From a phage: a stretch of 64,000 nt of DNA. Made by a program: the position numbers and the translations under genes. The stretch is taken from assembly GCA_024449565.1 (NCBI GenBank), contig GCA_024449565.1_4810.1. One strand, 5' to 3'. Positions 1 through 64,000 of this stretch are shown piece by piece. The notes beneath the pieces are model-generated. The model was given only the letters and a program-made list of their open reading frames with translations, did not search any database and was not told where the DNA came from. How positions within the stretch are numbered: the stretch's first letter is position 1; the number at the start of each line of letters is the position of its first letter.

Positions 1-55
1 AAAAAAAATAAAATTAAATTAGATATATAATTTTAAATTAATTTATTTGAATTCC
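1..55. other. AT-rich tract preceding repeat element A (possible DNA-unwinding element)
   Basis: Positions 1-55 are almost entirely A/T; a similar AT-rich tract precedes the second copy of the element near 14900-14960. Confidence 0.35.
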
Positions 56-150
56 TATAAAGTATCGCGGCAACGCGTATCATCCGTATCATCCGTAAGA
101 TTCTTTTGAAAACAACTACTTACTTGATACGGATGATACGTCATTATACG
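56..150. repeat. Iteron-like repeat element A
   Basis: TATAAAGTATCGCGGCAACGCGTATCATCCGTATCATCCGTAAGA (tandem CGTATCATC) followed by inverted copy TACGGATGATACG and CGTCATTATACG; near-identical element at about 14962-15090. Confidence 0.6.
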
Positions 151-184
151 CGTGAAATCCTGCGGCAATCCATTGCCAGGCGAT

Positions 185-322
185 TCAGTGAATATTAAAA
201 AGCACTCCAGCAACTAAAACGCCAATCAGCATTGAGTCATAAACAGCCCATTTCCAAGAAAGCAAAGAGTTGCAATTAATATTTCGCACTTTAACATAAC
301 GTGACTGAATAATCTTTTGCAT
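185..322 (-). CDS. small hydrophobic protein (45 aa, below the ORF-track cutoff)
   Basis: ATG at 322 preceded by AAAGAGGAAG Shine-Dalgarno; translation MQKIIQSRYVKVRNINCNSLLSWKWAVYDSMLIGVLVAGVLFNIH with hydrophobic C-terminus. Confidence 0.35.
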   Translation of the reverse strand: MQKIIQSRYVKVRNINCNSLLSWKWAVYDSMLIGVLVAGVLFNIH

Positions 323-394
323 AACTTCCTCTTTAGTTCATATCAAATTAATAATTGCACAGTTTAAATTGCGCTTATTTACAACTATCTTAAT

Positions 395-1246
395 TCAGAT
401 AATTGGTATTTTCCTGCACTTGCAGTGTATTGCCCATCCAGGAGGACCGATGTCACCCTTTTTGAACTTAAGTTCTCCACCTACTTCCCATAAGCGTTTG
501 TCATCAAGCTTGAATCTCATGCCGTCGACGTGCTCATGTGATATTCGCGGCTCTTTGCCTGCTCCTGAATGCGCCCACTCAAATTCCTCAACGCCATTCT
601 GTCGCATTCTTTCATCACTTAATACGCAATAAAGTTTGCTCGTTTGGTCTTTGGCGATAAGGTCTACGCGTTTTGCAGAGAAGTGTTTTACATTCCTTAA
701 TGCCGCCTGAATGCCGGACGTGCCTTGCTGGGCTGGGTCAGGCGAAGTCAGCGAAAGCATGACTGCTTCGTACACTCTGTTGTGAATATCCTCGCCGACC
801 TTAGTAACTAGAGTCGTGTTAAACGTCTCGCTTGTTCTAAGAGTGTTCTCAACGAATTTGTTATATGTGGCCTTTGGCGCTTCTATGCCTGCGGACTTAA
901 GGCTTGCGAATGTAGCAGAAGTCGCACCCTTTTCAACTGACTTGATGAAATCTGCGGCGATCTTTGACCCGACACGTGCGAATGCCTTTGCCCATTTCAG
1001 TTGAAGTCGCTTCATCAAGGTCTGAAAAGTTGAATCAGCAGAGTCTTGCGCAAAGAACTTTTTCACCTGCTTCTTTTCAAGCCATTCTGCAATTCCTTCT
1101 TGATAATCATCAATCATCGCATAGCAAAGACCTTTCATCTCACGACGATAGGCCATCGCAATAGCGTTGGATGGGATTATCGGACTGCCGCGCCCGATTC
1201 TATCGGGTGAGCGGCGTTCACGTTTTTTCGAAGCTTTAAAAGCCAT
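395..1246 (-). CDS. head morphogenesis protein (Mu F / SPP1 gp7-like)
   Basis: Immediately downstream of portal; C-terminal HCKC motif resembling the NCRC signature of the Mu F family; start trimmed to ATG MAFKASKK at 1246. Confidence 0.65.
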   Translation of the reverse strand: MAFKASKKRERRSPDRIGRGSPIIPSNAIAMAYRREMKGLCYAMIDDYQEGIAEWLEKKQVKKFFAQDSADSTFQTLMKRLQLKWAKAFARVGSKIAADFIKSVEKGATSATFASLKSAGIEAPKATYNKFVENTLRTSETFNTTLVTKVGEDIHNRVYEAVMLSLTSPDPAQQGTSGIQAALRNVKHFSAKRVDLIAKDQTSKLYCVLSDERMRQNGVEEFEWAHSGAGKEPRISHEHVDGMRFKLDDKRLWEVGGELKFKKGDIGPPGWAIHCKCRKIPII

Positions 1247-1247
1247 A

Positions 1248-3623
1248 TCAACCTTGCTTCGGTGAATTAGTAGGATTATTGAGTGCTCCATATGCTTGAG
1301 AGCAATCACCTTTCAACCACTCCTTGAATGAGTTTACATCTAATTCATGGATTGAATCGAATCCGTTCCAACCGTTACCAAATGATGCCTGATAAGCTTC
1401 TTTCGCTTCTTCTGCTGAATCGAATCCAAGCATACACTTGTGCTCATCAAATTCACCAGAATAATTATCATTTTGGTTAACGATGAATACTTTAGGAGAC
1501 TTCATATTTGGGCCAACAAAACAGTCGACTTCATCACCATCAGCACCCTTGGTGCCTTTGATGAATCCGTAGTGGTGCGGCATTTTGACTGCCCATTCAC
1601 CATCAAGGCTGTTACCCCTACGAATGCTGTTGCGAGGATTCTCGATGCCAAGGATCATCCCGTGCAACTTCATCTTAGGCAGCGACGCGGCATCCATCTT
1701 CCCTACGTTGTGGCGTAAGTTGATGACGTGTCCTTTAACGCTTGGAAGGGTAGACGGTTGCACCGACCGTGAATCTTTTTGAGGGTCAAAATCCACATCC
1801 TGACCCTCTTTCAGGTAGTAATCCGCAATACCCTCCAGACCTTCTTTCAACTGCGTTAGGACATCAACCTGATGGCTTGATTCATCATCGGTATCGTCCA
1901 TGTTGATTTCGACAGGCGCTTTGTCAGGGTTTTCCGCCAACTCACCACGCGCGGCACCCTCTGGCATAATACCTGTTTCGCTATAGAACTGGCCGCCCAT
2001 CTTAACGACATCAGCTTTCGCCTGTTCAATAGCGGCCTTACCTTGCAGGACTTCACCAGCAGACTTGCCAAGCAATGCCATATTCTCTGGAGACATCCCT
2101 GGGGTTTCTTCTGCTGCGTCTTCCGGCAGACGGTTGTAGCCGCTGTTTTTGTCGTCTTTGATGCGGTCGCGCTCTTCATCAGGAGAAATGACGCCAGCAT
2201 CAATAAGAGTTTTGCCAGTGTTGGCTCGCTTATCATTGATTTCTGCAAGTTGAGTAGCAGTAAGTGAGCCAACTGGTTCCCATGCAACCTTAACATCGAC
2301 GTCCACCCCTTCTGATTTGAGAAGGATTTTGTAATGGCGGTCGAGAATTTTTGTCAGGTCATGCTGCTGGCACGTTTCCAACTCTTCGTGATAGCTGACC
2401 ATCTCGAATTCACCAGTGGCGTTAAAGCCTTTTGGCGAAGTCCCAAGCAGTTTGGTCGACGGAACTTTTGCGATTGCGGCCACAAGCTGGTACTGGTTCA
2501 TGATGATACTGTCGAAGTCTGACAAGTTGATGTCAAACTGGTCCATCTCTTCTTTTTGGCCAAGCACTTTGACTGCATAGTTGTCGCGGTACTTGATCCA
2601 CATCATCAGACGTTCTGCAAAAGACCGCTCATTGGCAATAGCCTTGTCAACGTCGGTCCGCAGCGTCGTTGTACGCTTGGACATCGCCAGCAATGGCGCT
2701 TCGTTAGCGGTACGTTCAGCGGCATAGATGCGTTCATAAATCTGCTGAGTCAGAGGAATGCCGCCGTAAATATAAGTCGGCTTGAGAATATCAGCTGGCT
2801 CATCATTGCGCAAGATGATGAGGTGACTTCGATGATAACGTTGTCCGCTGATCACCCAGTATTCTGGATCATAGAAGTGCTGTGATGCAGGGTCTGCGGT
2901 ATTTTCAGACGTCAAAAATGGCATCATCCAATAAGGGTCAACCTGAATGATTCCCTTATAAGACCCCTTTGTCACACCATCAATGTTAAAAGGCTTGCTG
3001 TAATATTCTGGGTCATCGCTACGCACATCAAATATGATGACGCGGATACCAAAAATATTTTTGAATCGTTCGGCTTCAACTAAGTGCTCTTTGATATTAA
3101 ATTCTTTATCAATTTGCTTTAGGCGTTCGCTTGCCTGCACTGACAATTCTGACTCAGAACTGGATTTGACTTCCCAACCTTTACGGACCGCATCGCGGCC
3201 TACCATGGAACACGCCTTGTTCACCAGCCAATGCTGTGCGATGATGGCACAAGCTTGATAGCCGATGAATGACTGTGACAAATACCAGTTTTGAAGTTGA
3301 ATAGGTACTGTGTATGGGTTGACCTGCCCTTCTGAACTAATGTTCTTTAAGGCATTGTCCATAACTTTTTTGGATACTGTTGCGGAATCGACTGAACGGC
3401 CTTTTATGATAGCAACACCGTCGCCATTAATATCAGGCTCATATAAAGGGAAGTCATCAACCGTTTTAAAGGTCGGTCGATTGCTTTCAGTCTTTTCCCA
3501 GCGTTGACCGCTGCCGCGCCTTTCAAGGCGTTCAAACGGTGCCAATGGGTCGCCTGGCGGCATCTCCGCTGGTTCGGCTTCTGGTTGCGTCTTCTCCCAG
3601 AGTTTTATGCCAAGAATTTTCAT
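1248..3623 (-). CDS. portal protein with C-terminal inorganic-pyrophosphatase-like domain
   Basis: Large ORF between terminase and Mu F-like gene; ATG at 3623 with AGGTGG SD (track ORF begins at an upstream TTG); C-terminal about 190 aa contain MPHHYGFIKGTKGADGDEVDCFV and AEEAKEAYQASF, matching the family I pyrophosphatase core. Confidence 0.6.
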   Translation of the reverse strand: MKILGIKLWEKTQPEAEPAEMPPGDPLAPFERLERRGSGQRWEKTESNRPTFKTVDDFPLYEPDINGDGVAIIKGRSVDSATVSKKVMDNALKNISSEGQVNPYTVPIQLQNWYLSQSFIGYQACAIIAQHWLVNKACSMVGRDAVRKGWEVKSSSESELSVQASERLKQIDKEFNIKEHLVEAERFKNIFGIRVIIFDVRSDDPEYYSKPFNIDGVTKGSYKGIIQVDPYWMMPFLTSENTADPASQHFYDPEYWVISGQRYHRSHLIILRNDEPADILKPTYIYGGIPLTQQIYERIYAAERTANEAPLLAMSKRTTTLRTDVDKAIANERSFAERLMMWIKYRDNYAVKVLGQKEEMDQFDINLSDFDSIIMNQYQLVAAIAKVPSTKLLGTSPKGFNATGEFEMVSYHEELETCQQHDLTKILDRHYKILLKSEGVDVDVKVAWEPVGSLTATQLAEINDKRANTGKTLIDAGVISPDEERDRIKDDKNSGYNRLPEDAAEETPGMSPENMALLGKSAGEVLQGKAAIEQAKADVVKMGGQFYSETGIMPEGAARGELAENPDKAPVEINMDDTDDESSHQVDVLTQLKEGLEGIADYYLKEGQDVDFDPQKDSRSVQPSTLPSVKGHVINLRHNVGKMDAASLPKMKLHGMILGIENPRNSIRRGNSLDGEWAVKMPHHYGFIKGTKGADGDEVDCFVGPNMKSPKVFIVNQNDNYSGEFDEHKCMLGFDSAEEAKEAYQASFGNGWNGFDSIHELDVNSFKEWLKGDCSQAYGALNNPTNSPKQG

Positions 3624-3728
3624 TGTTAACGCCACCTGACAGTGAAAGGGAATCAATCTATATTATAAATATTCATGTGTTTGTAAGCAAATGATATGTA
3701 TGGTGATCATAAATAGTTCATAAAATAT

Positions 3729-3757
3729 TTTGCTTTTGTATCATTTTGAGTTATATT
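3729..3757 (+). promoter_or_regulatory. sigma70-like promoter TTTGCT-17-TATATT
   Basis: Hexamers with 17-bp spacer about 30 nt upstream of the 3786 ATG. Confidence 0.4.
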
Positions 3758-3785
3758 TTAGTTAACCAAACGAAAGGAGATTGAA

Positions 3786-4202
3786 ATGAGCACAACAATT
3801 GTATTTGTCGTCCTACACAACGGCGAAGTCGTTAACGTATGCGAATATGAAGAACTGGCAAAGGCCACTGCTGCGAGATACGAAGGTGCTACTATTGACC
3901 CGTGGATTTTAGATGCGCGCAGCGTCTTGCAGGCGACTTTAGATGAGTGGTTGTTGGGTCGCAAGGTCTATCCAGTAGACAACATCGACTCAATTCAAGG
4001 CGAAACAGTATACTTTGAAGATGAATGCGTTCGCGGCATCGGCAAATTTATGGGATTGTGCCCATCTTCATCCAAAAATAAATTCTATCGTATTCAAGTT
4101 GAAGAAAACGATATGTTTGATAAAGTCACGCGCTCGATTGTTCCTGGCGGCGGAACTCCAATCTTTATGGCAGAATCAGACATCAAGGGGATTATCAAAT
4201 GA
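3786..4202 (+). CDS. hypothetical protein
   Basis: AAAGGAG SD 7 nt upstream of ATG; plus-strand gene inserted between minus-strand terL and portal. Confidence 0.5.
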   Translation: MSTTIVFVVLHNGEVVNVCEYEELAKATAARYEGATIDPWILDARSVLQATLDEWLLGRKVYPVDNIDSIQGETVYFEDECVRGIGKFMGLCPSSSKNKFYRIQVEENDMFDKVTRSIVPGGGTPIFMAESDIKGIIK

Positions 4203-4438
4203 GAACTTTAACCGAACTCGATGTTTTGAAAGACGTTGCAGCGGCGCTGGGCGTTGAAGTCTCTGAAAAGTCGACACTGGGTGCTCTGCGTCGTGATTTA
4301 CTCGAAGCCGTCGACCGCAACGATTTTGATCGTAAGTGTTTGCAAAAGAAGATTCGACAGGCAGTAAGGGCGGGTAAGCGATTCCGTGCCAGGTCGTTTG
4401 CCGCAAGAAAGCTCGACCTTCAGCACGGAATGCTTTAA
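4199..4438 (+). CDS. hypothetical protein
   Basis: ATGA overlap with upstream gene; basic C-terminus; a 9-bp stem (4381-4389 / 4423-4431) lies in its 3' end. Confidence 0.4.
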   Translation: MRTLTELDVLKDVAAALGVEVSEKSTLGALRRDLLEAVDRNDFDRKCLQKKIRQAVRAGKRFRARSFAARKLDLQHGML

Positions 4439-4441
4439 TTG

Positions 4442-5902
4442 TTAAAGGTTAGAGAAGAAGCCGGATGCTGCAACAATTGGTTTCATCAACGCCATGATTG
4501 CTGCGTCCGCTTTGTTAGGCGATTTGACTCCACGCTTTGCCATATCCTTTTTCGATTCAACTTTAAACTTACCAAGCACAGACGTGTCTTTGCGCGGCGC
4601 TGACATCTCAAAAAGAAATGTCTCAATTTCTTCCGCAGACCAAGCAGGAATCCCAAGTTCTGGAATGCCGTCTGTGTCGATGGAAATCAGCTCATCAGTC
4701 GGGTATACGGCCTGCCCTGTTGCATACTCATATGTCTTCCTGAATCGTTCGGCAATCTCAGTCCATTTTTGCGCTTTTATGTTTGCGAAATGGTCTTTAT
4801 TGAGTATTTCAACGTGTGGTAACTCAAGGAAGACGTCATCAGGATCATCAACAGCACCTTGCGCGTTGAACGCATTAAATTCGATTCTTGGGAATGTTGG
4901 ATTTTCATGGATTGCATACTCATTAAGCTCATCAAATTTTGAACCAGCAAATGCACCAACACCGATGGCGTCATAGGTAATTGATGCGCCGAATGTTAAT
5001 GCATCTTTCCAAACTCCGCTTGCGGACTTAAGCAATTCATCTTCCAGACCTTCCCATGTCTTGATGCCGCGCAATACGTTGCCCGTGACAAATGCTGTGG
5101 CGTTTAAGTCGTCGCCGTCGTCCGCCACGTCGAAGCCTATACGGTTAGACCCTGACAAGCTCCATCCCAGCGTAGGGTGTTTGTGGAGGTTTAGCGCGGC
5201 TTTGACGAATGCACGGTTGATTACAGATTTGTCGCCGCCAGTCTTCGGAACGCCGCCATAAACGTGCTCTGCCTTTTTTGGGTCGCGCTCGTACATGCCT
5301 GCGATAACGTCCAGCATTGTTTGCGACAAGAATGGATTATCTTGCCAGTTTATCTTTTTAACAATGGCATTCTTCGGCGGTCGCATAACAAAGTTCTGGT
5401 AGACAAAATCGGCCTCTTCATCAGGGTTAAAGATGATCCATATTTCTGACCCTTCTTTACGGATTGTTGGCTCAATAATGTCCCACTGTTCTTCAGTAAG
5501 CGCGTGCGCTTCTTCCAGCCAAAGTACGTCAACACCTTCCGTTGATTTGATTTCATCAACATTACGTGCGATACCATAAAATAGAAATTCAGATTTAGTT
5601 CTTTTATGTTCGATAGAGTTCTTTAATAAATTGAACTCATCTTTGAAATCAGAAATTTCTATTTTGTCTTTTAATAGAGTATATACAGATTCAGAAATCT
5701 TGTTCTGGAATTGTCGAACGCAAAGGAATTTTAATTTGAAGTTTGCCGCCAAATAAATAGCAAAACCAGCGGCATCATGCGATTTGGAAGATGCACGACC
5801 GCCGTATATTACTTTGTATCGCGCTTTCGTCTTCCAGACTTCTTTTAAAGCAGGATTCAACTGGTACATGACTTTCCAATTATGTGTTAGTATTTTATTC
5901 AT
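4442..5902 (-). CDS. terL: terminase large subunit
   Basis: Walker A GGRASSKS near N-terminus, ATPase plus nuclease two-domain length (486 aa), position upstream of portal. Confidence 0.9.
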   Translation of the reverse strand: MNKILTHNWKVMYQLNPALKEVWKTKARYKVIYGGRASSKSHDAAGFAIYLAANFKLKFLCVRQFQNKISESVYTLLKDKIEISDFKDEFNLLKNSIEHKRTKSEFLFYGIARNVDEIKSTEGVDVLWLEEAHALTEEQWDIIEPTIRKEGSEIWIIFNPDEEADFVYQNFVMRPPKNAIVKKINWQDNPFLSQTMLDVIAGMYERDPKKAEHVYGGVPKTGGDKSVINRAFVKAALNLHKHPTLGWSLSGSNRIGFDVADDGDDLNATAFVTGNVLRGIKTWEGLEDELLKSASGVWKDALTFGASITYDAIGVGAFAGSKFDELNEYAIHENPTFPRIEFNAFNAQGAVDDPDDVFLELPHVEILNKDHFANIKAQKWTEIAERFRKTYEYATGQAVYPTDELISIDTDGIPELGIPAWSAEEIETFLFEMSAPRKDTSVLGKFKVESKKDMAKRGVKSPNKADAAIMALMKPIVAASGFFSNL

Positions 5903-5910
5903 ATTATAGT

Positions 5911-5939
5911 TTGCTTGTACAATCTATATCAAGTAAAAT
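5911..5939 (+). promoter_or_regulatory. sigma70-like promoter TTGCTT-17-TAAAAT
   Basis: Hexamers with 17-bp spacer; about 40 nt upstream of an intrinsic terminator. Confidence 0.35.
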
Positions 5940-5978
5940 TATGATTCCAGCTTAGTAGTGGATAAAGGGTGATCTTTC

Positions 5979-6006
5979 GGCCAGATTCTTTCTGGCCATT
6001 TTTTTT
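5979..6006 (+). terminator. rho-independent terminator
   Basis: GGCCAG-ATTCTTT-CTGGCC hairpin followed by an 8-T run. Confidence 0.55.
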
Positions 6007-6026
6007 GATTAAAATTCACAAAAAGT

Positions 6027-6054
6027 TTGCCTTTCTGAAATTCTGCATTATAAT
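6027..6054 (+). promoter_or_regulatory. sigma70-like promoter TTGCCT-16-TATAAT
   Basis: Near-consensus hexamers about 27 nt upstream of the 6081 ATG. Confidence 0.5.
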
Positions 6055-6080
6055 CATATTAACTCAAAACCGGAGGTAAT

Positions 6081-6296
6081 ATGAAACTCATCGACCGCGC
6101 CATCAAAGCCATTGATAATCACTCCACAGCGATTGCTTTCGTAATGGGATTTTGTTTCACTGCTGCGTTTGGCGACGTTCACACATTCAAGTCTGTCATC
6201 TTGTGTTGGTCCATTTGGTCACTTATTTCTCTGGTTTTGATTCTTCCGATGACGTGGCTTGTTCTTACTTGTCTTGAATCTCAAGGTGAAGACTGA
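6081..6296 (+). CDS. small membrane protein, two predicted TM helices (holin-like topology)
   Basis: GGAGGT SD; two hydrophobic segments in 71 aa. Confidence 0.45.
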   Translation: MKLIDRAIKAIDNHSTAIAFVMGFCFTAAFGDVHTFKSVILCWSIWSLISLVLILPMTWLVLTCLESQGED

Positions 6297-6517
6297 TGAG
6301 ACTATCAATCAAAGAGCGGGCAAAGCGGCCCAAAAGGAGTGAGCCAAAGGCCAAATACACATGCGTTGGCGGACCGTTCGACGGTCAAGTGGTGTGGCTT
6401 TCAAAATCTAATCCATCGACGGTTGAGTTCAGCCTTCGTGGAATGCGCGGCAGATACCTGCTAAATAGAGAAACAAGTGGCAGCACATTTGTGGAGTGGA
6501 AAGAAAATGGCAAATGA
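6296..6517 (+). CDS. hypothetical protein
   Basis: Start overlaps upstream stop; AGGTGAAG SD. Confidence 0.4.
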   Translation: MRLSIKERAKRPKRSEPKAKYTCVGGPFDGQVVWLSKSNPSTVEFSLRGMRGRYLLNRETSGSTFVEWKENGK

Positions 6518-6740
6518 ATTAACCTTAACGGTGCCAAAAGAAGTGCTAGACAAGGCATATGCAGATTCTGTAAAAGAATTAGCCGTAGTGCTTGGAATTG
6601 AAAGTGAATTCAACGTTCAGCTTCAATTCCTAAAAGATACTCTTCAAATCAAAGAGAATAGAGAGGCTGGCGGCGGTGCGCCTTTAGCTTTGGCAATAAT
6701 CTATGCGGGATTAATTTTGAAGTCTGGAGATGAACTGTGA
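6507..6740 (+). CDS. hypothetical protein
   Basis: Start trimmed to ATG MANELTL with GGAGTGGA SD. Confidence 0.4.
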   Translation: MANELTLTVPKEVLDKAYADSVKELAVVLGIESEFNVQLQFLKDTLQIKENREAGGGAPLALAIIYAGLILKSGDEL

Positions 6741-6936
6741 ATCGTTGGTGCAGTTGGAAGTTGAAACGTCTTGCCTGGGCCAATGCCGCCAATTCTGCTG
6801 GTGTCATCACCGCTGGCGTTGGGTCGGTATGGGATGGCGAAGGCCGTTGGGACTCGCTGTGTGGCACGCGCCTATTCTTTCGCGTAAAATAATTATCGCC
6901 CTTCCCGAAATGGGAAGGGAATTTAAAGAGGTTATC

Positions 6937-7278
6937 ATGAACAACACTTTGTCACAACTGTTAATCTGGACTATCGCTGCTATCATCGGCACCGTTATTA
7001 TGATGTCAAGTGCAAAGGCTGAAACGGATATTTGCGGCAGACTTATTTCTGAAAACGGCGAAATTTATTATGGCAACTCAAAAGGTGATTATATATCGCC
7101 TGAAGTTTGCGCTCAGAAGAAAGCAGAAATGCAAAAGCAGTATCATGAAGATCAATCTATATCTCAAGCCGCGCTGATTGAATTAAGTATATCAGCCATC
7201 ATCTTTCTAATCGTTTTTATGCTCATTATTAAACCAAATAATGGCAGCCACCGTCATATTCCTCTCAAAAGAAATTAA
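6937..7278 (+). CDS. small membrane or secreted protein
   Basis: Start trimmed to ATG MNNTLSQ with AAAGAGG SD; N-terminal hydrophobic signal-like segment and C-terminal TM segment. Confidence 0.45.
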   Translation: MNNTLSQLLIWTIAAIIGTVIMMSSAKAETDICGRLISENGEIYYGNSKGDYISPEVCAQKKAEMQKQYHEDQSISQAALIELSISAIIFLIVFMLIIKPNNGSHRHIPLKRN

Positions 7279-7316
7279 GGTTATAATACGGTTGTCGACA
7301 AAACGAGGACCGTAAA

Positions 7317-9227
7317 ATGCCAAGGCTAATATTCAAAAACAACTTTGAGGTCGCGCTCGCTCAGCCAGCGACGACTTCAGACACCACAATCACAATCCGC
7401 TCAGGGTCGGGCTTTCCGACCTTGGGCGCAAACGAGCGTGTAGTGGCGACAGTCGTCGACGCTGCAACAGGCCTCCAATTCGAAATCATCACTGTAACAG
7501 CCGTGGTTGGAAACGTGCTAACCGTGCAGCGTGCACAGGAAGGGACTGCAGCGCGTGCATGGAGCGTCGGAGATTTTTTATCCATAAGGGTGACGGCTGC
7601 CATATTGACAAGCACAGTAAGGAATTTTGGAGAATTACCTTCTGGAATAAACTTAAATGCCCTTACTGGTTCTTGGTTCGGTCAATACCAGCAGTCTTCT
7701 AATTCTGCGGCTTCGCAAGTTCTGAATTATCCTGTAGCCCAATCAGGCAGCCTTGAGGTTATTTGCTCGGCAAACAACTCTGGTGACCAATCTTGCACGC
7801 AAATATACAGCACGAATCCTGACAACAAGCAGTACAAAAGAACTTATAATTCAGAAACAAGCACATGGTCTACTTGGGCTAAAATATATAACTCTTCCGA
7901 CGTGATTCCAGTCTCCAATGGAGGGACTGGTGTTTCAGACATAGGATCAATAAGAAGAGCAATATTGGTGCAAGGACTTGAATGTAATGATCAAACTGGT
8001 CCCCAATCATACAACAGCTATCGTTCACCAAATTCAGCATACACATGGAAAATAGATAACTCAGGACTTGTGCAAGTCATAAAGACTTCTGATGGTTCTG
8101 CAGTGCCAATACCTATTGAATCAGGAGGGACTGGTGGAATAACTGCTTATAGTGCAAGGGTTAATCTCTCTTTGGATAGGCTGCGCCAAGAAGGTGCTTA
8201 TACAGAACTGAATTCTGCGAACGGAAGATATAGATTTCTTGTAAATGATTCAGGAGATTGGGGAGGTTTTGATGGTTCCACAAACGGCTGGAAGCCATTG
8301 GCAATAGCGCAGGGAGGGACTGGATCAACCACGTTGGAAGGAGCAAGAACGAATCTGAAAATTGACAGGTTCTTGCAAGGTGATATTGATACAAAAATAT
8401 CAACGCCTGATTCGCAATACAACTTTTTCATCACTGACGCTGATTGGGGTCTTTATGATGTAACATCACTAAATAGAGTTGCACTCCCAATTGTCAGCGG
8501 CGGCACAGGCGGAGTAACTGCTGTTGAATCTTGCAAGTCTCTCGCAGCGATGCATTATAAATACCCAGCGCAAACATCATTTGGGCAGCAATACATGGAG
8601 ACTGGGGTTGGATATTACAGCACTGATCAGTCACCAAGTCCAGGTGGAAGCGGTTCTCCATATAACTATGCCGAGATACTTACTATATCTGAATTTGGTA
8701 ATGGAGCTAACTATTCTCAAATCGCATTTTCAGTGTTGACGGAACAACCGCCGCGATACAGACAAAGGTTTGACTCTAATCCAAGGTTGACTAATTGGCG
8801 AGATTTCCTTATTCGCGATTTGAATACCAGCGTAGACAGCAACGGATTCATAAAAATTGCTTCACCAATAGTCAAAATAAGATTTGATGGATCATTTGAG
8901 CTGAACAGCGAGTCAGAAGGCTGCACAGTGTCAAGAGAAGGAAAGGGGCACTATTTGATAAGCGGTTGCCTCGGATTAAATAGTGATGCCGCCTGGGGAG
9001 GCGTTAACGGCGGCTTTGAAATTCCAGTTGATGTGAATAAACAGCCTAGAATTTGGCTTGACTATAAAGTGAATGAAGATGGATCAGTTGACGTATTCAC
9101 ATATCACAGGGTGCACAATGATGCCCCAGTTTTTGCAAGGAATAACCTTGAAGGTTATGCAGACGGAGACCCAATAGACATACCAAAGGATGCATTTATC
9201 TCTGTGAGGGTGCAAATGCCAAAATAA
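7317..9227 (+). CDS. tail fiber protein (GGTG-repeat type)
   Basis: Four repeats of the (S/E/A/V)-GGTG-x-(S/T) motif (SNGGTGVSD, ESGGTGGIT, AQGGTGSTT, VSGGTGGVT) typical of phage tail fibers; GAGGA SD. Confidence 0.7.
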   Translation: MPRLIFKNNFEVALAQPATTSDTTITIRSGSGFPTLGANERVVATVVDAATGLQFEIITVTAVVGNVLTVQRAQEGTAARAWSVGDFLSIRVTAAILTSTVRNFGELPSGINLNALTGSWFGQYQQSSNSAASQVLNYPVAQSGSLEVICSANNSGDQSCTQIYSTNPDNKQYKRTYNSETSTWSTWAKIYNSSDVIPVSNGGTGVSDIGSIRRAILVQGLECNDQTGPQSYNSYRSPNSAYTWKIDNSGLVQVIKTSDGSAVPIPIESGGTGGITAYSARVNLSLDRLRQEGAYTELNSANGRYRFLVNDSGDWGGFDGSTNGWKPLAIAQGGTGSTTLEGARTNLKIDRFLQGDIDTKISTPDSQYNFFITDADWGLYDVTSLNRVALPIVSGGTGGVTAVESCKSLAAMHYKYPAQTSFGQQYMETGVGYYSTDQSPSPGGSGSPYNYAEILTISEFGNGANYSQIAFSVLTEQPPRYRQRFDSNPRLTNWRDFLIRDLNTSVDSNGFIKIASPIVKIRFDGSFELNSESEGCTVSREGKGHYLISGCLGLNSDAAWGGVNGGFEIPVDVNKQPRIWLDYKVNEDGSVDVFTYHRVHNDAPVFARNNLEGYADGDPIDIPKDAFISVRVQMPK

Positions 9228-9235
9228 TTCACTCA

Positions 9236-9260
9236 AGGCGCTGAAAAGCGCCTTTACTTT
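9236..9260 (+). terminator. putative intrinsic terminator
   Basis: AGGCGC-TGAAAA-GCGCCT hairpin followed by a T-rich tract after the tail fiber stop. Confidence 0.4.
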
Positions 9261-9310
9261 ATGCGCTATTAAGTTATACTCATTATACGTTAACAAGTGA
9301 GGTGAATGAA

Positions 9311-9592
9311 ATGAAATTTGAAGACATCGACAAGGCCCAAAAAGCAAAGGCGCTGCCTAAATATGTCATCTGTGGTATTGACCCTGAAGATAACCGCTTG
9401 GTTTTCTTAAAGCAAGTTGATAGCAATGAATCTGGCGACGCAGCTAATTGGTGCACCCCTTTGTTTGAGACAGCAGAAGAAGCCCAGAAGGTATTGTCAG
9501 AAAGCAATTTACCTAAACACTACAGTGTCGTTTCACAAGATGACATGGCAAAATTAGTGTTTAATTTTTATGGATATGGGAGAAGATTCTAA
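9311..9592 (+). CDS. hypothetical protein
   Basis: Start trimmed to ATG at 9311, 6 nt after GAGGTG SD. Confidence 0.45.
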   Translation: MKFEDIDKAQKAKALPKYVICGIDPEDNRLVFLKQVDSNESGDAANWCTPLFETAEEAQKVLSESNLPKHYSVVSQDDMAKLVFNFYGYGRRF

Positions 9593-9801
9593 TGGAAATT
9601 AAATTATTGTCTGATTTCGTAAAAAGTATTGAAGCCAAAGGCATGACAATCAAGGCTAAGAAAGGCGGCCTTGTTTGCATCGATAAGCAACAAAGTGATC
9701 AGAGTATATCTCTTGATGATATCAAGACAATGCAAAAGCTCAATAAGAAAGGTGATTTACACAAGTTCTTAACGGATATTGGAGCGGTGGACAATGGATA
9801 A
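9592..9801 (+). CDS. hypothetical protein
   Basis: Start overlaps upstream stop; GGGAGAAG SD. Confidence 0.45.
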   Translation: MEIKLLSDFVKSIEAKGMTIKAKKGGLVCIDKQQSDQSISLDDIKTMQKLNKKGDLHKFLTDIGAVDNG

Positions 9802-9892
9802 AGAGGCACGGCGCTTTGCATTTTGGGGCACGGTTTGTGTTGTCGCGCTGTTTGGAATTGCTTATGCAATTGTTTACGCTGCAGCGGCATAG
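9794..9892 (+). CDS. small membrane peptide (32 aa, below track cutoff)
   Basis: GGAGCGGTGG SD then ATG; MDKEARRFAFWGTVCVVALFGIAYAIVYAAAA with one TM segment; its stop abuts the next ATG. Confidence 0.3.
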   Translation: MDKEARRFAFWGTVCVVALFGIAYAIVYAAAA

Positions 9893-9894
9893 TT

Positions 9895-10290
9895 ATGATC
9901 ATCGATATTGAAAAGGCACTCAAGCGTGAATTGACGCCAGGTGCGACCCCTGGCGAAGAAGCCTACTACCGACCGAAAGCGCAGCGCACCAATGAGATTC
10001 CGGTTGTTAAGCGGACAGTGAATAAGAACGGTCAGAGGTCGCGACCGCGCTCTATCCGGTCCGGTGAAAGGCTGAAAACGATTCGCCAGTGTCTACAACG
10101 ACTCGAAATCATGGGTTGCCGCGCTTATATCGACCCTGATGGAAAGGTTCTGGTGAGAATTGGCAATAGTACACAACTACAAGACGGATTGCCCTGTGGC
10201 GAATCCAGACCCATAGCAAAGACCGACCGTGTGGCTACTGGCCGCGAGATTGAGGAAAGTTGGTTGGGTGCTTTCTTATTAAAATATTGA
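9895..10290 (+). CDS. hypothetical protein
   Basis: Start trimmed to in-frame ATG MIIDIEK adjacent to upstream stop. Confidence 0.4.
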   Translation: MIIDIEKALKRELTPGATPGEEAYYRPKAQRTNEIPVVKRTVNKNGQRSRPRSIRSGERLKTIRQCLQRLEIMGCRAYIDPDGKVLVRIGNSTQLQDGLPCGESRPIAKTDRVATGREIEESWLGAFLLKY

Positions 10291-10297
10291 GGATTAT

Positions 10298-10546
10298 ATG
10301 AATCAAAATGAATCAGTAGCGTTCTTACAATGGCTGGAAGGTGTTGTGGAGTATTACGCTCCAAAAGACCGTTTCATCTTTCAAGGCAAAAGTTATAAGC
10401 GCAAAGGACAGGCCCAGAAAGCTGCGCGCAAGTACTGGAAAGAAGTTTATTCAGAGTTCTTTCAGCAGATGGGCATCATCGGCTCGACCGTATCCGGCGA
10501 CCCAGCACAGTTGGTATCGATTGATGAATCCAATCGTCACAATTAA
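10298..10546 (+). CDS. hypothetical protein
   Basis: GAGGAT SD 5 nt upstream of ATG. Confidence 0.45.
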   Translation: MNQNESVAFLQWLEGVVEYYAPKDRFIFQGKSYKRKGQAQKAARKYWKEVYSEFFQQMGIIGSTVSGDPAQLVSIDESNRHN

Positions 10547-10621
10547 TAAATCGATTTGAATGCCGCGCTATGCGGCTTTATTATAGTTATTGTTAATCAC
10601 CCAAATATTGAAGGTAATGAT

Positions 10622-11002
10622 ATGTCAAATAAAAATGATTCTGTGAGTCACACATATACTAAAGGCAGCGGCATTGCTTTTGGTTCCAGCATCAAAATTG
10701 ACGCTCCACCTTGCTATTCTGATGGATTGGAAGTTGGCAACCGCGACTTAACATGGGTTTTACGTCGCCAATCCGATTTAGAAGAGAAGCTGGAAAATAT
10801 TGAGCGTTCTCTTGAAAGTCTTCGCGACCAGCTTTTTGGTTGTCCTGAAGATGAGTCAAAACCTGAATCATATGCAGCCAATCGCGGTTTGATTGATAAT
10901 ATGCTTGCTATTACCGCTCGATCAATTGGTAAAACTGTGTCCATTGAATCATTGATCAGCCAGATTGCGGATGGCTTTGGTGATGCCCATAAGAGCGAAT
11001 AG
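10622..11002 (+). CDS. hypothetical protein
   Basis: Start trimmed to ATG MSNKND with GAAGGTAA SD. Confidence 0.45.
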   Translation: MSNKNDSVSHTYTKGSGIAFGSSIKIDAPPCYSDGLEVGNRDLTWVLRRQSDLEEKLENIERSLESLRDQLFGCPEDESKPESYAANRGLIDNMLAITARSIGKTVSIESLISQIADGFGDAHKSE

Positions 11003-11032
11003 TGGGTGGATGTTGCTTTAACCGTGAATCGT

Positions 11033-11059
11033 GGGTCGCTTAGTGCGGCCCTTTATTTT
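11033..11059 (+). terminator. putative intrinsic terminator
   Basis: GGGTCGC-TTAGT-GCGGCCC hairpin followed by TTTATTTT. Confidence 0.45.
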
Positions 11060-11062
11060 GCC

Positions 11063-11134
11063 TGCCGCGCAGGAGTGTACTGCCGCGCAGGAGTGTACTG
11101 CCGCGCAGGAGTGTACTGCCGCGCAGGAGTGTAC
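11063..11134. repeat. perfect tandem repeat, 4 x 18 bp (TGCCGCGCAGGAGTGTAC)
   Basis: Four identical head-to-tail units read directly from the sequence; a partial fifth unit follows. Confidence 0.9.
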
Positions 11135-11755
11135 TGCAAATTTCCTGTGGGTACAAAATAGTACGGTACTGTCTAGGACTTTTTCTTTGAAAAGTTAGTG
11201 GACCAAATGTGTCGTATTTTGATTAGTGTACCGCAAATTCCATCAAGTAGCAAAACGCACCAAAAGACCCATGCCCTAAAAACCACACGAACGCAATAAT
11301 CAATCGCCGTTACAGTTTCCAGCGTTACAATTAGAAAGCGAATGATTCGATGCATAATAATATGAAGCATAATGATTCGAAAGCTAATGGTTGCGCGTAG
11401 GATGATATCGGGAGGGATTATTCGAGATGCGTGTAATTTCGCATGCGTACTATTTTCGGGCGAAGGGTCGGCATATTCTTCGTTTTAGCTCGGAACGAAG
11501 GGAAAGTTTTGCGCCTTTATAAAACAACGACTTACGCGACCCGCCTTAACGGTCCGATATAGGTGTCTATATAAAACAAGGACTTACGCGATGTTCTCCA
11601 TTTAACGTAATACCTGTTATGCGAACTAAGGCGCATCTCGACGAAGATTGTGCGACGACGAAGGGAAGGATAAAGGAGTTTTCGCGTAGGAGCTCATCGA
11701 GATAGGGACGAAGAAAAGCCGCGACTAAGCGCGGCCTATTAGTAACGGAAGGGTA

Positions 11756-12046
11756 TTATAAGGAGACGATTTTAAAGAAAGAGTAACGGCCTTCGCCTTC
11801 GGATACCGCGATATATTCGCCGCCGAACTCCGTAGCAAAATAAACCTTGCCTTCGATAGTAACGCGGAAGGTAGAAATATCTTCCTCTTCGAGTTCCGTA
11901 AATTCGCTAAAATCGATAGGACTATGAAGCTCCTCGATAGTCGCATCTACGTTAAAGAGATAAACGTTTTTAAGTTTTTCGCCAAATACGTTAGAGTTTT
12001 CGGAAGTTTCGACGCGAGCGGAACGGATAGCGGCCAAAGTAATCAT
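11756..12046 (-). CDS. small acidic protein, paralog family member 1
   Basis: AGGAGA SD; 96 aa, acidic; N-terminus MITLAAIRSARVE and NVDATIEE resemble those of the 12682 and 12154 genes. Confidence 0.5.
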   Translation of the reverse strand: MITLAAIRSARVETSENSNVFGEKLKNVYLFNVDATIEELHSPIDFSEFTELEEEDISTFRVTIEGKVYFATEFGGEYIAVSEGEGRYSFFKIVSL

Positions 12047-12153
12047 AATATTCTCCTAGTTAGTCGGGAGGGTAGCGACCTATTCGCTACCTCATCCCCT
12101 CTCGATATAAAACATTATAGTCTTAGTGTACGAAGAAGTAAAGCACTTTTTCG

Positions 12154-12456
12154 TTATTCTGCGATAAAATATTTATAAGCTTTATCGCCTTCTACGTCGA
12201 TATACTCGACGATAATTAACGCTTCGCCGCGCGGCGTAACCGTCTCGATAAGGGTAACGGCTTCGTCGTCGGTCTTCGCGAAGCGGATTGCGCTACGTTC
12301 GGCGTACTTAATATCATCGAAGGAAAGGCCGACGAAAGCGACCGCGCGGACCTTAATAATGGTAGATTCTAGTTCCGCGTTAACGGCAGCGATAAGAGAG
12401 CGAACGGTTAAACGGTCTTCGTCGTAAGTAAGGATAGAAGAGATTAAAGTAGTCAT
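12154..12456 (-). CDS. small acidic protein, paralog family member 2
   Basis: Start trimmed to ATG MTTLISS with GGGAG SD; same N-terminal pattern as neighbours. Confidence 0.45.
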   Translation of the reverse strand: MTTLISSILTYDEDRLTVRSLIAAVNAELESTIIKVRAVAFVGLSFDDIKYAERSAIRFAKTDDEAVTLIETVTPRGEALIIVEYIDVEGDKAYKYFIAE

Positions 12457-12681
12457 AATAAAACTCCCGATGCTAGTAGAAGGAAGGGCCATCACCCGTC
12501 TCGATACAAACAAGTATACGCGAGTGTACGAAGAAGTAAAGAAAAAAGATAAAATAATTTATCTCATTTTTATCGAAAAAGTGCTTTACTTTTTTCTACA
12601 CTATATTATAATGTACTCATATCGGGACGGGATGAGTTAACGAATAGGTCGTTAACGCCCGTCGAGAACTAGGAGTTTAAA

Positions 12682-12966
12682 ATGGCTATTCTTAACGTTT
12701 CTTCCATCCGTAACGCTATCGTCGAGAACTACGGCGTAAAACAAATTTTATCCGAAGTTTACGCCGCGAACGTAGACCAAACTATCGAGGCGGGTGGGGT
12801 AACGGTCGCCGAGGCTTTTAAACTTTACGCGGCGCTACCGGAATCGGACCGCGAAGCCTTCGAAGTAAACGTTAACGGATACTTCTTCGAAGCGGTCGAA
12901 ATCGGTAACATCTTACTCGTTATGGGCGAAGAAGAATTTGATACCTTCTCCCTCGTCGAAGCGTAA
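12682..12966 (+). CDS. small acidic protein, paralog family member 3
   Basis: AGGAG SD; MAILNVSSIRNAIVE and NVDQTIEA shared with the 11756 gene. Confidence 0.5.
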   Translation: MAILNVSSIRNAIVENYGVKQILSEVYAANVDQTIEAGGVTVAEAFKLYAALPESDREAFEVNVNGYFFEAVEIGNILLVMGEEEFDTFSLVEA

Positions 12967-13046
12967 GAGAGGATTTTTAGAGCGTCGTGCGCGGCGCTTT
13001 AATAAAATTCTTTCGCGCCTAGCGCCCTAACAAATAGGAGTTCATT

Positions 13047-13673
13047 ATGGTTAGCTTAAATCGTTTCTCGACTAGCGGCGACGTTATCGCAACTAAGACC
13101 GCCGACCTCGTTGCATTTTATAATGCAAATTCAGGTTCGAAGCCGATTAAAAAATTTGCGGACCGCCGGACCGCCGAGACTCGCGTAATCGCGCTAATCG
13201 AGTCCTTAAACGCGCTCGATGAGCCGTCCAACGAATCGCCAATCCCCGACGCGAAGCCGCGCGAGGAAGTGTCCAGCGATGTAAAAACGCATAAGGCGCG
13301 TGCGGTCGTTAAAAAGGCAGAGCCGACGCAGGAAGAACTCGACGCGATGAGCGATGAAGAGTATGAAGCCTTCGTTAAGAGCGGCTTAAACGATAGTGCA
13401 AATTGCGTAGTGCAAAATGGAACTCCTTCCCATCGCCGTTCGAATAGCGAAGGTATTGCAAAAAGTTGGGACAATAAGGAAGTGGCGCAAAAGCGTCTCA
13501 CCCGTAACGGCGTTATGGTCGAGGGTGTAGGAGAGTTCAAATCGGTCCGCGCAGCTTTCGCCGCGCTGGGATTACCGGATAGCAAGCACATTCGCTTCCG
13601 TATGAAGCTTAAGGAAGCTGGGCGCTTGAACTTCGAGTTCGGCAACAAGTCCTTTACCTTCCAGATTATCTAA
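13047..13673 (+). CDS. hypothetical protein
   Basis: AGGAG SD; 208 aa; contains two in-frame copies of the TAGTGCAAA(A)T motif. Confidence 0.5.
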   Translation: MVSLNRFSTSGDVIATKTADLVAFYNANSGSKPIKKFADRRTAETRVIALIESLNALDEPSNESPIPDAKPREEVSSDVKTHKARAVVKKAEPTQEELDAMSDEEYEAFVKSGLNDSANCVVQNGTPSHRRSNSEGIAKSWDNKEVAQKRLTRNGVMVEGVGEFKSVRAAFAALGLPDSKHIRFRMKLKEAGRLNFEFGNKSFTFQII

Positions 13674-13723
13674 TCGAATGGCGGCCCTTCGGGGTCGCTT
13701 TTCATAGTGCAAATTGGTGGCTT

Positions 13724-13987
13724 ATGAATACGCTTATTCTCATCGCTACGTTGTCCATCGGAAGTGGTCGCACCTTATCCCTTTATGACCATAGTGCAAA
13801 TTGCGCCTATCCTACGCGCGTTGCGGCGATAGTTAATAGTGCAAATAAGATGCTATTCGAGACTTGCTGGAGGGTCGATAACGAGAAAGGTCGGGTAGTC
13901 TTAGGCTATAGTGCAAATCTGCTGGTGGAGTCGTTCGATTGGACGGTTGAAGGTCGTAAATTGTTACGTAAAGTGACTAAAAGATGA
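13724..13987 (+). CDS. hypothetical protein (questionable; ORF spans three motif copies)
   Basis: ORF with GGTGG upstream, but three ATAGTGCAAAT copies fall in-frame inside it, so coding status is uncertain. Confidence 0.3.
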   Translation: MNTLILIATLSIGSGRTLSLYDHSANCAYPTRVAAIVNSANKMLFETCWRVDNEKGRVVLGYSANLLVESFDWTVEGRKLLRKVTKR

Positions 13988-14101
13988 CTTATAATAATAC
14001 ACTTTCTAACGCGTTTATGGTTACAACCTTCCCCGTCGTATTACCGATGGCCCTAGAAGTGGAGAAAATGTGTTCTAGGGCCGTTTTATAGTGCAAATTG
14101 G

Positions 14102-14575
14102 CTAGTGGCGGGAGAATTGCTCTCCTTCTTTGGCCGCCTCTCCAAAATCCTTGTAGAAATCATCCATGGAACGGCCCATTTTACTATTGCCATTTTCATC
14201 AATCATCGTGATGCCGTAGATGATATTCAGTTCACGAATGGCATTAAGTTTGGCTGATGCCGCGACTTCTGGATCACGCACAAGCTTCACTAGATTGTGG
14301 ATGGAACTCTTTACGCTCCACAATTCCTTCAATGGCATCTCTTCCATACGCTTTTTGTAGCGCATCTTGTAGTACGGATTGCGCTGAGTGCACAGGATTC
14401 GCTGGCCAGTGTAGTTATCGGTCGCAACCTCCATGCCAAATACTAGTGCAAAAGCTGCGCGCATGTCATGGCCTTGAATAACAAGGTCAATGAACTCATC
14501 GAATAATGCCTGATTATGCTCTGCAAATCGCGGGTCTTCAAAGTCTTCAGGCATTGCTACATAATCTTGACTCAT
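14102..14575 (-). CDS. hypothetical protein (possible HTH DNA-binding; small-terminase-like is speculative)
   Basis: Start trimmed to ATG MSQDYVA; the start codon lies inside a motif copy; helix-rich N-terminal segment FIDLVIQGHDMRAAFALVFG. Confidence 0.4.
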   Translation of the reverse strand: MSQDYVAMPEDFEDPRFAEHNQALFDEFIDLVIQGHDMRAAFALVFGMEVATDNYTGQRILCTQRNPYYKMRYKKRMEEMPLKELWSVKSSIHNLVKLVRDPEVAASAKLNAIRELNIIYGITMIDENGNSKMGRSMDDFYKDFGEAAKEGEQFSRH

Positions 14576-14802
14576 AGTGCAAATCCCATAGTGCAAATTA
14601 ATAGTGTGAATTATACAATGAATGAACATTATATTCAAGTGCAGATTGATGTTCAAATTGGCTGTAAACGTACATAAATCATAGTGCTAAATGAATAGCG
14701 GACCGTGATGCGTGGTGTACTGTTTGATACGTATAAAAGAAATCCATCCCTTTCGCCGCTTGCTATGCAAATCAATGACTTAGCCGCTGCTGGCTGGTTG
14801 AA

Positions 14803-15090
14803 GCGTATCATGACGTATCATCCGTATTGCCGCAAGTCTTTGTTTTTACTTATATCTTACGGATAATACGTATAAATATAAGTTCAGTATAAGTATGAGG
14901 ATGTAGAAAAAAATTAATTTAAATTAATTCAAAATGGAGTTAATTGTTTTTTTCAAAGTTGTATAAAGTATAGCGGCGACGCGTATCATCCGTATCATCC
15001 GTAAGATGTACCATTGAACCCAGTCGCGGCGCACCATAGAAGTGTGTGGAGTGAACTACGGATAGGTCCAAATCTTACGTCATTATACGT
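14803..15090. repeat. Iteron-like repeat region B (homolog of element A)
   Basis: GCGTATCATGACGTATCATCCGTATTGCCGCAAG, inverted TTACGGATAATACG, then TATAAAGTATAGCGGCGACGCGTATCATCCGTATCATCCGTAAGATG (near-identical to 56-100) and CGTCATTATACG; AT-rich tract at about 14897-14961. Confidence 0.6.
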
Positions 15091-15374
15091 TTAAATTCTA
15101 TGCGTAAGGTTAGCCAGCTAACTATATCTCCTTTTTAATTTCAAGCGGCAATCCCAGAGACGGCGCACCATGTACACAAACACACCACGGTACACGCTCC
15201 AATTCCTAGTGATTTCCTCTCCAATCCCACAACACCACAGTACAATAATCTTCCAAAACCGCACACATATTCAAGACGCAAAATTCACGTCACAATCCTC
15301 ACTACCAACGACACTCTAATAGATTTACACAAATCAATCGATTTATCCGATAATAAAGACTCACATTCCACAGG

Positions 15375-15399
15375 CAAATAAAAAGGGCCAATCGGCCCT
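15375..15399 (-). terminator. rho-independent terminator (minus strand)
   Basis: GGGCC-AATC-GGCCC hairpin with T-run on the minus strand, directly after the stop of the 15417 gene. Confidence 0.55.
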
Positions 15400-15416
15400 C
15401 TTAACATTAATCATAA

Positions 15417-15869
15417 TTAAAATATAAAATTCTTCACTCCAAGCCTTTTAAATTCTTTCCTTAACATCATATTAAACTTCTTCAATTTAGTTTTATTCAT
15501 CCTTAGCGGATTGTAGGTGAACACCTTTTCTATTACTTCCTCACTCATTTTTGAGCGCATATTAGTTGCGTAATAGTTCTTGAACGTATAAATAAGGTAA
15601 TTTGCTTCAAGCTTAAGTTCAATTACTTCCTCCGATTCATCAAGCTCAAGCAATCCTCTTTGCGTAAGAATATCTCTTAATATATCCTGACATTTCTTGC
15701 AATCACCTTTGCCTAAAAGCGAGTCGATGTAATCGCCGCTGACGCGCTCATCACCGAAGTATGTTGCGCGACCACAAAGGCTTTGCACTTCTCCTTCGTC
15801 AAAGTAGTGCGCGCGATGAGCCCACTTCGGTATGGCCCAACCAGCGGCGATAAGCTTATTACCCATCAC
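15417..15869 (-). CDS. hypothetical early protein
   Basis: Last gene of a tightly tiled minus-strand array; followed by terminator. Confidence 0.45.
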   Translation of the reverse strand: MMGNKLIAAGWAIPKWAHRAHYFDEGEVQSLCGRATYFGDERVSGDYIDSLLGKGDCKKCQDILRDILTQRGLLELDESEEVIELKLEANYLIYTFKNYYATNMRSKMSEEVIEKVFTYNPLRMNKTKLKKFNMMLRKEFKRLGVKNFIF

Positions 15870-16465
15870 CCCTCCTTAACGACCCGATAAGCGATGATGT
15901 CTGAACCATAGCCAAGCAACGTTCTGTTCCAACCGATGCAGTCAGAAAAGACATCGTTAGCGACAATGCCGTCTCTGTATTTGACGTCTACCCGTTTCCC
16001 AGGCACCGGATTCTCACCGCCATGCCACGCTGTCCAAGCATCACCATCATTGCTCTTGACAACACGATAAGCAGCAATGTCGCTGCCATTTAACGCTCCT
16101 ATATGGCCCCAGTGAAGATGGTCAGAAAGTCTTGATAAAACTTTATCAGCCCCATCACGCAGCTTGTATTCAACAATCTCGCCAGGCACCGGATTCAAGC
16201 CACCAAACCACACATTCCACGCTTCTTCCTTCGGCGCATCCTCATCCACGCCTATAGTAGCAACGACGTCGTGCAACTGCTTAACAAGCGCCGACGCATC
16301 ACGGACCTGTGAGCGTAATGCAACCAACTCGCGTTGCGCTTCACTGTATTTCGCTTCCAGCGCGGCATAGTCCTCATATTCAACATAGCCGCCTTCATCA
16401 TCCTTTACAACTTCGCAGGTGCAAGCGTGCTGCGTGCAATAATCAACATCGTAACGTTGTATCAT
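15866..16465 (-). CDS. hypothetical protein with two copies of a W-GG-NPVPG ... DIIAYRVV repeat
   Basis: Internal duplication of a roughly 50-aa module; a third copy is in the 17943 gene. Confidence 0.5.
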   Translation of the reverse strand: MIQRYDVDYCTQHACTCEVVKDDEGGYVEYEDYAALEAKYSEAQRELVALRSQVRDASALVKQLHDVVATIGVDEDAPKEEAWNVWFGGLNPVPGEIVEYKLRDGADKVLSRLSDHLHWGHIGALNGSDIAAYRVVKSNDGDAWTAWHGGENPVPGKRVDVKYRDGIVANDVFSDCIGWNRTLLGYGSDIIAYRVVKEG

Positions 16466-16956
16466 TTTAACTTCTCCAAAATTCCAATAGCGATTTGCGT
16501 CTGTTTCTCAAGCGCAAGACGCAGTATGTCAATTTGCAAGTCACGATGGGCCAGTTCAGCGGCGATGTCAGACTTGCTGTAAAGTCCTTCATGAGTCATG
16601 GCATAGATGTGGCGTGTATAATAGCCGCCCTCGTCGAGTTGCTCGATGTCACGTTGCCCGACTGCGTATTGGTCATCGGTCGATGGCGCTTGGTCCTGAA
16701 TTTTAATTGCCGTCACTTCCTTTAATGAATCGCGTGATGCTGGCCTGTTCTCTTCGAACATCTTTCCATCACCAATTTGCTTGCACCAAAGCGAATCGCC
16801 GATTGCGTATCCCCACTGGCCGCAACAATCGTTCCATGCAGGCTTCCCCTCATACGCCCAGATGGTTCCGTTAGAGTCACGTGCAACGAATTTTGCACGA
16901 GCGTCTATTTCGTATTCTTTGCCTTCAAAATTGATGCGTTGCGTTTTGTTAGTCAT
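16462..16956 (-). CDS. hypothetical early protein
   Basis: Tiled minus-strand ORF, ATGA overlap with neighbour. Confidence 0.45.
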   Translation of the reverse strand: MTNKTQRINFEGKEYEIDARAKFVARDSNGTIWAYEGKPAWNDCCGQWGYAIGDSLWCKQIGDGKMFEENRPASRDSLKEVTAIKIQDQAPSTDDQYAVGQRDIEQLDEGGYYTRHIYAMTHEGLYSKSDIAAELAHRDLQIDILRLALEKQTQIAIGILEKLK

Positions 16957-17285
16957 GATGCATCCTTAGTTGGATAGAATTTAGGGTTTTTCTTATAGAA
17001 CGCCTTGAGCCATGCCTTTGCTTCGGCAATGCTGCTGAACTCTTCCTTGGAGAGTCCGGTGCGGTCCTCGCCTGCGACCTTGAAATGGATGCGCACCTTG
17101 AGCCGAAGGTTGGTTGCTCTCGCGTAGTGGCCTTCATAGCCGTCATGATTAAGACTTACTATCGCGGCGAGCATCTCGCAGTCTTCTTTATCGGGATTGC
17201 CGCTGTAACAAATCGGCCAGCCGCGACGTTGGAATGACCTGTATTGGCCTGTCGGCTCAGGGTCCACGTACCATTTCAATTTCAT
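16953..17285 (-). CDS. hypothetical early protein
   Basis: Tiled minus-strand ORF with 4-nt overlap. Confidence 0.45.
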   Translation of the reverse strand: MKLKWYVDPEPTGQYRSFQRRGWPICYSGNPDKEDCEMLAAIVSLNHDGYEGHYARATNLRLKVRIHFKVAGEDRTGLSKEEFSSIAEAKAWLKAFYKKNPKFYPTKDAS

Positions 17286-17605
17286 TCAAATTTCTCCGTC
17301 TCTTTAATGCACTGTAATACCTCTTCGATGCCCACTTCAACTTGCACATCGCTTTGACGCATCTCATCGATGAATTCATCTTCACAGCGTATCGGGTTAT
17401 GCATCGTTGATATTTCAAACACCTCAACGTGACTGACCAGCGGCAAAAGGTGCTTCCTTACTAATTTGATTAAAACGTCGTGCGAGTCCTTGTCTTTTAT
17501 TTCTGATTCAATATTATTTTCTTCACAGAAAAGTGACACTGTGTCACCATCCATGAATCCGAACTTAGATGCAAGCGATTGCGCGCGCAAGTTAAGAGTT
17601 TTCAT
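17282..17605 (-). CDS. hypothetical early protein
   Basis: Tiled minus-strand ORF with 4-nt overlap. Confidence 0.45.
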   Translation of the reverse strand: MKTLNLRAQSLASKFGFMDGDTVSLFCEENNIESEIKDKDSHDVLIKLVRKHLLPLVSHVEVFEISTMHNPIRCEDEFIDEMRQSDVQVEVGIEEVLQCIKETEKFE

Positions 17606-17943
17606 TTGACCTTCTCCAATTGGAATCTTGTTTCTGGAAAGCCTGCGACAAACATGTCACGGCCCTCGACATCACGCTTCACGAACCAACGCATTCCGCT
17701 TACTACCGTGAAGACAATTTGCCTTCCATCAATAATAAGTCCTTTTGCTTCATAAAGCAAATAGGTCTGACCGACTTTGAAGCTGGACAGCTCTTTGCTT
17801 GCGCTGGTGCACTTGAGCCGCCACTGGGTGAGATTGGATTCGCTCGCCTCGATGTCAACAACCTTACCGCGCAGCGGCGATGTGCGCTGAAGTTCGGCCA
17901 TTTGTTCATCAAATGTCAGCTCACGGCCTTCTTGCTCTTCCAT
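17602..17943 (-). CDS. hypothetical early protein
   Basis: Tiled minus-strand ORF; FKVGQTY motif shared with the 19138 gene. Confidence 0.45.
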   Translation of the reverse strand: MEEQEGRELTFDEQMAELQRTSPLRGKVVDIEASESNLTQWRLKCTSASKELSSFKVGQTYLLYEAKGLIIDGRQIVFTVVSGMRWFVKRDVEGRDMFVAGFPETRFQLEKVK

Positions 17944-18443
17944 TATTCCTCCACGACGCGATAAGCAATGATGTCATACCCCGATTCTTTATGACTCCAA
18001 CGGCATTTTTCGGATTCTGAAGGAAAAATCGTCTTTGTGCCTTGCCTTATTGCCACGCGGACTAATTTACCAGGCACAGGATTGCAGCCGCCAGCCCATT
18101 CAATCCAGCCGTCACTCGCCATCGGTTTATCCTTCAAGCACTCATGCTTCTCACCGATGTGGGCGACAGGTTGACGGCTTCCGTGATAGAATGCAAGCGC
18201 AACATCATGGCTTGGGTGAGTATTAGAAAGGCAAATGTCATCACACCAAAGCTCCATGGTGCGCGACTTAAGGGTCATGATATTGATATACCACTCGATG
18301 GTGTAGTGGTCATTAAGGTTGCCAACGATATAGAAGTTGCGACAAAACACCTTATCGCTATCTGACTTCTCGCGACGATAGCTTTTGATTGCGCCTGCCT
18401 TTACGGCCATTTCCAGTACTGCTTCGAGTTGTTCGATTTTCAT
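17943..18443 (-). CDS. hypothetical protein with one W-GG-NPVPG ... DIIAYRVV module
   Basis: C-terminal WAGGCNPVPGKLVRV ... YDIIAYRVVEE matches the repeat in the 15866 gene. Confidence 0.5.
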   Translation of the reverse strand: MKIEQLEAVLEMAVKAGAIKSYRREKSDSDKVFCRNFYIVGNLNDHYTIEWYINIMTLKSRTMELWCDDICLSNTHPSHDVALAFYHGSRQPVAHIGEKHECLKDKPMASDGWIEWAGGCNPVPGKLVRVAIRQGTKTIFPSESEKCRWSHKESGYDIIAYRVVEE

Positions 18444-18676
18444 TTCTTTACTCCGAGTTCAATTTGATAGCCGATTAACAATTCATTTTCGCCGATGGTA
18501 AATGCATCGACTGGCTGCGACATCACCGCTTTTAAATATACCTTCTTGCGCCGCTTTGCCTTGTACAAACAACGGTCGCCGCTGCGGTTGTAAATATTAA
18601 GCCAGGTGCGTTTACTAATCTTATGAGGCACATGCGGCTTGATGAATAATAAACGGGCTTTAAGATTTGATGTCAT
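18440..18676 (-). CDS. hypothetical early protein
   Basis: Tiled minus-strand ORF. Confidence 0.4.
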   Translation of the reverse strand: MTSNLKARLLFIKPHVPHKISKRTWLNIYNRSGDRCLYKAKRRKKVYLKAVMSQPVDAFTIGENELLIGYQIELGVKK

Positions 18677-18968
18677 AATATTTCCCTCCAGCCATATTCT
18701 CTTTAATTTCTTTTAATGCTGCACGACCTTTCTTTGTCATCACGACTGATGAATATCGGGTGGGGTCTTTCTCTCCTGGCACTTTCCAGTCAACAAGGCC
18801 CAGCCGGAATAAGACAGGAATTGATGGCGCGTTAACGTCGTGAAACAGTGAAGGCCGTTTCTCATAAGCCTTCTTGCAGTCGCCGCGCAACATGTATGAT
18901 GTGCTGTCTTCCATGCGATATAAGGTCTGAATCTGGGCTAGGCTTAATCTCATTGCTGTCTTCTCCAA
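18660..18968 (-). CDS. hypothetical early protein
   Basis: Tiled minus-strand ORF. Confidence 0.4.
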   Translation of the reverse strand: MEKTAMRLSLAQIQTLYRMEDSTSYMLRGDCKKAYEKRPSLFHDVNAPSIPVLFRLGLVDWKVPGEKDPTRYSSVVMTKKGRAALKEIKENMAGGKYYDIKS

Positions 18969-19135
18969 ACTGCGTGTAATGTTTTCTGGTCGAACTTGGA
19001 CAACGTTTCACGCTCCGAAGCCTTAAGGAATCGCGTGCCAAAGAACAGCATGCCTTGCGGCGTTTTAACGAGAGACACGCCTTTGTTACGGTAAAAGCTT
19101 ACCATTGCTGAAGCGTTATGGACTTCGGTACTCAT
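18950..19135 (-). CDS. hypothetical early protein
   Basis: Tiled minus-strand ORF. Confidence 0.35.
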   Translation of the reverse strand: MSTEVHNASAMVSFYRNKGVSLVKTPQGMLFFGTRFLKASERETLSKFDQKTLHAVWRRQQ

Positions 19136-19137
19136 AA

Positions 19138-19440
19138 TTAAATCCCCTTAAAAACAAAGCCGCTGATAACAGATTGATAGTAGGTCACGCCGCGCACCTC
19201 TACAACCTTGCAGCGATGGGCCTGGCCCTTATATTCTATCCACCAGACTTCCATATCAGGCAAGTTGTTGCGACGCGTCAACCAGCCGTGAAACAGCTTG
19301 TATGTTTCGCCGACCTTAAAAGGTTTCAGCGTACCGTAAGAATCAACCTTGAATGCGCAGACAACATCTTTGCTGTCTTTGTGTACAGCGTCATGAAATA
19401 ATCCGCTTCTGCCAAACCTTTCGTCGTAACTCATAATCAT
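19138..19440 (-). CDS. hypothetical early protein
   Basis: AAGGAGA SD; FKVGETY motif shared with the 17602 gene. Confidence 0.45.
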   Translation of the reverse strand: MIMSYDERFGRSGLFHDAVHKDSKDVVCAFKVDSYGTLKPFKVGETYKLFHGWLTRRNNLPDMEVWWIEYKGQAHRCKVVEVRGVTYYQSVISGFVFKGI

Positions 19441-19479
19441 TCTCCTTTGCTTGATGAACTAAGTATAATACAGGCAAAT

Positions 19480-19508
19480 AAAAAGGCAAGCATTTAGCTC
19501 ACCTTTTT
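19480..19508 (-). terminator. terminator-promoter unit (minus strand)
   Basis: Hairpin AGGUGAGC-UAAAU-GCUUGCCU (two G-U pairs) plus T-run on minus strand; TTGCCT then 16 nt then TATACT follows; 30-bp identical copy at 20733. Confidence 0.5.
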
Positions 19509-19511
19509 GAA

Positions 19512-19772
19512 TTAAATATTCTTCGCCTCTTCGTGAAGTCCGACCGACCTTAGTTTGCGCCGCAAGTAAGCTTTCTTTTCGCTCTCCCGCCCTTTCGGAG
19601 TAACGCGCCAGCGTAATGTGTTCTCCAGATTCTTGCGTCGGTTGTGCTCGTCGAGTAGCTCTACCAGTGCCTTTGCGTCGTCGAGTGTTAACACCACGGG
19701 CCGCGACCCATTAACGGCTTGTCGAAGCTTCCGCGCGGCAACGGCCAACTTGGTCATCGGACCCTTGTTCAC
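19512..19772 (-). CDS. hypothetical early protein
   Basis: Tiled minus-strand ORF followed by terminator. Confidence 0.45.
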   Translation of the reverse strand: MNKGPMTKLAVAARKLRQAVNGSRPVVLTLDDAKALVELLDEHNRRKNLENTLRWRVTPKGRESEKKAYLRRKLRSVGLHEEAKNI

Positions 19773-20152
19773 GGCAACTCCTTATTCATAGGCGTGATAG
19801 ACAACACCTTCACTTCAGTGATGTCACGGTTGTATTGGCGCTTGATTTGTAGAATCTGAGATTGGATGCGCGCAATAAAGTGCGACGTGATTCCTTCCTT
19901 AACGTTAATCAAGGCCGCAAGCTGAATTGAGTCGATGTCGCTTCTCAATGTTGTTGGACAGTAAATCGTACTTGGTGCGCCGTAAGCCCGTTGCACTTCA
20001 TAAGCAGAAGCTTTGAATGACACAAGAAACATTCTTTCTTCAAGTTGGCTTTCGCTTCTTGGATTCTTATCGCAACCAGACATGTGTTTCACAAACTCTT
20101 CATGCGGAAGGTGCATGACGTCGTGGCAATAAGGGCAGCGTTTCATTCTCAT
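19769..20152 (-). CDS. hypothetical protein with N-terminal Cys/His cluster (zinc-finger-like)
   Basis: CPYCH ... H ... C pattern in first 30 aa. Confidence 0.4.
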   Translation of the reverse strand: MRMKRCPYCHDVMHLPHEEFVKHMSGCDKNPRSESQLEERMFLVSFKASAYEVQRAYGAPSTIYCPTTLRSDIDSIQLAALINVKEGITSHFIARIQSQILQIKRQYNRDITEVKVLSITPMNKELP

Positions 20153-20385
20153 TTTGCATACTCCATAGCATATTGCTGCAGCTTAAATGCAGCCTTGTTC
20201 AATTGTTTGTGCCTTGCGTACAAGCGCTCACGTTCTTCTTCAGGGCAATCGGCACGAAGAATAGTCATGGCAATACTTGACATCGCATTAAGGGTGCGCT
20301 GAAAAGCCGACACCATGCGCAGCTCATTACGCTTGTTGAAAGACAACTTACCCAGCGCGACATTCATAATTGCACCTCGACACAC
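20149..20385 (-). CDS. hypothetical early protein
   Basis: Tiled minus-strand ORF. Confidence 0.4.
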   Translation of the reverse strand: MCRGAIMNVALGKLSFNKRNELRMVSAFQRTLNAMSSIAMTILRADCPEEERERLYARHKQLNKAAFKLQQYAMEYAK

Positions 20386-20681
20386 GATTCACTAGCCTTG
20401 AAGCTCCATCCTTCCAGACCGACTTCGCCGCAACAGCGCACCTTTGCCCATCCAGTCATGAGCCATTGGTGATACTTTTCGAAGTAGGTCGGCTTTTCTG
20501 AATAACAATGTATGAGGCCGTCATTGTCAATGGCCACGTAACGCGTCCAAGGCGCAACGGGTACAACTACGTCGCCGTGGTCCTCTGGCCAAGGCTTGAT
20601 GTGTACAGCTGTGTTCAAGTCTACGTTTAACACGCTTCCTAACCGCTCGTCTTGTTCCTGGTCGATGCCTAAGTAAATCAT
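20364..20681 (-). CDS. hypothetical early protein
   Basis: Start trimmed to ATG MIYLGID with GAGGTGA SD (track ORF begins at a TTG inside the terminator). Confidence 0.4.
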   Translation of the reverse strand: MIYLGIDQEQDERLGSVLNVDLNTAVHIKPWPEDHGDVVVPVAPWTRYVAIDNDGLIHCYSEKPTYFEKYHQWLMTGWAKVRCCGEVGLEGWSFKASESCVEVQL

Positions 20682-20731
20682 AATCACCTCACTTGTTCGT
20701 CTTGATGAAAAGAGTATAATTATTGATAAAA

Positions 20732-20760
20732 GAAAAGGCAAGCATTTAGCTCACCTTTTT
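20732..20760 (-). terminator. terminator-promoter unit (minus strand), copy 2
   Basis: Same hairpin as at 19480; on minus strand TTGCCT then 17 nt then TATACT follows. Confidence 0.5.
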
Positions 20761-20765
20761 GATAT

Positions 20766-21098
20766 TCATTTTACATAGTGGAGTAGGTCAATCTCTATCT
20801 GTTCACGTGTCCTTGTTATCTTTGTATCACCCGTCCGGTGAGAGAATCGATAGATGGTCAACTCTCCGTCATTTCCTCTGTCAAACTTCATGCTGGCTAG
20901 TCTACAAGCATATATTGCATTAAGCCTTTCGCCATAAGACAGAAGATTGAAGGTCAATACTGTGTTGCCCATTCTTGCATTTTCTTTTATGCACTTCTTT
21001 AAGAAGTAATAAGAATCAGCAAATGCATTGGCCTTCTTCCACACTTCCTTTATCAATCCACGCTCATGCGCGGCGAGTATTTGATCACGGGTCATCAC
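20766..21098 (-). CDS. hypothetical early protein
   Basis: Tiled minus-strand ORF followed by terminator. Confidence 0.45.
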   Translation of the reverse strand: MMTRDQILAAHERGLIKEVWKKANAFADSYYFLKKCIKENARMGNTVLTFNLLSYGERLNAIYACRLASMKFDRGNDGELTIYRFSHRTGDTKITRTREQIEIDLLHYVK

Positions 21099-21331
21099 TG
21101 CACCTCTGTTATTCCGGTGATACGAACGATTACGGTGTCATCTAAATTGAACTGCTGCCGCGCGACGCGCTTGATGTCGTCCTTAAGGTCCGCAATCAAC
21201 TCCCTTGTTAACACTGTACGCTCTGAAACGTCATATTGAACGTCAAAGGTATACTCGCCATAAAATACCGCGCCATTGGGAAGTTGCACGACATAGAATG
21301 CCATATACATGGCGTTAATATAATCTTCCAT
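21095..21331 (-). CDS. hypothetical early protein
   Basis: Start trimmed to ATG MEDYINA, TAATG overlap with upstream stop. Confidence 0.35.
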   Translation of the reverse strand: MEDYINAMYMAFYVVQLPNGAVFYGEYTFDVQYDVSERTVLTRELIADLKDDIKRVARQQFNLDDTVIVRITGITEVQ

Positions 21332-21678
21332 TACACATTCTCCACGGGTCGACGGATGAGTTTGCGTAATCCTTCGGGCCAGACCTTCTTGATGACGGCT
21401 TTTGCTGGGCTGGATGAAAGCTTCTTCAGCTTCAATAGGACACACCCTTCATCATCGTTCGGTTGCACCTGGATAACGACTCGCGCTTGTCGGTCGATGA
21501 CCATGACATCCCCAACGCGGATGTCTTTCACCAACACGCCCATCTCTTTCGTACCGGATATGCCAATCACGTGGTCGCAACGGACTCGCGACGGTATCAA
21601 CGTACCGCCTTCAGCCATCTCACGCACGCGCTTCTTAATCTCTGCGCCATACAACGTTTCATCTTTAACATGAGCCAT
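21331..21678 (-). CDS. hypothetical early protein
   Basis: Tiled minus-strand ORF. Confidence 0.4.
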   Translation of the reverse strand: MAHVKDETLYGAEIKKRVREMAEGGTLIPSRVRCDHVIGISGTKEMGVLVKDIRVGDVMVIDRQARVVIQVQPNDDEGCVLLKLKKLSSSPAKAVIKKVWPEGLRKLIRRPVENV

Positions 21679-22159
21679 GGTCGAGTACCTTATAAAGAGT
21701 GCAAGAAGGACTGCTGAATTCCCTTAATGCATAAGCCACGTTCAAGCTGCCAGGTTCTTTCTTTGCGTTTGTCACTTCCATGCATTGGCAGCCGTTTATG
21801 CTGTATCGTCTTACTACAACAGCATTGAAAATCTGACTGCCGTAATAGACGCAGACGATAACATCACCGACTTCTATTTTATCAGCCGGAACAGGCTTAA
21901 GGCGCGGCTTTTTATCAACATAAGTCTTGATAGGAACTTGTACGCAACGAGATTGATGGTAAATAGGTCTTGTTGCACCCTTGACGTTGCGCTTCAGCAA
22001 TTCATCAATGGCATAGTCAACATCATCACTTTCAAACTCCTTCATGATGAAGTCTCTTACCCTTACACGAAGGTTAACATCTGCTTCTGCACGTCTCAAT
22101 GCGTGTAAAATTTCTTCAGCTTCTTCTTTGTTCAACATTAAAGGGCGATGTATGATCAT
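21665..22159 (-). CDS. hypothetical early protein
   Basis: Tiled minus-strand ORF. Confidence 0.45.
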   Translation of the reverse strand: MIIHRPLMLNKEEAEEILHALRRAEADVNLRVRVRDFIMKEFESDDVDYAIDELLKRNVKGATRPIYHQSRCVQVPIKTYVDKKPRLKPVPADKIEVGDVIVCVYYGSQIFNAVVVRRYSINGCQCMEVTNAKKEPGSLNVAYALREFSSPSCTLYKVLDHGSC

Positions 22160-22161
22160 AA

Positions 22162-22425
22162 TTAACCTCTGATTTGTGACACAAAACGTTTATAATGTTC
22201 TTTGGCCAGGACGCGTGCGCGCTCTTTCGTATGGCCGCTGGCTTCAAGTACGCGGCGAAGCTGCTTGATTGCGTCTGCCTTGCTGATTTTATTATTGCTA
22301 AATTGATATTTATTCATTTCTTCATCTTCTCTCAATTCTGATTCAAAATCCAAACAATCTTCTTCGCCACTTCTCGTTTCGAGAAATAATTTGCACTTGC
22401 CTTTTATCATAAGTTTGTTATTCAT
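22162..22425 (-). CDS. hypothetical early protein
   Basis: Tiled minus-strand ORF. Confidence 0.4.
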   Translation of the reverse strand: MNNKLMIKGKCKLFLETRSGEEDCLDFESELREDEEMNKYQFSNNKISKADAIKQLRRVLEASGHTKERARVLAKEHYKRFVSQIRG

Positions 22426-22643
22426 GCTTCACAAGCCGCCTTAATTTGACGTGGAGTAACGATGACCACTTCACCAACCAGTGACTTGTCATCTTCTTTT
22501 ACCGTATCGATTCGAACGCGATAGTGATTGCGACCGCGCGAATCAGTAAGGTGTTGATCCAGCTCAAGGATGGTTCCTGCACGCATGTGATGTCCTGATA
22601 TCCAACGGATACGGTCGCCAGCCTTAAGGGTTTTCTTGCTCAT
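22422..22643 (-). CDS. hypothetical early protein
   Basis: Start trimmed to ATG MSKKTLK to remove overlap with the 22651 gene. Confidence 0.35.
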   Translation of the reverse strand: MSKKTLKAGDRIRWISGHHMRAGTILELDQHLTDSRGRNHYRVRIDTVKEDDKSLVGEVVIVTPRQIKAACEA

Positions 22644-22650
22644 CTTCAAC

Positions 22651-22929
22651 TCACTTATAATATTTAAACATAGCCGCGCAAAAGTCTTGCATGGCATTCT
22701 TAATTTGCTTCTTAAACAACGGGTCATGCATCGTTTCAACATTCGTCTTAATCCGAACGTGACCGATAACATCAAACGCAGTCGCTGGCATCGGCTCATA
22801 GATTTCATGATCGTTCAAGATTATATCTAGCTTTGACTCAGAAATCACGGGATAATTCTTGCCAGCAGTAAATTGGTCATCAATAGGTGATGTGCACTTG
22901 ACAAAGAATACTTTGTATGTAGTAATCAT
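22651..22929 (-). CDS. hypothetical early protein
   Basis: Tiled minus-strand ORF. Confidence 0.4.
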   Translation of the reverse strand: MITTYKVFFVKCTSPIDDQFTAGKNYPVISESKLDIILNDHEIYEPMPATAFDVIGHVRIKTNVETMHDPLFKKQIKNAMQDFCAAMFKYYK

Positions 22930-23135
22930 AGAGAATCCTTCGGGCCGCAGTAGCGCCCGTCCAGGTAGCGGTCATATTGGATTAAAGCGAATGTTTTCAG
23001 CGAAAGGTTACGGCGCTTAAACAGATGACCAGTTGCTGGATTCTGCTCGTGCGCCGTTGGATAAAGGCGTGACAGGTAGTGGATGAGGACTTGCAAAGCC
23101 CTACGTTGATTTGTTATTCTCCCCTGTGTATTCAT
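22926..23135 (-). CDS. hypothetical early protein
   Basis: Tiled minus-strand ORF. Confidence 0.35.
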   Translation of the reverse strand: MNTQGRITNQRRALQVLIHYLSRLYPTAHEQNPATGHLFKRRNLSLKTFALIQYDRYLDGRYCGPKDSL

Positions 23136-23325
23136 GGCTGAATCTACCCTCTGTCAATATCCGGTCATGGATGACTATACCAGTACAGCGCAGGCGGTTG
23201 GCATTGCTTCGCGCCTTTGCTGCTTGATGAGGATTGAACAAGCCAAACAAACTAGCCTTAAAAGCAAACTGGTAATATTTGATTAAGGTACTAAGTGCTA
23301 ACTCAATCCTGTCTAAATTAATCAT
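23101..23325 (-). CDS. hypothetical early protein
   Basis: Tiled minus-strand ORF. Confidence 0.35.
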   Translation of the reverse strand: MINLDRIELALSTLIKYYQFAFKASLFGLFNPHQAAKARSNANRLRCTGIVIHDRILTEGRFSHEYTGENNKST

Positions 23326-23364
23326 AATATCACCTCGTCAGAAAAGCAAATATTTTGATGATAA

Positions 23365-24012
23365 TTATCCTGTGGCCTGCATATTGCGTACATACTTCTG
23401 CTCTAATGAATAGATGAAGTCGGCGACAGTCAATCCCTTCGTGTGCCATTCATACATGGTGAAGCCTGTATTCAGGAAATAGCCGCGCACTTTATCCATT
23501 GCTTCAGCTTCCTCCATTGAAGCCATCAGCGCGGCGACGTTGTCATAAGAAGGCACAAATCCCTTCTTGCGTAGCGCATTGCGCAAATCTTTAGTTCTGA
23601 ATCCAATCTTGCAAGGGTCATCACGACCAGTAGATGATGCAACCTTTGGTAGCGCAAGGAACTCTTTAAGGAACATTGCAATGTTCAAGTCGCCTGCGTC
23701 ATCAAGCTTCTGGATTCGGTTGCGACCGCGACCCTTGAATTCACTTGCGCGAGGGTGAGTGCCAAAACAGTGCGCACCTTCCAGTTTAGGGTCGATGATC
23801 ATTACATCTTTACCAATGCGCAGCTCTACGTAGTAAAGATAAGACTCATCGACAAGCTTTGTACGCTTGCAAGTGATTGAGTCCTTATCATAACCAAAGC
23901 CACGCAACACGGTTGAAATCATCCGGTTCATTTCTTCGCCGTGAACATCACTTTCTTTGTTCAGTTCACCAAGATGTTGAAAGAATTTAGCGATGTTGAT
24001 TGCTTTATTCAT
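23365..24012 (-). CDS. hypothetical protein
   Basis: 215-aa ORF adjacent to the VirE-like gene. Confidence 0.45.
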   Translation of the reverse strand: MNKAINIAKFFQHLGELNKESDVHGEEMNRMISTVLRGFGYDKDSITCKRTKLVDESYLYYVELRIGKDVMIIDPKLEGAHCFGTHPRASEFKGRGRNRIQKLDDAGDLNIAMFLKEFLALPKVASSTGRDDPCKIGFRTKDLRNALRKKGFVPSYDNVAALMASMEEAEAMDKVRGYFLNTGFTMYEWHTKGLTVADFIYSLEQKYVRNMQATG

Positions 24013-25682
24013 CAGAATTCATCCTTATCTCTTCCCAAAGAACGTTTACGTTCAATAACCTTCTTCAAGAACTCAATATCTTCAGGGTCAGACTCATCGC
24101 GGATAAGATACGCTAAGATGGTCATCAAGTCAGAAATGTATTCCCCTGCTTCATTCTTAATCAGCGGCGTAAAGTAACCGCGCTGGTTGCGATAGGTCGC
24201 AGGTTCAAAGCCAAGCTTTGACATGTGCGGCGCAAGGGTACGAGAGAAAGGCGACTTGCCGCACTTCGCTCTGAATCCCATAGCGATAGCACCACTGGTA
24301 ATGTGCCAGCGTCCGCTGTGATGTCGGTCATAAGGCGCGGTGATGACGACTTCAACAAGGTCGTTGTCAACCATCTCATCACGGATAACGCCTCGCGCAC
24401 GTTCCATTTCATTCTTGCTGAACTCAGTAAGCATGCGAGATGTTTCACCAACAAACGCGTTATAGCCTGCTTCGCCGTGCTTCTCCATCCACGCAGCACA
24501 CTCAGCCATCAACTGCCAAACGTCTTCTTTCAAAGTAGAAAGGTCAGCTTGGAAGTCTTTCGACCAGTTCGGTTGCCCGTCCTTATCAGCGAGTTGGCCA
24601 ACAAAGATAGGATACACACGACGGTTGCCTGTGTCATCACGTTGCATGCCTGCGTATTCGTTGCCGTCCATGATAGCAATCCACTGGCGTGGTTTCACCT
24701 GCGTATCTTCAAATTTGAAGTCCAGGTCGTCTTCCGTCTTAGTCAGGAATGCTTTCATGTTTTCGATGTCGGCCTTTTTAAAGCCTGTCATCTCGCCGAC
24801 GTTCGCGATAATTGAGCGACCCGTAATAGCTCGCAAGAACGGGTTGAAGTTCTGCGCGGCTAAGTTCAACGGAATCGGTGTTGCGTGGCGGTCGTTCATA
24901 ATAGCTTCGCAAAGCAGCTTGCTAAAATAACTCTTGCCTGCGTTCTGGCCGCCGATGAGCGCGATGGAGATTGGCGCTTGACAGCCAGGGTTGGTCAGGC
25001 GGTTGTAGAGCGATAGCCAAAAATACACACCGATTTGTCGGTTTAACTCTGTATCGAACGGTCGGAATAGCTCGATAAGGTATTTCTCGATGCGCGCAGT
25101 ACCGTCCCATTCAGGCAGCTTCTTGTAGAAGAAGTCCATCAGGTCGTCACGCTGATAACGCATGGCCCATTCCTTATAGGATTGAGCGACCTGACGTGAG
25201 TTTGGGTTGGACAGTCCTGCTGCGTCGACAGCGGCAACTATCTCTGTGACTTCTAAGGTACGGTCAGTGAATGTTTCGCCGCGATGGTCGACTAAGCGCC
25301 CACGAAAAGTATCTTTGTGAGGGAATGGAACAACGCCACTTCCCTTATCAAACAACGCGTCGAAAACCGCATAACGGTTCATGTCACTTGTCCGGTCTGC
25401 CTGTAGAACGAAGTCATCTTTGGTCGGCTTGTAGTGAGGGAACTTGATTACCTGAAGTGAGGCGAGCAAGCGTGCTCTTTCAACCAAGTCTTCTTCACCG
25501 TAGCATTCCATGCGCTCTGAATCTTTTTCAACGGCTTTATGTTGAAGGCTGATTTTAGCTCTGGTGCCTTGCTGCTCTGCTGCCTGCATTTCTTCCGAAA
25601 CGCCTGCATCTTGAATTTCGTCAAAGATTGCACCAAATTCATCACCTGTATCCTCTGGAAGATTGTCATTATTAATTGACAT
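24012..25682 (-). CDS. VirE-like / P4-type primase-associated P-loop ATPase (putative replicative helicase)
   Basis: Walker A IGGQNAGKSYFSKLL; 556 aa; adjacent to primase-polymerase-like gene. Confidence 0.55.
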   Translation of the reverse strand: MSINNDNLPEDTGDEFGAIFDEIQDAGVSEEMQAAEQQGTRAKISLQHKAVEKDSERMECYGEEDLVERARLLASLQVIKFPHYKPTKDDFVLQADRTSDMNRYAVFDALFDKGSGVVPFPHKDTFRGRLVDHRGETFTDRTLEVTEIVAAVDAAGLSNPNSRQVAQSYKEWAMRYQRDDLMDFFYKKLPEWDGTARIEKYLIELFRPFDTELNRQIGVYFWLSLYNRLTNPGCQAPISIALIGGQNAGKSYFSKLLCEAIMNDRHATPIPLNLAAQNFNPFLRAITGRSIIANVGEMTGFKKADIENMKAFLTKTEDDLDFKFEDTQVKPRQWIAIMDGNEYAGMQRDDTGNRRVYPIFVGQLADKDGQPNWSKDFQADLSTLKEDVWQLMAECAAWMEKHGEAGYNAFVGETSRMLTEFSKNEMERARGVIRDEMVDNDLVEVVITAPYDRHHSGRWHITSGAIAMGFRAKCGKSPFSRTLAPHMSKLGFEPATYRNQRGYFTPLIKNEAGEYISDLMTILAYLIRDESDPEDIEFLKKVIERKRSLGRDKDEF

Positions 25683-25818
25683 TTAATCCTCCTGATACGG
25701 CTTTGTTATATTGTTGCATGGATATATCCTTTCAGGGTGCGGTAAATAAACGCCAGAAATCTGGCGTTGTATATTAATATAGTAAAACTCAATTTAAAGC
25801 AATATAACTGGTGAACTA

Positions 25819-26109
25819 TCAGCAAGGAAATTGGTCAGCGTATGCCTTTCTCAATTTGTTTACTGATTGAACAGCATGAAGGTATTGGCAATCGGTGAAG
25901 ATGCGGCGCAAATGATCCATAGAAGACAGGTCATCGTTAGTAACCACCAGAATCTCTTCCGAAGGGCAGCCAGCTTCTTTGACAATCTCATTAAGATTTT
26001 CGCCACTAATTTCTTCAACACGTTTCACCTCATCGATACCGTAAACATCAACGGCAACTTCGATGTCGTCATCGCTGATATTTTCACCATAAAGAATTAC
26101 AATATTCAT
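25819..26109 (-). CDS. hypothetical protein
   Basis: 96-aa ORF; start overlaps the stop of a small downstream peptide gene (ATGA). Confidence 0.4.
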   Translation of the reverse strand: MNIVILYGENISDDDIEVAVDVYGIDEVKRVEEISGENLNEIVKEAGCPSEEILVVTNDDLSSMDHLRRIFTDCQYLHAVQSVNKLRKAYADQFPC

Positions 26110-26210
26110 TTACTCACCCCTGCCAAATAATATGCCATATCCAATACATATAATAGCCCCAGGATGATAACAAGGGAAATGATTAATGTGTATTTCTTTA
26201 CGGCTTTCAT
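26106..26210 (-). CDS. small hydrophobic peptide (34 aa, below track cutoff)
   Basis: MKAVKKYTLIISLVIILGLLYVLDMAYYLAGVSK; stop overlaps the next start codon. Confidence 0.3.
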   Translation of the reverse strand: MKAVKKYTLIISLVIILGLLYVLDMAYYLAGVSK

Positions 26211-26228
26211 AAGTATCTATACCTAAAT

Positions 26229-26492
26229 TTACTGTTGAGGATCACCAATGGAGTCTGTCGCATCCCATTCAACGCGTGCTGTGCGTTCTGCTGGTGGGCA
26301 ACCTTCGCCAGCTTGAAGCTCAACAACACCTTCATGAGAGCAGCACTGGCACTCTACAAGGTCGCCATCTTCCCAGGCACCTTCCTCCGCGTTGCGATGC
26401 TGCCGCACCTTGATAACATCGCTTGCACAGTTAGGACAAGTCGAGAGATTGCTGGTAACGTTCCAGGTGAACTCGTTACGGAAAGCACCCAT
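26229..26492 (-). CDS. Cys-rich small protein (zinc-ribbon-like)
   Basis: Start trimmed to ATG MGAFRNE; CPNC ... CQCC pairs. Confidence 0.4.
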   Translation of the reverse strand: MGAFRNEFTWNVTSNLSTCPNCASDVIKVRQHRNAEEGAWEDGDLVECQCCSHEGVVELQAGEGCPPAERTARVEWDATDSIGDPQQ

Positions 26493-26493
26493 G

Positions 26494-26784
26494 CTACACC
26501 TCTTGATCTCTTTGCTGTTGAATCGCGGCTGAAGCTTCGTCAAAATTGACTGGCTCAACGGTGAACGTTGCACTGACCGTAAGGTTTTTAATAGTCAGCA
26601 GCGTATTGAATCGTTCGGCCTGAAGATTCATAGCGACATGCGTGGATACGTTAAGGATTGCCCCAACAACTTCCTCCACTGCGTAGCCTGCAAACAAAGG
26701 AAGAATCTGGTTGACAAGCTTAAGCTCGTTTTCAACACGAAGATTTTGTGCTTCTTCAACGGTCATCATTTTTGGTTCGTTCAT
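26494..26784 (-). CDS. hypothetical protein
   Basis: Tiled minus-strand ORF. Confidence 0.4.
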   Translation of the reverse strand: MNEPKMMTVEEAQNLRVENELKLVNQILPLFAGYAVEEVVGAILNVSTHVAMNLQAERFNTLLTIKNLTVSATFTVEPVNFDEASAAIQQQRDQEV

Positions 26785-26786
26785 TT

Positions 26787-26933
26787 TTATTCCTTAACAA
26801 ATTCAGAGTAGTGTTGGGCCGCAGCCGCTTGATGGTGAGCCATGACTCCTTGAAGGGTCGGAAGCTCTGCTGGTTTAGGTTCTAACGACTTTAACAGACA
26901 TTCAACCTCGATGTTCAATTCTTCGCTTTGCAT
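26787..26933 (-). CDS. small protein (48 aa, below track cutoff)
   Basis: ATG at 26933 preceded by GAGGTGA SD; stop abuts the start of the 26494 gene. Confidence 0.4.
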   Translation of the reverse strand: MQSEELNIEVECLLKSLEPKPAELPTLQGVMAHHQAAAAQHYSEFVKE

Positions 26934-26991
26934 GAATCACCTCTGCTTCAGTTCATAAAATGATTATAGTTGCTATGAAAATAAAAGCAAA

Positions 26992-28074
26992 CTATTTTAT
27001 GCCACCTGCACGACGATTTATCATGTCAAGTTGATTCTCAATATAAGGCATGACGATTGCTTCAACAAAAGCAGTCCAACCTTTCTTGCCTTCCCCTTTC
27101 CGGTGACAGTCGTGGGCGCAACCGAACACAAACTCATGTTCTGCACCAGGAATAGGGCCGCGAAAGTAAGCGCCATACGGGTCGCCGTTGGTGTGTTCTT
27201 CACCCCAAGGACAGATTATGCGGCACTTGCCTGACATGTTCTCGATGACGTCGCCATCAGACCCTTCACCCATTTTGTTGCGCGATAGAATCTGCTGGGC
27301 TATTTTATACCAAACAGCATCATACTTGTATTCATCGACGTCAATTTGAATCTCACGCTTTTGCGGCATGACGACGTGAAAGCCAAATGCCTGACAAATG
27401 TCTTCGATGGTGTAGCGCAATGAGTAGTCTGCATGGACAAGTCGGCAGCGGAACGGGTCGCCGTTCTCATCGACATATTTATAGGGGCCGTCGTGAGTCA
27501 CACGCTTGTTGTTGATGCACCCAGGAACACGGCCCACGCGCGTTACGTCTTTAATCGTGTTGTCGCCGCCCTTCTTGAGTACCATGTTAACGAAAGACCC
27601 AAGGAACGCTTTGAACTGAATAAGATGGTCAATCGGTTCTTTAAAGAAGTACCAAAGCTGGTGGTTGTTCGGTGAAGTCTCGACGATGACAGTCGGCTTC
27701 AGTCGCTCAAAAAAGAATTCCAAATCTAAATCGCCTTTGGACCCTTTACCGTGACCGATGTCGTCGACCATCATCGCCATGCCATGGCCAAAGGCCGACT
27801 CTGTACGCCAGTATCGCATCTCACCCGTCTTTGGGTTGGGAGACTTACGCATTGAACTTATGCAGGCGTAACCGTTCTGATGTTGCATCAGCGGCTTTCC
27901 CAACTTCCAAGGCTTAGGCCAGAAGCTACTGTTAATCTTCTTGCCGCGCTCGTCAGTCTGCACCGTTGCTTCAGGCGCAAACACCGTCATGACGCGCTCA
28001 TCTTCTGGAATGCCTCTTTGGAGTTCTGTTAAAAACTCTTCGATTATTTTTGCTTCTTCTCTTAAACTAGCCAT
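26992..28074 (-). CDS. primase-polymerase-like protein with C-terminal Cys/His cluster
   Basis: 360 aa; acidic MMVDDIGHG segment and CRIICPWGEEH ... FGCAHDCH cluster; sits beside the VirE-like ATPase. Confidence 0.45.
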   Translation of the reverse strand: MASLREEAKIIEEFLTELQRGIPEDERVMTVFAPEATVQTDERGKKINSSFWPKPWKLGKPLMQHQNGYACISSMRKSPNPKTGEMRYWRTESAFGHGMAMMVDDIGHGKGSKGDLDLEFFFERLKPTVIVETSPNNHQLWYFFKEPIDHLIQFKAFLGSFVNMVLKKGGDNTIKDVTRVGRVPGCINNKRVTHDGPYKYVDENGDPFRCRLVHADYSLRYTIEDICQAFGFHVVMPQKREIQIDVDEYKYDAVWYKIAQQILSRNKMGEGSDGDVIENMSGKCRIICPWGEEHTNGDPYGAYFRGPIPGAEHEFVFGCAHDCHRKGEGKKGWTAFVEAIVMPYIENQLDMINRRAGGIK

Positions 28075-28105
28075 CTTTCTTTCCTTCGGTGATCAATACC
28101 TGCAG

Positions 28106-28131
28106 TATAATATTGAGTGATACAAAGTCAA
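28106..28131 (-). promoter_or_regulatory. sigma70-like promoter TTGACT-16-TATACT (minus strand)
   Basis: Read on the minus strand upstream of the 28074 start; divergent from the plus-strand promoter at 28168. Confidence 0.45.
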
Positions 28132-28167
28132 CAATATTTACCATTTAGTTCACAATTTCGATTTACT

Positions 28168-28196
28168 TTGCTTTATACTATATCTGCAATTATACT
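28168..28196 (+). promoter_or_regulatory. sigma70-like promoter TTGCTT-17-TATACT
   Basis: Hexamers with 17-bp spacer upstream of the 28235 gene. Confidence 0.45.
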
Positions 28197-28234
28197 ATCA
28201 GAAAATATTTCCGCACTAACAAAGGTCGCCTGAA

Positions 28235-28561
28235 ATGAACGAAAAAGAGACGAAGCAACGCGAACGTGCAACACACGTCGGAATCGTTGAGTCCTTCCTT
28301 AATACAAGATTGAATTCAAGCCTAACAATCATGCGATTCCTGGGTCAACCAGACAGAATCAAATTTATTTTTGCCGCAAATCCGGTATCGCTGTACATCC
28401 CTGTTGAATCCATGGCGTACTTAGTGCGCGACGAGAAAGGATGGAAGATACCAAACACAACTGTTTTCTTCAGTCATGTTGATGGTGAGATGTTTGAACG
28501 AAAAGAAGATTGCCATTTTATTCCAGTATATCTGGACCTTGACAGCGTAGTGGAGTTATAA
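28235..28561 (+). CDS. hypothetical protein
   Basis: First gene of the plus-strand replication operon. Confidence 0.45.
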   Translation: MNEKETKQRERATHVGIVESFLNTRLNSSLTIMRFLGQPDRIKFIFAANPVSLYIPVESMAYLVRDEKGWKIPNTTVFFSHVDGEMFERKEDCHFIPVYLDLDSVVEL

Positions 28562-29745
28562 TGAACATTCCAGAATTTAATGATGAGCCAGTGATTCAGT
28601 TTAACGCGCAACAAATCGATGCCATCGAGAAGGCCGTTGCATGGTACAAGCGGTTGCAGGACGGTAAAACGACGAAGCGTGTGTTTTTCATTGCTGGCTA
28701 TGCAGGGACTGGTAAAACCTCTATTGCTCGCGAGATTGTGCGTCGCTGTGTCGGTGAGTACGGCGCTATCTATATTGCGCCGACCGGAAAGGCTGCAAGC
28801 CGATTAAAGCAAAAAGGCTGTCGTGGCGCTAAGACCCTTCACCAGTTCATCTATAACGTGCGCGGCGTAAATGACGACAATGAGCCAATCTTTTCGAGAA
28901 AGTCAAAGCTGGATGAAAGGCCGCACCTTGTTGTACTCGATGAAGCGTCGATGGTTGGCGAGTGGGACACAGAGCGCCTTCTTGATCACCGCATCCCTGT
29001 CCTGGCATTAGGCGACATTGGACAAGTCCCTCCGGTAAAAGCCGCTGCCTACTTTACTGAAGATGCCGTTGACGTGCTGTTAACAGAAATCATGCGGCAA
29101 GGGAAAGAGTCCAATATAATCCGCGCCTCCTTCTTCGTGCGCCAAGGCAACCGCCTTCCTCCGCGTGAATACGATGACGTCAAAGTATTGGCAGAATCGC
29201 CGCGCGTTACTGCATTGAAGAAATTCATGGGCGAAGATGATCAAATTATTTGCTCCTATAATAGCACCAAAGATAAATGGAATTCGTTATTACGGCAAGT
29301 GAGCGGACGTATAACGCCAATGCCAGGAATCGGCGAGAAGGTTATTTGCACCTTCAACCAACACGGTCCAGGATTCTGTAATGGCGAGCAGGGGATTGTT
29401 ATTAGCTATGAGCCAGTGCCGGACTTTGAAAGGGATGAAGACGAGTCGAATGAAATGATGTATGTCAACTTGCGCTCATTGACTGATGGTAAAGATATAA
29501 AGGTAAAGATTAATCCTCTTTCCTTCTCTACTGATCAGGAAGTGCGCAAAGAAGCGCAACGTGCTGTTGGAGGCATGGACTATGGATATGTCATCACGGT
29601 GCACAAATCGCAAGGCAGCGAGTGGGACAATGTGTGCGTGCTGGAAGAAATCTTGCGCGGCGTTCCGTACTCCAAGATGATGTACACCGCAATCACCCGT
29701 GCCAAGAAGAATCTGACCGTGTACCGTGATTTGAAAGCGCGTTAA
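28561..29745 (+). CDS. dda: Dda/RecD-like superfamily 1 DNA helicase
   Basis: Walker A GYAGTGKT, Walker B VVLDEASMV, C-terminal VHKSQGSEWDNV and AITRAKKNLTV motifs. Confidence 0.8.
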   Translation: MNIPEFNDEPVIQFNAQQIDAIEKAVAWYKRLQDGKTTKRVFFIAGYAGTGKTSIAREIVRRCVGEYGAIYIAPTGKAASRLKQKGCRGAKTLHQFIYNVRGVNDDNEPIFSRKSKLDERPHLVVLDEASMVGEWDTERLLDHRIPVLALGDIGQVPPVKAAAYFTEDAVDVLLTEIMRQGKESNIIRASFFVRQGNRLPPREYDDVKVLAESPRVTALKKFMGEDDQIICSYNSTKDKWNSLLRQVSGRITPMPGIGEKVICTFNQHGPGFCNGEQGIVISYEPVPDFERDEDESNEMMYVNLRSLTDGKDIKVKINPLSFSTDQEVRKEAQRAVGGMDYGYVITVHKSQGSEWDNVCVLEEILRGVPYSKMMYTAITRAKKNLTVYRDLKAR

Positions 29746-29903
29746 TGTTGACGTAAATTTACGAAAAATAAAACTGAAAATCAGTTTAATTAAAGTGGCA
29801 TTGCCGCCATAGTTTTTAGTTGCTACTGGCGGCGACTGAAGGCATAATTAAGTTATCCCAAACGGGGAATATAAAATAAACTAATTTATTTAAGGACTGT
29901 CAA

Positions 29904-30743
29904 ATGGCCGAAGCAATCAAAGTATTATCTAAAGAAGAAAAACAAGCCGCTGCAGCAGAACGTCGTCGCGTAGCTGAAGAAAAACGTTTGGCTAAAAAGA
30001 AAGAAGCCGAAGAAAAGCGCCAGAAGCGCGAACAGGAAAAACAAGCCAAGCGTGAAGAAGCCGCGCTGAAACGCAAGCAGGCTGCTGACGAGAAGGCTCA
30101 GAAGCGTGCTGAAGAAGCAGCTAAGAAAGCTAAAGAGCGTGCAGAAAAGGCCGCTGCTAAGAAAGCAGAGCGTGAAGCCGCTAAAGCAGCAAAAGAAATC
30201 GAAAAGGCAAAGGCTAAAGAAGAAGCCAAGCGCCTGAAAGCCGAGCAGGCTGCGGCCAAGAAAGCAGAGCGTGATCAAGCCCGTGCTGCAGCGAAGGCCG
30301 AAAAAGAGAAGGCCAAAGAAGAAGCTAAAGCGAAACGCAAGGCAGAGCGTGAAGCTGCTAAGATTGCGGCGAAAGAAGCTGCAGAACAGCAGAAAGAACA
30401 GCGTAAGAAAGAAGCTGAAGAACGTCGCAAAGCCATCGCAGAACGTAAGGCTGCTAAAAAGGCAAACGGTCAGCGTCGTGCAAAAGCCACTCACTTCATC
30501 TACACTGGCAATGGCCTGAGCCAGCCGCAAGAGCATTCCACCCGTGGACGCGTTCTGGCGGCGATCAAAGAAGGCGAAGTTGGCGTGGCACAGTCTATCG
30601 ATGAGCTGGGCGAAAAAGTTAAAGATCAACTGTTTGGCGCTTCCGTTCGCTCCTACCTGAGCAAGCTGGAAGAGATGGGACACATCGAGTTTGTCGATGT
30701 TGAATCCAACGACGATGCTGAAGACGGTGATCAAGCGGAATAA
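29904..30743 (+). CDS. Lys/Ala/Glu-rich low-complexity protein with structured C-terminal domain
   Basis: About 190 aa of KAE-rich sequence then an 85-aa C-terminal domain; preferred-codon usage unlike neighbours; own terminator. Confidence 0.55.
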   Translation: MAEAIKVLSKEEKQAAAAERRRVAEEKRLAKKKEAEEKRQKREQEKQAKREEAALKRKQAADEKAQKRAEEAAKKAKERAEKAAAKKAEREAAKAAKEIEKAKAKEEAKRLKAEQAAAKKAERDQARAAAKAEKEKAKEEAKAKRKAEREAAKIAAKEAAEQQKEQRKKEAEERRKAIAERKAAKKANGQRRAKATHFIYTGNGLSQPQEHSTRGRVLAAIKEGEVGVAQSIDELGEKVKDQLFGASVRSYLSKLEEMGHIEFVDVESNDDAEDGDQAE

Positions 30744-30771
30744 CCTGTAGGACGGTTATATAGCGGTAATT

Positions 30772-30798
30772 GACCCACACTTGATGTGGGTCTTTTTT
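30772..30798 (+). terminator. rho-independent terminator
   Basis: GACCCACAC-TTGA-TGTGGGTC hairpin followed by TTTTTT. Confidence 0.7.
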
Positions 30799-30824
30799 CG
30801 TCTGTACTAAATAGAAATGACTTG

Positions 30825-30853
30825 TTGCTGTAAATTAATTTAGCTATTATACT
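30825..30853 (+). promoter_or_regulatory. sigma70-like promoter TTGCTG-17-TATACT
   Basis: Hexamers upstream of the 30878 gene. Confidence 0.4.
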
Positions 30854-30877
30854 TCTCATATCACCCACAAAGGAAAA

Positions 30878-31873
30878 ATGAACATGAAACAACCTGTAAT
30901 GATTATCGGCGGCGGCTTGGCAGGACTTATTACCGCGTGTCACTTCCCGAACTCCATTGTGTACGAAGCAGGGGAACGAGCGCCACAGCACAAGGCGCTG
31001 CTACGCTTTCGCGGCGAAGAAGTAAGCCGTATTACCGGAATCCCTTTTAAGGCCGTGACAGTTGACAAGGCTGTGTATTTTCGCGGTAACTACTATAACG
31101 ACCATTGCCCAATCAACCTTGCCAATATGTATTCGATGAAGGTCACCAATCAGTTTGGTAGCCGTTCAATCATGAAGCTTAAAACTGCAACGCGTTATAT
31201 TGCGCCGGACGACTTCTATGATCAGCTTGTCGATAAACTGGGTGATCGCATATTCTTCAATACTCCGGTTGACACGCTTTGCGGCTATAGCGAGACGCCA
31301 ATCATCAATACATCGCCGCTGCCAGTCATGATGAAGCTGGCAGGAATTGATCAAAATATTGACTTTTCATTCGATAAAGCAAACATTCGCGTTTACCGCT
31401 TTAAGATTAAACGTAAGTGTGAACTGTATCAAACCATTTACTTTCCTGATTGCTCCGTCAGAACTTACCGTGCATCAATCACTGGCGACACATTGATCAT
31501 TGAAACAATTCCTTTGGTTAGCGTAAGTGAAGCCGCAGTTGAAGCCGCTGGCGGCATTACTCGTTACCGTGACATTAAGTTGCGTGCAGAAGTTGACGAA
31601 GTGTTGACGGCCTTTGGTCTTTCATGGAGTGACATTTCTCTCGAAGAAGTTGAAAAGGTCGACCAGAAGTATGGCAAGATTGTCGACATTCCGAAAGACT
31701 TGCGACACGCTCTACTCCTACAGCTGACCATGGATTTGAACGTATTCAGTGTCGGTCGATTCGCTACTTGGCGAAACATTTTGCTTGATGACGTTGCTCA
31801 TGACCTTGTTGAAGTTGAAAAACTCATCAAAGCAAATAACTATCAAAAATTTGCTTATATTGCTAATAAATAA
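30878..31873 (+). CDS. FAD/NAD(P)-binding Rossmann-fold oxidoreductase
   Basis: N-terminal dinucleotide-binding motif VMIIGGGLAGL; 331 aa. Confidence 0.45.
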   Translation: MNMKQPVMIIGGGLAGLITACHFPNSIVYEAGERAPQHKALLRFRGEEVSRITGIPFKAVTVDKAVYFRGNYYNDHCPINLANMYSMKVTNQFGSRSIMKLKTATRYIAPDDFYDQLVDKLGDRIFFNTPVDTLCGYSETPIINTSPLPVMMKLAGIDQNIDFSFDKANIRVYRFKIKRKCELYQTIYFPDCSVRTYRASITGDTLIIETIPLVSVSEAAVEAAGGITRYRDIKLRAEVDEVLTAFGLSWSDISLEEVEKVDQKYGKIVDIPKDLRHALLLQLTMDLNVFSVGRFATWRNILLDDVAHDLVEVEKLIKANNYQKFAYIANK

Positions 31874-31874
31874 T

Positions 31875-31919
31875 TTGCTTTCTGCTTCAATGGGCGTATA
31901 CTTTAATCATTGAAGCAGA
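31875..31919 (+). promoter_or_regulatory. promoter TTTGCT-16-TATACT inside a 12-bp inverted repeat (operator-like)
   Basis: TCTGCTTCAATG (31881-31892) and CATTGAAGCAGA (31908-31919) flank the -10; no T-run, so not a typical terminator. Confidence 0.4.
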
Positions 31920-31939
31920 ACTCATAAGAGGAAACGAAA

Positions 31940-32386
31940 ATGAAACGCATCACTGGAATCGCGCTTGCCGCAACTGCTATTCTCGGAACCATGTATATGG
32001 AAGCGACTGAAGCTGCCATCCGTACTTCCGATTCAATCGCTGTTTACGATTGCGAAGCGATGGACGGCAAGACCGCAGCGACGACTGGCGCAACAATTAC
32101 CACTTACATCGGTGTGAACGAGCAGGAAGGTCTGAATATTCAGATTCAGGGATTCACCGGAAAAGGCGCCAACCGGACTCCGTGGATGCAGCGTTTCACT
32201 TTCGTTCAGCCTCGTTCGACTGGCGACTTTATTAACCTGATTGGTGAAAACCGTTCTGGTGCAGAAATCTTTACCTCAATGAGTTCTAATAATGAACCAA
32301 AGAAAAGTTTTCAGTTGCTTTATAACGCACAATTCGTTTATCATTGCACCTTCTCTGGTGATCAGCAACTAGTGAATTACCGTTAA
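31940..32386 (+). CDS. secreted or periplasmic protein
   Basis: N-terminal signal-peptide-like segment MKRITGIALAATAILGT; AGAGGA SD. Confidence 0.45.
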   Translation: MKRITGIALAATAILGTMYMEATEAAIRTSDSIAVYDCEAMDGKTAATTGATITTYIGVNEQEGLNIQIQGFTGKGANRTPWMQRFTFVQPRSTGDFINLIGENRSGAEIFTSMSSNNEPKKSFQLLYNAQFVYHCTFSGDQQLVNYR

Positions 32387-32399
32387 TAGGATAATTAAA

Positions 32400-33209
32400 A
32401 TGAAAGTTGAATTAATTCGATACACCCAAGATGCACTTGACCTTTTGCTGGAAACAAAGAACACGCGCATGACTGGTAAGCCAGTCTCTGAGATGACAGA
32501 ATCAGAGAAGCAAGAGCACTGGCGCTACATGCTTGATACAATCAAGTCTCCTTTTGACTTTGTGGACTATATCTTTGATATCACAGCTGTATCAAAGAAC
32601 ATGACCCATCAGATGGTACGCACACGCACAGGCGCATATCAAGAACGCACCAGCCGCGCTCAGGAGTCGTCTGCATTTGATGCGATTCGTCCGAAGGCAT
32701 TCGAGCACCCTTCTGACTGCAATGATGAAAATGCATTTGATGATGTGCACATAAGAAATCACTCATTGGCAGAGAAGTGGGATGATGCGATGGCCACGAT
32801 TGACGCTCTATACCAAGAGCTTCGCGCGGCTGGCGCAGAGATTCAAGATGCACGTGCCGTGTTGCCTTCTAATATGCAAACGCATATCATGGCAAAGTTC
32901 AACTTGCGCACTCTACAACAAATGGCCTCTAACCGCTTGTGCACGCGTACTCAAGGCGAGTATCAAGAAGTATTCCGTGCAATGGTTGCGGAAGTCCTTA
33001 AGGTGCACCCGTGGGCCAATCCTTTACTACAGCCGCAGTGCATCGGTATGGGTAAGTGTGCATTTCCTCGTCACGGTAAGGCCCATTGCCCATGGTATCG
33101 TGATTGGATGGATACGACTGCACAGCAAGAAGAATTGCGCATTCAGTTTTGGGATGCCGCGCCAATCACCAACAATCCAGTTGCTAAAGATGGAGTATCA
33201 AAAGGATGA
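32400..33209 (+). CDS. ThyX-like flavin-dependent thymidylate synthase homolog with non-canonical motif
   Basis: SPFDFVDYIFDI ... THQMVRTRTGAYQERTSR aligns with the ThyX core, but the RHR-X7-S signature reads RTR-X7-TS. Confidence 0.5.
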   Translation: MKVELIRYTQDALDLLLETKNTRMTGKPVSEMTESEKQEHWRYMLDTIKSPFDFVDYIFDITAVSKNMTHQMVRTRTGAYQERTSRAQESSAFDAIRPKAFEHPSDCNDENAFDDVHIRNHSLAEKWDDAMATIDALYQELRAAGAEIQDARAVLPSNMQTHIMAKFNLRTLQQMASNRLCTRTQGEYQEVFRAMVAEVLKVHPWANPLLQPQCIGMGKCAFPRHGKAHCPWYRDWMDTTAQQEELRIQFWDAAPITNNPVAKDGVSKG

Positions 33210-34078
33210 GCATTAAAAACAGCGAAATCTTAAATGTATTCGACCTTGACGGAACGCTGTTTGATGACCGTTGGCGCTTAGACCGCATTAAGGTGGCAGG
33301 TCCGTTGTCAGACTATGATGATTATCACAGCGGTATTGGTTATGATCAGTTCTATCCTCACATTGCATCAGCAGTAGAGTCGGCATCTCTTCGCGGTGAG
33401 GCGGTTGAATATTGGACTGCAAGGCCAGAAAAATACAGACAAGTGACTTTTGAACGTCTGGACAATGTTTTTCCTTTTGATGAATTTACAATCAAGATGA
33501 GAGACTATGGCGACAAACGTCCATCAACTATTATGAAATCTGCATGGCTATCGCACGCATTGCGGCACGGCGATTATCGAATCATCAACGTATTCGACGA
33601 CCGACAAGACGTACTCGCGCGGATGCAAGATGAAGCATTGTATTATAATTCCGTTGCTCAAAATAAAATCGCTTTTACATTTAATCTTTGCAAGGCAGGT
33701 GAAGTGGTGCAACAATTAGCAATTGATCCAAGCGCAACAGGGCAAGAAGAGACTAAGGCTGTGGAAGTTGAACAATCTCCGGCAACTGCCGCCGATATTC
33801 TTGATGCAATGGCAGCAACCTTCCGTGAGCGCAACGCTGTCTATGGCGATAACGCTGTGATGGTAGGTCAGGTTATGCAAGTGCTTTTCCCTAATGGCGT
33901 GACGTTGAAAACGCCGGAAGACTACCACATGTGGCATCTGTTCGAGCTTAAGATTGTCAAGCTTACACGCTTCGCAATCAGCGGCCTGAAGCACGAAGAC
34001 TCTATACACGATGATGGTGTTTACAGCGCCATGTGTGAACGTCTTGTTAACACCCATAATATTAATTTCAATAAATAG
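33206..34078 (+). CDS. HAD-superfamily phosphatase with C-terminal domain of unknown function
   Basis: HAD motif I VFDLDGTLFDD near N-terminus; ATGA overlap with the ThyX-like gene. Confidence 0.55.
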   Translation: MSIKNSEILNVFDLDGTLFDDRWRLDRIKVAGPLSDYDDYHSGIGYDQFYPHIASAVESASLRGEAVEYWTARPEKYRQVTFERLDNVFPFDEFTIKMRDYGDKRPSTIMKSAWLSHALRHGDYRIINVFDDRQDVLARMQDEALYYNSVAQNKIAFTFNLCKAGEVVQQLAIDPSATGQEETKAVEVEQSPATAADILDAMAATFRERNAVYGDNAVMVGQVMQVLFPNGVTLKTPEDYHMWHLFELKIVKLTRFAISGLKHEDSIHDDGVYSAMCERLVNTHNINFNK

Positions 34079-34125
34079 TTTACTTGTGCGTTTCGATGAG
34101 TTATATTTATCTCATCGAAACGAAG
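34079..34125 (+). promoter_or_regulatory. promoter TTTACT-17-TATATT with perfect 12-bp inverted-repeat operator
   Basis: CGTTTCGATGAG (34089-34100) and CTCATCGAAACG (34111-34122) flank the -10; related element at 41010-41055. Confidence 0.5.
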
Positions 34126-34143
34126 TCCAAAAAGGATAAATAA

Positions 34144-34827
34144 ATGAAAAAAGTAATTGTTGTAACTGGCTGCAATTCCGGTCTTGGTAAGTCCATTTTT
34201 GACACCCTTGGCGCTTACGGTCATGAAGTTGTCGGTATTGATTTGGAGAACGGCTATGACATCCGTAACGCGAAACAGATGAAAGAGCTTCTCTCTCAAT
34301 ACGACGTAGAAGGCTTGATCAACTGCGCTGGCGTCAACTCCAACAACTGGTTCGAAGATGTTAACTACGAAGAGTTCAATCGCGTTATGCACACCAACGC
34401 CTTCTCTTTCGTCAACACGACTCAGGCCGCGCTGAAAAGTCTTATTGACAACAAAGGTTTTGTGATCAACATCGTTTCCAACGCTGCGCATATTCCTATG
34501 ACGTCCAGCTTGTGTTATAATGCTTCCAAGGCTGCTGCGCTCATGATTAGCAAGCAGATGGCTCACGAGCTTACGCCTAAATACGGGATCACGGTATTCT
34601 CTATTAGTCCTAACAAGCTACGTGGTACTGGCATGTCCAAACAGATTGAAGATGCTGTTTGCGCGACTCGCGGCTGGACTCCTGAATACGCTGCTGAATA
34701 CCAGAAAAAGGCACTGATGAATGGATTGGAGACTGAGCCGCAAGTAATTGCTGACTTCATTCGCCATATCTTAATTACGGGCGCATGGCGCTTTATGTCT
34801 GGTACTGATATTCCATTTGGGAAATAA
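34144..34827 (+). CDS. short-chain dehydrogenase/reductase (classical SDR)
   Basis: TGCNSGLG cofactor motif, NCAG, and YNASK catalytic Tyr/Lys. Confidence 0.7.
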   Translation: MKKVIVVTGCNSGLGKSIFDTLGAYGHEVVGIDLENGYDIRNAKQMKELLSQYDVEGLINCAGVNSNNWFEDVNYEEFNRVMHTNAFSFVNTTQAALKSLIDNKGFVINIVSNAAHIPMTSSLCYNASKAAALMISKQMAHELTPKYGITVFSISPNKLRGTGMSKQIEDAVCATRGWTPEYAAEYQKKALMNGLETEPQVIADFIRHILITGAWRFMSGTDIPFGK

Positions 34828-34830
34828 ATC

Positions 34831-35001
34831 ATGACTATCAAAGTTGTTGTAGAAGTGATTGGCGACGTAGCAGAAGTGAAGATTGATCAAGAAGGTGTTG
34901 GATTTGAAGTAATAAGAATCGAAAACGCAAAGATTAACCACGAGCGCGTCGGTTCCATTGAGACTTATTCCATCGAAGGCAACACAGTAATTAATCAATA
35001 A
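34831..35001 (+). CDS. small protein (56 aa, below track cutoff)
   Basis: ATG 3 nt after the SDR stop; MTIKVVVEVIGDVAEVKIDQEG ... Confidence 0.3.
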   Translation: MTIKVVVEVIGDVAEVKIDQEGVGFEVIRIENAKINHERVGSIETYSIEGNTVINQ

Positions 35002-35021
35002 TATTTAATTAAGGAAACAAA

Positions 35022-35573
35022 ATGCCACATTTTAAAATTGAACAAATCGCCCTGTCAATCCCAGATGCTCAACGCGCTCAGGACTTCCTGGCTAAAATAG
35101 GCCTGACAGAATGGTTCCATGATCACGTTGTTGCTACTGGTCGCGTATTTGAAGCTGATTACTTTAAAGGTCAGCGCGGCGATTGCACCAATGAAGCTAA
35201 CTTGCGCTTCAACTATCAGGCTGGCAACGGTACTGATGGCGGCGCTGGTAAGCCTCTTGAGCTTGAAATCCTTGACTATACAAAAGGTTGCAACTGGATT
35301 CGCGAAAACATCGAATACATCGATGCGCACGACAATCAGGTTAGCCATCTTGGTATGCACGTGACTGCCGCTGAACTTGCTGAATGGCGCAAGTTCTTTA
35401 AAGAAGAAGGCATTCAGGTTGCGCAGGAAGTTGTGACCGACTCTCACACCAACCCAAACATTGCTGGTCAGCGTCGTTACAACTATGTAATCTTTGATAC
35501 GCGTGAAATCATCGGCGTTGATTTGAAGTTTATCGTGCGGTTGAATCAAGACGGTACTCCGTACACTGCATAA
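35022..35573 (+). CDS. VOC-family (glyoxalase/dioxygenase-like) protein
   Basis: Two beta-alpha-beta-beta-beta-like modules (KIEQIALSIPDAQRAQDFLAKIGL and HLGMHVTAAELAEWRKFF); AAGGAAA SD. Confidence 0.5.
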   Translation: MPHFKIEQIALSIPDAQRAQDFLAKIGLTEWFHDHVVATGRVFEADYFKGQRGDCTNEANLRFNYQAGNGTDGGAGKPLELEILDYTKGCNWIRENIEYIDAHDNQVSHLGMHVTAAELAEWRKFFKEEGIQVAQEVVTDSHTNPNIAGQRRYNYVIFDTREIIGVDLKFIVRLNQDGTPYTA

Positions 35574-35589
35574 CGAATCTTGAATCTGT

Positions 35590-35615
35590 GGCCGTCCTAA
35601 TGGGCGGCCTTTTTG
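35590..35615 (+). terminator. putative intrinsic terminator
   Basis: GGCCGTCC-TAAT-GGGCGGCC hairpin followed by TTTTT. Confidence 0.5.
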
Positions 35616-35627
35616 TAGGAGGCCAAT

Positions 35628-36170
35628 GTGTTATTTCTCCCTTATGACTTCGAAACAACAGGATTAACCGTGCACCCGAAAGCGCCGCTTGGAATGCAGC
35701 CGCGCCCTATTGAATTTGCAGGGTTGTTGACGGACGGCAAAGAGATTCTTGAAACGTTCGAGTTCATAATTAATCCTGAAATTGTGATTGAAGAAATCAT
35801 CACAAAGATTACCGGATTGACAAATGAAGACCTTGAGTGCAATCCACCATTCATCAATTTTGTCCCGCAGCTAAAAGAAATCTTCAAGAAGACGGATGCC
35901 ACTATCGCGCACAACCATGCGTTCGATAAAAACATTCTTGATTATGCACTACAGCGCGAAGGACTTACGCTTGATGATGTTAATTTTCCAGAAATAAACA
36001 TTTGTACAGTTGAGCAAACCTTGCCTATTTTTGGCCGAAGAGTTAAGCTTCAAGAGCTGTATGAATTATATTTCGGAAAATATGAACAGAAACACCGTGC
36101 ATTAGACGACGTAATATTACTGCACAAAGTCTGCCAACAAATTGGCGTATATGACATCTGGAGTAAATAA
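35628..36170 (+). CDS. DnaQ-like 3'-5' exonuclease (DEDDh)
   Basis: Exo I DFETTG, Exo II AHNHAFD, Exo III HRALDD; GGAGG SD; GTG start. Confidence 0.75.
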   Translation: MLFLPYDFETTGLTVHPKAPLGMQPRPIEFAGLLTDGKEILETFEFIINPEIVIEEIITKITGLTNEDLECNPPFINFVPQLKEIFKKTDATIAHNHAFDKNILDYALQREGLTLDDVNFPEINICTVEQTLPIFGRRVKLQELYELYFGKYEQKHRALDDVILLHKVCQQIGVYDIWSK

Positions 36171-39067
36171 TGTTTCCACAATTGAGAGTTCGCAGCGGTT
36201 ACACGTTCAAAGAAGTTTATGGACGGCATCCTGAAATTATAGCACGGCTCAAAGAGTTGGGCTGCGAAGTCGCGGCATTAGTTGATAACAACACATGGGG
36301 TCACGTTCGCTGGGAAAAGGAATGCCAGAAAAATGATATTAAGCCTATGTTTGGAATGGAGATTCCAATCATCGACCCTGATGCGGACCCGAAAAAGGGA
36401 TTCAAACCGAAGGCTTGGATATTGGCCCTTGACTTAAAATCTTTTTACAACGCTACAACACTTGCAACGCAGCGCGGTGGACTTACCCGTGCAGAGTTCG
36501 GTGCGCTTGATGGCGTCGTTAAATTCTGTGGCGGTGCCGTGGAGTTGCTGCGGCCAGAGGACTACGACTATATAGACGTCAACCCATCATCGTTCCTTTT
36601 GGCAAAGCGCCAGGCATTGGCTCATCGTAGCAGTGGAAGGCCGCTGGTTTTAACCGGATACAACCACATGCCTTCACCTGAGCACGTTGACTTTGCTTAT
36701 GCGTGGGAAGTGCGCGACACGGTCAAGCCGCACTGCATCGTTGACGCGGAAGACTTGCGAAAACAGCTTAAAGGCATCTTGACTGAAGATGAACTTGATC
36801 AGGCAACGGCCAATGCTGTTGACATAGCAAACGGCATAGTCGGACTTGACCTGAAATTACGCAAGGCACCGATTATTCACCTTGCTGGTGACATGGTAAA
36901 GCTTGCTCGCGAGGGTATGGAGTACCGTCTAAAAGCAGGTCACATCAAAGAATGGACTCAGGAATACGAGGACCGCTTCAACGAAGAAATTCACCAGATT
37001 CAGCTGAAAGATTTCGACTCATACTTTCTGGTGGTAGCGGACCTTGTACGATTCGCAAAAACAAAAATGCTCGTCGGTCCTGCGCGCGGCTCATCGGCTG
37101 GTTCACTTGTTTGCTATTGCCTCGGCATCACGGAAGTGGACCCAATCCCGTATAAGCTGCTGTTTGCCCGATTCATCGACGTAAGCCGCGCCGACCTTCC
37201 TGACATCGACATCGACTTTGAAGATACCAAACGCTATATGGTGTTTGATTATCTTAAAGAGAAATATGGCGAAATGAACGTTGCAAAGCTTGGCAACATC
37301 AACACGCTTAAGGCCAACTCAGTAATGGCTCAGGTTGGTAAGAAGTTCAACATTGGATATCACGAAACAGCCAACATCAAAAACGCATTGCTTGAATACT
37401 CATCCGGTGACGCCCGTTATGGTCACGGTCTGGAGGATACCTTTGCAACAACGACCACGGGCCAAGAGTTCGTGGCGAAATATCCTGACGCCGCGCGATG
37501 CATGGGTGACCTTGAGATTCACCCTTCCCACACTGGCGTTCACGCAGCGGGAATCATTGTGTGTAATGACCCAATCTCTGATTACTGTACTGTAACTGCA
37601 GAAGGGATTGCGCAAATCGATAAGCCTGACAGCGAATACCTCAACCTTTTGAAGCTTGATGCGCTGGGCCTTCGTACTCTCGGTATTATTTCTGATACAG
37701 GCGTTATTGATGCTGAAACGCTCTACGGAATCAAGCTTGATGATCAAAGCGTCCTTGACATTCTTAACGAAAACAAGATGTCAGGCATCTTCCAGTTTGA
37801 AGGTGATGCTGTACGCTCAGTAACAAACTTTGTTCATGTCGATAACTTTAACAAAATCGACAACCTGACAGCTTTGGGTCGACCTGGCCCGTTGTCATCC
37901 GGTATGGCCCAGAAATACATTGAACGCGCGGCAGGGCGTGCGCCGATTGAATACGACGTGCCGCAGCTTGAGCCGTACTTAAAAGAGACTTACGGCGTGT
38001 TTCTTTACCAAGAGCAAATCATGGCCGTGGTTAAAGAGATTGGTTCATTTGACTGGGCGAAAACGTCCGCTGTGCGTAAGGCGATGTCAGGCCGTAAGGG
38101 TGAAGAATACTTTAACAAGCTTGGCGAGGACTTTGTTGCAGGCGCAATCAATAACGGCGTACCGGAAGCGGATGCAAGAAAGCTTTGGCAAGCAATGGCT
38201 ACGTTCGGGTCATGGGGCTTTAACAAGTCGCACTCCGTGTCATACGCGGTCGTGACCTACTGGACATTGTGGCTTAAGCGACACTACCCGTTGGAATTTG
38301 CCGCTGCCTGCTTACGCGCTGCTAAGGACGAAGACCAGACGATTGCGATATTACGTGAACTTGCGAAGGAAGGCGTGGATTACGTTCCAATCGACCCTGA
38401 TCACTCTTCGATGAACTGGACCATCGCGAACGGAAAGCTAATCGGCGGCATTATGAACGCGAAAGGGTACGGAATGGTGAAGGCGATGAAGTACATCGAA
38501 GCGCGTGAAGCCGGAACCTTAACGCAGAAGCAAAAGGACGCATTGGCCAATGCTGAAGTAAAATATGGCGACCTTACAGAGATGCACACAAAGTTCGGCT
38601 GGGCGTATAATGACCCGTATCTGATTGGCGTGACGTCCGGCGCTTCAATACGCCAGATGAAGGAAGTCGGTGATGACGAGCGCGCAATAGTAATCGGCAA
38701 GTTGACAAAGAAAGTGCTTGCGGACGAGAACGAAGCAACACGCATCCGTAAACGACTTGAGCGCGGCATCTATACAAAGCAAGGCAAGCTTAAAAAGGGT
38801 CTTCAAGCTGATGGCCGCTACGCAGAGTTTGACCAGTACGGGAACAAGCTTGAGACTCAGTTCATCGACCTTATGTGCAAAGACGACTCGACCGACTCGC
38901 CAATGCGCTTCAGGATTCGTCCAGAGAAGTTCCAGAAGTACGGGAAGTACATCGCTGAAAACGTCGGGAACGGCGCATTCTTCCTGATGAAAGGTCGTAA
39001 GCTTGAAGGCATTGACATGTTCATCGTTGACGTGATCAAACAGGTGTATCCAGATGGCAACAAATAA
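36170..39067 (+). CDS. dnaE: DNA polymerase III alpha-type (DnaE family) replicative polymerase
   Basis: N-terminal PHP-like region; GPARGSSAGSLVCYCLGITEVDP ... DIDIDF matches the DnaE catalytic core. Confidence 0.9.
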   Translation: MFPQLRVRSGYTFKEVYGRHPEIIARLKELGCEVAALVDNNTWGHVRWEKECQKNDIKPMFGMEIPIIDPDADPKKGFKPKAWILALDLKSFYNATTLATQRGGLTRAEFGALDGVVKFCGGAVELLRPEDYDYIDVNPSSFLLAKRQALAHRSSGRPLVLTGYNHMPSPEHVDFAYAWEVRDTVKPHCIVDAEDLRKQLKGILTEDELDQATANAVDIANGIVGLDLKLRKAPIIHLAGDMVKLAREGMEYRLKAGHIKEWTQEYEDRFNEEIHQIQLKDFDSYFLVVADLVRFAKTKMLVGPARGSSAGSLVCYCLGITEVDPIPYKLLFARFIDVSRADLPDIDIDFEDTKRYMVFDYLKEKYGEMNVAKLGNINTLKANSVMAQVGKKFNIGYHETANIKNALLEYSSGDARYGHGLEDTFATTTTGQEFVAKYPDAARCMGDLEIHPSHTGVHAAGIIVCNDPISDYCTVTAEGIAQIDKPDSEYLNLLKLDALGLRTLGIISDTGVIDAETLYGIKLDDQSVLDILNENKMSGIFQFEGDAVRSVTNFVHVDNFNKIDNLTALGRPGPLSSGMAQKYIERAAGRAPIEYDVPQLEPYLKETYGVFLYQEQIMAVVKEIGSFDWAKTSAVRKAMSGRKGEEYFNKLGEDFVAGAINNGVPEADARKLWQAMATFGSWGFNKSHSVSYAVVTYWTLWLKRHYPLEFAAACLRAAKDEDQTIAILRELAKEGVDYVPIDPDHSSMNWTIANGKLIGGIMNAKGYGMVKAMKYIEAREAGTLTQKQKDALANAEVKYGDLTEMHTKFGWAYNDPYLIGVTSGASIRQMKEVGDDERAIVIGKLTKKVLADENEATRIRKRLERGIYTKQGKLKKGLQADGRYAEFDQYGNKLETQFIDLMCKDDSTDSPMRFRIRPEKFQKYGKYIAENVGNGAFFLMKGRKLEGIDMFIVDVIKQVYPDGNK

Positions 39068-39476
39068 CCGTGAGCAGAAATACATATTCGTGCCTTTGAA
39101 GAAGCATTCAGAATCGGTATTGAAGCTTCAACGAATCGAGTCGATGACTGGTGATGGCGTGCCGGACGTAATCGGCACCAACCGGAAAGGGCGCGGCTTT
39201 TGGCTTGAAATGAAGTTCTTTGAATCGTGGCCTGCAAGGGCCACCACTGCACCTTTTAGAAATGCATTTGAGAAAGGCCAATGCAGCTTTCTTTCTTCGT
39301 GGAATGATTGGAAATACCCATCATTTGTTCTGCTTAAGGTTGATTCTGAGAAGATGTTTTATTTAGTCCACCCTTCTATTGAATTAAAGCGTTATAATAT
39401 TGCAGACGTTCAACGTGAGATAATCGTGAAGGGAACTATTCATCACATCATCAAGTATTTAGAGGAATTGTCATGA
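39054..39476 (+). CDS. VRR-NUC / PD-(D/E)xK-like nuclease
   Basis: GVPDVIG ... FWLEMKF resembles the PD ... E-x-K motif; upstream partner of the SNF2 helicase. Confidence 0.5.
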   Translation: MATNNREQKYIFVPLKKHSESVLKLQRIESMTGDGVPDVIGTNRKGRGFWLEMKFFESWPARATTAPFRNAFEKGQCSFLSSWNDWKYPSFVLLKVDSEKMFYLVHPSIELKRYNIADVQREIIVKGTIHHIIKYLEELS

Positions 39477-40996
39477 AAACACAAGGGATGCGCCACCAAT
39501 TATTGGCGCTTGATAAAGCAGGTCGCAGAAAATACTTTGCTTATTTTATGGAGCAGGGTCTTGGCAAAACCTGGACTGCTTTGGCAGAGTTTGAAAAACA
39601 CTTCGCCGCTGGCGCATTTGATGCCATGGTTATCATCGCTCCTAACGGTGTACACTCAAACTGGATTCGCCGTGAAGCACCAGAGCACCTTTCCATCAAA
39701 TGGATTGGTCATTACTGGCGCGGCAATGACAAGATGAAAACTAAAAAGGGCAAAGCAATTTGGGAGAAGATGTTTGCTGATCACTATCCTGAAGGTGAAG
39801 TGCCTGCGCGCATCTTCTCATTCAACATTGACACGGTGAATACGCCAGTCGGTTATCAACACATCGAATCGGTCCTGAAGAAGTATCGCTGTTTGATGAT
39901 CATTGATGAATCGACGCGTATCAAAAATAACACAGCCAAACGCTCCATCAAGGTTGTAGAATTGGGACGGCTGGCAAAGGCCCGTCGAATCCTTTCTGGC
40001 ACGCCGCTGCCACGCTCGCCTGCTGATATTTACATGCAGTATCACTTCCTTGAAGCTGGCTTGCTTGGCACCAAATCGTTCCGTGCATTCAACTCTGAAT
40101 TCACAGTACTGCTTGAAGCGCACGACCCAGAGATGCAGGCCATTCTCAAGAAAATCGGCGGCAACGGTTATGGCATTCCGCAAGTGCCGCGCAAAGACCA
40201 GTTTGGTCGACCGATGTACAAAAACCTTGACAAGCTTATCCGGCTGATGGAGCCGCACTATTTCCGCGCGACAAAAGCGGAATACTTGCCGGACCTTCCA
40301 GAGAAGGTGTACAAGTTTATCGACTTCGAGTTGTCGCCTAAGCAGCGCGATGTCTACGATGAACTCAAGAATGAGTACAACTATCTGATGGAGTACAAAG
40401 GGGAAGAAGAAAACGTTAAGTTTGAGATGATCGCATCTCGCACTAAGATGAAGCAGGTGACATCAGGCTTTGTTAAGGTATATGATGAGATGGTCTACAT
40501 GGAAGACAACCCACGATTCACAGCCTTTAAGGATTATGTGGAAGGGGTGCTGGAAGACGACCCAGAGCGCAAATTCATTGTTTGGGCCATCTTTAAGGAA
40601 GAGATGAACCAGATTAAGGACTGGCTTGAGTCTGAAGGCGTGGTCACTGGTGTGTATAACGGTGAGACATCAAAAGAGCAGCGTGAGTTCTTGATTGATG
40701 ATTTCCAGAAGAACACAGTCGAGAACGGTGGGACGCAAGTGTTGGTTTGTCACGCTGCAGCGGCAGGCATCGGGATCACGCTTACCGCCGCCGACTTGGC
40801 AATCTATTATTCTTGCAACTATGACAACGAGTTGCGCAAACAATCCGAAGACCGAAATCACCGCATCGGCACCAAATCAAGCGTGTTGTATGTTGATTTT
40901 ATTGGGGTTGATACCATCGACGAAGAAATTCAGCGTTCATTAAGTATGAAGTCTATGCTTGCTGATCACATCCTCGACGGCAAAAAGATGAATTAA
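39473..40996 (+). CDS. SNF2-family helicase/ATPase
   Basis: Motif I QGLGKT, motif II IIDESTRIKN, C-terminal motif VI QSEDRNHRIGT. Confidence 0.75.
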   Translation: MKTQGMRHQLLALDKAGRRKYFAYFMEQGLGKTWTALAEFEKHFAAGAFDAMVIIAPNGVHSNWIRREAPEHLSIKWIGHYWRGNDKMKTKKGKAIWEKMFADHYPEGEVPARIFSFNIDTVNTPVGYQHIESVLKKYRCLMIIDESTRIKNNTAKRSIKVVELGRLAKARRILSGTPLPRSPADIYMQYHFLEAGLLGTKSFRAFNSEFTVLLEAHDPEMQAILKKIGGNGYGIPQVPRKDQFGRPMYKNLDKLIRLMEPHYFRATKAEYLPDLPEKVYKFIDFELSPKQRDVYDELKNEYNYLMEYKGEEENVKFEMIASRTKMKQVTSGFVKVYDEMVYMEDNPRFTAFKDYVEGVLEDDPERKFIVWAIFKEEMNQIKDWLESEGVVTGVYNGETSKEQREFLIDDFQKNTVENGGTQVLVCHAAAAGIGITLTAADLAIYYSCNYDNELRKQSEDRNHRIGTKSSVLYVDFIGVDTIDEEIQRSLSMKSMLADHILDGKKMN

Positions 40997-41009
40997 TATC
41001 AAAAATAAT

Positions 41010-41055
41010 TTGACTTGTCACGGAAGATGAGTCATAATTACTTCATCGAAACGAA
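41010..41055 (+). promoter_or_regulatory. promoter TTGACT-17-CATAAT with operator-like element
   Basis: Shares GATGAGT ... TCATCGAAACGAA with the 34079 element. Confidence 0.45.
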
Positions 41056-41070
41056 ACAGAGGAATACAAA

Positions 41071-41334
41071 ATGGTACGCATCCTTGAACGTTACAAAAAT
41101 GAATCTACTGGCGCAATCGCTTTCAAACGTCTTTTGGTCAAAGAAATTGACGGTATGTTCCGCGTTGTTAAAGAGTTTGATTATGGCAACGGTGCTGGGG
41201 TGAATACCGTTATTATGCCTGGTATCAAGGCATATAAAACATTAAAAGGCGCTGAGAAGGCTTTGGCGGCTTGGAAGTCTGAACGTTATCAAATGACCCG
41301 TGTTGAAGGTCTAATGCAAGAAGGTAAAATATGA
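41071..41334 (+). CDS. hypothetical protein
   Basis: 87-aa ORF after promoter; AGAGGAA SD. Confidence 0.45.
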   Translation: MVRILERYKNESTGAIAFKRLLVKEIDGMFRVVKEFDYGNGAGVNTVIMPGIKAYKTLKGAEKALAAWKSERYQMTRVEGLMQEGKI

Positions 41335-41582
41335 GCAACAAAGTATTGTTAATTGGTCCGCCAGCTTGCGGCAAAACGACTAGCGCAAAGAATATTGCTG
41401 AAGTCATGGGATTGAATAACATTTACGACATAGGAAAGGGTGGAGAAGACAATTTTAAGTCCGCACTCAAAGATGACAAGGAAGGTCTTTATGTCACTGT
41501 GAAATTACCGCGCGGCATTCGCCGTGAACAATTTGATATTGTAATTGAAGTCAACAGAGGATTTATCGATGTCAGATATTAA
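41331..41582 (+). CDS. small P-loop NTPase-like protein
   Basis: Walker A GPPACGKTT near N-terminus; only 83 aa. Confidence 0.35.
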   Translation: MSNKVLLIGPPACGKTTSAKNIAEVMGLNNIYDIGKGGEDNFKSALKDDKEGLYVTVKLPRGIRREQFDIVIEVNRGFIDVRY

Positions 41583-42126
41583 TTGGGAAGATGATTTGCC
41601 GCAGGTTGCTCCTGAGAGCATTCAAGAGCGCCTTGCGCGCTTAGTATCGGAATTGGCAGAACGCCAAGAAGCTTTGACAGAGCTTGAAGATGAAGCTGAT
41701 ATGCAAAAGCAGCGCATCAGTGAAATCAAAACTGTTCTGCTTCCTGGTGTTATGGATGAGCTTGGCGTGTCCGAAATCAAGCTTGAAGACAAGACCAAAA
41801 TCAAGGTCGAGTCAAAAGTGAATGCTTCAATCAAGAAAGAAAACGAATTAAAAGTTTTCGATTGGCTTGTCAACAACGGTTACGGCGGCCTGATCAAGTC
41901 CAGCGTCACGGCTGAGTTCGGTCGCGAAGAAATCGAACAGGCGCAAGAGATTGTTGCCGCACTGCGTGAAGATGGTGTTGAAGCCACATTGAAACAAGGC
42001 GTTCATTCTGCTACACTGAAGTCGTTTGTAAAAGAACAGCTGGAAGCAGGCAATCCAGTTAGTGAAGATATTAGCGTTTTTGAATACAAAGAAGCTAAAA
42101 TAACCTTGCCTAAAAGCAAAAAGTAA
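41569..42126 (+). CDS. hypothetical coiled-coil protein
   Basis: Start trimmed to ATG MSDINWEDD with AGAGGA SD. Confidence 0.4.
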   Translation: MSDINWEDDLPQVAPESIQERLARLVSELAERQEALTELEDEADMQKQRISEIKTVLLPGVMDELGVSEIKLEDKTKIKVESKVNASIKKENELKVFDWLVNNGYGGLIKSSVTAEFGREEIEQAQEIVAALREDGVEATLKQGVHSATLKSFVKEQLEAGNPVSEDISVFEYKEAKITLPKSKK

Positions 42127-42185
42127 TTTAACCTTTATCTTGAAATCAGGTTGCCACGAAACTTGATACTATAGGAAAATATCAA

Positions 42186-43046
42186 ATGTCTAAGAAAGAA
42201 ACTACCGAAGTTGCAGCGAAAAACACCCAGATGTCCGCTATGGCTGATTTTGTCGACATGACCGATTTTGGCGCTGGTTTTGAAGGTGCCGATGCCGATG
42301 CGTATGCCATTCCTTTTATCGTCGTACTGCAAAAGATGTCTCCGATGGTCGACGAAGATGATCCAAAACACGTGCCTGGCGCAAAAGCTGGTATGCTGTA
42401 CAACACCGTTACTGGTGAGTTGTATGACGGCAAGAAAGGCGTGCAGATCATCCCTTGTGCATTCAAACGCACCTTCATCCTTTGGGGCGGTCGCGAGTCC
42501 GACGATAAAGGCTTTAAAGGTGAATTCACCAAAGAGCACGTTGATGCAGAAGTCGCGGCAGGCCGCGCTGTTGAAATCAACGGTAAGGTGTTTGTTCCAG
42601 ACGAAAACGGCAAAGTGCACGAGAAAAAATCTCCTTACTATGCAGATACACGTAACCACTTCGTCATTCTGTTGAATGAAGAAACGGGTGAATTTGGCAG
42701 CGCCATGTTGTCTTTGACTTCTTCAATGATCAAGCCGTCTCGAATGCTGATGACCGCGCTACAGCAGAAGAAAGTTCAGACTCCGCAAGGTCTGAAAACG
42801 CCGCCGACCTTTATGAACATCGTTCGCATGGGTGCTGCATCCCAGTCCAAAGACGGCAACACCTGGTCCGTTCTGAAGTTTGAGCTGGAAGGTCTGGTGC
42901 AGGACAAAGGTCTGTACGAAGTCGCCAAAGCATTCCACAACGACGTGGTTGGCGGCAACGTTAACATTGACCGCAGCAAGCAGGAAGAAGCAAGCGGTGC
43001 CGCTGGTCCTGTCAATGAAACTCCGACCGACGCAGAAGAGTTTTAA
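42186..43046 (+). CDS. putative ssDNA-binding protein (acidic C-terminal tail ending in Phe)
   Basis: C-terminus ...NETPTDAEEF resembles the acidic F-terminated tails of T7 gp2.5, T4 gp32 and bacterial SSB; weak evidence. Confidence 0.3.
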   Translation: MSKKETTEVAAKNTQMSAMADFVDMTDFGAGFEGADADAYAIPFIVVLQKMSPMVDEDDPKHVPGAKAGMLYNTVTGELYDGKKGVQIIPCAFKRTFILWGGRESDDKGFKGEFTKEHVDAEVAAGRAVEINGKVFVPDENGKVHEKKSPYYADTRNHFVILLNEETGEFGSAMLSLTSSMIKPSRMLMTALQQKKVQTPQGLKTPPTFMNIVRMGAASQSKDGNTWSVLKFELEGLVQDKGLYEVAKAFHNDVVGGNVNIDRSKQEEASGAAGPVNETPTDAEEF

Positions 43047-43103
43047 TCGACAATCAAATCAACAAGGCTGCCGATTGGCGGCCTTTTATTTATCTGGTGC
43101 ATC

Positions 43104-43622
43104 ATGATAGAAAGAATTGTACCGCTCCTGAAGATTCTGGCCCTTGTCGGCGCGTTTGCCGCTGGATCATACGTTGAAGACCTTAAGCAAACCAACGCAT
43201 CACTGGCCAAGGATAATCAATATCTGACATCGCTTAATGAGCGTAAGGACAAGATAAATGCACTCGAAGAGCAAATTGCAACTTTACAGGTTGAATCGGC
43301 ATCGGCATATGAGAAGGGTCGCCAGGAAGCGCAACTGGTTGCTGATGACACTATTGCTCGTTACAAGTCTGGGAATATCAAGCTGCGCGAGCAACTCAGC
43401 TGCTCCCGTGAGTTACTCAGGAGTGTGCCCGACTCTGCGACCACTGGACGCCTCTCTATCCCAGAAGGAAACTGTGGACTATCAGAAGAAGATGTCAGAT
43501 TTCTTGTTCAGTTCGCCGCAGAAACAAATCGATTAAAAGAGAAAGTTAATAGCTTGATTGATACTTATAATCAGGCTAAAATAAAAATCGATCAATTCAA
43601 TGCATCAAAGGAAAATAAATGA
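43104..43622 (+). CDS. Rz-like inner-membrane spanin (i-spanin)
   Basis: N-terminal TM segment IVPLLKILALVGAFAAGSYV then coiled-coil periplasmic domain; contains an embedded +1-frame lipoprotein ORF. Confidence 0.5.
   Translation: MIERIVPLLKILALVGAFAAGSYVEDLKQTNASLAKDNQYLTSLNERKDKINALEEQIATLQVESASAYEKGRQEAQLVADDTIARYKSGNIKLREQLSCSRELLRSVPDSATTGRLSIPEGNCGLSEEDVRFLVQFAAETNRLKEKVNSLIDTYNQAKIKIDQFNASKENK
43309..43536 (+). CDS. Rz1-like outer-membrane lipoprotein spanin (o-spanin), embedded
   Basis: +1 frame inside the i-spanin gene: basic n-region, hydrophobic core, lipobox-like ISSC, Pro-containing mature peptide; start uncertain (43258, 43309 or 43345). Confidence 0.4.
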   Translation: MRRVARKRNWLLMTLLLVTSLGISSCASNSAAPVSYSGVCPTLRPLDASLSQKETVDYQKKMSDFLFSSPQKQID

Positions 43623-44242
43623 AACAGATTTATGCAAACATTCGCCATTGGGCTTCTGACCGTAACATCATCCAAGGTTGCGACCTTAAGGACCAATACC
43701 CGAAGCTTATCAGCGAGTTTGGGGAGTTAACCGACCACGTTGATCAACTCCATGACCTTGTGTTCTTCGACCCTGAAATTGGCTATACAGAGCAGGCCAT
43801 CTGTGACTTGCAGGCCGCAATTAAGGACGACATTGGCGATTGCCTTGTTGTGTTGACCATCCTGGCAGCGCAAAACGGTACTGAAATCGAAAACATTAAT
43901 GGCGGCGGTTGCGCTGATAAAGGTGCTCACCCTCATTCATTTATCCTTCGCCTGGCAAAGACCCTTGGACGACTTGGTGATGCTATTGCCAAGAATCAGA
44001 CCATGGATATTGACGTCACCATCATGGCCGCAGTCGATTACCTTTCCGGCGTAGCTCATGATTATGGCCTTCGCTTATCCGACTGTGCGCAAGCGGCCTA
44101 CGAAGACATCAAGGACCGCAAAGGTGTCATGTACAACGGAACGTTCATCAAATCTACTGATCCAGCTTATGAGCACTCCTGCAAAATGGTAAAGAAGCTG
44201 GAACTTGAAGACCGTGTGATCAGAGAAGTTACAGGACAATAA
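43619..44242 (+). CDS. MazG-like nucleoside triphosphate pyrophosphohydrolase
   Basis: EFGEL ... DIGDCLVVLTILAAQNG resembles the MazG E-x-x-E and helix motifs. Confidence 0.5.
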   Translation: MKQIYANIRHWASDRNIIQGCDLKDQYPKLISEFGELTDHVDQLHDLVFFDPEIGYTEQAICDLQAAIKDDIGDCLVVLTILAAQNGTEIENINGGGCADKGAHPHSFILRLAKTLGRLGDAIAKNQTMDIDVTIMAAVDYLSGVAHDYGLRLSDCAQAAYEDIKDRKGVMYNGTFIKSTDPAYEHSCKMVKKLELEDRVIREVTGQ

Positions 44243-44244
44243 TT

Positions 44245-45207
44245 ATGACAGCATTAAAACCAATGAAGGGTTGCCAACGTAAGCAGATTATCGAGCGCGG
44301 CGAAGATGTGCCGCTGCCTTGCGGACTTTCATTCAAGGTCGATGGCATACGCGCAATGGCGTATGACAACTTGCCAATGGGCACATCCGGCATGGCGCTG
44401 AGAAACGTTCAAATCAAAAAAGAGTTCCTCTTTTTGGGTGAACTAATTCACGGACTTGATGGAGAGCTAATCGACGGCAATCCAAATGACAAGAACGTCA
44501 TGCAACAGGCCTATACTGCATGCATGAATACTGATGCAATCACTAACTTTACATGGTGGGTGTTTGATGACTTCAGCGACCCTGATTTGCCTTTTGAAAA
44601 GCGTTATGCAAACTATCGAGCTAGAGTTGCTGAAGTTAATCAACATCTCATCAACCATGGTCGACGCCCATTCCTTCGCGCTCTCGAATATCGCAACATC
44701 GAAAATATGGAGCAGTACGCGGCAATGCAAATCGAAGCAGACCAGCTTGGCTATGAAGGCTTGTATGGCAAGTCTTGGACGGGCAAATACAAGCATGGCC
44801 GCGCAACGCCAAAGTCACGTGATGTGTGGAAGGACAAGCCGTGGACAGATGAAGAAGGGTTGATCATAGACTTCGTTGAGATGATGGAGAACAACAACGA
44901 AGCATTCATTGACGAATTGGGTCGCACCAAGCGTTCAAAAGAGGCTGAAGGCTTAGTTGCAAAAGGATACCTTGGATCATTTGTAGTTGTCAATCCAAAA
45001 TATGTTGATGAGAAAGGTGAAATGATTCCTTTCCGCGTCTCCGCTGGTTCAATGCCTATGGCAGAGAGAAAAATGCTTTGGGAGAATCGCGAGAATTATC
45101 GAAACAAGTATTTGACATATAAATTCTTTAACTTTGGCATAGTTGACGTGCCGCGCTCTGCCTTGTATAAGTGCTTCCGTGATATTACCGATATGGAGTA
45201 TTTTTAA
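44245..45207 (+). CDS. ATP-dependent DNA ligase
   Basis: Motif I KVDGIR (adenylation Lys), later EGLIID and EGLVAKG motifs; 320 aa. Confidence 0.75.
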   Translation: MTALKPMKGCQRKQIIERGEDVPLPCGLSFKVDGIRAMAYDNLPMGTSGMALRNVQIKKEFLFLGELIHGLDGELIDGNPNDKNVMQQAYTACMNTDAITNFTWWVFDDFSDPDLPFEKRYANYRARVAEVNQHLINHGRRPFLRALEYRNIENMEQYAAMQIEADQLGYEGLYGKSWTGKYKHGRATPKSRDVWKDKPWTDEEGLIIDFVEMMENNNEAFIDELGRTKRSKEAEGLVAKGYLGSFVVVNPKYVDEKGEMIPFRVSAGSMPMAERKMLWENRENYRNKYLTYKFFNFGIVDVPRSALYKCFRDITDMEYF

Positions 45208-45281
45208 CACACTGGATAAATAATTGTTGCGTATAATCTATCGCGCCGTTTTCTAGAATTTAATATACAGTGTATACATAA

Positions 45282-45309
45282 AGCCGGAAATTTCCGGCTT
45301 TTCTTTTAT
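45282..45309 (+). terminator. rho-independent terminator
   Basis: AGCCGGA-AATT-TCCGGCT hairpin followed by a T-run. Confidence 0.65.
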
Positions 45310-45338
45310 TTACTTTCGGCGTATTTACTTTCAAAACC

Positions 45339-45367
45339 TTGAGCCTATACTATTAATATTCATAATC
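45339..45367 (+). promoter_or_regulatory. sigma70-like promoter TTGAGC-17-ATAATC
   Basis: Hexamers upstream of the 45383 gene. Confidence 0.35.
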
Positions 45368-45382
45368 AAAAGGTGAATTATA

Positions 45383-45925
45383 ATGAAAGCGAACAAATTA
45401 AAGATTGTTTTGATCATCATCATGGCTATGCTGACAGTTATATTCTTCACCAAGACTGCATCGGCTGAAAATATGTTTACGCCGCCGAATGGAAGTGCAA
45501 AAGTTTTGACAAGATATTTCAACAATGGGCAGTCATTTGAGTTTTGCTGGAATAAATACGACGTAATAAAAGAAAGATTTGACAAAGAAAAGATGTGCGT
45601 AATGAATGATCGCGGTCGGCAGGTCGTGTCGTTTGTGTTCGGAATGTCAATGGCAAAAGTTGATGCCCCTGAAATCGTTGTCAGGTATAATACATTGGAC
45701 AGCGGCCTTGTCGACAAGACATACCCTGTTGCAGTAGACAGCAGGACAGGCGGCGCACTAATACTCACTCCAGAAGATAAATCAGATGTCGTTAACATGC
45801 TCATCAACAGCAAAGACGTAATCGTGTTTTATCACATTGAAGGCGTATCAGACTACCAAATGGCCTACTATCCACTGCCCTTGAGAGATGCTTCAGGTAA
45901 TGTTAAGACACAGGAAGTGCGTTGA
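45383..45925 (+). CDS. secreted protein
   Basis: Signal peptide MKANKLKIVLIIIMAMLTVIFFTKTASA; AAAAGGTGA SD. Confidence 0.5.
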   Translation: MKANKLKIVLIIIMAMLTVIFFTKTASAENMFTPPNGSAKVLTRYFNNGQSFEFCWNKYDVIKERFDKEKMCVMNDRGRQVVSFVFGMSMAKVDAPEIVVRYNTLDSGLVDKTYPVAVDSRTGGALILTPEDKSDVVNMLINSKDVIVFYHIEGVSDYQMAYYPLPLRDASGNVKTQEVR

Positions 45926-46152
45926 CATGGGTGGTAGTTATGCAGAAAGATTTGGAAGAAAACAAAAGGCTGAAAAAGGCTTTGACGTCTCAAATCTTAT
46001 CCCTGTTGGTAAAGCTTATTGGGGAGTCAATTAGCAACAAGGTGGCACGGGCCGCGATTGTGGGTGCAATTGGTATGGCGGGGTATTATTTCGACTTACC
46101 AGACATTGATACAAGTTCCGCTCCGCCCGTCCAAGTTGAAGCCGTAAAATAA
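45922..46152 (+). CDS. hypothetical small protein
   Basis: ATGA overlap with upstream gene; one weakly hydrophobic segment. Confidence 0.4.
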   Translation: MTWVVVMQKDLEENKRLKKALTSQILSLLVKLIGESISNKVARAAIVGAIGMAGYYFDLPDIDTSSAPPVQVEAVK

Positions 46153-46154
46153 AC

Positions 46155-46177
46155 AAAGGCCCATATGGGCCTTTTTC
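46155..46177. terminator. bidirectional intrinsic terminator
   Basis: A-run, GGCCC-ATAT-GGGCC hairpin, T-run between convergent genes. Confidence 0.65.
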
Positions 46178-46822
46178 TTACATAACTGCTAGTGCATCTT
46201 TGTAACGCTTTCTTCGCAACTCACCGTGGTTTGCTGCGTTCGGCGCGGCCCCGTTAATCCGCTTAACGGTTGAATCAAAATTTCCTGCATCCGCAAGAGG
46301 AATACAGCCGCTATTCTTAAAGAACCATGCCGCGCTGTCAGCAATGTATTTTGGTTCAGTCAGAATATCAGGATTGTTCAATGCATCATAGCCTGATTGA
46401 CGCGTATATTCCGCATAGTTGGCCTTTCCAGTCAGCTGAATGGCACCACGGCCACGGTACTTCCAACCGTCGCCAGATGCTACTGAACCGTTGCCCATGC
46501 GGTTTGCATATGTATTATTGGCGATTTCCACAGGTTTACGGGCAATCGACAGTGCCAATGAGTTCGGGGCACTTCCAGAGCGACCGTTGACGCTGTAACG
46601 ACTAGGCCATGTATTGGCAAGACCTTGAGCGGAATAATTCAGATTTTCCACAAAGGTCTTCAGACTGCCTGTTTCCACTCCTACGTTTGCAAGCAGCGCC
46701 GCGACGGCATTCTTGCTTTTGATTCCGTAGTGCTCACAAGCCTGCTTGAAGGGGTCGACCCATTTTTCAGCAACATCCATGCTGCATCCGGTCCCTTTAG
46801 ATATTACGTTTGCATTAATCAT
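46178..46822 (-). CDS. endolysin, glycoside hydrolase family 19-like
   Basis: GRGAIQLTGKANY signature and upstream GVETGS segment. Confidence 0.7.
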   Translation of the reverse strand: MINANVISKGTGCSMDVAEKWVDPFKQACEHYGIKSKNAVAALLANVGVETGSLKTFVENLNYSAQGLANTWPSRYSVNGRSGSAPNSLALSIARKPVEIANNTYANRMGNGSVASGDGWKYRGRGAIQLTGKANYAEYTRQSGYDALNNPDILTEPKYIADSAAWFFKNSGCIPLADAGNFDSTVKRINGAAPNAANHGELRRKRYKDALAVM

Positions 46823-46830
46823 AAATCACC

Positions 46831-48615
46831 TTATGCGCTTCTGTACCAGCCGTTCAAGACGACATATCGCGGCAGAGTTGAAACAGCCGTCGGCACGGAC
46901 TGTCCTGCATCGCCAGTGTTACCGACCACATCGTGAGTGTGAGCGGGAAGTGTATAGCTGTGGCTGTGATTTCCGGAAAATTGAATATTCAAGCCATGGG
47001 TGTGTGAACCAGAAGATTGAATATTGTGGACATGGTTGCCGTTAGTTGAAGTGTTGAATTTGTAGTTATCATAATCCGTCTTTCTGCTTCCAATGTTGTT
47101 GTTTGTTCCATCATAAACTCCGTATCGAGCTTGGTCGGCAAACGCCTCGCCCCATCCGCTGTCGTGATGGTGGTTACCAGCTGCATCCATACCGTGAGAG
47201 TGAGCACCGTTTTGGCTTGTATCACCTATGTGGTTATGGTTGCCTGCGTCTCCAGTGGTATTTGACCATGGACCACTTTGTCGCGTGGTAATGTTCACGC
47301 TGTGATTGTGGAGTGGAAGCATTGCAGCGGTAAGGGTAACAGAGTCTGCACCGCCTGTATCAAGACCGTTTCGCGCCGTGCCAGACGTGCGAATCACCAT
47401 GTTATCAGGCAACCTTGTCCATACCTGACCGTAAGCGCCCAGTTTAGTATTTGGGTTAGTCCCGTTGGTAAGGAATCGAGTCTCACCAACTTCGAATACG
47501 TCGCCCATGGTAATCAACTTCGCGGCAAGCGCGTCAAGTTGCCTTTTGGTAACAAATTGCTGCGGCTCCGTAGCATCAACGCCGATTTGCGCCGCGCCGA
47601 ATGCCTGAAGAAGACGCCAAACAGTGCCGTCATAGATGATGGTGAATGGCAACAGGCCTACGATAGCGCCAGCTGGCAACTCGCTGCCGTCGAATCCAAG
47701 AACGGCAACTTTGTTTACACCAATGGTCACGGTGACAGGTCCGGTAGTCGTCACATCATTGACGATTGTCAGGCGACTACCTGCTGACGGAGGCCATGAA
47801 TACCCTGCTGGAACGGTAAGGATTATGTCTTGCGCTCCTTTACCTGATGCAAGATTCGGCGTTCCAATTTGCACGTCTTGAACAGTGGCATTTTGAATCC
47901 AAGCACTCCAAGCACCAGAAGTATAAGAGCGAGTAAACAAATAGCCATTCATTGATGTATATTGCTGCAAGGCAAAGGTTTGCGCATCGACCTGCCAAGC
48001 GCAGACCTGCAGCCGACCTGCAACCTTCGTTGCGCCAACTGCATTCGGGATGTTAGAGCACAGAGCGGCGACGGAATCGGATTGAATCACGATAGTTGTG
48101 GAAGTCGTGATATTATCGAAGTCCACAAAACTTGAAATCAATCCACGAACAAAGTACGGGTTTTGCGCATCGCCGCCAGCAGGCATCGGAATGTATTTTC
48201 GCGCTTCGCTGGGCAGCGTTAATTCCTGCCAAGATTCCGTTTCTCCGTTGGCTGGCACGGCGCTTGTGTTGCCGTCGACCACGCTTTGAAAGATGCGCCA
48301 CTCAGGCGCTGAAGGCGTTCCAGAGTTGCTTACTACGATGGCGTTTTTCGGGTATCCATCCGGCTTCAAGTCAGAAGAGAAATATTGTTGAGCGCCATGA
48401 TCTTGAATAAACATAAGGTTGTCTGTAATCAAATTCAGCAACCAGTTCATGGATTCGCGCTCAACAGCTTTCGCGGCGACGTTTCCAGCCTCCAGGGCAA
48501 GCGCATAGTCAGGGGTGTAGCCGCGCTGGAAGTTCACATAACCACTTGGGCTTGCATCCGGCACCACGGATACATCACCGCTTTGCGCGAAAGGTCTGTT
48601 AATAAGTGTTGGCAT
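46831..48615 (-). CDS. tail fiber protein with C-terminal HxH repeats
   Basis: Start trimmed to ATG MPTLINR with AGAGGA SD; NHNH, AHSHG, NHHHD, HVHN, HTHG, HSHS, HTHD runs near C-terminus. Confidence 0.65.
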   Translation of the reverse strand: MPTLINRPFAQSGDVSVVPDASPSGYVNFQRGYTPDYALALEAGNVAAKAVERESMNWLLNLITDNLMFIQDHGAQQYFSSDLKPDGYPKNAIVVSNSGTPSAPEWRIFQSVVDGNTSAVPANGETESWQELTLPSEARKYIPMPAGGDAQNPYFVRGLISSFVDFDNITTSTTIVIQSDSVAALCSNIPNAVGATKVAGRLQVCAWQVDAQTFALQQYTSMNGYLFTRSYTSGAWSAWIQNATVQDVQIGTPNLASGKGAQDIILTVPAGYSWPPSAGSRLTIVNDVTTTGPVTVTIGVNKVAVLGFDGSELPAGAIVGLLPFTIIYDGTVWRLLQAFGAAQIGVDATEPQQFVTKRQLDALAAKLITMGDVFEVGETRFLTNGTNPNTKLGAYGQVWTRLPDNMVIRTSGTARNGLDTGGADSVTLTAAMLPLHNHSVNITTRQSGPWSNTTGDAGNHNHIGDTSQNGAHSHGMDAAGNHHHDSGWGEAFADQARYGVYDGTNNNIGSRKTDYDNYKFNTSTNGNHVHNIQSSGSHTHGLNIQFSGNHSHSYTLPAHTHDVVGNTGDAGQSVPTAVSTLPRYVVLNGWYRSA

Positions 48616-48625
48616 TGCCGTTCCT

Positions 48626-51364
48626 CTACACGATGTATTTAATTTTTGATAAAAGGGTTGATGCCCAATCACCAGTTAAGTCAGTTATGTTCATGCTTGA
48701 AACATAACCGCCAGCAGCACTTCTTGGAAAGTTTACTGTCGCTACAACATCCCCATTCGAAGCTATCAATTGAACTCCAGTCGCCAGTGACCCTGGGTTT
48801 TTGATGTATATAGAAGTTGCAGTTTTCTTTGCAAAGTCTTCGCTTGTTGAAATCGCAAGCGCATTCATCGTATTACCAGAAACAAGCATCAAGCTTAAAA
48901 TATCAAGTTCAAGAGTCGTACCAACTTCGGTCGGCAAGTCTTTCCCTGATATCAAGCCAATGCTTATTCCACCTGTCGAACCATCCCAAGTCGTTCCTGC
49001 AACAATCTCAGCGGCAAGGTCAACTTCGATACGTTGCAAATCACCTGCGCCTATGCTGTAGAATTTAGGGATATAGCCGCCCATACCATCCGGTACGGTT
49101 ACGAAAAGTTTTTGACCGTTTACCGTGTTGTTTTTAACTATTGCGATAAATGACAAAGGACCAGTCAGGCTGCCAGTGTATTTAGTAGCAAGTACAGCGC
49201 GTGCATAACCGGACGCTGGCACAGTTCCTATTGTAGCGGAAAGCTTGAATGATGGGAACTGGTTGGGCGCACCGCTGATTGGCGTCGCCGTTACCGTGTT
49301 ATCTCCGTCCTTGACGATATTGCCAAAAGATGTGCCGTCATTGGGCTGTGTGTATCGCCAGTAGTTTGTGATCGCGGCACGTGGGATTTCACGACCAAAG
49401 TCATCTCTTGATGCTTTTGAGATTGAATAGTCGTTGACAAGTGCGCCGTCGATAACTTGGTTCACACCTTTCAGAGATTCAAGCTGTCGTATTACGCCTT
49501 TAAAGTTGTTCAGCGGCCACTCGTTTATGCCGCCAACTCTGATGATGCCGTCAGTGTTAATCCATGCGACACCTTCCGTTTCGAATCCTACTCGCGTGTC
49601 TGTTATGTTGCTGACAGTCAAATCAATATCAGATAAGTCTGCGACTTCTTGGTAAAGCTGCCAACGTATTCCGGCATTTGCTGGCAAGAATCCTTCATTC
49701 CTGTCGCCAACTAGCGTCTTAAAGTTGTCGGATAAGTTGTTGGCGAAATAAGGCCCGATGACATATTCCATGTAATAGTCAGCGGTCGGCGGCGGCGGTA
49801 CGCCGTCCAATCGGCTAACGTTCCATGAGCGTCTGATGCCGTCAGTCTCTGCAATCAATGTTGCGTTTCCTGGGTACGGGTAGCCGCCGATTGAACCAGA
49901 GTATGCAAGCGATGAACCAGGCTGCATGAATGATTCACCTACCACGCCATCCCTTGTTGTCAACGGACCGTTTGCGCAAGATATGTTGTTGAGCGTTCCT
50001 GCCGTAACAGACAGGATTGCCGTTCCATCTGCAGGAGGATTTTGAGTCCCATAGAAATAAGGCTCAGGCCCATTAGGATTTTGAACAGGGTCGCAAACAC
50101 AAATGGAGTATCCAAAAAGAAGCGCATCAGACCCTTCAGGCAATTCGCGAGTCTGGGTTGATCCAGCGGCAGTTGCTTTCAACTCAATTGAAAAGCTTGT
50201 TTTCACCCCAGCCGTCGCGTTTGCAGTTTGCTCTACAATCCAGATTCTGTACCAATCGCCGCCGATTGCCTTGATGCCACCACGATTTGATTCCCTTCTC
50301 ACACCGTCGAACTTGCCTGTGATGAAATAACTCAAAGAAGAGTCAAGGTTGAACTGCCCAGTCACTGGGTCGAAAAGTTTTCCATTACTCGATGCATCAC
50401 TGTTCTCTGTTACGGAAACAGAAGCCACGTTTTCAGAAAGCACTTTTATGTAGAAGCTATAGCAAACGTTGACACCAGCCTGAGAAGGAAGCGCAATAGA
50501 TTGGGCGCTTGGATTATTGGCCAAAGAATACACAGGCTCGCCGCTGGAAGCGGTCTTGATGACCCGTACTGCGTTGGCGAAATTCTCTATGGCCTCTCCT
50601 GGGTAGTCACCGCACAGTTGTCCGTAATAGTCAGGGCCGCCATATTGTCGTGTATCGCCGCCGACAATACCAGCGCCGGAACCATTGCCCCATGAATACC
50701 AGTCTGGGTGCGCCATCCGTGACACGGTGCCTGACACTCCGCTGATGGTAAGTCCTGCGTTGTTGCCATGGCTTAAAAGTATCTGCTTATAATCGTGCTG
50801 AATCTCAGTTGACCCTTGCCAGTCGTACAGAAGGAATGAGCCATTGGTTGATTCAGACGAAGACACCGCGCCTTGAGTATTGTCGGTCACATATGCGTAG
50901 CGTGATGAAGAATAATCCCAAGCCTCTCCACGGTTGAAAATCCACTTAAGCATGCGGTTGATACTTTCGATGCGGCCATCACTTGTAAGCGTCAGATAAC
51001 GAAGCTTAAGAAGTATGCGTGCTTCTTCGATATTCTTTACAACCTTCCCGCCAGCACCAAAGAAGTTGCCGCCGATGTTGTCCGCACCTTCAAAGTTGTC
51101 GCGCGTCGGTCCAAACGCCCAGTTGTGCTCATAATTGCTTAAGTCCACAAAGTCTCTTGGTATGCAAAGAATGTCGCACCAAATATAAATGCCCATTGCA
51201 TCACAAGTATCAATGTTGAATATGTTCTTGTACCAGTCAATCCAAAACTGATCTTGATATCGCTCGTACCAGTCACTTTTCTTTTGCACCAAAGATGTGA
51301 TGTTTGGCGCATTGTTCTGCATCCACTTAAGGTTTTGCAACAGGTTTGTGTCAAACTTTTGCAT
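48626..51364 (-). CDS. large baseplate/tail protein (912 aa)
   Basis: Position between baseplate J-like gene and tail fiber; Gly/Ser/Thr-rich C-terminal half. Confidence 0.45.
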   Translation of the reverse strand: MQKFDTNLLQNLKWMQNNAPNITSLVQKKSDWYERYQDQFWIDWYKNIFNIDTCDAMGIYIWCDILCIPRDFVDLSNYEHNWAFGPTRDNFEGADNIGGNFFGAGGKVVKNIEEARILLKLRYLTLTSDGRIESINRMLKWIFNRGEAWDYSSSRYAYVTDNTQGAVSSSESTNGSFLLYDWQGSTEIQHDYKQILLSHGNNAGLTISGVSGTVSRMAHPDWYSWGNGSGAGIVGGDTRQYGGPDYYGQLCGDYPGEAIENFANAVRVIKTASSGEPVYSLANNPSAQSIALPSQAGVNVCYSFYIKVLSENVASVSVTENSDASSNGKLFDPVTGQFNLDSSLSYFITGKFDGVRRESNRGGIKAIGGDWYRIWIVEQTANATAGVKTSFSIELKATAAGSTQTRELPEGSDALLFGYSICVCDPVQNPNGPEPYFYGTQNPPADGTAILSVTAGTLNNISCANGPLTTRDGVVGESFMQPGSSLAYSGSIGGYPYPGNATLIAETDGIRRSWNVSRLDGVPPPPTADYYMEYVIGPYFANNLSDNFKTLVGDRNEGFLPANAGIRWQLYQEVADLSDIDLTVSNITDTRVGFETEGVAWINTDGIIRVGGINEWPLNNFKGVIRQLESLKGVNQVIDGALVNDYSISKASRDDFGREIPRAAITNYWRYTQPNDGTSFGNIVKDGDNTVTATPISGAPNQFPSFKLSATIGTVPASGYARAVLATKYTGSLTGPLSFIAIVKNNTVNGQKLFVTVPDGMGGYIPKFYSIGAGDLQRIEVDLAAEIVAGTTWDGSTGGISIGLISGKDLPTEVGTTLELDILSLMLVSGNTMNALAISTSEDFAKKTATSIYIKNPGSLATGVQLIASNGDVVATVNFPRSAAGGYVSSMNITDLTGDWASTLLSKIKYIV

Positions 51365-51370
51365 AGTTCC

Positions 51371-52642
51371 TCACACAAATTTAACGTTGATGAAGCCGCG
51401 CATAGTATTCGCCTTATCCCAAGGGTTGGCAATCCACTCGCTGCCGTAATCGGATGGATAATTTGGCGCTGCCTGTCCGCTTTTTACTGCTGCAATTTTG
51501 CAATCTTTGATATAAAGTCCTGGATATTCGCAGGATACTGCTGAAGCAATTTCAAAAGAAGATTGAGATTGACCCACTGCATATCCTTGCTCGCCGTTAA
51601 AATTGCCATTGCCGTAATTCAGTACAGCGGCAATAATAGACTCTGCATCAGCGGTCGCCGTTCCTCTTGAAACGGTTATGTCAACATACAAGTCATATAT
51701 CACTGCAGTATTAAATTTGACAAAATAAGACAGTTGCGATTCTTCGTCGACAACTTCTATTCCATCAGGCGAGTTGACTGGATCACCTTGATTAGCAGCG
51801 CCAAAGTCCCAAGGTTGACCGCCCATCTTCGCCTTGAATATCGTCTCCGCAAACACTTGCTTGTCAAATGTTCCGCTTGCGCACACCCAAACACCGTTAG
51901 GCGTTGAGAAGGTGATGCCGCGCACCGTTCCAGGCGCTCCTGTGTCGTTCTCAACGACCATCACAGATTCTACACCGTCGACCGACATGGCGCGAGCGCG
52001 AATGGCACCAAGCGATGCAATGCCCTGCTGGTAAAGACGCTTAACACGAGCGGCCTTTAATGCTCCGTCGCTCATGTATTGTGTTCCTGGCACGGTCGTT
52101 GTTGCCGACGTTGAATAAGTTCTTGACCATCCGATGACATCATAACCTTGCACCACTGTAAACTCTTCATCAGGCGCAACAGTGAATGATCCATAATCTT
52201 TTGACGCAAGAGTCATATTGCTTGTCTTGCCAGTCGAAGTGATTTGAACGTCTTCCAGAACATACCAGTATGTACCATTTGAATCAGTAAGAAGACTTCC
52301 AGCAGGAATTTCCAGCAGCGGCGTTCCCTCTGCAGTCACACCTTTCAACATCGTGCTTACGTTCTTTGTGCGCTCGATACCAAGAAGCGCCGCGATTGCA
52401 TCAAGATATACTCCATATGAGTAGTTAGGGTTGATGAGACTTCCCAATTCGGCATTGTTCTTCATCACTGAAGTTCTTGCCAACGTTTCTGTTGCGATTA
52501 GAGTGCCTTGCGGCGTCGAAGCATCAACATCAAGCCCGACCCCTAAAGACTCAATCCATTCACCTTGAACATCAGCCAATAAATCTGCCGTGTCAATGGT
52601 GATCACACCAGTGCTTACTATGTAAGAATATTGTGCACTCAT
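51371..52642 (-). CDS. baseplate J-like protein
   Basis: 423 aa; position and size fit the gpJ/gp47 family; recognised by gene order and general sequence character. Confidence 0.55.
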   Translation of the reverse strand: MSAQYSYIVSTGVITIDTADLLADVQGEWIESLGVGLDVDASTPQGTLIATETLARTSVMKNNAELGSLINPNYSYGVYLDAIAALLGIERTKNVSTMLKGVTAEGTPLLEIPAGSLLTDSNGTYWYVLEDVQITSTGKTSNMTLASKDYGSFTVAPDEEFTVVQGYDVIGWSRTYSTSATTTVPGTQYMSDGALKAARVKRLYQQGIASLGAIRARAMSVDGVESVMVVENDTGAPGTVRGITFSTPNGVWVCASGTFDKQVFAETIFKAKMGGQPWDFGAANQGDPVNSPDGIEVVDEESQLSYFVKFNTAVIYDLYVDITVSRGTATADAESIIAAVLNYGNGNFNGEQGYAVGQSQSSFEIASAVSCEYPGLYIKDCKIAAVKSGQAAPNYPSDYGSEWIANPWDKANTMRGFINVKFV

Positions 52643-53367
52643 TCTATCATATTCCCAGTTCTGTTTCCAGGCCCGTTACCGATATGCCCGTGAGTGGATA
52701 CATCAATGCCGCCGACCGTTGTGCCAGTCGGAAGCGTTGCCGTCGTTCCTTCTTTGCCTTCTATCCCACCATTGAATGTTGCCTTTCCATTTACTATCAA
52801 TTGTTGATCGATAGTGGTTATCGGGGTCTTGACGTTTACTCCAGCAGACGCAGTTATGTTTATTGAGTCATCGCTTAGTGCAATTCTCACAGCGCCGCTG
52901 AGGGATTGAATTACCATTGACCCTGCATCCTCTCCGCTTATGGTGTATTTTCGGAATACATCCGGTATGAACAGTCCATCAGCGAAAGTTTTTACACGGC
53001 CATTGGTAGGCGCGGTCGGCTTCAATTCTTCAAGGAATGTCGACAACTCGCGGTCGCCAGCGAATATCCAGCCCAAGTCGCCTTCCTTCAAAGGGAAGTT
53101 GATCACGAATCCGCCGCCGCCGATTGCCAGTACCGGAATTGACACCAAAGGTTGACGCTCCACTGGCTTATCATCAAGACTTACGAAATGAATAACAGGT
53201 TTTATGACTGCTAAATTTTTCTTGCGGTCATAAGATATTACTTGCGCAGGAATCATACCATCAGTGGTATACTTGCCACGGTCCAGCATTCCCTGAAGCG
53301 CGGCAAACATACTTGATTTGTCAGTTTGGTTGGGGCTTGTAAGTTGGGTTAACTTTTCTGCCATCAT
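52639..53367 (-). CDS. baseplate protein (spike/gpV-like, tentative)
   Basis: Start trimmed to ATG MMAEKL with AAGGAG SD; Gly-rich C-terminus; position upstream of J-like gene. Confidence 0.4.
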   Translation of the reverse strand: MMAEKLTQLTSPNQTDKSSMFAALQGMLDRGKYTTDGMIPAQVISYDRKKNLAVIKPVIHFVSLDDKPVERQPLVSIPVLAIGGGGFVINFPLKEGDLGWIFAGDRELSTFLEELKPTAPTNGRVKTFADGLFIPDVFRKYTISGEDAGSMVIQSLSGAVRIALSDDSINITASAGVNVKTPITTIDQQLIVNGKATFNGGIEGKEGTTATLPTGTTVGGIDVSTHGHIGNGPGNRTGNMIE

Positions 53368-53414
53368 AGACTCCTTATATCTGATCAACAAATTATAATC
53401 TATAAGGAGTCTAT
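53366..53414 (-). promoter_or_regulatory. 14-bp perfect inverted repeat sequestering the RBS and start codon
   Basis: ATAGACTCCTTATA (53366-53379) and TATAAGGAGTCTAT (53401-53414), 21-nt loop; the 3' arm on the mRNA contains the AAGGAG SD and the first two bases of the ATG. Confidence 0.5.
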
Positions 53415-53424
53415 AAGCAATATT

Positions 53425-53946
53425 TTAGCGATTTGACTTTGATTCTTTAATGGCAGCTTCGTTTGAGTAGGCTTCATTAAGTGATTTTGCTATTAAACCA
53501 TCAAACATGGCAAATGCATCACGCAGTGAATAGTATTCTTCCAACTCCTTTAAAGATGCAAGGCCGTTATTTATTAGACTTGCAACCATTGGCTCAAGAT
53601 AATTAGGCTCTACTGTCGGTGCATCCGCCAAGAATCTATTTGGAATTTTGGTGCTTTTCCAATCGCTAAGGAATCCAAAGTTGTGCTTTTTAACGGCTTC
53701 CATCAATACTTTCAACACAAGATTAGGCGGCAAGTGATTAGGAATACTTTTCACTTCCTCACTAATTACTTTTTCAGAATTAAGCCTTACTTTGGACCCG
53801 TCGTATTTGATTACATAACATTCACTCAATAATTCAAGTGGGGTTAATATACTTATGTCATCGACCATTTCAAATGCATCTATTGCGCTGAATTGATGAA
53901 TTTCATAAGTTACGCCAAACAAGTCGATTATTTTATTCTTTCTCAT
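53425..53946 (-). CDS. hypothetical tail/baseplate protein
   Basis: Tiled ORF within the tail module. Confidence 0.45.
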   Translation of the reverse strand: MRKNKIIDLFGVTYEIHQFSAIDAFEMVDDISILTPLELLSECYVIKYDGSKVRLNSEKVISEEVKSIPNHLPPNLVLKVLMEAVKKHNFGFLSDWKSTKIPNRFLADAPTVEPNYLEPMVASLINNGLASLKELEEYYSLRDAFAMFDGLIAKSLNEAYSNEAAIKESKSNR

Positions 53947-53948
53947 AT

Positions 53949-54821
53949 TTATGCCGATGGTGCAACGCCGCCCGTCACCGTAAATATATCATCACGACTC
54001 GCTAAATCATATTCAAGTTGCATGATGACAAATGTGGTGTCGTTCAAGCTTGGGTTTAAGACTGATTTGAATTTAACACCTTGTGCAAGCTTCAAATCTG
54101 CGTTATACATACAAGTGAAGTCTGCACCCCACTCGTTCCACATCGGTATTCCGACAAATTCCTCAATGACTGTAATCTGGTCTGGATTTAGAATTTTGTC
54201 TTTATCCTTAACAATTAACGTATCGTCATCAATGTATGCCGCGATTGAGTTGCGTTGATAGTTCTGGATCTCAAGCAGCAGCGCAGCAGCAACATATGTT
54301 GTTCTTCCTGGGTTCACAAGTCGCTGATTGTTAATCGACGTGTCACAAATAACAGTATCGATGCCCATTTGTTTTGCAGACCATTCCACAAACTCTTTGA
54401 AAGTCGGGTTGGATGGCGCGGCTTGAGTTATGAACTTCGTTCTGTTTATTTGGTTGGTGTAACAAGTGATTCTGATGACAATATTCGGCGGCGGTGCTGT
54501 GATCTCAACTGTCGTCACCTGTCCCTTGTATACCAAGTTGCTGCTGATTACGCTCCCTTCTCTGTATCCAGCTTCAATAGTCACGTTAACATAGTTCGCC
54601 GCCAACTGACCTTGATCACGCAGACGTTTGTTGAATGCCGTGAAGTTGGAAAGCAGGTACTCTCTCAAGTACCCTGTCAATCCTGCGACTTCAATCGTGG
54701 CCTTATTCTGAACGGAAAGTGCTGCCTTTTTGATTCGGCATCTAAGCATCAATCCTTCATCAAGCACTTGGCTTGTGCCATCCGGCATAGATAAGGTGAC
54801 TTTAAGGATTCTCTTTTTCAA
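53949..54821 (-). CDS. tail/baseplate protein (hub-like, tentative)
   Basis: 290-aa ORF immediately downstream of the tape measure gene. Confidence 0.4.
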   Translation of the reverse strand: MKKRILKVTLSMPDGTSQVLDEGLMLRCRIKKAALSVQNKATIEVAGLTGYLREYLLSNFTAFNKRLRDQGQLAANYVNVTIEAGYREGSVISSNLVYKGQVTTVEITAPPPNIVIRITCYTNQINRTKFITQAAPSNPTFKEFVEWSAKQMGIDTVICDTSINNQRLVNPGRTTYVAAALLLEIQNYQRNSIAAYIDDDTLIVKDKDKILNPDQITVIEEFVGIPMWNEWGADFTCMYNADLKLAQGVKFKSVLNPSLNDTTFVIMQLEYDLASRDDIFTVTGGVAPSA

Positions 54822-54825
54822 ATTA

Positions 54826-57006
54826 TCACCACTTCAAAGGTGTAGCAGTAAGGTTGTTTATGTCATTGATATCATCTTGTTCAAGCACTCGTTTCGTTTC
54901 GAATGCCGTGCTGCGTGGGTCTTGAGCGCCGTTGACGTTGATGACAACGTTTTTCTGACCCATAGTAATATCACGCCCACCAGGTCGACTATTCGCGGAA
55001 AGGTCGCCGCCGTATTTCTGGAATGCCTCAAGTTGGAATGCAGCAAGACGAGCATTCTTCATCGCTTCGGCTTGAATGTTCGGTCTTACACCTGGAGTTG
55101 AAGCCAGTTGCATGTTTTTAATATAATCCCTTTGCGTTCCAAGTTTAAGGTAAGTTTGAGCAAAGTCAATATCGCCTTTGTTAACTTGCCCTTGCATCAA
55201 CTGCTCAACTGGCACGTTTAGGTATCCTGCAACGGCTTCTTGCAACTGTCTGTATTGCACCGTTTGGCGGGATTGGCCTTGTACTGGTGCATAACGGCCC
55301 TTTGGTGCTTCCGCTCCGCTACCGCTAAGTACTGGAGTAACTGGTGCACCTTGCGGCGCTCCTGTGGCGTATTCTCCATTCGCCTGTCGGTCGAGAGCGG
55401 CCATTACCTTGCCAGGGTATGCACGGGTGTTCTTTCCCCATCCGCTTCGGTCATATCCACCGTGATACATAGTCAGCGCAAGATTCCAATCGCCATTGGC
55501 AGCTGTTAAATATTCCTTGAGAAGTTGAGCGCCGCCCATAATGTTTTGTCTTGGGTCGTTACCGTCTGTGATACCAAGTCCCTTGAAGTTGGAAGGCATT
55601 ATTTGCATCAATCCGGTCGCGCCTGCTCCGCTCACAGCGTTAGGGTTGAATCCAGATTCGACTTCTGTGACGGCCTTCATCATCGCAACAGGGATTCCAT
55701 AACGCTTGGAAGCTTCCTCATAGATTGAGTCATATGCAGTCGGATTTCCTGACCCCAAGTTGTTGCCTACGGTCGCACCAGTGCTTAGTGCTGGTGTGCC
55801 AGGCATTGCGGATTGGCCTGCGCTTCGTCCTATCTCACCAGCCCATGCAGCCCACGCTTGTCGCTCATCAATAACACCAGCAAAGGTTGAAACGGCGCTT
55901 GAAAACAGGTTGATGTCGCGAGTGAAAAGTGCTTGCGCAGAGCGTTGTTCAGCCGCGTTTTGCTCCTGGTTCCTCTGGCGCTTCACATCGCCGTCAGCCA
56001 TCTGAGTTATCCATCTATCAACGGCACGCTCGTGACGCTCGTTAACAGCCGCCTGTTTATCGAACGGGTGTTTCAAATCAGCGATGAAATTGTCGACAAA
56101 TTCAGACCATCCATCAGACATCCTTTGGAACATCATCTGGAATCCTTCGACTGTATCGGCAGTCTTGCTGACAAGCGTCGAGAATGCTGGCATCACGTTC
56201 TCGCCGATTACCAGTTCAATGCGTCGCCAGTCTTCTTGAATTTGGCCCATGCTGTTTCGTATCGTTTCAAGCGCAGCCTGCTGTCTTTGCAGCTTCGCCG
56301 TTTCTTCGTCGCTTATACGGGTGCTTTCTTTGACTGATTGATTTCGCTCACGAAGCGCACGGACTTCATCGGCGGTAAAACCTGCCAGAGCACCAATAGC
56401 ACGAGCGGTTTGCTCATTCACACTTCTCAGCTTTGTGCCAATTTCATCAAGCAGCTGGTTTGTGTCTTTGATGCCGCCGTTACTGTTGAAAGGACTGGTC
56501 CCCATCTTGTTCAGCAGCAAGTTATCCTTGTTCATCACATCTGGGTTGGTGTATGCGTTGAATGCGAGATTAGAAGCCTTGCTGATTAAATCCCTTGACC
56601 CTTGCGCACCAAGAACTCCGCCTGAACTTTCATTCAATTGTCGCTGTAATTGCTCTACGCCAATTGGTGAAAGACCTGCTTCAAATCCAAGCTTCCTTTG
56701 CGCTTCGTATTCTTTTCGAACATCAACGATAGATTTGACTACGACAGCCAATCCTGCGACAACAGGGACGAGCGCGGCAAAGCGATAAGTAAGCCGCGCA
56801 AGGATTCCGTCAATAGACCCCAGTTCAGCTGTGAGAGGCTTCAACTCACCAAACACATCCTTGAATGCTCCAGTGAAGTCTTTGCCAGCGGACTTTGCCT
56901 TTTTGTTTGTCTGATCAACCTTATCTTGCAATTGCTCAAGACGATTGATGGACTCTTTCAAGTCCACCGTATATTGAAGAACAAATTTTTCTAATGAGTC
57001 AGACAC
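54826..57006 (-). CDS. tail tape measure protein with lytic transglycosylase (SLT) domain
   Basis: Coiled-coil-rich N-terminal two-thirds; C-terminal EVESGFNPNAVSGAGATGLMQIM SLT motif; GTG start with AAGGGG SD. Confidence 0.65.
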   Translation of the reverse strand: MSDSLEKFVLQYTVDLKESINRLEQLQDKVDQTNKKAKSAGKDFTGAFKDVFGELKPLTAELGSIDGILARLTYRFAALVPVVAGLAVVVKSIVDVRKEYEAQRKLGFEAGLSPIGVEQLQRQLNESSGGVLGAQGSRDLISKASNLAFNAYTNPDVMNKDNLLLNKMGTSPFNSNGGIKDTNQLLDEIGTKLRSVNEQTARAIGALAGFTADEVRALRERNQSVKESTRISDEETAKLQRQQAALETIRNSMGQIQEDWRRIELVIGENVMPAFSTLVSKTADTVEGFQMMFQRMSDGWSEFVDNFIADLKHPFDKQAAVNERHERAVDRWITQMADGDVKRQRNQEQNAAEQRSAQALFTRDINLFSSAVSTFAGVIDERQAWAAWAGEIGRSAGQSAMPGTPALSTGATVGNNLGSGNPTAYDSIYEEASKRYGIPVAMMKAVTEVESGFNPNAVSGAGATGLMQIMPSNFKGLGITDGNDPRQNIMGGAQLLKEYLTAANGDWNLALTMYHGGYDRSGWGKNTRAYPGKVMAALDRQANGEYATGAPQGAPVTPVLSGSGAEAPKGRYAPVQGQSRQTVQYRQLQEAVAGYLNVPVEQLMQGQVNKGDIDFAQTYLKLGTQRDYIKNMQLASTPGVRPNIQAEAMKNARLAAFQLEAFQKYGGDLSANSRPGGRDITMGQKNVVINVNGAQDPRSTAFETKRVLEQDDINDINNLTATPLKW

Positions 57007-57009
57007 AGT

Positions 57010-57426
57010 TTACCCCTTGTTTGGAGTCTCGCCGCTGAGGAATGGCGCGATTAATCGCATCGATTCGCCAATAAATGCTGCAGCCATTTCGCCGCCAACC
57101 TGTTCCCAGTATCCTTCACGTTCAGCGTGAGTCTCTGGGTTGATTCCGTTTTCCATCAACACCGCTTCGAAAACCAATTTTAAGTTTTCCCAGTCGCCAA
57201 GATGGTTGTCAATAAGTGCGCCAGTGCTCAGAGGAATTTCTTGCCCGACATCAAGTTCAACCTTCGCAAAGCTTAATACTTCCATTGTGTATTCTGAACG
57301 AAAGGCGGGGTCTTTTGACATCGCAAATTCGATGAATCGGCGCTGTATGTTCCAACCTTCCATCGCAGTCATTTTGCTGATTTTAATTTCTACTTTGCGA
57401 CCAGTTTGTTTATTGGTGATCTTCAT
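57010..57426 (-). CDS. tail assembly chaperone (tentative)
   Basis: Small gene immediately upstream of tape measure; AGGAATAT SD. Confidence 0.4.
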   Translation of the reverse strand: MKITNKQTGRKVEIKISKMTAMEGWNIQRRFIEFAMSKDPAFRSEYTMEVLSFAKVELDVGQEIPLSTGALIDNHLGDWENLKLVFEAVLMENGINPETHAEREGYWEQVGGEMAAAFIGESMRLIAPFLSGETPNKG

Positions 57427-57427
57427 T

Positions 57428-57988
57428 TTATATTCCTACTGTTGATTTTATTTTATTATATAACGAACTCACAGTTGTAGTCAAACTGACTGGCTCTTTA
57501 ATAGCCACGCCATTTGACGATTCATCTGCGGACTGTTTAGGGTCAAAGCTTCCTTGAATACTAAATGACGTCTGTTCAAATGTTATTACAATTGAGACTC
57601 CATTCAGGTTTTCTTCTGACTGAGTTATTTCGACATCAGACATCGACATTTTGCTTGCAATTATGCTTCGAGAAGTTATTGAAAATGTAACTTCATCATT
57701 GTCGAATGTATTAATTATGTTTTCAATAGTCGATTGGTCATTGCAAATTACGTTTAGCGCCATGTGCGCTGGCATTATTACTTTTGCCGCCTGTAGATTG
57801 CTTACTGAGGATATGCTTGATACTTCCACCACCTGCATTGCCGTTCCAGCAAGTGGAAATTGAGTGGTTTCTGCTGGTGATGTTATTTCTGCAGATACTG
57901 GAGAAAGCTTTGTCCATACAGGAATCCCTGTTGACTCATTCGTTATGGTCAAAGATTGACCAGAGAGCAGAATCGAAACAAAGTCCAT
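57428..57988 (-). CDS. hypothetical tail protein
   Basis: Tiled ORF within the tail module. Confidence 0.4.
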   Translation of the reverse strand: MDFVSILLSGQSLTITNESTGIPVWTKLSPVSAEITSPAETTQFPLAGTAMQVVEVSSISSVSNLQAAKVIMPAHMALNVICNDQSTIENIINTFDNDEVTFSITSRSIIASKMSMSDVEITQSEENLNGVSIVITFEQTSFSIQGSFDPKQSADESSNGVAIKEPVSLTTTVSSLYNKIKSTVGI

Positions 57989-58521
57989 CAGAACATCCCC
58001 TTGATGCCATTCATCACCTTTGTTGCAACGCCAGTGACGCTGGCAGTGGTTTCTTTTATATAAGCTATGCCGCGCTCGATGACAGTTGAGTCGGCTGCTT
58101 GCGCTGTTTGAATAGACACATCCTGCTGTGTTAATATTTCGTGGAATACCAGTTGTATGGGTTGTGAAGTTATATTGTCAGCATCTTGGCTGAAATTGTT
58201 ATTTTGCAGCACCATACGTTCAAATATTAGCCCACGAGAATTTATTGTGTATATCGTGGACCTGTTTTGCAACATCTTTGCGATTGCGTCGGACGCGCTT
58301 TTTGTCTGTGCTATTACAGTCACAGTCAATATTCTAGGCATTTTGACTCTGCCATCGACGATATAGCTTCCGTCTTCCCTTTGGTTTTTGAATATCTTTG
58401 CTTGGAGTCTTATTTTAACGTTAACAATCGCCCAACCAAGCGTTGACACTTCCCCAAGGTTGAAGCTTCTTATTGTGAAGCTTCTGTTGGAAAGACTATA
58501 TGACAATAAATCGATAGCCAT
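57988..58521 (-). CDS. hypothetical tail protein
   Basis: Tiled ORF within the tail module. Confidence 0.4.
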   Translation of the reverse strand: MAIDLLSYSLSNRSFTIRSFNLGEVSTLGWAIVNVKIRLQAKIFKNQREDGSYIVDGRVKMPRILTVTVIAQTKSASDAIAKMLQNRSTIYTINSRGLIFERMVLQNNNFSQDADNITSQPIQLVFHEILTQQDVSIQTAQAADSTVIERGIAYIKETTASVTGVATKVMNGIKGMF

Positions 58522-59018
58522 TAAATTGACCCCAATATGCTCTGCACCACGCCTTTTGCAATTTGCGATGTGCTCTGTGCGCCGCCGTAGCTGGCAAACA
58601 CGAATGTGTATCTGTTTGTCTTACGACGACCGGACTGCTCAATGGAGTCGCCAAGCGGACCGCTGATGATGGTCCCGTTCGAAAACGCCACTCTGCCGCC
58701 ATCAGGATATGTAATAAGCATTGATGTGACATCCTGGATAGGAAGCCACTTGAATCCGCCTTTACGAGCGGAAAGCAAAAGCTTTAGGTTTATGTCGTCT
58801 TCAGTGTTTGGGATCACTGCAATGGATACGCGAACGACGGCGGCCTTGTCATAAATACAAATGCCGCCGTCATAAGTAAGTTGATAGCCTACTGATTCAA
58901 CTTCCTCAATAATTAGCGAATCCTGGTCATCAGACAAAGAACTGATATTCAGCCCAACAGGAAAAGATTGGAGAGCGACAATTCTAATGCTTGTGCCAAA
59001 TCCACTAATATTGACCAT
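58521..59018 (-). CDS. tail tube-like paralog
   Basis: N-terminus MVNISGFGTSIRIVA nearly matches MINVSGFGASIRLVA of the 59969 tube gene; similar length. Confidence 0.6.
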   Translation of the reverse strand: MVNISGFGTSIRIVALQSFPVGLNISSLSDDQDSLIIEEVESVGYQLTYDGGICIYDKAAVVRVSIAVIPNTEDDINLKLLLSARKGGFKWLPIQDVTSMLITYPDGGRVAFSNGTIISGPLGDSIEQSGRRKTNRYTFVFASYGGAQSTSQIAKGVVQSILGSI

Positions 59019-59020
59019 GT

Positions 59021-59287
59021 TTACTCCGCAGATGCAGATTTAACTGCTGCAAGAATTTCATCCTTATAAGAAAGACCTTTGATGTCAATCTCATGTTCCT
59101 TTGCATAAGCCTTCAATTCAGAGACGCTCATTGAATCAAAATCAACTTTCGATTCTACTGCCTTCTCTTCAACCTGTTCTTTCTTCTCCGCAACAGGGTT
59201 TGAAGTCTTTTTGAATAATTCCGATGCGTCTTCAAATTTTTCTCCAAATTTCATGACGCCATTAGCAAAATGAATTACTTGTGCCAT
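59021..59287 (-). CDS. hypothetical protein
   Basis: 88-aa ORF between the two tube paralogs; Lys/Glu-rich with short helical C-terminus. Confidence 0.4.
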   Translation of the reverse strand: MAQVIHFANGVMKFGEKFEDASELFKKTSNPVAEKKEQVEEKAVESKVDFDSMSVSELKAYAKEHEIDIKGLSYKDEILAAVKSASAE

Positions 59288-59643
59288 TATTGATTACTCA
59301 CCTTTATACGTTCGCCATAAATAGTCACCACTTCAGCGGTGAATCCAAGAATACCGTTTTGGATGGTGACAGTCAATGAGTCGATTCCGGCAACGTCTGC
59401 TTTCTTCAGAATAGCATCTGCAATCGACTTTCTCGCACCGTCTTCATCAACGGGCGATTTGAAAACAGTGCCCAAATAATCGACTCCGTTTTCAACATCG
59501 TACAAGTCTTCACCAAGTCGCATTTGATGCGCCGCCTTGATAACTTGTACCATGGCCTTTTCTCCTGACAGAATATTCAAATTTCTTCCATCAGGCAGAA
59601 ACAGGTCATTGTTATCATTAACTTCAATCGTTAGAGTTGTCAA
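59287..59643 (-). CDS. hypothetical tail protein
   Basis: Tiled ORF within the tail module. Confidence 0.4.
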   Translation of the reverse strand: MTTLTIEVNDNNDLFLPDGRNLNILSGEKAMVQVIKAAHQMRLGEDLYDVENGVDYLGTVFKSPVDEDGARKSIADAILKKADVAGIDSLTVTIQNGILGFTAEVVTIYGERIKVSNQ

Positions 59644-59969
59644 ATTGCAAACTCCGCTTCAGCAGTTTTCTGGAATTCAGCCAACTCAGATTCTGACATG
59701 TAATATAAATTACAGCCGCCAGAGTTAAAATGCTCATAATCGGGTACGCTGTCAAAAATAAAGTTGCCGTACCCAATCATGAGATATTTATAAGGCACCA
59801 TTGGTATACCACCAAAACAACGTACCCCCTGAATCAACAATTCGCCATTGCGGTAAACATCTGCGCACATGTGCTCAATTGCGGCGAATATGTGCAGCTG
59901 CCAATAAGCACCGTCAACGTTAAAGCTGATATTCTGGTTAGGTACACTGTCAAGTGGTATTTGATACAT
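59640..59969 (-). CDS. hypothetical tail protein
   Basis: Tiled ORF with 4-nt overlap. Confidence 0.4.
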   Translation of the reverse strand: MYQIPLDSVPNQNISFNVDGAYWQLHIFAAIEHMCADVYRNGELLIQGVRCFGGIPMVPYKYLMIGYGNFIFDSVPDYEHFNSGGCNLYYMSESELAEFQKTAEAEFAI

Positions 59970-60436
59970 TATAAAATCTCTTGGTTGCTCACGCCAGTTT
60001 TGACTACGTTCTCAAACTTAAAGCGATATTGACGTGTTTTTACACGACCCTGAGACTGGATGCCAGGAATCACTGAACCAGTCGTCAAAGTTCCCTTGTT
60101 CAGTGTGATGACCATGCCAGAAGGGTAGGTCAGAATAAGGGTGATCACGTCTTTCGCAGAGTTCTTGCGCTTGCCTACACGGTTAGCCGCTGCCAGAACA
60201 TCTAAGTTTACATCGCTTTCAGAAGTAGGGATGATGTTGACGCCTACTTCAAGAGGGTTGGCACGGTTCCAGACTACCAAGTCACCGTTCAATCCCATTG
60301 CCGCTTCAGAGATTTGAAGATCAGGCGCGTCAATCGGATCAGCATCATCTGCGAAATCAGAAAGAGTTACACCATTTGGAAAAGTGTTTGATGCCACTAA
60401 ACGAATCGAAGCGCCAAAACCGGAAACGTTAATCAT
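59969..60436 (-). CDS. tail tube protein
   Basis: 155-aa gene immediately downstream of sheath. Confidence 0.65.
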   Translation of the reverse strand: MINVSGFGASIRLVASNTFPNGVTLSDFADDADPIDAPDLQISEAAMGLNGDLVVWNRANPLEVGVNIIPTSESDVNLDVLAAANRVGKRKNSAKDVITLILTYPSGMVITLNKGTLTTGSVIPGIQSQGRVKTRQYRFKFENVVKTGVSNQEIL

Positions 60437-60483
60437 TACAGATTCCTCTCAGAGAGATGGCCGCCAGTTACGGCGGCAATTAT

Positions 60484-62022
60484 TTAGATAAGAACGTCAC
60501 GACCTTCAACGCGACGCACAGCATCATCTTTAGAGTAGATTAGCGTGTATGTTGCATAGTATTCGGTGCGCCCATCGGAGGTGGTTTCAGTATCAAAGTC
60601 TACAGTCAGCCAGTAACCGATAGTTTCAACCTGCCGCCAAGCAGTGTTGTCACCGGAAGTTTGCGTGATGTATTGTTTCTGAATCTCAGTCAGCGCCTTG
60701 CCAACAGAGATGGTGCCGTTAACCTTTGCATTGTCAACAGCAACTTGAATCATGGCTTGTACAGTCGCTTTACCTTCTTCGTTTGCAGGCACGCGACCAA
60801 GATTCAAGAACATGCTGAACAGCTGAGAAGTGATAGCAGATTTAAGCCACATCTCGTTGGCATAAGTATTCATGTCAACTGCTGCGGTAGACCCGCCCAT
60901 CAATACGCCGCGCTGGAAGAATGCCAAGGTTTGTCCGGCCTGCTGAGTTGCACCGATGTAGTTAGCACGGTTTTGATCAGCAGTATCTGCGCGAGAGTCA
61001 GTTGAAACAGTCACATTGCGAGTATCAAACTGATAATACATGTAGTTTTGAGTTGCATTCACAGTATTATAGTTTGTTGCCGCGAGGATTTCAGCAGGTG
61101 CTTGGTCGATGTAATCGTTTGCAAGGTTAGTTGCACGAATCATCATGCCAACGCCTGAGTACCCTTTCAGAGCGGTATAGTATGACCCGATATTAGCGAA
61201 CGAAGTCGAGAATAAATACATGTACATATTATTCTGCGAATGAGTCCACGCTGCCACAGCGGTAATCTCTTCCAGAGTTCGGTCTGCTCCAGCGAAAAGG
61301 AATGAGCCGAAGTTGTTGGAGATTTCCACAGATGCTGCGATTGCTTCTACCGGACTTGAAACGCCCTGGCCTGCAACGGTTACGGTGCCAGTGGTGGTCC
61401 AACCCAATGCTTGAGACGGGTCTGTCGGTTGGCCTGTGACGTTGATAGACAGATTGCCTGCACCAGCAGTCGACGGCGCTGCTTCCAGCGTGAACTGCTG
61501 AGTATTAGCGTTCCAATACACTTCTGCATCAGCAAGTGCAGGCACCGACGTACCGCCTTCTGCTGCAAATTTAGTATTGATTGCCGTTTCCAGAAGTTCA
61601 GCCACATTCGCCAGACTTGTTGCCGCTGAAAGGTTAATTGCGTCAGTCAGGTAGTCTGTGCCATCATAAGTAATGCTTAAGATAGCGCCAGTGAATGCTT
61701 GAAAAGTAGCAAGCACTTTAGGCTCAGTATCACCGATTACCATTGCTGGAATCGCAGTTGAAACAATTCGCGAGAAGCTGATTGAATCAGGCGAGTTAAT
61801 TTGCTTGCTGATGAATCCAAAATATGATGCTGCGCGCTTATATTCTTCGGAAGAATAACCGAAATATGATCCAACAGCATCAGCCGTTGAAAATTCTGCT
61901 ACAATGCCTGGCGGCAGAACTGTATTAGAAGTCATGACGCGAAGCGACAGTTTGCGAACTGCAACAGCCGCGCCTGCTCCGACCCCTGATACAATTTTAA
62001 TATAACGAGATTGACTGATCAC
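60484..62022 (-). CDS. tail sheath protein
   Basis: 512 aa; position upstream of tube; GTG start with AAGAGGA SD. Confidence 0.75.
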   Translation of the reverse strand: MISQSRYIKIVSGVGAGAAVAVRKLSLRVMTSNTVLPPGIVAEFSTADAVGSYFGYSSEEYKRAASYFGFISKQINSPDSISFSRIVSTAIPAMVIGDTEPKVLATFQAFTGAILSITYDGTDYLTDAINLSAATSLANVAELLETAINTKFAAEGGTSVPALADAEVYWNANTQQFTLEAAPSTAGAGNLSINVTGQPTDPSQALGWTTTGTVTVAGQGVSSPVEAIAASVEISNNFGSFLFAGADRTLEEITAVAAWTHSQNNMYMYLFSTSFANIGSYYTALKGYSGVGMMIRATNLANDYIDQAPAEILAATNYNTVNATQNYMYYQFDTRNVTVSTDSRADTADQNRANYIGATQQAGQTLAFFQRGVLMGGSTAAVDMNTYANEMWLKSAITSQLFSMFLNLGRVPANEEGKATVQAMIQVAVDNAKVNGTISVGKALTEIQKQYITQTSGDNTAWRQVETIGYWLTVDFDTETTSDGRTEYYATYTLIYSKDDAVRRVEGRDVLI

Positions 62023-62034
62023 GTCGGTGTCCTC

Positions 62035-62520
62035 TTATTTAATGACTTGGCTGCTGACAGATTGCCACATGAGGCTAGTGTGAATCAAAGGCTTGTCGAA
62101 TCCCTTCACACGTACAGTATATCTGGCGTTTGGTTGCCACGGTCCGTTTTTAATTGATTCGACAATCTTTGCTTCCATCGCAAGCCCAATTTGACCCAAT
62201 GCCTGTCTAGCGTCTATTTTACCGGAAAAAATCTTTTTAGCAATTTTATTCTCTATTTCACTGCGCTCACTAACGAATAATTCATAGGCATATCTCATGA
62301 ATGGTCTGGGTGGCACTTCTACCCTGACTGGGCCTTGTCCAAAGTTCAAAACGGCTATGTGACCAAACTCGTTAAGCCGCGCGACTTCTGACACCAGTAT
62401 GCCTTCTCCACCAGTTTCTGAAGGGTATCTGGTAGAATCAAACCATCCTGCCTCAACAGTAAGACCCTTCATAGATTGAAGTGCCTTAATCTGTTTTTCT
62501 ATCATTTTTGATTTTGTCAT
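62035..62520 (-). CDS. hypothetical neck/tail completion protein
   Basis: Start trimmed to ATG MTKSKM; upstream of sheath. Confidence 0.4.
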   Translation of the reverse strand: MTKSKMIEKQIKALQSMKGLTVEAGWFDSTRYPSETGGEGILVSEVARLNEFGHIAVLNFGQGPVRVEVPPRPFMRYAYELFVSERSEIENKIAKKIFSGKIDARQALGQIGLAMEAKIVESIKNGPWQPNARYTVRVKGFDKPLIHTSLMWQSVSSQVIK

Positions 62521-62521
62521 A

Positions 62522-63103
62522 TTACACCGGAACGTCACCCAAATCATTATTAACAGCTCTTGCCACTGCAGGAGTATCAATTGAAATTGCGTTTCTGTGA
62601 AGTATTACCAAATCAAAAGAAGGGAATGATTCAAACTGCGACATGTCATCATAAAACTTTTCATTATTATTCATGTCGATTCGATATACTGATGCTTGAT
62701 GCTTTTTGAACCAATCTCTCAGATTGGCTTTATGAGTTATGAATCTTGCTAAATAAGTCAAAACATCATTAGCTGTAGGCTTTTCTGGATTGCCAGGGAC
62801 TTCTGGAAATAAGCCGCTAATTTGAAAACGTGTTGCGTATATTTGATCTTCAATATCTTTAAATTTGCCATTGACGAATTGAGATTCATCATTGACAAAT
62901 TCATTCTTTCTCATCGACCAACCGAATGGAACTGAGAATAAAAGGTTAAACCAAATCTGATCACCAGTCGGAATGCCCTGTTGAGTCGGTTGATACTTTT
63001 TCTGGACCGGAACAGCAGAAAGGTCTGCACGACTATACGCCGCCAGACCTTCTTCAATTCGCGTCGCCAGCATGTCAATCAGGTCGACATCTGTCATATA
63101 CAC
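62522..63103 (-). CDS. hypothetical virion protein
   Basis: Tiled ORF upstream of sheath. Confidence 0.4.
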   Translation of the reverse strand: MYMTDVDLIDMLATRIEEGLAAYSRADLSAVPVQKKYQPTQQGIPTGDQIWFNLLFSVPFGWSMRKNEFVNDESQFVNGKFKDIEDQIYATRFQISGLFPEVPGNPEKPTANDVLTYLARFITHKANLRDWFKKHQASVYRIDMNNNEKFYDDMSQFESFPSFDLVILHRNAISIDTPAVARAVNNDLGDVPV

Positions 63104-63104
63104 C

Positions 63105-63491
63105 TCAAGTAGACACTGGAAAGCTTTGTTTTACTTCCACGGCAAGGCAAGACGTCCAACCATCTTGGTCAAACCATGTCGTTTCATCTTCCATCTTGTA
63201 CGTTTTGCCACCAAACACAAAATAGTCGCCGGAAGCGTCGCGGTCAAGGTCAACAATGTCTTTGTCCACCCAGATTTTGACATAGTTCTTTTGAAGCTCT
63301 AATCCAAGCTCAACGTATTGGTTTCGAAGAACAGCCTGCACCGAAGCAAGTAGGGTGATTGGTTCTTCATATGTAGTGACATAGTTGCGCATCTTATCAA
63401 GGGTGCGCCCCTTGTACATGTAATATTGAATCGGTTGGCGACCGATGACCTTTGTCGCAACTCGATATAAGTTTACGCCAGGAATCCTCAC
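63105..63491 (-). CDS. hypothetical virion protein
   Basis: Tiled ORF. Confidence 0.4.
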   Translation of the reverse strand: MRIPGVNLYRVATKVIGRQPIQYYMYKGRTLDKMRNYVTTYEEPITLLASVQAVLRNQYVELGLELQKNYVKIWVDKDIVDLDRDASGDYFVFGGKTYKMEDETTWFDQDGWTSCLAVEVKQSFPVST

Positions 63492-63943
63492 CAGAATACC
63501 CCACCAATTTTACGAAAGCCTTCGCGCTCTGGAAGCCCACCGAATGACAAGCCGCCAACGGCCAGTGCTTGCAGAAGCGCCCAAAGCGCCATGCCATAAG
63601 GAGTGCTTGAAAGCCAGTATTCCCAACCATCACTCGCAGGCGGCGCTACCTTATTCACGGTGATGTCACCGATTGTTGCACCAGTCACGAAGCCGCCTTG
63701 TTCAACTCCGTCACCAGAAGACACAGACACCTGTTGGTCTGCGGCTATGCATAAAAGATGAGCCGTCATATATTCCAATGCCAGCTCCAATTTACTGCCA
63801 TTTAAAACACGACAAGGACTGTCTTGTGATTCAATAAATTCACATGCCATGTCATAGAATACTTGAAGCGTTGTGTCAGGGAATTTGACCTGATCAGCAA
63901 ACTGTGGAAATTTTATTCTGAACTTTTCGTAATCTAATGACAT
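63488..63943 (-). CDS. hypothetical virion protein
   Basis: Start trimmed to ATG MSLDYEKF with AAGGTG SD. Confidence 0.4.
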   Translation of the reverse strand: MSLDYEKFRIKFPQFADQVKFPDTTLQVFYDMACEFIESQDSPCRVLNGSKLELALEYMTAHLLCIAADQQVSVSSGDGVEQGGFVTGATIGDITVNKVAPPASDGWEYWLSSTPYGMALWALLQALAVGGLSFGGLPEREGFRKIGGVFW

Positions 63944-63957
63944 GGCATTCACCTTAT

Positions 63958-64000
63958 TTAAACGCGGAACAAATCATCTTCTTGTTCGCCGCTCAATTTA
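63958..64000 (-). CDS. C-terminal fragment of a gene continuing beyond the window
   Basis: Open frame reading ...KLSGEQEDDLFRV then stop at 63958-63960; start lies outside the window. Confidence 0.3.
   Translation of the reverse strand, partial: KLSGEQEDDLFRV

What the first reader, a model, noticed from the sequence alone, without database searches (positions are those of the whole stretch)
32400..33209. ThyX homolog with altered active-site signature (RTR-X7-TS instead of RHR-X7-S)
The protein aligns with the ThyX core but the RHR motif histidine is replaced by threonine and the serine position is shifted. Established knowledge: the RHR-X7-S motif is the ThyX family signature. Inference: altered substrate or chemistry, for example a different C5 substituent or a dCMP substrate.
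Basis: partly seen in the sequence, partly recalled or inferred. Interest (0 to 1): 0.65.

Follow-up and report, generated by a model that had tools for sequence, protein, structure and literature searches.

The report
Divergent phage ThyX, possible thymidine-hypermodification enzyme
The gene encodes a real but strongly divergent flavin-dependent thymidylate-synthase relative from a phage-only subfamily, always paired with an unknown flavoprotein, and it is the best candidate for starting the sugar-type thymine modification recently found in sister phages.

Summary
ORF 32400..33209 (+) encodes a 269-aa Thy1/ThyX-fold protein whose signature reads R74-T75-R76-x7-T84-S85, not RHR-x7-S. The RTR form is invariant in the 120 closest homologues.

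The His-to-Thr change is the least informative difference:
- That position flips among T/H/Q/S/N at least 29 times within the subfamily, and in solved ThyX it contacts FAD, not the substrate.
- The larger differences are loss of the His53–Tyr91 pair (Ile48, Ala87), a new invariant His70, His178 to Arg183, and an all-or-none four-Cys C-terminal module.
- Every dUMP- and FAD-binding arginine is kept, so dUMP, not dCMP, is the likely substrate.

The gene sits next to a UDP-galactopyranose-mutase/amine-oxidase-fold flavoprotein in 79/79 and 68/69 assessable viral loci, usually followed by a HAD phosphatase.

The window is a Wifcevirus. A 2025 preprint reports that the sister genus Pbunavirus, which has the same ThyX-like gene, carries sugar-type hypermodified thymidine at TG sites, with no known biosynthetic genes.

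Best reading (about 0.42): it is the entry enzyme for that modification, making a 5-hydroxymethyl-type product. An ordinary dTMP synthase is nearly as likely (about 0.40). Nothing has been tested biochemically.

The parts
32400..33209 (+). ThyX-like (Thy1-fold) flavoenzyme gene, 269 aa
   Evidence: Pfam Thy1 at E=9e-30. PHROG 85. AF2 model with Foldseek hits to solved ThyX. NCBIfam thyX equivalog scores 80.3 bits, below the 87.9 cut-off.
32619..32660 (+). Variant ThyX signature R74-T75-R76-x7-T84-S85-R86-A87. In T. maritima numbering this is H79T, S88T and Y91A.
   Evidence: Alignments. RTR is invariant in 120 homologues.
32541..32561 (+). Codons I48..F54 ('IKSPFDF') replacing the canonical 'H53-E-T-P-F-E-H59'. 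The folate- and flavin-stacking His53 is Ile, and His59 is Phe.
   Evidence: Role of H53 from PMC11940539.
32607..32609 (+). His70, a subfamily-specific invariant histidine at the T. maritima R74 position
   Evidence: Invariant in alignment A1. His in 105 of 123 representatives.
32940..33089 (+). Four-cysteine module (C181, C214, C220, C230). C181 lies two residues after R179 (=Tm R174). The other three lie in the confidently modelled C-terminal extension.
   Evidence: Invariant in A1. All-or-none in 67-69 of 123 representatives and absent from T. maritima ThyX and L5 gp48. pLDDT 92-94 for residues 200-250. Metal binding is inferred, not shown.
30878..31873 (+). FAD-binding oxidoreductase of UDP-galactopyranose-mutase/amine-oxidase fold (331 aa, phrog_4828, no Pfam match). 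It is the conserved partner gene of the ThyX-like gene.
   Evidence: AF2 pLDDT 87. Foldseek top hits are UGM 4dsh and MAO-B. Adjacent to ThyX-like in 79/79 and 68/69 assessable viral loci. Also present in PB1, F8 and Rhizobium phage RHph_Y65.
33206..34078 (+). HAD (PNKP-type) phosphatase domain fused to an unknown C-terminal domain. It is translationally coupled to the ThyX-like gene.
   Evidence: Pfam HAD_PNKP at E=5e-8 with a DLDGT motif. phrog_4889. A homologue was detected (tblastn, E<=1e-4) in 73 of 80 viral loci, downstream in the rows inspected.
34144..34827 (+). Short-chain dehydrogenase/reductase (FabG-like). Present in Wifcevirus and 37 of the 80 related viral loci; tblastn found no homologue in F8 1-50 kb, and none is annotated in the PB1 region shown.
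   Evidence: Pfam adh_short at E=1e-31..
29904..30743 (+). Conserved protein of unknown function (279 aa, phrog_4765) upstream of the flavoprotein. It is syntenic with PB1 gp69.
43619..44242 (+). MazG-like nucleotide pyrophosphatase in the same replication module. Its link to the ThyX-like gene is speculative.
   Evidence: phrog_1992 at E=2.5e-61. A homologue is present in F8.

Best explanation
The gene encodes a catalytically competent but mechanistically divergent ThyX-family flavoenzyme. It binds FAD and dUMP as canonical ThyX does and installs a one-carbon unit at uracil C5.

It belongs to a phage-only subfamily with these features:
- It has lost the His53/Tyr91 pair that in T. maritima ThyX stacks on folate or reduced flavin and covers the reactive C5/N5 positions.
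- It has gained an invariant His70, an Arg at the His178 position and, in this clade, a four-Cys module.
- It is genetically locked to a UGM/amine-oxidase-fold flavoprotein and usually to a HAD phosphatase.

I commit to the following reading. In the Wifcevirus/Pbunavirus lineage this enzyme is the entry step of the thymidine hypermodification recently found in Pbunavirus DNA. With the tyrosine lid gone, water would trap the exocyclic-methylene intermediate instead of reduced flavin reducing it, giving a 5-hydroxymethyl-dUMP-type product. Neighbouring sugar-type enzymes and unidentified DNA-level enzymes would then elaborate that product at TG sites.

Shown here: the fold, the motif, conservation of the nucleotide- and FAD-binding residues, the subfamily features, the gene pairing and the phage identity. 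Taken from the literature: the hypermodified thymidine in Pbunavirus and the restriction resistance of Wifcevirus. Inferred: the product, the role of the partner genes, and that Wifcevirus DNA is modified at all.
For: Fold and family.

Conserved residues: R74, R76, R86, R152, R170, R179, Q71 and E82 are kept and near-invariant across 123 representatives. By the structural review PMC6514825 these bind dUMP and FAD.

Loss of H53/Y91 as a unit: (H,Y) 11, (non-H,Y) 2, (non-H,non-Y) 110. Tyr is described as the lid shielding C5 and N5 from solvent. Y91 mutation slows flavin oxidation about 1000-fold, and H53 stacks on folate or FADH- (PMC11940539).

Scoring: below the curated thyX equivalog cut-off, 80.3 against 87.9 bits.

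Gene pairing: the UGM-fold flavoprotein is paired in 79/79 loci, with a median stop-to-start gap of 1 nt, and in 68/69 loci from the reciprocal search. It also lies close by in the unrelated 206-kb phage RHph_Y65.

No other thymidylate-synthase-family gene: none was found in the window, in the flanks of 156 viral loci, or in F8 1-50 kb.

Literature on relatives: Pbunavirus F8 and 14-1, whose ThyX-like protein has the same RTR/TS/RA/Cys4 features, carry thymidine derivatives of 362 and 390 U. These replace about a quarter of T, in a TG context, and no known hypermodification genes are present (PMC12191111). TG accounts for 27% of T in F8. All characterised thymidine hypermodifications start from 5-hmdU made by a thymidylate-synthase-family enzyme or by TET/JBP (PMC8989533).

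This phage: Wifcevirus phages resist type I, II and III restriction with 'no known genome protection mechanism', although the window has 14 EcoRI, 8 EcoRV and 8 EcoKI sites. Six-base palindromes are strongly avoided only when they lack TG/CA: 19/48 against 0/16, p=0.0015; GC-matched 11/16 against 0/8, p=0.002.
Against: - No member of the subfamily has been assayed.
- No flavin-dependent dUMP hydroxymethylase is known. In ThyX chemistry the reduced flavin sits stacked on the methylene intermediate, so blocking hydride transfer is not trivial.
- Three quarters of T in Pbunavirus DNA is ordinary thymine, and the modification is TG-specific. That implies a DNA-level step and is equally compatible with normal dTMP supply followed by an unrelated DNA-modifying enzyme.
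- The subfamily lacking H53/Y91 is much wider than the lineage known to be modified. For example, actinophage 'ThyX-like' proteins lack the flavoprotein partner.
- All paired loci share the same exonuclease and polymerase module, so the synteny may partly reflect common descent.
- No 5-hmdU DNA kinase, glycosyltransferase or dTTP-exclusion enzyme was identified.
- The palindrome test was post hoc, and the positive control F8 showed the same direction without significance (1/15 against 10/38, p=0.15).
- Wifcevirus also resists EcoRI and EcoRV, whose sites contain no TG.
Confidence: 0.42

Rival explanations
1. It is an ordinary auxiliary thymidylate synthase. On this reading it is a divergent but functionally canonical ThyX that makes dTMP from dUMP, CH2-THF and reduced FAD, raising dTTP supply for a phage that is more AT-rich than its host. 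The RTR motif and the other substitutions would be neutral or compensated drift, for example Arg183 replacing His178 and His79 at the FAD phosphates. The neighbouring flavoprotein would be a reductase partner or unrelated.
For: - The Thy1 fold and all dUMP- and FAD-binding arginines are kept.
- Position 79 is highly labile, and RHR and RTR forms intermix in otherwise similar proteins.
- The Ser88 position tolerates T, S or A.
- It is the only thymidylate-synthase-type gene in the genome and lies in the replication module.
- In RHph_Y65 it sits near dUTPase and ribonucleotide reductase genes.
- Most T in Pbunavirus DNA is canonical.
- All public annotations call it thymidylate synthase.
Against: - The H53/Y91 pair is lost, although Y91 mutation costs about 1000-fold in T. 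maritima.
- It scores below the curated equivalog cut-off.
- This reading does not explain the near-obligate, often overlapping pairing with a UGM-fold flavoprotein and HAD phosphatase.
- It leaves the Pbunavirus hypermodification without any candidate source of a C5-functionalised precursor.
Confidence: 0.4
2. It transfers a sugar carbon directly. The ThyX-like enzyme, with or through the UGM-like flavoprotein, would use a flavin-N5 iminium formed with an aldose or nucleotide-sugar anomeric carbon (UGM-type chemistry) in place of the methylene iminium. This would create a C-C bond between uracil C5 and sugar C1.
For: - The masses fit by my own arithmetic: dU 228 + pentose 150 - 18 + 2 = 362, and dU 228 + hexose 180 - 18 = 390, against the values.
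- The folate-stacking His53 and the Tyr lid are lost, which could enlarge the second-substrate pocket.
- The partner has a UGM fold. From established knowledge, UGM forms flavin-N5-sugar iminium adducts.
- SDR and HAD neighbours are typical of sugar-nucleotide pathways.
Against: - This is purely inferential, and the same masses fit O-linked 5-hmdU derivatives.
- A nucleotide-level route cannot by itself explain TG specificity.
- There is no precedent for the chemistry.
- The partner protein is only fold-level similar to UGM, at 10-13% identity.
Confidence: 0.05
3. It acts on a different pyrimidine nucleotide (dCMP, UMP or CMP), as the first reader suggested for dCMP and as PolB does for UMP.
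For: - The motif is divergent.
- The PolB precedent shows a ThyX paralogue with relaxed sugar specificity.
- Foldseek also hits PolB 4p5b.
Against: - Arg179 (=Tm R174, Mtb R199), Arg152, Arg86 and Gln71 are invariant. Recognising a cytosine N4 amino group would be expected to need a change at the O4-contacting arginine.
- The modified base reported in relatives is a thymidine derivative, not a cytidine derivative.
Confidence: 0.04
4. It is a catalytically dead or repurposed protein, for example a nucleotide-binding regulator or scaffold.
For: Residues considered important in T. maritima ThyX (H53, Y91) are missing, and the score is below the equivalog threshold.
Against: There is strong purifying selection on exactly the FAD- and dUMP-binding positions over sequence divergence down to about 30% identity. 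The gene is retained in hundreds of lytic phage genomes.
Confidence: 0.03

Closest known systems
Canonical flavin-dependent thymidylate synthase ThyX/FDTS (T. maritima TM0449, M. tuberculosis and H. pylori ThyX; mycobacteriophage L5 gp48)
   Same: It has the same fold (Foldseek TM-score about 0.6-0.74) and is a member of Pfam Thy1. The conserved residues are Arg78/80/90/147/165/174, Gln75 and Glu86 in T. maritima numbering, plus the Ser/Thr55 FAD contacts. The predicted substrate is therefore dUMP with an FAD cofactor.
   Different: The signature reads RTR-x7-T instead of RHR-x7-S. His53 is Ile, His59 is Phe, Tyr91 is Ala and His178 is Arg. There is a new invariant His70 and a C-terminal extension with four invariant Cys. 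Sequence identity to solved ThyX is only about 20%. It scores below the NCBIfam thyX equivalog cut-off. It is always paired with a UGM-fold flavoprotein. L5 gp48, translated here, has the canonical RHR..S..RY.
Actinophage 'ThyX-like thymidylate synthase' (e.g. Mycobacterium phage Nova gp68, Gordonia phage DoobyDoo gp82)
   Same: It belongs to the same divergent branch. The RHR histidine is replaced, His53 is lost, and the same four-Cys pattern (RLC...C-x5-C...C) is present.
   Different: Those proteins carry RQR, Phe at the Tyr91 position and Gln at position 178. They are longer (343-366 aa). The flavoprotein (FAD-like) search listed no Mycobacterium or Gordonia phage among its leading host groups; these two genomes were not examined directly.
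PolB, the ThyX paralogue of polyoxin biosynthesis (UMP/dUMP C5-methylase; PDB 4p5a/4p5b)
   Same: It is a precedent for a neofunctionalised ThyX paralogue, and it is a structural hit.
   Different: PolB is still a methylase and was only a weak sequence match to this protein (4p5a, E=0.5; 19% identity in the Foldseek alignment). Its motif residues were not examined here. It belongs to a natural-product cluster in Streptomyces, not to a phage replication module.
ThyA-family dUMP 5-hydroxymethyltransferases of phages with thymidine hypermodification (SPO1, PhiW-14, ViI, M6 systems)
   Same: The proposed role is the same: a thymidylate-synthase-type enzyme providing the C5-hydroxymethyl precursor at the nucleotide level in a phage with hypermodified T.
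   Different: The fold and mechanism are unrelated (ThyA cysteine/folate chemistry). The accompanying 5-hmdU DNA kinase and aGPT-Pplase genes of those systems are not recognisable here.
Folate/FAD-dependent uracil C5 modifiers MnmEG and TrmFO
   Same: They use flavin-N5 methylene-iminium relay chemistry. In MnmEG the methylene intermediate is proposed to be trapped by a nucleophile rather than reduced (PMC8989533).
   Different: They have different folds and act on tRNA, not on free nucleotides.

Membership tests
Thy1/ThyX superfamily (Pfam PF02511) | Significant match to the family profile, and the ThyX fold | tested here: met
   104.3 bits against a gathering score of 24.8. The AF2 model matches 1o26 and 6j61 at E about 1e-10.
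ThyX (flavin-dependent thymidylate synthase, functional equivalog) | The RHR-x7-S signature motif (Myllykallio 2002; used as a filter in PMC2826268) | tested here: not met
   The motif reads RTR-x7-T, and no RHR occurs elsewhere in the protein.
ThyX (flavin-dependent thymidylate synthase, functional equivalog) | Score above the curated NCBIfam TIGR02170 equivalog cut-off | tested here: not met
   80.3 bits against a cut-off of 87.9.
ThyX (flavin-dependent thymidylate synthase, functional equivalog) | dUMP-binding residues (Tm R78, R80, S88, R90, R147, R174, Q75, E86) | tested here: met
   R74, R76, T84 (conservative), R86, R152, R179, Q71 and E82 are present. The arginines are near-invariant in 123 representatives.
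ThyX (flavin-dependent thymidylate synthase, functional equivalog) | FAD-binding residues (Tm S30, T55, E58, H79, N163, R165, H178) | tested here: inconclusive
   T22, S50, D53, N168 and R170 are kept or conservatively replaced. H79 is Thr and H178 is Arg, which may be compensatory. Flavin binding was not measured.
ThyX (flavin-dependent thymidylate synthase, functional equivalog) | His53/Tyr91 pair (folate and flavin stacking; active-site lid and general acid) | tested here: not met
   The positions are Ile48 and Ala87. The pair is lost as a unit in 110 of 123 representatives. Roles are from PMC11940539 and PMC6514825.
ThyX (flavin-dependent thymidylate synthase, functional equivalog) | dTMP formation, thyA complementation, and a homotetramer with active sites at subunit interfaces | not testable with these tools
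   No experimental study of any PB1/Wifcevirus-type protein was found.
Known thymidine-hypermodification systems (5-hmdU pathway of M6, ViI, SP10, PhiW-14, PaMx11) | ThyA-family dUMP hydroxymethylase or TET/JBP, 5-hmdU DNA kinase (P-loop) and aGPT-Pplase transferase | tested here: not met
   tblastn found no ThyA homologue in the window. PHROG-based annotation of the near-identical Bas99 genome lists none of these. The preprint states that Pbunavirus lacks such genes. The only P-loop ORF found (41331..41582, 83 aa) is a strain-specific insertion.
PolB-type UMP/dUMP methylase | Substrate-selecting loop tyrosines and a polyoxin-cluster context | not tested
   There is only fold-level similarity to 4p5b, and the genomic context is a phage replication module.

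The most novel reading that the evidence does not exclude
The ThyX-like enzyme and its obligate UGM-fold flavoprotein partner form a new two-flavoenzyme system. It would attach a sugar-derived carbon, or a hydroxymethyl that is then glycosylated, to C5 of deoxyuridylate through a flavin-N5 iminium. This would create the C5-polyol and C5-cyclic-sugar thymidines (362 and 390 U) seen in Pbunavirus DNA and, by extension, protect Wifcevirus DNA from restriction. In its strongest form, the carbon that looks like the thymine 'methyl' would be sugar C1, a folate-independent C-C glycosylation of a nucleotide.
Probability: 0.06. Interest if true: 0.95.

Novelty: new variant of a known kind. Interest (0 to 1): 0.7.

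Why it matters
Three things would follow if the enzyme makes something other than dTMP.
- It would be the first flavin-dependent (ThyX-type) nucleotide hydroxymethylase or alkylase.
- It would give the missing entry point to the thymidine hypermodification just reported in Pbunavirus, the Pseudomonas phages most used in therapy.
- It would offer an explanation for the unexplained restriction resistance of Wifcevirus.

If it turns out to be a plain thymidylate synthase, the result is still useful. It would show that ThyX chemistry works without the His53/Tyr91 pair and the RHR histidine, residues that are treated as signatures and targeted in inhibitor design. It would also show that a large, phage-only subfamily with a probable metal site and a dedicated flavoprotein partner has been hidden under the annotation 'thymidylate synthase'.

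Tried and rejected
- **Canonical motif elsewhere in the protein.** None was found; only 'PRHG' occurs.
- **Sequencing error or pseudogene.** Rejected, because the variant is conserved in 120 homologues.
- **Literature on function.** Searches for a functional study of PB1/Wifcevirus ThyX, for mutations of the RHR histidine, and for ThyX in hypermodification found nothing direct.
- **The listing of cluster members on ten distant representatives.** All were unnamed metagenome proteins, so the result was uninformative.
- **Scan of 185,579 species genomes.** No cellular homologue of the clade was found. The only hit was a 567-bp contig in a Xanthomonas pisi assembly at 98% identity, which is probably contamination. 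The argument 'sole thymidylate synthase of a cell, therefore must make dTMP' is therefore not available.
- **A second thymidylate synthase in the same genomes.** No ThyA or canonical ThyX was found in the window, in the 156 viral loci or in F8 1-50 kb. Pseudomonas phage Y10, which has a ThyA hit, turned out to be an UNVERIFIED 68% GC record unrelated to PB1. RHph_Y65 was screened only over 66 of its 206 kb, so redundancy there is unresolved.
- **Restriction-site avoidance as the explanation for Wifcevirus resistance.** Rejected, because EcoRI, EcoRV and EcoKI sites are present.
- **A 5-hmdU DNA kinase.** The only P-loop ORF is an 83-aa strain-specific insertion.
- **C-terminal domain of the HAD fusion.** No Pfam or NCBIfam match.
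- **Geometry of the four cysteines.** This could not be measured because model coordinates are not exposed.
- **MnmC1-like identity of the flavoprotein.** Not supported; the top structural hits are UGM and amine oxidases.
Full report
**What is at the coordinates.** The window is about 96% identical in nucleotide sequence to Escherichia phage ManiWeber_Bas99 and about 94-95% identical to other Wifcevirus myophages. ORF 32400..33209 (+) encodes 269 aa. It has an AGGA ribosome-binding site, and its stop overlaps the start of the next gene (ATGA). It is a clear Thy1-family protein: Pfam PF02511 at E=9e-30 and PHROG 85 'thymidylate synthase'. Sequence similarity to solved ThyX is weak, with the best PDB hit at E=3e-4 and about 20% identity. 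An AlphaFold model built on 48 homologues (pLDDT 84.4) matches ThyX structures by Foldseek (6j61, 1o26; target TM-score 0.66-0.75).

**The motif.** Two independent alignments, phmmer against PDB and MAFFT with 132 sequences, give the same register. They place R74-T75-R76 on T. maritima R78-H79-R80, T84 on S88, S85 on G89, R86 on R90 and A87 on Y91.
- The serine is not shifted. The canonical Ser position holds Thr.
- No RHR occurs elsewhere in the protein.
- RTR is present in all 120 nearest homologues at 53-100% identity. The Ser88 position varies among T, S and A.

**The histidine is the least of the differences.** I collected 150 representatives of 50%-identity clusters and analysed the 123 full-length ones.
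- Position 79 is T in 66, H in 28, Q in 13, S in 7 and N in 5. It changes state at least 29 times on a neighbour-joining tree, and RHR and RTR proteins are interleaved.
- According to the structural review PMC6514825, the RHR residues H-bond the FAD phosphate and ribityl. The first Arg also contacts the isoalloxazine and dUMP.
- The histidine is thus a cofactor contact, and Thr could replace it. His178 to Arg183 (Arg in 89 of 123) may compensate.

The following differences define the subfamily.
- His53 becomes Ile48 (I, L or V in 108 of 123).
- His59 becomes Phe54.
- Tyr91 becomes Ala87 (V, T, F, A or I in most).
- Asn85 becomes Ala in most representatives (Gln81 in this protein).
- A new His sits at the T. 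maritima R74 position (His70; 105 of 123).
- A four-Cys set (C181, C214, C220, C230) is all-or-none across the family (67-69 of 123). It is invariant in the PB1/Wifcevirus clade and absent from T. maritima ThyX and from mycobacteriophage L5 gp48. L5 gp48 has the canonical RHR..S..RY.

His53 and Tyr91 are lost together: (H,Y) 11, (non-H,Y) 2, (non-H,non-Y) 110. PMC11940539 describes both residues in T. maritima ThyX. His53 stacks on the folate pterin or on FADH- and H-bonds Tyr91. Tyr91 is a proposed general acid, and its mutation slows flavin oxidation about 1000-fold. PMC6514825 calls the equivalent Tyr a lid that shields C5 of dUMP and N5 of FAD from solvent.

The residues that bind dUMP and FAD are kept and near-invariant: R74, R76, R86, R152, R170, R179, Q71, E82 and S50, with K66 replacing the Hp R66 / Mtb R87 arginine.

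The protein scores 80.3 bits against the curated NCBIfam thyX equivalog, whose cut-off is 87.9.

From this I conclude three things. The protein is under strong selection as a nucleotide-binding flavoenzyme. dUMP is the likely substrate. A dCMP substrate is disfavoured, because the O4-contacting Arg is invariant.

**Distribution.** The clade is viral.
- It occurs in 292 Pseudomonas (Pbunavirus) records at about 49% identity, in 27 Escherichia records, and in Serratia, Xanthomonas, Pantoea, Burkholderia and Rhizobium phage records.
- It also occurs in many metagenomic contigs of 40-75 kb.
- A scan of one genome per prokaryotic species found no cellular copy.

**Genomic context.** The gene lies in the replication module, in this order:
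1. Dda-like helicase
2. 279-aa unknown protein
3. 331-aa protein
4. 148-aa protein
5. ThyX-like
6. HAD(PNKP)-phosphatase fusion
7. SDR
8. two small proteins
9. DnaQ-like exonuclease
10. DNA polymerase
11. helicases, then further on a MazG-like pyrophosphatase and a ligase

PB1 and F8 are syntenic.

The 331-aa protein has no Pfam or PDB sequence match. It has a GxGxxG N-terminus, and its AlphaFold model (pLDDT 87) is a two-domain flavoprotein. The closest structures are UDP-galactopyranose mutases and monoamine oxidases (4dsh, query TM-score 0.67).

The pairing was tested in both directions.
- Starting from the ThyX-like protein, 79 of 79 assessable IMG/VR loci carry this flavoprotein just upstream. 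The median distance from its stop to the ThyX-like start is 1 nt, and 50 of 79 are within 50 nt or overlapping. A HAD-fusion homologue was detected (tblastn, E<=1e-4) in 73 of 80.
- Starting from the flavoprotein, 68 of 69 assessable loci carry the ThyX-like gene downstream.
- The two genes also lie four genes apart in the unrelated 206-kb Rhizobium phage RHph_Y65, next to dUTPase and ribonucleotide reductase genes.

One caveat applies. All the IMG/VR loci share the same exonuclease and polymerase module, so common descent contributes to the synteny.

No ThyA or canonical ThyX was found in the window, in these loci or in F8 1-50 kb.

**What is known about these phages.**
- The window nevertheless contains 14 EcoRI, 8 EcoRV and 8 EcoKI sites.
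- The preprint PMC12191111 shows that virion DNA of Pbunavirus F8 and 14-1 contains new thymidine derivatives of 362 U and 390 U. It interprets them as a tetrose sugar-alcohol derivative and a cyclised aldopentose derivative.
- These derivatives replace about a quarter of T, in a TG context. [quoted passage not shown]
- The preprint states that these phages lack the known hypermodification genes. It does not mention ThyX.
- F8 gp059 has the same RTR/TS/RA/Cys4 features as the window protein, and 27.4% of T in F8 is followed by G (26.2% in the window).
- PMC8989533 documents that the characterised thymidine hypermodifications start from 5-hmdU made by a ThyA-family dUMP hydroxymethylase, or in some contigs by a TET/JBP enzyme. 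It also notes that the ThyX-type exocyclic methylene intermediate could in principle be trapped by a nucleophile, as proposed for MnmEG.

**A sequence-level hint that this phage is modified too.**
- Of the 64 six-base palindromes, 19 are nearly absent from the window: 0-1 copies against 5-19 expected.
- None of the 19 contains TG/CA. All 16 TG/CA-containing palindromes are present at 6-48 copies (Fisher p=0.0015).
- Within the GC-matched class of palindromes with four G/C bases, the counts are 11/16 against 0/8 (p=0.002).
- F8 shows the same direction without significance (1/15 against 10/38, p=0.15). It shares 10 of its 11 avoided sites with the window.
- RHph_Y65 shows no avoidance.
- The test was post hoc and is suggestive only. 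It also does not explain the in vivo resistance to EcoRI and EcoRV, whose sites lack TG.

**Interpretation.** The robust conclusion is that this is a functional, strongly divergent ThyX-family enzyme acting on dUMP. It belongs to an uncharacterised phage subfamily with a dedicated flavoprotein partner. What it makes is open.

I rank the hypermodification-entry reading slightly first, at 0.42. In that reading the product is of the 5-hmdUMP type, because the solvent lid and the His53/Tyr91 gate are gone. It accounts for the active-site changes, the locked partner genes, the absence of any other source of a C5-functionalised precursor in a lineage shown to carry hypermodified T, and the restriction phenotype.

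The ordinary dTMP-synthase reading follows closely, at 0.40.
- It has the strong prior.
- It fits the lability of position 79.
- It fits the fact that most T in Pbunavirus DNA is canonical.
- It fits the TG specificity, which requires a DNA-level enzyme in any case.

The PhiW-14/SP10 precedent, in which thymine itself is formed from 5-hmdU after replication, is from my own knowledge. It means the last two points do not exclude a hydroxymethylase.

A more radical reading is direct transfer of a sugar carbon through a flavin-N5 iminium, using UGM-type chemistry. It fits the masses but has no other support (0.05). A dCMP or UMP substrate (0.04) and a dead enzyme (0.03) are unlikely.

**Novelty and score.** The fold and family are known, and the variant motif alone would be a minor curiosity. 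The finding is worth experiments because of the subfamily-wide loss of residues thought to be mechanistically important, the probable metal site, the obligate UGM-fold partner and the link to a newly discovered hypermodification whose genes are unknown. I rate it a new variant of a known kind, with interest 0.7.

Noticed in passing
window 30878..31873 (+): A 331-aa protein with no Pfam or PDB sequence match is predicted with confidence to be a compact FAD enzyme of UDP-galactopyranose-mutase/monoamine-oxidase fold. It lies immediately upstream of the ThyX-like gene in nearly all related viral contigs, often with overlapping stop and start. Public records annotate it variously as hypothetical, 'oxidoreductase', 'UDP-galactopyranose mutase' or, wrongly, 'polysaccharide deacetylase'.
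   Followed up: yes
whole window (64 kb): There is extreme avoidance of 19 six-base palindromes (for example GGATCC, GGTACC, CCGCGG, CTCGAG, CGATCG, AGATCT, TCTAGA; 0-1 copies each). None contains TG/CA, and all 16 TG/CA palindromes occur at near-expected frequency. Ten of the same sites are also avoided in Pseudomonas phage F8.
   Followed up: partly
whole window: GATC is strongly under-represented: 97 sites against 246 expected from base composition and about 276 from the Markov model. CCGG and CTAG are depleted about two-fold. HindIII (AAGCTT, 52 against 18) and CAGCAG (63 against 26) are enriched.
   Followed up: no
window 33206..34078 (+): A HAD (T4 PNK-phosphatase-type, DLDGT motif) domain is fused to a conserved C-terminal domain of about 110 aa with no family match. 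It is translationally coupled to the ThyX-like gene, and a homologue was detected in 73 of 80 related loci. It is annotated 'polynucleotide kinase/phosphorylase' but has no P-loop.
   Followed up: partly
window 32940..33089 (within the ThyX-like gene): Four cysteines (C181, C214, C220, C230) are invariant in the clade and all-or-none across the wider ThyX-like family. They are also present in actinophage ThyX-like proteins, Sulfolobus virus STSV1 and Clostridium phage CP26F. This suggests an undescribed Zn or Fe-S site next to the active-site helix. The geometry could not be checked.
   Followed up: partly
window 41331..41582 (+): An 83-aa ORF with a Walker A motif (GPPACGKTT) lies in a 237-bp insertion that is absent from the otherwise 98% identical ManiWeber_Bas99. 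It gives weak P-loop hits to thymidylate and dNMP kinase PHROGs.
   Followed up: partly
window 34144..34827 (+) and 35022..35573 (+): An SDR (FabG-like) gene and a 183-aa protein with a weak glyoxalase/dioxygenase-superfamily hit (E=0.002) lie between the HAD gene and the exonuclease. The SDR recurs in 37 of the 80 related viral loci but was not found in F8 1-50 kb and is not annotated in the PB1 region examined.
   Followed up: partly
window 31940..32386 (+): A 148-aa ORF with a hydrophobic, signal-peptide-like N-terminus is inserted between the flavoprotein and ThyX-like genes. Homologues were detected (tblastn, E<=1e-4) only in the three Wifcevirus loci among the 80 viral loci.
   Followed up: no
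L009 (NZ_JPLE01000177.1, Xanthomonas pisi DSM 18956, 567-bp contig): A tiny contig in a bacterial draft assembly is 98% identical at protein level to the C-terminal third of this E. coli phage ThyX-like protein. It is probably phage contamination of the assembly.
   Followed up: no
L168 / L010 (Rhizobium phage RHph_Y65, NC_070967.1): This 206-kb phage carries the flavoprotein plus ThyX-like (RNR variant, no Cys4) pair near dUTPase and RNR genes. It also carries a DHFR and a PurZ-like '2-aminooxy adenylosuccinate synthetase'. No ThyA was found in the 66 kb screened.
   Followed up: partly
L167 (OQ572411.1 'Pseudomonas phage Y10', UNVERIFIED): The 40.8-kb stretch of this record that was fetched is 68% GC, carries a host-like ThyA, and shows no similarity to the PB1 locus. 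It looks like bacterial DNA rather than a phage genome.
   Followed up: partly

What the first reader, a model, noticed from the sequence alone, without database searches (positions are those of the whole stretch)
34079..34125. Promoter with perfect 12-bp inverted-repeat operator, with a related copy upstream of the 41071 gene
CGTTTCGATGAG and CTCATCGAAACG flank the TATATT -10 element exactly. The promoter at 41010-41055 shares GATGAGT ... TCATCGAAACGAA. A third promoter at 31875-31919 has a different 12-bp inverted repeat around its -10. This points to operator-controlled middle promoters bound by one or more phage regulators.
Basis: seen in the sequence. Interest (0 to 1): 0.5.

Follow-up and report, generated by a model that had tools for sequence, protein, structure and literature searches.

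The report
Phage promoters buried inside hairpin-forming repeats
Two host-type promoters inside the DNA-replication operon of this E. coli phage (a Wifcevirus) are each wrapped in a perfect 12-13 bp inverted repeat; the repeat looks selected to form an RNA hairpin in read-through transcripts rather than to bind a repressor, but its function is unproven.

Summary
The promoter at 34079-34107 reads TTTACT-17-TATATT. Its -10 lies in the 10-nt loop of a perfect 12-bp inverted repeat (34089-34100 / 34111-34122). The promoter at 31874 has a different perfect 13-bp repeat around its -10. The promoter at 41010 is a colinear paralogue that keeps GATGAGT and TCATCGAAACGAA in the same register but has almost no dyad. 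Two perfect repeats of 12 bp or more were found against 0.087 expected. The arms are as constrained across 14 Wifcevirus genomes as non-synonymous sites.

The operator reading is not supported.
- The arm sequences are unrelated to each other, and no further copy exists in the genome.
- No DNA-binding protein was detected.
- Orthologous promoters in other genera keep the -35, the -10 and the leader but carry different small hairpins in the spacer.
- Imperfect stems fold better on the sense strand.
[quoted passage not shown] It recurs in at least four lineages with unrelated arms, as in phage T4 gene e.

At 34079 and 31874 the ribosome-binding site is not sequestered, so the precise role is unknown. 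A decay barrier, a processing site or insulation of read-through RNA are candidates. I rate this a new variant of a known kind, of moderate interest.

The parts
34079..34084 (+). -35 hexamer TTTACT of the promoter upstream of the FabG-like reductase gene
   Evidence: It aligns with TTGACT / TTGACG of the orthologous promoters in MyoSmar and Kyle and of the paralogue at 41010.
34089..34100 (+). Left arm CGTTTCGATGAG, lying inside the 17-bp promoter spacer. It is the lineage-specific arm, newly complementary to the leader.
   Evidence: The spacer differs in the Kyle and MyoSmar orthologues. Together with the right arm, 2 of 24 arm positions vary in 14 genomes.
34102..34107 (+). -10 hexamer TATATT, in the loop of the hairpin
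   Evidence: The dyad axis is at 34105.5.
34111..34122 (+). Right arm CTCATCGAAACG, which is the start of the transcribed leader. The start site is predicted near A34114, by inference from the position of the -10.
   Evidence: The leader sequence is ancestral: Kyle has TATCTCATCTTAAACGAA and MyoSmar has ATATCTAATTTCAACGAAGT. The only arm variants are C-to-T changes at 34116 and 34121, which give G.U pairs in the sense RNA.
34131..34146 (+). Ribosome-binding site AAGGA and the ATG (34144) of the FabG-like short-chain dehydrogenase gene (34144-34827). It lies outside the hairpin.
   Evidence: adh_short, E = 1e-31. The mean unpaired probability of the site is 0.74 in read-through RNA and 0.71 in promoter-initiated RNA.
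41010..41055 (+). Paralogous promoter TTGACT-17-CATAAT with GATGAGT (41026-41032) and TCATCGAAACGAA (41043-41055). The dyad is degenerate. A weak hairpin with G.U pairs links the -35 to the spacer (GACTTGTC / GATGAGTC). It drives a genus-specific 87-aa gene (41071-41334).
   Evidence: (z = -1.5).
31874..31902 (+). Promoter TTTGCT-17-TATACT upstream of a genus-specific 148-aa gene whose product has a signal-peptide-like N-terminus (31940-32386)
   Evidence: TTGCTTTCTGCT is shared with the syntenic Kyle promoter.
31880..31920 (+). Perfect 13-bp inverted repeat TTCTGCTTCAATG / CATTGAAGCAGAA with a 15-nt loop that holds the -10
   Evidence: (z = -4.3). None of 26 arm positions varies in 14 genomes.
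53366..53420 (-). Third promoter in a hairpin: TTGCTT-17-TATAAT. The arms are 14 bp (ATAGACTCCTTATA / TATAAGGAGTCTAT). [quoted passage not shown]
   Evidence: site unpaired 0.06 in read-through RNA against 0.63 in promoter-initiated RNA; z = -6.1. The same architecture, with unrelated arms, occurs in MyoSmar, MTx and IMG/VR contigs.

Best explanation
The window comes from a Wifcevirus, an E. coli myovirus of the family Lindbergviridae. Positions 34079-34122 form a composite element inside a long rightward operon that carries replication and nucleotide-metabolism genes.

1. The element is an internal sigma-70-type promoter, TTTACT-17-TATATT, that re-initiates transcription just upstream of the FabG-like gene.
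2. Its two sequence-unconstrained parts have been selected to be complementary. These are the spacer and the first roughly 10 transcribed bases. RNA that reads through from the upstream genes (thyX, polynucleotide kinase) therefore folds into a stable 12-bp hairpin of about -19 kcal/mol with the -10 in its loop. RNA started at the promoter itself, near A34114, lacks the 5' arm and stays unfolded.
3. The repeat therefore acts on RNA, not as a protein operator. It marks, or treats differently, the two classes of transcript.

In the sister element at 53366-53420 (minus strand) the consequence is clear. [quoted passage not shown]

At 34079 and 31874 the hairpin ends 20-22 nt before the AUG and leaves the ribosome-binding site free. 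The most likely roles there are a barrier to 3' exonucleases, a processing site that partitions the operon, or insulation of the downstream cistron.

Shown here: the anatomy, the non-randomness, the purifying selection, the homology of the promoters, the asymmetry between strands, and the contrast in site accessibility.

Inferred: promoter activity, the transcription start site, read-through transcription, and the molecular role of the hairpin.
For: **Identity of the genome.** The window is 95-97% identical to the Wifcevirus phages TH35, FEC19 and WFH.

**The repeats are not chance.** Two perfect repeats of 12 bp or more were found against 0.087 expected. Fold z-scores are -5.8 and -4.3.

**Only three promoters are unusual.** Of 19 plausible sigma-70-like promoters in the window, only 31874, 34079 and 53420 (minus strand) are folding outliers, with z of -4.2, -5.0 and -6.1. 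All the others lie between -1.6 and +1.7.

**The three share one geometry but no sequence.** In each, the 5' arm lies in the spacer, the -10 in the loop and the 3' arm in the leader.

**Strong constraint.** Arm positions vary at 2 of 24 and 0 of 26 sites in 14 genomes, against 37-47% at third codon positions.

**Complementarity was built onto homologous promoters.**
- The Kyle and MyoSmar FabG promoters keep the -35, the -10 and the leader (TATCTCATC..AAACGAA) but have a different spacer with its own small hairpin.
- At 31874 it is the spacer that is ancestral and the leader arm that is new.

**Strand asymmetry.**
- Wherever a stem is imperfect, the sense strand is 2-6.8 kcal/mol more stable, and never the reverse.
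- Both arm variants at 34079 give G.U pairs in the sense strand.
- Between MTx and MyoSmar, three of four arm substitutions give G.U in the sense strand. In addition, a matched insertion of G in one arm and C in the other preserves a stem.

**Read-through is plausible.** No terminator-like site lies between the strong terminators at 30772 and 35590.

[quoted passage not shown] The architecture recurs with unrelated arms in at least four lineages. T4 genes e, soc, 49 and I-TevI work this way (PMC3014915).

**Host-type promoters are used in this family.** Sigma-70-like promoters have been mapped and validated in the related phage 14-1 (PMC10914365).
Against: - At 34079, 31874 and 41010 the hairpin does not change the accessibility of the ribosome-binding site (0.74 against 0.71, 0.70 against 0.74, 0.55 against 0.52). 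The mechanism established for T4 and for the baseplate gene does not transfer, and the proposed role is generic.
- No U-tract follows either hairpin, so termination is not expected.
- Stems of 12-13 bp are short for RNase III.
- There is no true compensatory (double) substitution within Wifcevirus, because the genus is too uniform.
- The strand-asymmetry tally is small and partly ascertained on the sense strand. One MTx mismatch favours the antisense strand.
- The 41010 promoter keeps the right-arm sequence without its partner. This shows that sequence, and not only pairing, is conserved in the leader.
- No transcript data exist for this genus.
Confidence: 0.45

Rival explanations
1. This is an operator. 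A dimeric DNA-binding protein from the phage or the host binds the two 12-bp half-sites that flank the -10 and occludes RNA polymerase. The 41010 promoter is a weaker site for the same protein, and 31874 is the site for a second protein.
For: - The dyad is centred on the -10.
- The arms are strongly conserved.
- The 41010 promoter keeps TCATCGAAACGAA and the inner GATGAG half in the same register without full complementarity. This is what a weaker operator would look like.
- The half-site centres are 22 bp apart, about two helical turns.
- Most early proteins are ORFans that could hide a novel DNA-binding fold.
- Anti-CRISPR promoters controlled by Aca proteins are a precedent for repeats over phage promoters (PMC12658196, listed).
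Against: - The two perfect repeats are unrelated and have different geometry: loop 10 against 15, and centres 22 against 28 bp apart.
- No other copy exists in a complete Wifcevirus genome.
- Perfect symmetry over 12-14 bp is unusual for protein operators and typical of selection for base pairing (my own knowledge).
- No helix-turn-helix, ribbon-helix-helix or other DNA-binding Pfam domain was found in 40 ORFs.
- The 87-aa product of the 41010 operon gives a low-confidence beta-rich model with no fold match.
- The similarity between 34079 and 41010 runs from the -35 to +13, which indicates paralogy.
- Sister genera carry different hairpins in the same promoters.
- There is no similar site in E. 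coli genomes at BLAST sensitivity.
- Imperfect stems favour the sense strand.
Confidence: 0.2
2. This is a DNA-level structural switch. In negatively supercoiled or transiently single-stranded phage DNA the repeat extrudes as a cruciform or hairpin with the -10 in the loop. This either blocks or pre-melts the promoter and so ties its activity to superhelicity or replication.
For: - The repeats are perfect, with AT-rich centres exactly on the -10.
- The single-stranded DNA folds are -12.7 and -11.9 kcal/mol, with z of -7.2 and -6.1.
- The arm length equals that of classic cruciform-forming repeats, and an engineered E. coli promoter has been regulated by cruciform extrusion at the -10 (Horwitz and Loeb 1988; my own knowledge, not checked here).
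Against: - Central spacers of 10 and 15 nt strongly disfavour extrusion (established knowledge).
- A cruciform would be indifferent to strand, yet the imperfect relatives favour the sense strand.
- The related elements in other genera are small hairpins confined to the spacer, or hairpins that sequester a ribosome-binding site. These make sense as RNA.
Confidence: 0.1
3. The hairpin is a non-canonical attenuator or terminator for upstream transcription that overlaps the restart promoter. This would be a compact terminator-promoter cassette, like the PeSL cassettes of T4-type phages, with termination possibly assisted by a factor.
For: - Terminator-promoter composites are common in this genome. 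For example, at 9235-9290 the U-tract of a terminator forms the -35. Others lie at 19441-19511 on the minus strand and at 45280-45360.
- Sister genera have GC-rich hairpins in the spacer followed by the AU-rich -10.
- PeSL cassettes combine sigma-70 promoters and stem-loops and flank variable genes (PMC2839356).
- The genes downstream of 31874 and 41010 are specific to the genus.
Against: - No U-tract follows the stems at 34122 or 31920.
- The stems are only 38-50% GC and have large loops.
- The copies are too few and too divergent to act as recombination cassettes.
Confidence: 0.12
4. The repeat has no function of its own. It is a quasi-palindrome perfected by template-switch mutation from the pre-existing 6-bp GATGAG / CTCATC complementarity, and it persists only because the promoter region as a whole is conserved.
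For: - The 41010 paralogue shows the 5-6 bp seed without the extension.
- The seven clustered differences in the spacer (CACGGAA against GCGTTTC) could arise in a single templated event (mechanism from my own knowledge).
- The whole intergenic region is conserved, not only the arms.
Against: - The same thing happened independently at 31874 and at 53366-53420, and in other genera.
- Arm variability is 2 of 50 positions, against about 40% at neutral sites, and both changes preserve pairing.
- Only 3 of 19 promoters are affected, and all three have one geometry.
Confidence: 0.08

Closest known systems
Phage T4 genes e, soc, 49 and I-TevI: a promoter located in the 5' strand of an RNA hairpin
   Same: The promoter lies within the sequence that encodes the 5' arm. 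Long read-through transcripts therefore fold, while transcripts started at the internal promoter cannot (PMC3014915). The element at 53366-53420 on the minus strand matches fully.
   Different: At 34079 and 31874 the hairpin does not include the Shine-Dalgarno sequence or the AUG, and predicted accessibility is unchanged. The promoters here are sigma-70-type, not T4 late (gp55) promoters. No experimental data exist.
PeSL cassettes (early promoter plus stem-loop) of T4-type phages
   Same: These are intergenic composites of a strong sigma-70-like promoter and a stem-loop, repeated as related copies next to variable accessory genes (PMC2839356). The 34079 and 41010 promoters are paralogues, and the genes downstream of 31874 and 41010 are lineage-specific.
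   Different: In a PeSL the GC-rich stem-loop is adjacent to the promoter and acts as a terminator. Here the stem spans the -10, is AT-richer and has no U-tract. There are only two related copies.
Repressor operators that overlap phage promoters (lambda, P22 Arc/Mnt, Aca-controlled anti-CRISPR promoters)
   Same: There is dyad symmetry over the core promoter, and a second promoter carries a partial copy.
   Different: Symmetry is perfect over 12-14 bp. The sequence is unique at each promoter. No cognate DNA-binding protein was found, and stem imperfections are strand-biased.
Intercistronic stabiliser hairpins (REP-type) and RNase III sites in polycistronic phage and bacterial mRNAs
   Same: A stable hairpin without a U-tract lies between cistrons of one operon, just after a stop codon.
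   Different: The hairpin is embedded in a promoter. The stems are shorter than typical RNase III substrates. This comparison rests on my own knowledge and was not tested.
Hairpin promoters of the phage N4 virion RNA polymerase
   Same: The promoter is associated with a DNA hairpin.
   Different: The N4 hairpins have stems of 5-7 bp and 3-nt loops and are read by a virion RNA polymerase (my own knowledge; the review PMC4496689 is listed). Here the stems are 12-13 bp, the loops 10-15 nt, sigma-70 hexamers are present, and no phage RNA polymerase is annotated.

Membership tests
Repressor operator overlapping a promoter | Dyad-symmetric site over the core promoter | tested here: met
   The dyad axis lies within 1 bp of the centre of the -10 at 34079 and at 31874.
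Repressor operator overlapping a promoter | The same recognition sequence recurs at co-regulated promoters | tested here: inconclusive
   There is one full site and one site of about one and a half half-sites (41010). The 31874 repeat is unrelated. No other copy exists in the window or in a complete relative.
Repressor operator overlapping a promoter | A cognate sequence-specific DNA-binding protein is encoded by the phage or the host | tested here: inconclusive
   No DNA-binding Pfam domain was found in 40 ORFs. No regulator is annotated in Bas99. The model of the 87-aa protein has a pLDDT of 63.6 and no fold match. ORFans could still bind DNA.
Repressor operator overlapping a promoter | Protein binding represses the promoter | not testable with these tools
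   This needs gel-shift, footprinting or reporter assays.
T4 gene e-type promoter-in-hairpin translational control | The internal promoter is placed so that its transcripts lack the 5' arm | tested here: met
   The 5' arm lies in the spacer and the start site is predicted in the loop or the 3' arm, for 34079, 31874 and 53420 on the minus strand. The start site is inferred from the position of the -10.
T4 gene e-type promoter-in-hairpin translational control | The hairpin sequesters the Shine-Dalgarno sequence or the AUG in read-through RNA | tested here: not met
   Accessibility of the site is unchanged at 34079, 31874 and 41010. The feature is met only by the separate element at 53366-53420 on the minus strand, where the values are 0.06 against 0.63.
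T4 gene e-type promoter-in-hairpin translational control | Upstream transcripts read through the element | tested here: inconclusive
   No terminator-like site lies between 30792 and 35590. No transcript data exist.
PeSL promoter/stem-loop cassette | Intergenic sigma-70-like promoter combined with a stem-loop | tested here: met
PeSL promoter/stem-loop cassette | The stem-loop is a GC-rich terminator adjacent to the promoter | tested here: not met
   The stem spans the -10, is 38-50% GC and has no U-tract.
PeSL promoter/stem-loop cassette | Many near-identical copies flank variable ORFans and mediate recombination | tested here: inconclusive
   There are two paralogous copies, 33 of 46 positions identical by eye in the gap-free alignment. 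The downstream genes are genus-specific. No recombination junctions were examined.
Intrinsic terminator | GC-rich stem followed directly by a U-tract | tested here: not met
   The stems are followed by AAGTCCAAAAAGG and CTCATAAGAGG, and neither was called by the terminator scan.
Cruciform-regulated promoter | Perfect inverted repeat centred on the -10 | tested here: met
Cruciform-regulated promoter | Short central spacer that permits extrusion, and dependence on supercoiling | not testable with these tools
   The spacers are 10 and 15 nt, which is unfavourable. Extrusion must be probed experimentally.

The most novel reading that the evidence does not exclude
Wifcevirus and its relatives may use a general regulatory device not yet described. 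A subset of host-type promoters is built into long perfect hairpins, so that each gene is read out differently depending on where its transcript started. At 34079 and 41010, the shared single-stranded 5' leader AUCGAAACGAA, exposed only on promoter-initiated RNA, would be the recognition site for a phage post-transcriptional regulator or nuclease. Alternatively, the hairpin in DNA form would be read by a structure-specific factor that switches these promoters during infection.
Probability: 0.12. Interest if true: 0.65.

Novelty: new variant of a known kind. Interest (0 to 1): 0.38.

Why it matters
Wifcevirus phages are little studied. They are reported to replicate unusually fast and are distant relatives of the Pseudomonas Pbunavirus phages, which are among those most used for personalised phage therapy (bioRxiv 10.1101/2024.09.12.612763). 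Nothing is published on their gene regulation in the library searched.

The analysis suggests that this phage family repeatedly embeds host-type promoters in hairpins. For the baseplate-spike gene this gives a clear and testable switch of the T4 gene e kind, conserved by whole-arm covariation across genera. For the two replication-module promoters in the finding it defines a compact element under strong constraint, and the experiments that would separate an RNA role from a repressor operator are simple.

The elements are also practical parts for engineering. They are short, strong-looking E. coli promoters with a built-in structure that depends on transcript context.

Tried and rejected
- **Host operator.** BLAST of the 52-bp element against 5,426 E. 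coli genomes gave no match. The test is weak for so short a query.
- **Phage regulator.** Pfam scans of 40 ORFs found no DNA-binding domain. A single-sequence AlphaFold model of the 87-aa product of the 41010 operon had a pLDDT of 63.6, and a Foldseek search of the PDB gave nothing at E <= 0.001. This is uninformative.
- **Known RNA family or tRNA.** None was found in the window.
- **More sequence variants.** The metagenome and IMG/VR pattern scans used a pattern that was too loose (18 AT-rich specified bases). They returned chance hits plus the four Wifcevirus contigs already known, so the single metagenome scan was wasted.
- **Translational control.** Sequestration of the ribosome-binding site at 34079, 31874 and 41010 is rejected by the accessibility calculation.
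- **Intrinsic terminator.** Rejected because there is no U-tract.
- **A MyoSmar example.** The repeat at L031 14894-14931 first looked like another promoter with its -10 in a hairpin loop. In MTx the -10 is lost while the stem is kept through a compensatory G/C insertion, and a conserved promoter lies downstream. It is better read as an intercistronic hairpin whose AT-rich loop mimics a -10.
- **T4 MotA-box middle promoters.** I considered this because of the TTTGCTTT motifs. The spacing fits a sigma-70 -35 element, and no Pfam family at all was matched among the small early ORFs scanned, so no MotA or AsiA homologue was seen.
- **Supplementary start-site tables for phage 14-1.** These are not held in the library.
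Full report
**What the window is.** The region is 95-97% identical to Escherichia phages TH35, FEC19, WFH and other members of the genus Wifcevirus. The newest record places the genus in the family Lindbergviridae. These are lytic myoviruses of about 68 kb, distantly related to the Pseudomonas Pbunavirus phages (bioRxiv 10.1101/2024.09.12.612763). The finding lies in a block of rightward genes for replication and nucleotide metabolism, at about 28.2-46.2 kb.

**Check of the observation.**
- TTTACT (34079-84), a 17-bp spacer and TATATT (34102-07) make a promoter-like site. It lies in the 65-bp gap between the polynucleotide kinase gene (stop codon at 34076-78) and a FabG-like short-chain dehydrogenase gene (ATG at 34144; adh_short, E = 1e-31).
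- CGTTTCGATGAG (34089-34100) and CTCATCGAAACG (34111-34122) are perfectly complementary, with a 10-nt loop.
- The site at 31874 is TTTGCT-17-TATACT. It has a perfect 13-bp repeat, not 12 bp (31880-92 / 31908-20, loop 15).
- The site at 41010 is TTGACT-17-CATAAT. It shares GATGAGT and TCATCGAAACGAA with 34079 in the same register.
- In both perfect repeats the dyad axis falls within 1 bp of the centre of the -10.
- Two perfect repeats of 12 bp or more with loops of 3-16 nt were found. The mean of 300 dinucleotide-preserving shuffles is 0.087, and 1.3% of shuffles have two or more.
- RNA folds of the two gaps are -22.1 and -20.4 kcal/mol, with z of -5.8 and -4.3.

**Are these promoters?** Only sequence evidence is available, but it is consistent.
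- I aligned 19 plausible sigma-70-like promoters of the window, mostly TTTGCT, TTTACT or TTGACT, then 16-18 bp, then TATAnT, placed directly upstream of genes.
- Across 14 Wifcevirus genomes the three intergenic regions vary at 8-9% of sites. Third codon positions of the flanking genes vary at 21-47% (37-47% in all but the short 87-aa gene). The -35 and -10 hexamers of 34079 vary at 1 of 12 positions.
- The kinase-FabG gap of Pantoea phage Kyle and of Serratia phage MyoSmar holds an aligned promoter: TTGACG-17-TATTCT and TTGACT-17-GATAAT.
- More distant relatives have the two genes abutting with no promoter.
- In the same family, phage 14-1 has 26 mapped sigma-70-like promoters, several of them active in E. 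coli (PMC10914365).

**Where the complementarity came from.**
- Alignment A1 shows that the leader after the -10 is ancestral. Wifcevirus has TATCTCATCGAAACGAAGT, Kyle has TATCTCATCTTAAACGAA and MyoSmar has ATATCTAATTTCAACGAAGT.
- The spacer differs in each genus. In Kyle and MyoSmar it carries its own small hairpin: ACGCCTCT / AGGGGCGT, and GGCCA-AGGA-TGGCC.
- In Wifcevirus the spacer has instead become complementary to the leader.
- The 41010 promoter is colinear with 34079 from the -35 to +13, without gaps. It is a paralogue with the older type of spacer (GACTTGTC-ACGGAA-GATGAGTC, with G.U pairs). This explains the 'related copy' without invoking a shared operator.
- At 31874 the situation is reversed. 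The spacer TTGCTTTCTGCT.. is shared with the syntenic Kyle promoter, whose hairpin GCTCA-AGGA-TGAGC lies in the spacer. The leader arm is the new one.
- The genes downstream of these syntenic promoters are unrelated. The 148-aa and 87-aa genes were found only in Wifcevirus contigs.
- Complementarity spanning the -10 was therefore built twice, independently, onto pre-existing promoters. It has since been held almost invariant: 2 of 24 and 0 of 26 arm positions vary.

**A third element that shows what such a design can do.**
- The longest short-range repeat inside a gene block is at 53366-53414 (14 bp).
- On the minus strand it reads TTGCTT, then ATAGACTCCTTATAGAT, then TATAAT, then ttgttgatcaga, then TATAAGGAGTCTAT, then G and ATG. 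[quoted passage not shown]
- The mean unpaired probability of the -14 to +3 region is 0.06 in read-through RNA and 0.63 in RNA started at the embedded promoter.
- The same arrangement sits upstream of the baseplate-spike gene in other lineages, with completely different arm sequences:
  - MyoSmar and MTx have arms of 14-17 bp, TCGCCATTATAATA...
  - IMG/VR contigs L199 and L200 have 13-bp arms, ATCTCTCCCGGTG, with TATAAT in the loop and GGAGAG in the 3' arm.
  - Contigs L198 and L201, and contig L202, show the same design.
- This is the documented logic of T4 genes e, soc, 49 and I-TevI (PMC3014915).
- Of the 19 promoters, only 31874, 34079 and 53420 (minus strand) are folding outliers, with z of -4.2, -5.0 and -6.1. 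The rest lie between -1.6 and +1.7.

**RNA or DNA, structure or sequence?** Several lines favour a structure formed by the sense strand.
- The arms of the three elements are unrelated, but their geometry is the same.
- Perfect symmetry over 12-14 bp is typical of selection for pairing.
- In every hairpin with an imperfect stem, in this window and in three other genera, the sense strand is 2-6.8 kcal/mol more stable than the antisense strand, and never the reverse.
- The only two arm substitutions at 34079 are C-to-T changes that give G.U pairs in the sense strand.
- Between MTx and MyoSmar, three of four arm substitutions give G.U in the sense strand. One stem gained a matched G in one arm and C in the other.

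These tallies are small and partly ascertained on the sense strand, so I treat them as suggestive only.

**What does not fit.**
- At 34079, 31874 and 41010 the hairpin ends 20-22 nt upstream of the AUG. The predicted accessibility of the ribosome-binding site is the same in both transcript classes. The T4-type mechanism is therefore not what these two elements do.
- They have no U-tract, and the stems are short for RNase III.
- No terminator-like site lies between the strong terminators at 30772 and 35590. The hairpins would therefore sit inside a long transcript and divide it into three segments, each with its own promoter.
- The most economical reading is an intercistronic hairpin overlaid on a restart promoter in a very tight gap. 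It could be a barrier to 3' exonucleases, a processing site or an insulator.
- The spacer and the leader are the only promoter parts free to evolve complementarity. That automatically places the -10 in the loop.
- This last step is inference.

**The operator hypothesis.** It cannot be excluded, but the evidence is against it.
- It would need a separate protein for each repeat.
- The 34079 motif has no further copy in the window or in a complete relative.
- No DNA-binding domain was found in 40 ORFs, and none is annotated in the curated Bas99 genome.
- The 87-aa protein encoded behind 41010 gave an uninformative model.
- No similar site exists in E. coli genomes at BLAST sensitivity.
- In its favour, the right-arm sequence is conserved at 41010 without its partner. 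Sequence as well as pairing therefore matters in the leader.

**Other rivals.**
- A DNA cruciform is disfavoured by the 10-15 nt central spacers and by the strand bias.
- A neutral quasi-palindrome is disfavoured by independent recurrence and by the strength of the constraint.

**Comparison with known systems and novelty.**
- The element works most like the T4 promoter-in-hairpin design. However, it fails that family's defining test, sequestration of the translation start.
- It resembles the PeSL promoter/stem-loop cassettes (PMC2839356). However, the stem spans the -10 and is not a terminator.
- No description of promoters or hairpins in Wifcevirus was found.
- I class it as a new variant of a known kind, of moderate interest.
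- The baseplate-spike element is a well-supported new member of the T4 gene e class.

Noticed in passing
window 53366-53420 (minus strand); L031 38132-38182; L218 630-680; L199/L200 about 510-590: [quoted passage not shown] The predicted site is 0.06 unpaired in read-through RNA and 0.63 unpaired in promoter-initiated RNA. The same architecture, with unrelated arms, occurs in at least four lineages. This is a candidate translational switch of the T4 gene e type.
   Followed up: yes
window 2-101 and 14907-15007; inverted repeat 76-140: An element of about 100 bp occurs twice at 79% identity. It has an AT-rich stretch, then TATAAAGTAT, then GCGGC.ACGCGTATCATCCGTATCATCCGTAAGAT. The first copy is part of a perfect 16-bp inverted repeat, CGTATCATCCGTATCA / TGATACGGATGATACG, with a 33-nt loop. 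It could be a phage-specific promoter, an origin or a boundary of the terminal repeat (WFC and WFH have terminal repeats of about 3.7 kb).
   Followed up: partly
window 12047-12680 (hairpins 12071-12091 and 12636-12656): Two divergent, paralogous promoters (gtgcTTTACT..TATAAT) are each followed by a leader hairpin with the same loop, ATAGG, and compensating stem differences (GGTAGCGA/TCGCTACC against GTTAACGA/TCGTTAAC). These may be a conserved 5'-UTR regulatory RNA motif.
   Followed up: no
window 11371-11755: This 385-bp stretch has no ORF, tRNA or Rfam match. It lies between leftward genes and contains the direct repeat TATAAAACAA(C/G)GACTTACGCGA.
   Followed up: no
window 41339-41575 (ORF 41331-41582): A 237-nt insertion encodes an 83-aa protein with a P-loop (Walker A) motif. 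It lies between the 87-aa gene and the DUF7307 gene. It is absent from WFH, TH35 and FEC19 and present at 71% identity in TH32, so it is a variable accessory gene and not a frameshift.
   Followed up: partly
window 9235-9290; 19441-19511 and about 20741-20800 (minus strand); 45280-45360: These are terminator-promoter composites in which the 3' arm and U-tract of an intrinsic terminator run into, or form, the -35 hexamer of the next promoter. The two minus-strand copies share AGGTGAGCTAAATGCTTGCCTTTT.
   Followed up: partly
window 29795-29850: Two mutually exclusive hairpins overlap the -35 of the TTGCTA-17-CATAAT promoter: GTGGCattGCCGC followed by a T-run, and GCCGCCA..17 nt..TGGCGGC. This looks like an attenuator.
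   Followed up: no
L022-L027 (IMG/VR contigs), upstream of the FabG-like gene: In more distant relatives the polynucleotide kinase and FabG-like genes abut with no intergenic promoter. FabG is therefore an old partner of the kinase gene rather than a recent 'moron', and the promoter was inserted later.
   Followed up: partly
L014/L031, L015, L033 (MyoSmar, Salmonella phage PCSE1, Kyle): Many promoters in the sister genera carry a small hairpin inside the 17-bp spacer. It has a recurrent CA-NGGA-TG core and covarying stems: GCTCA/TGAGC, GGCCA/TGGCC, GGGCAA/TTGCCC.
   Followed up: partly
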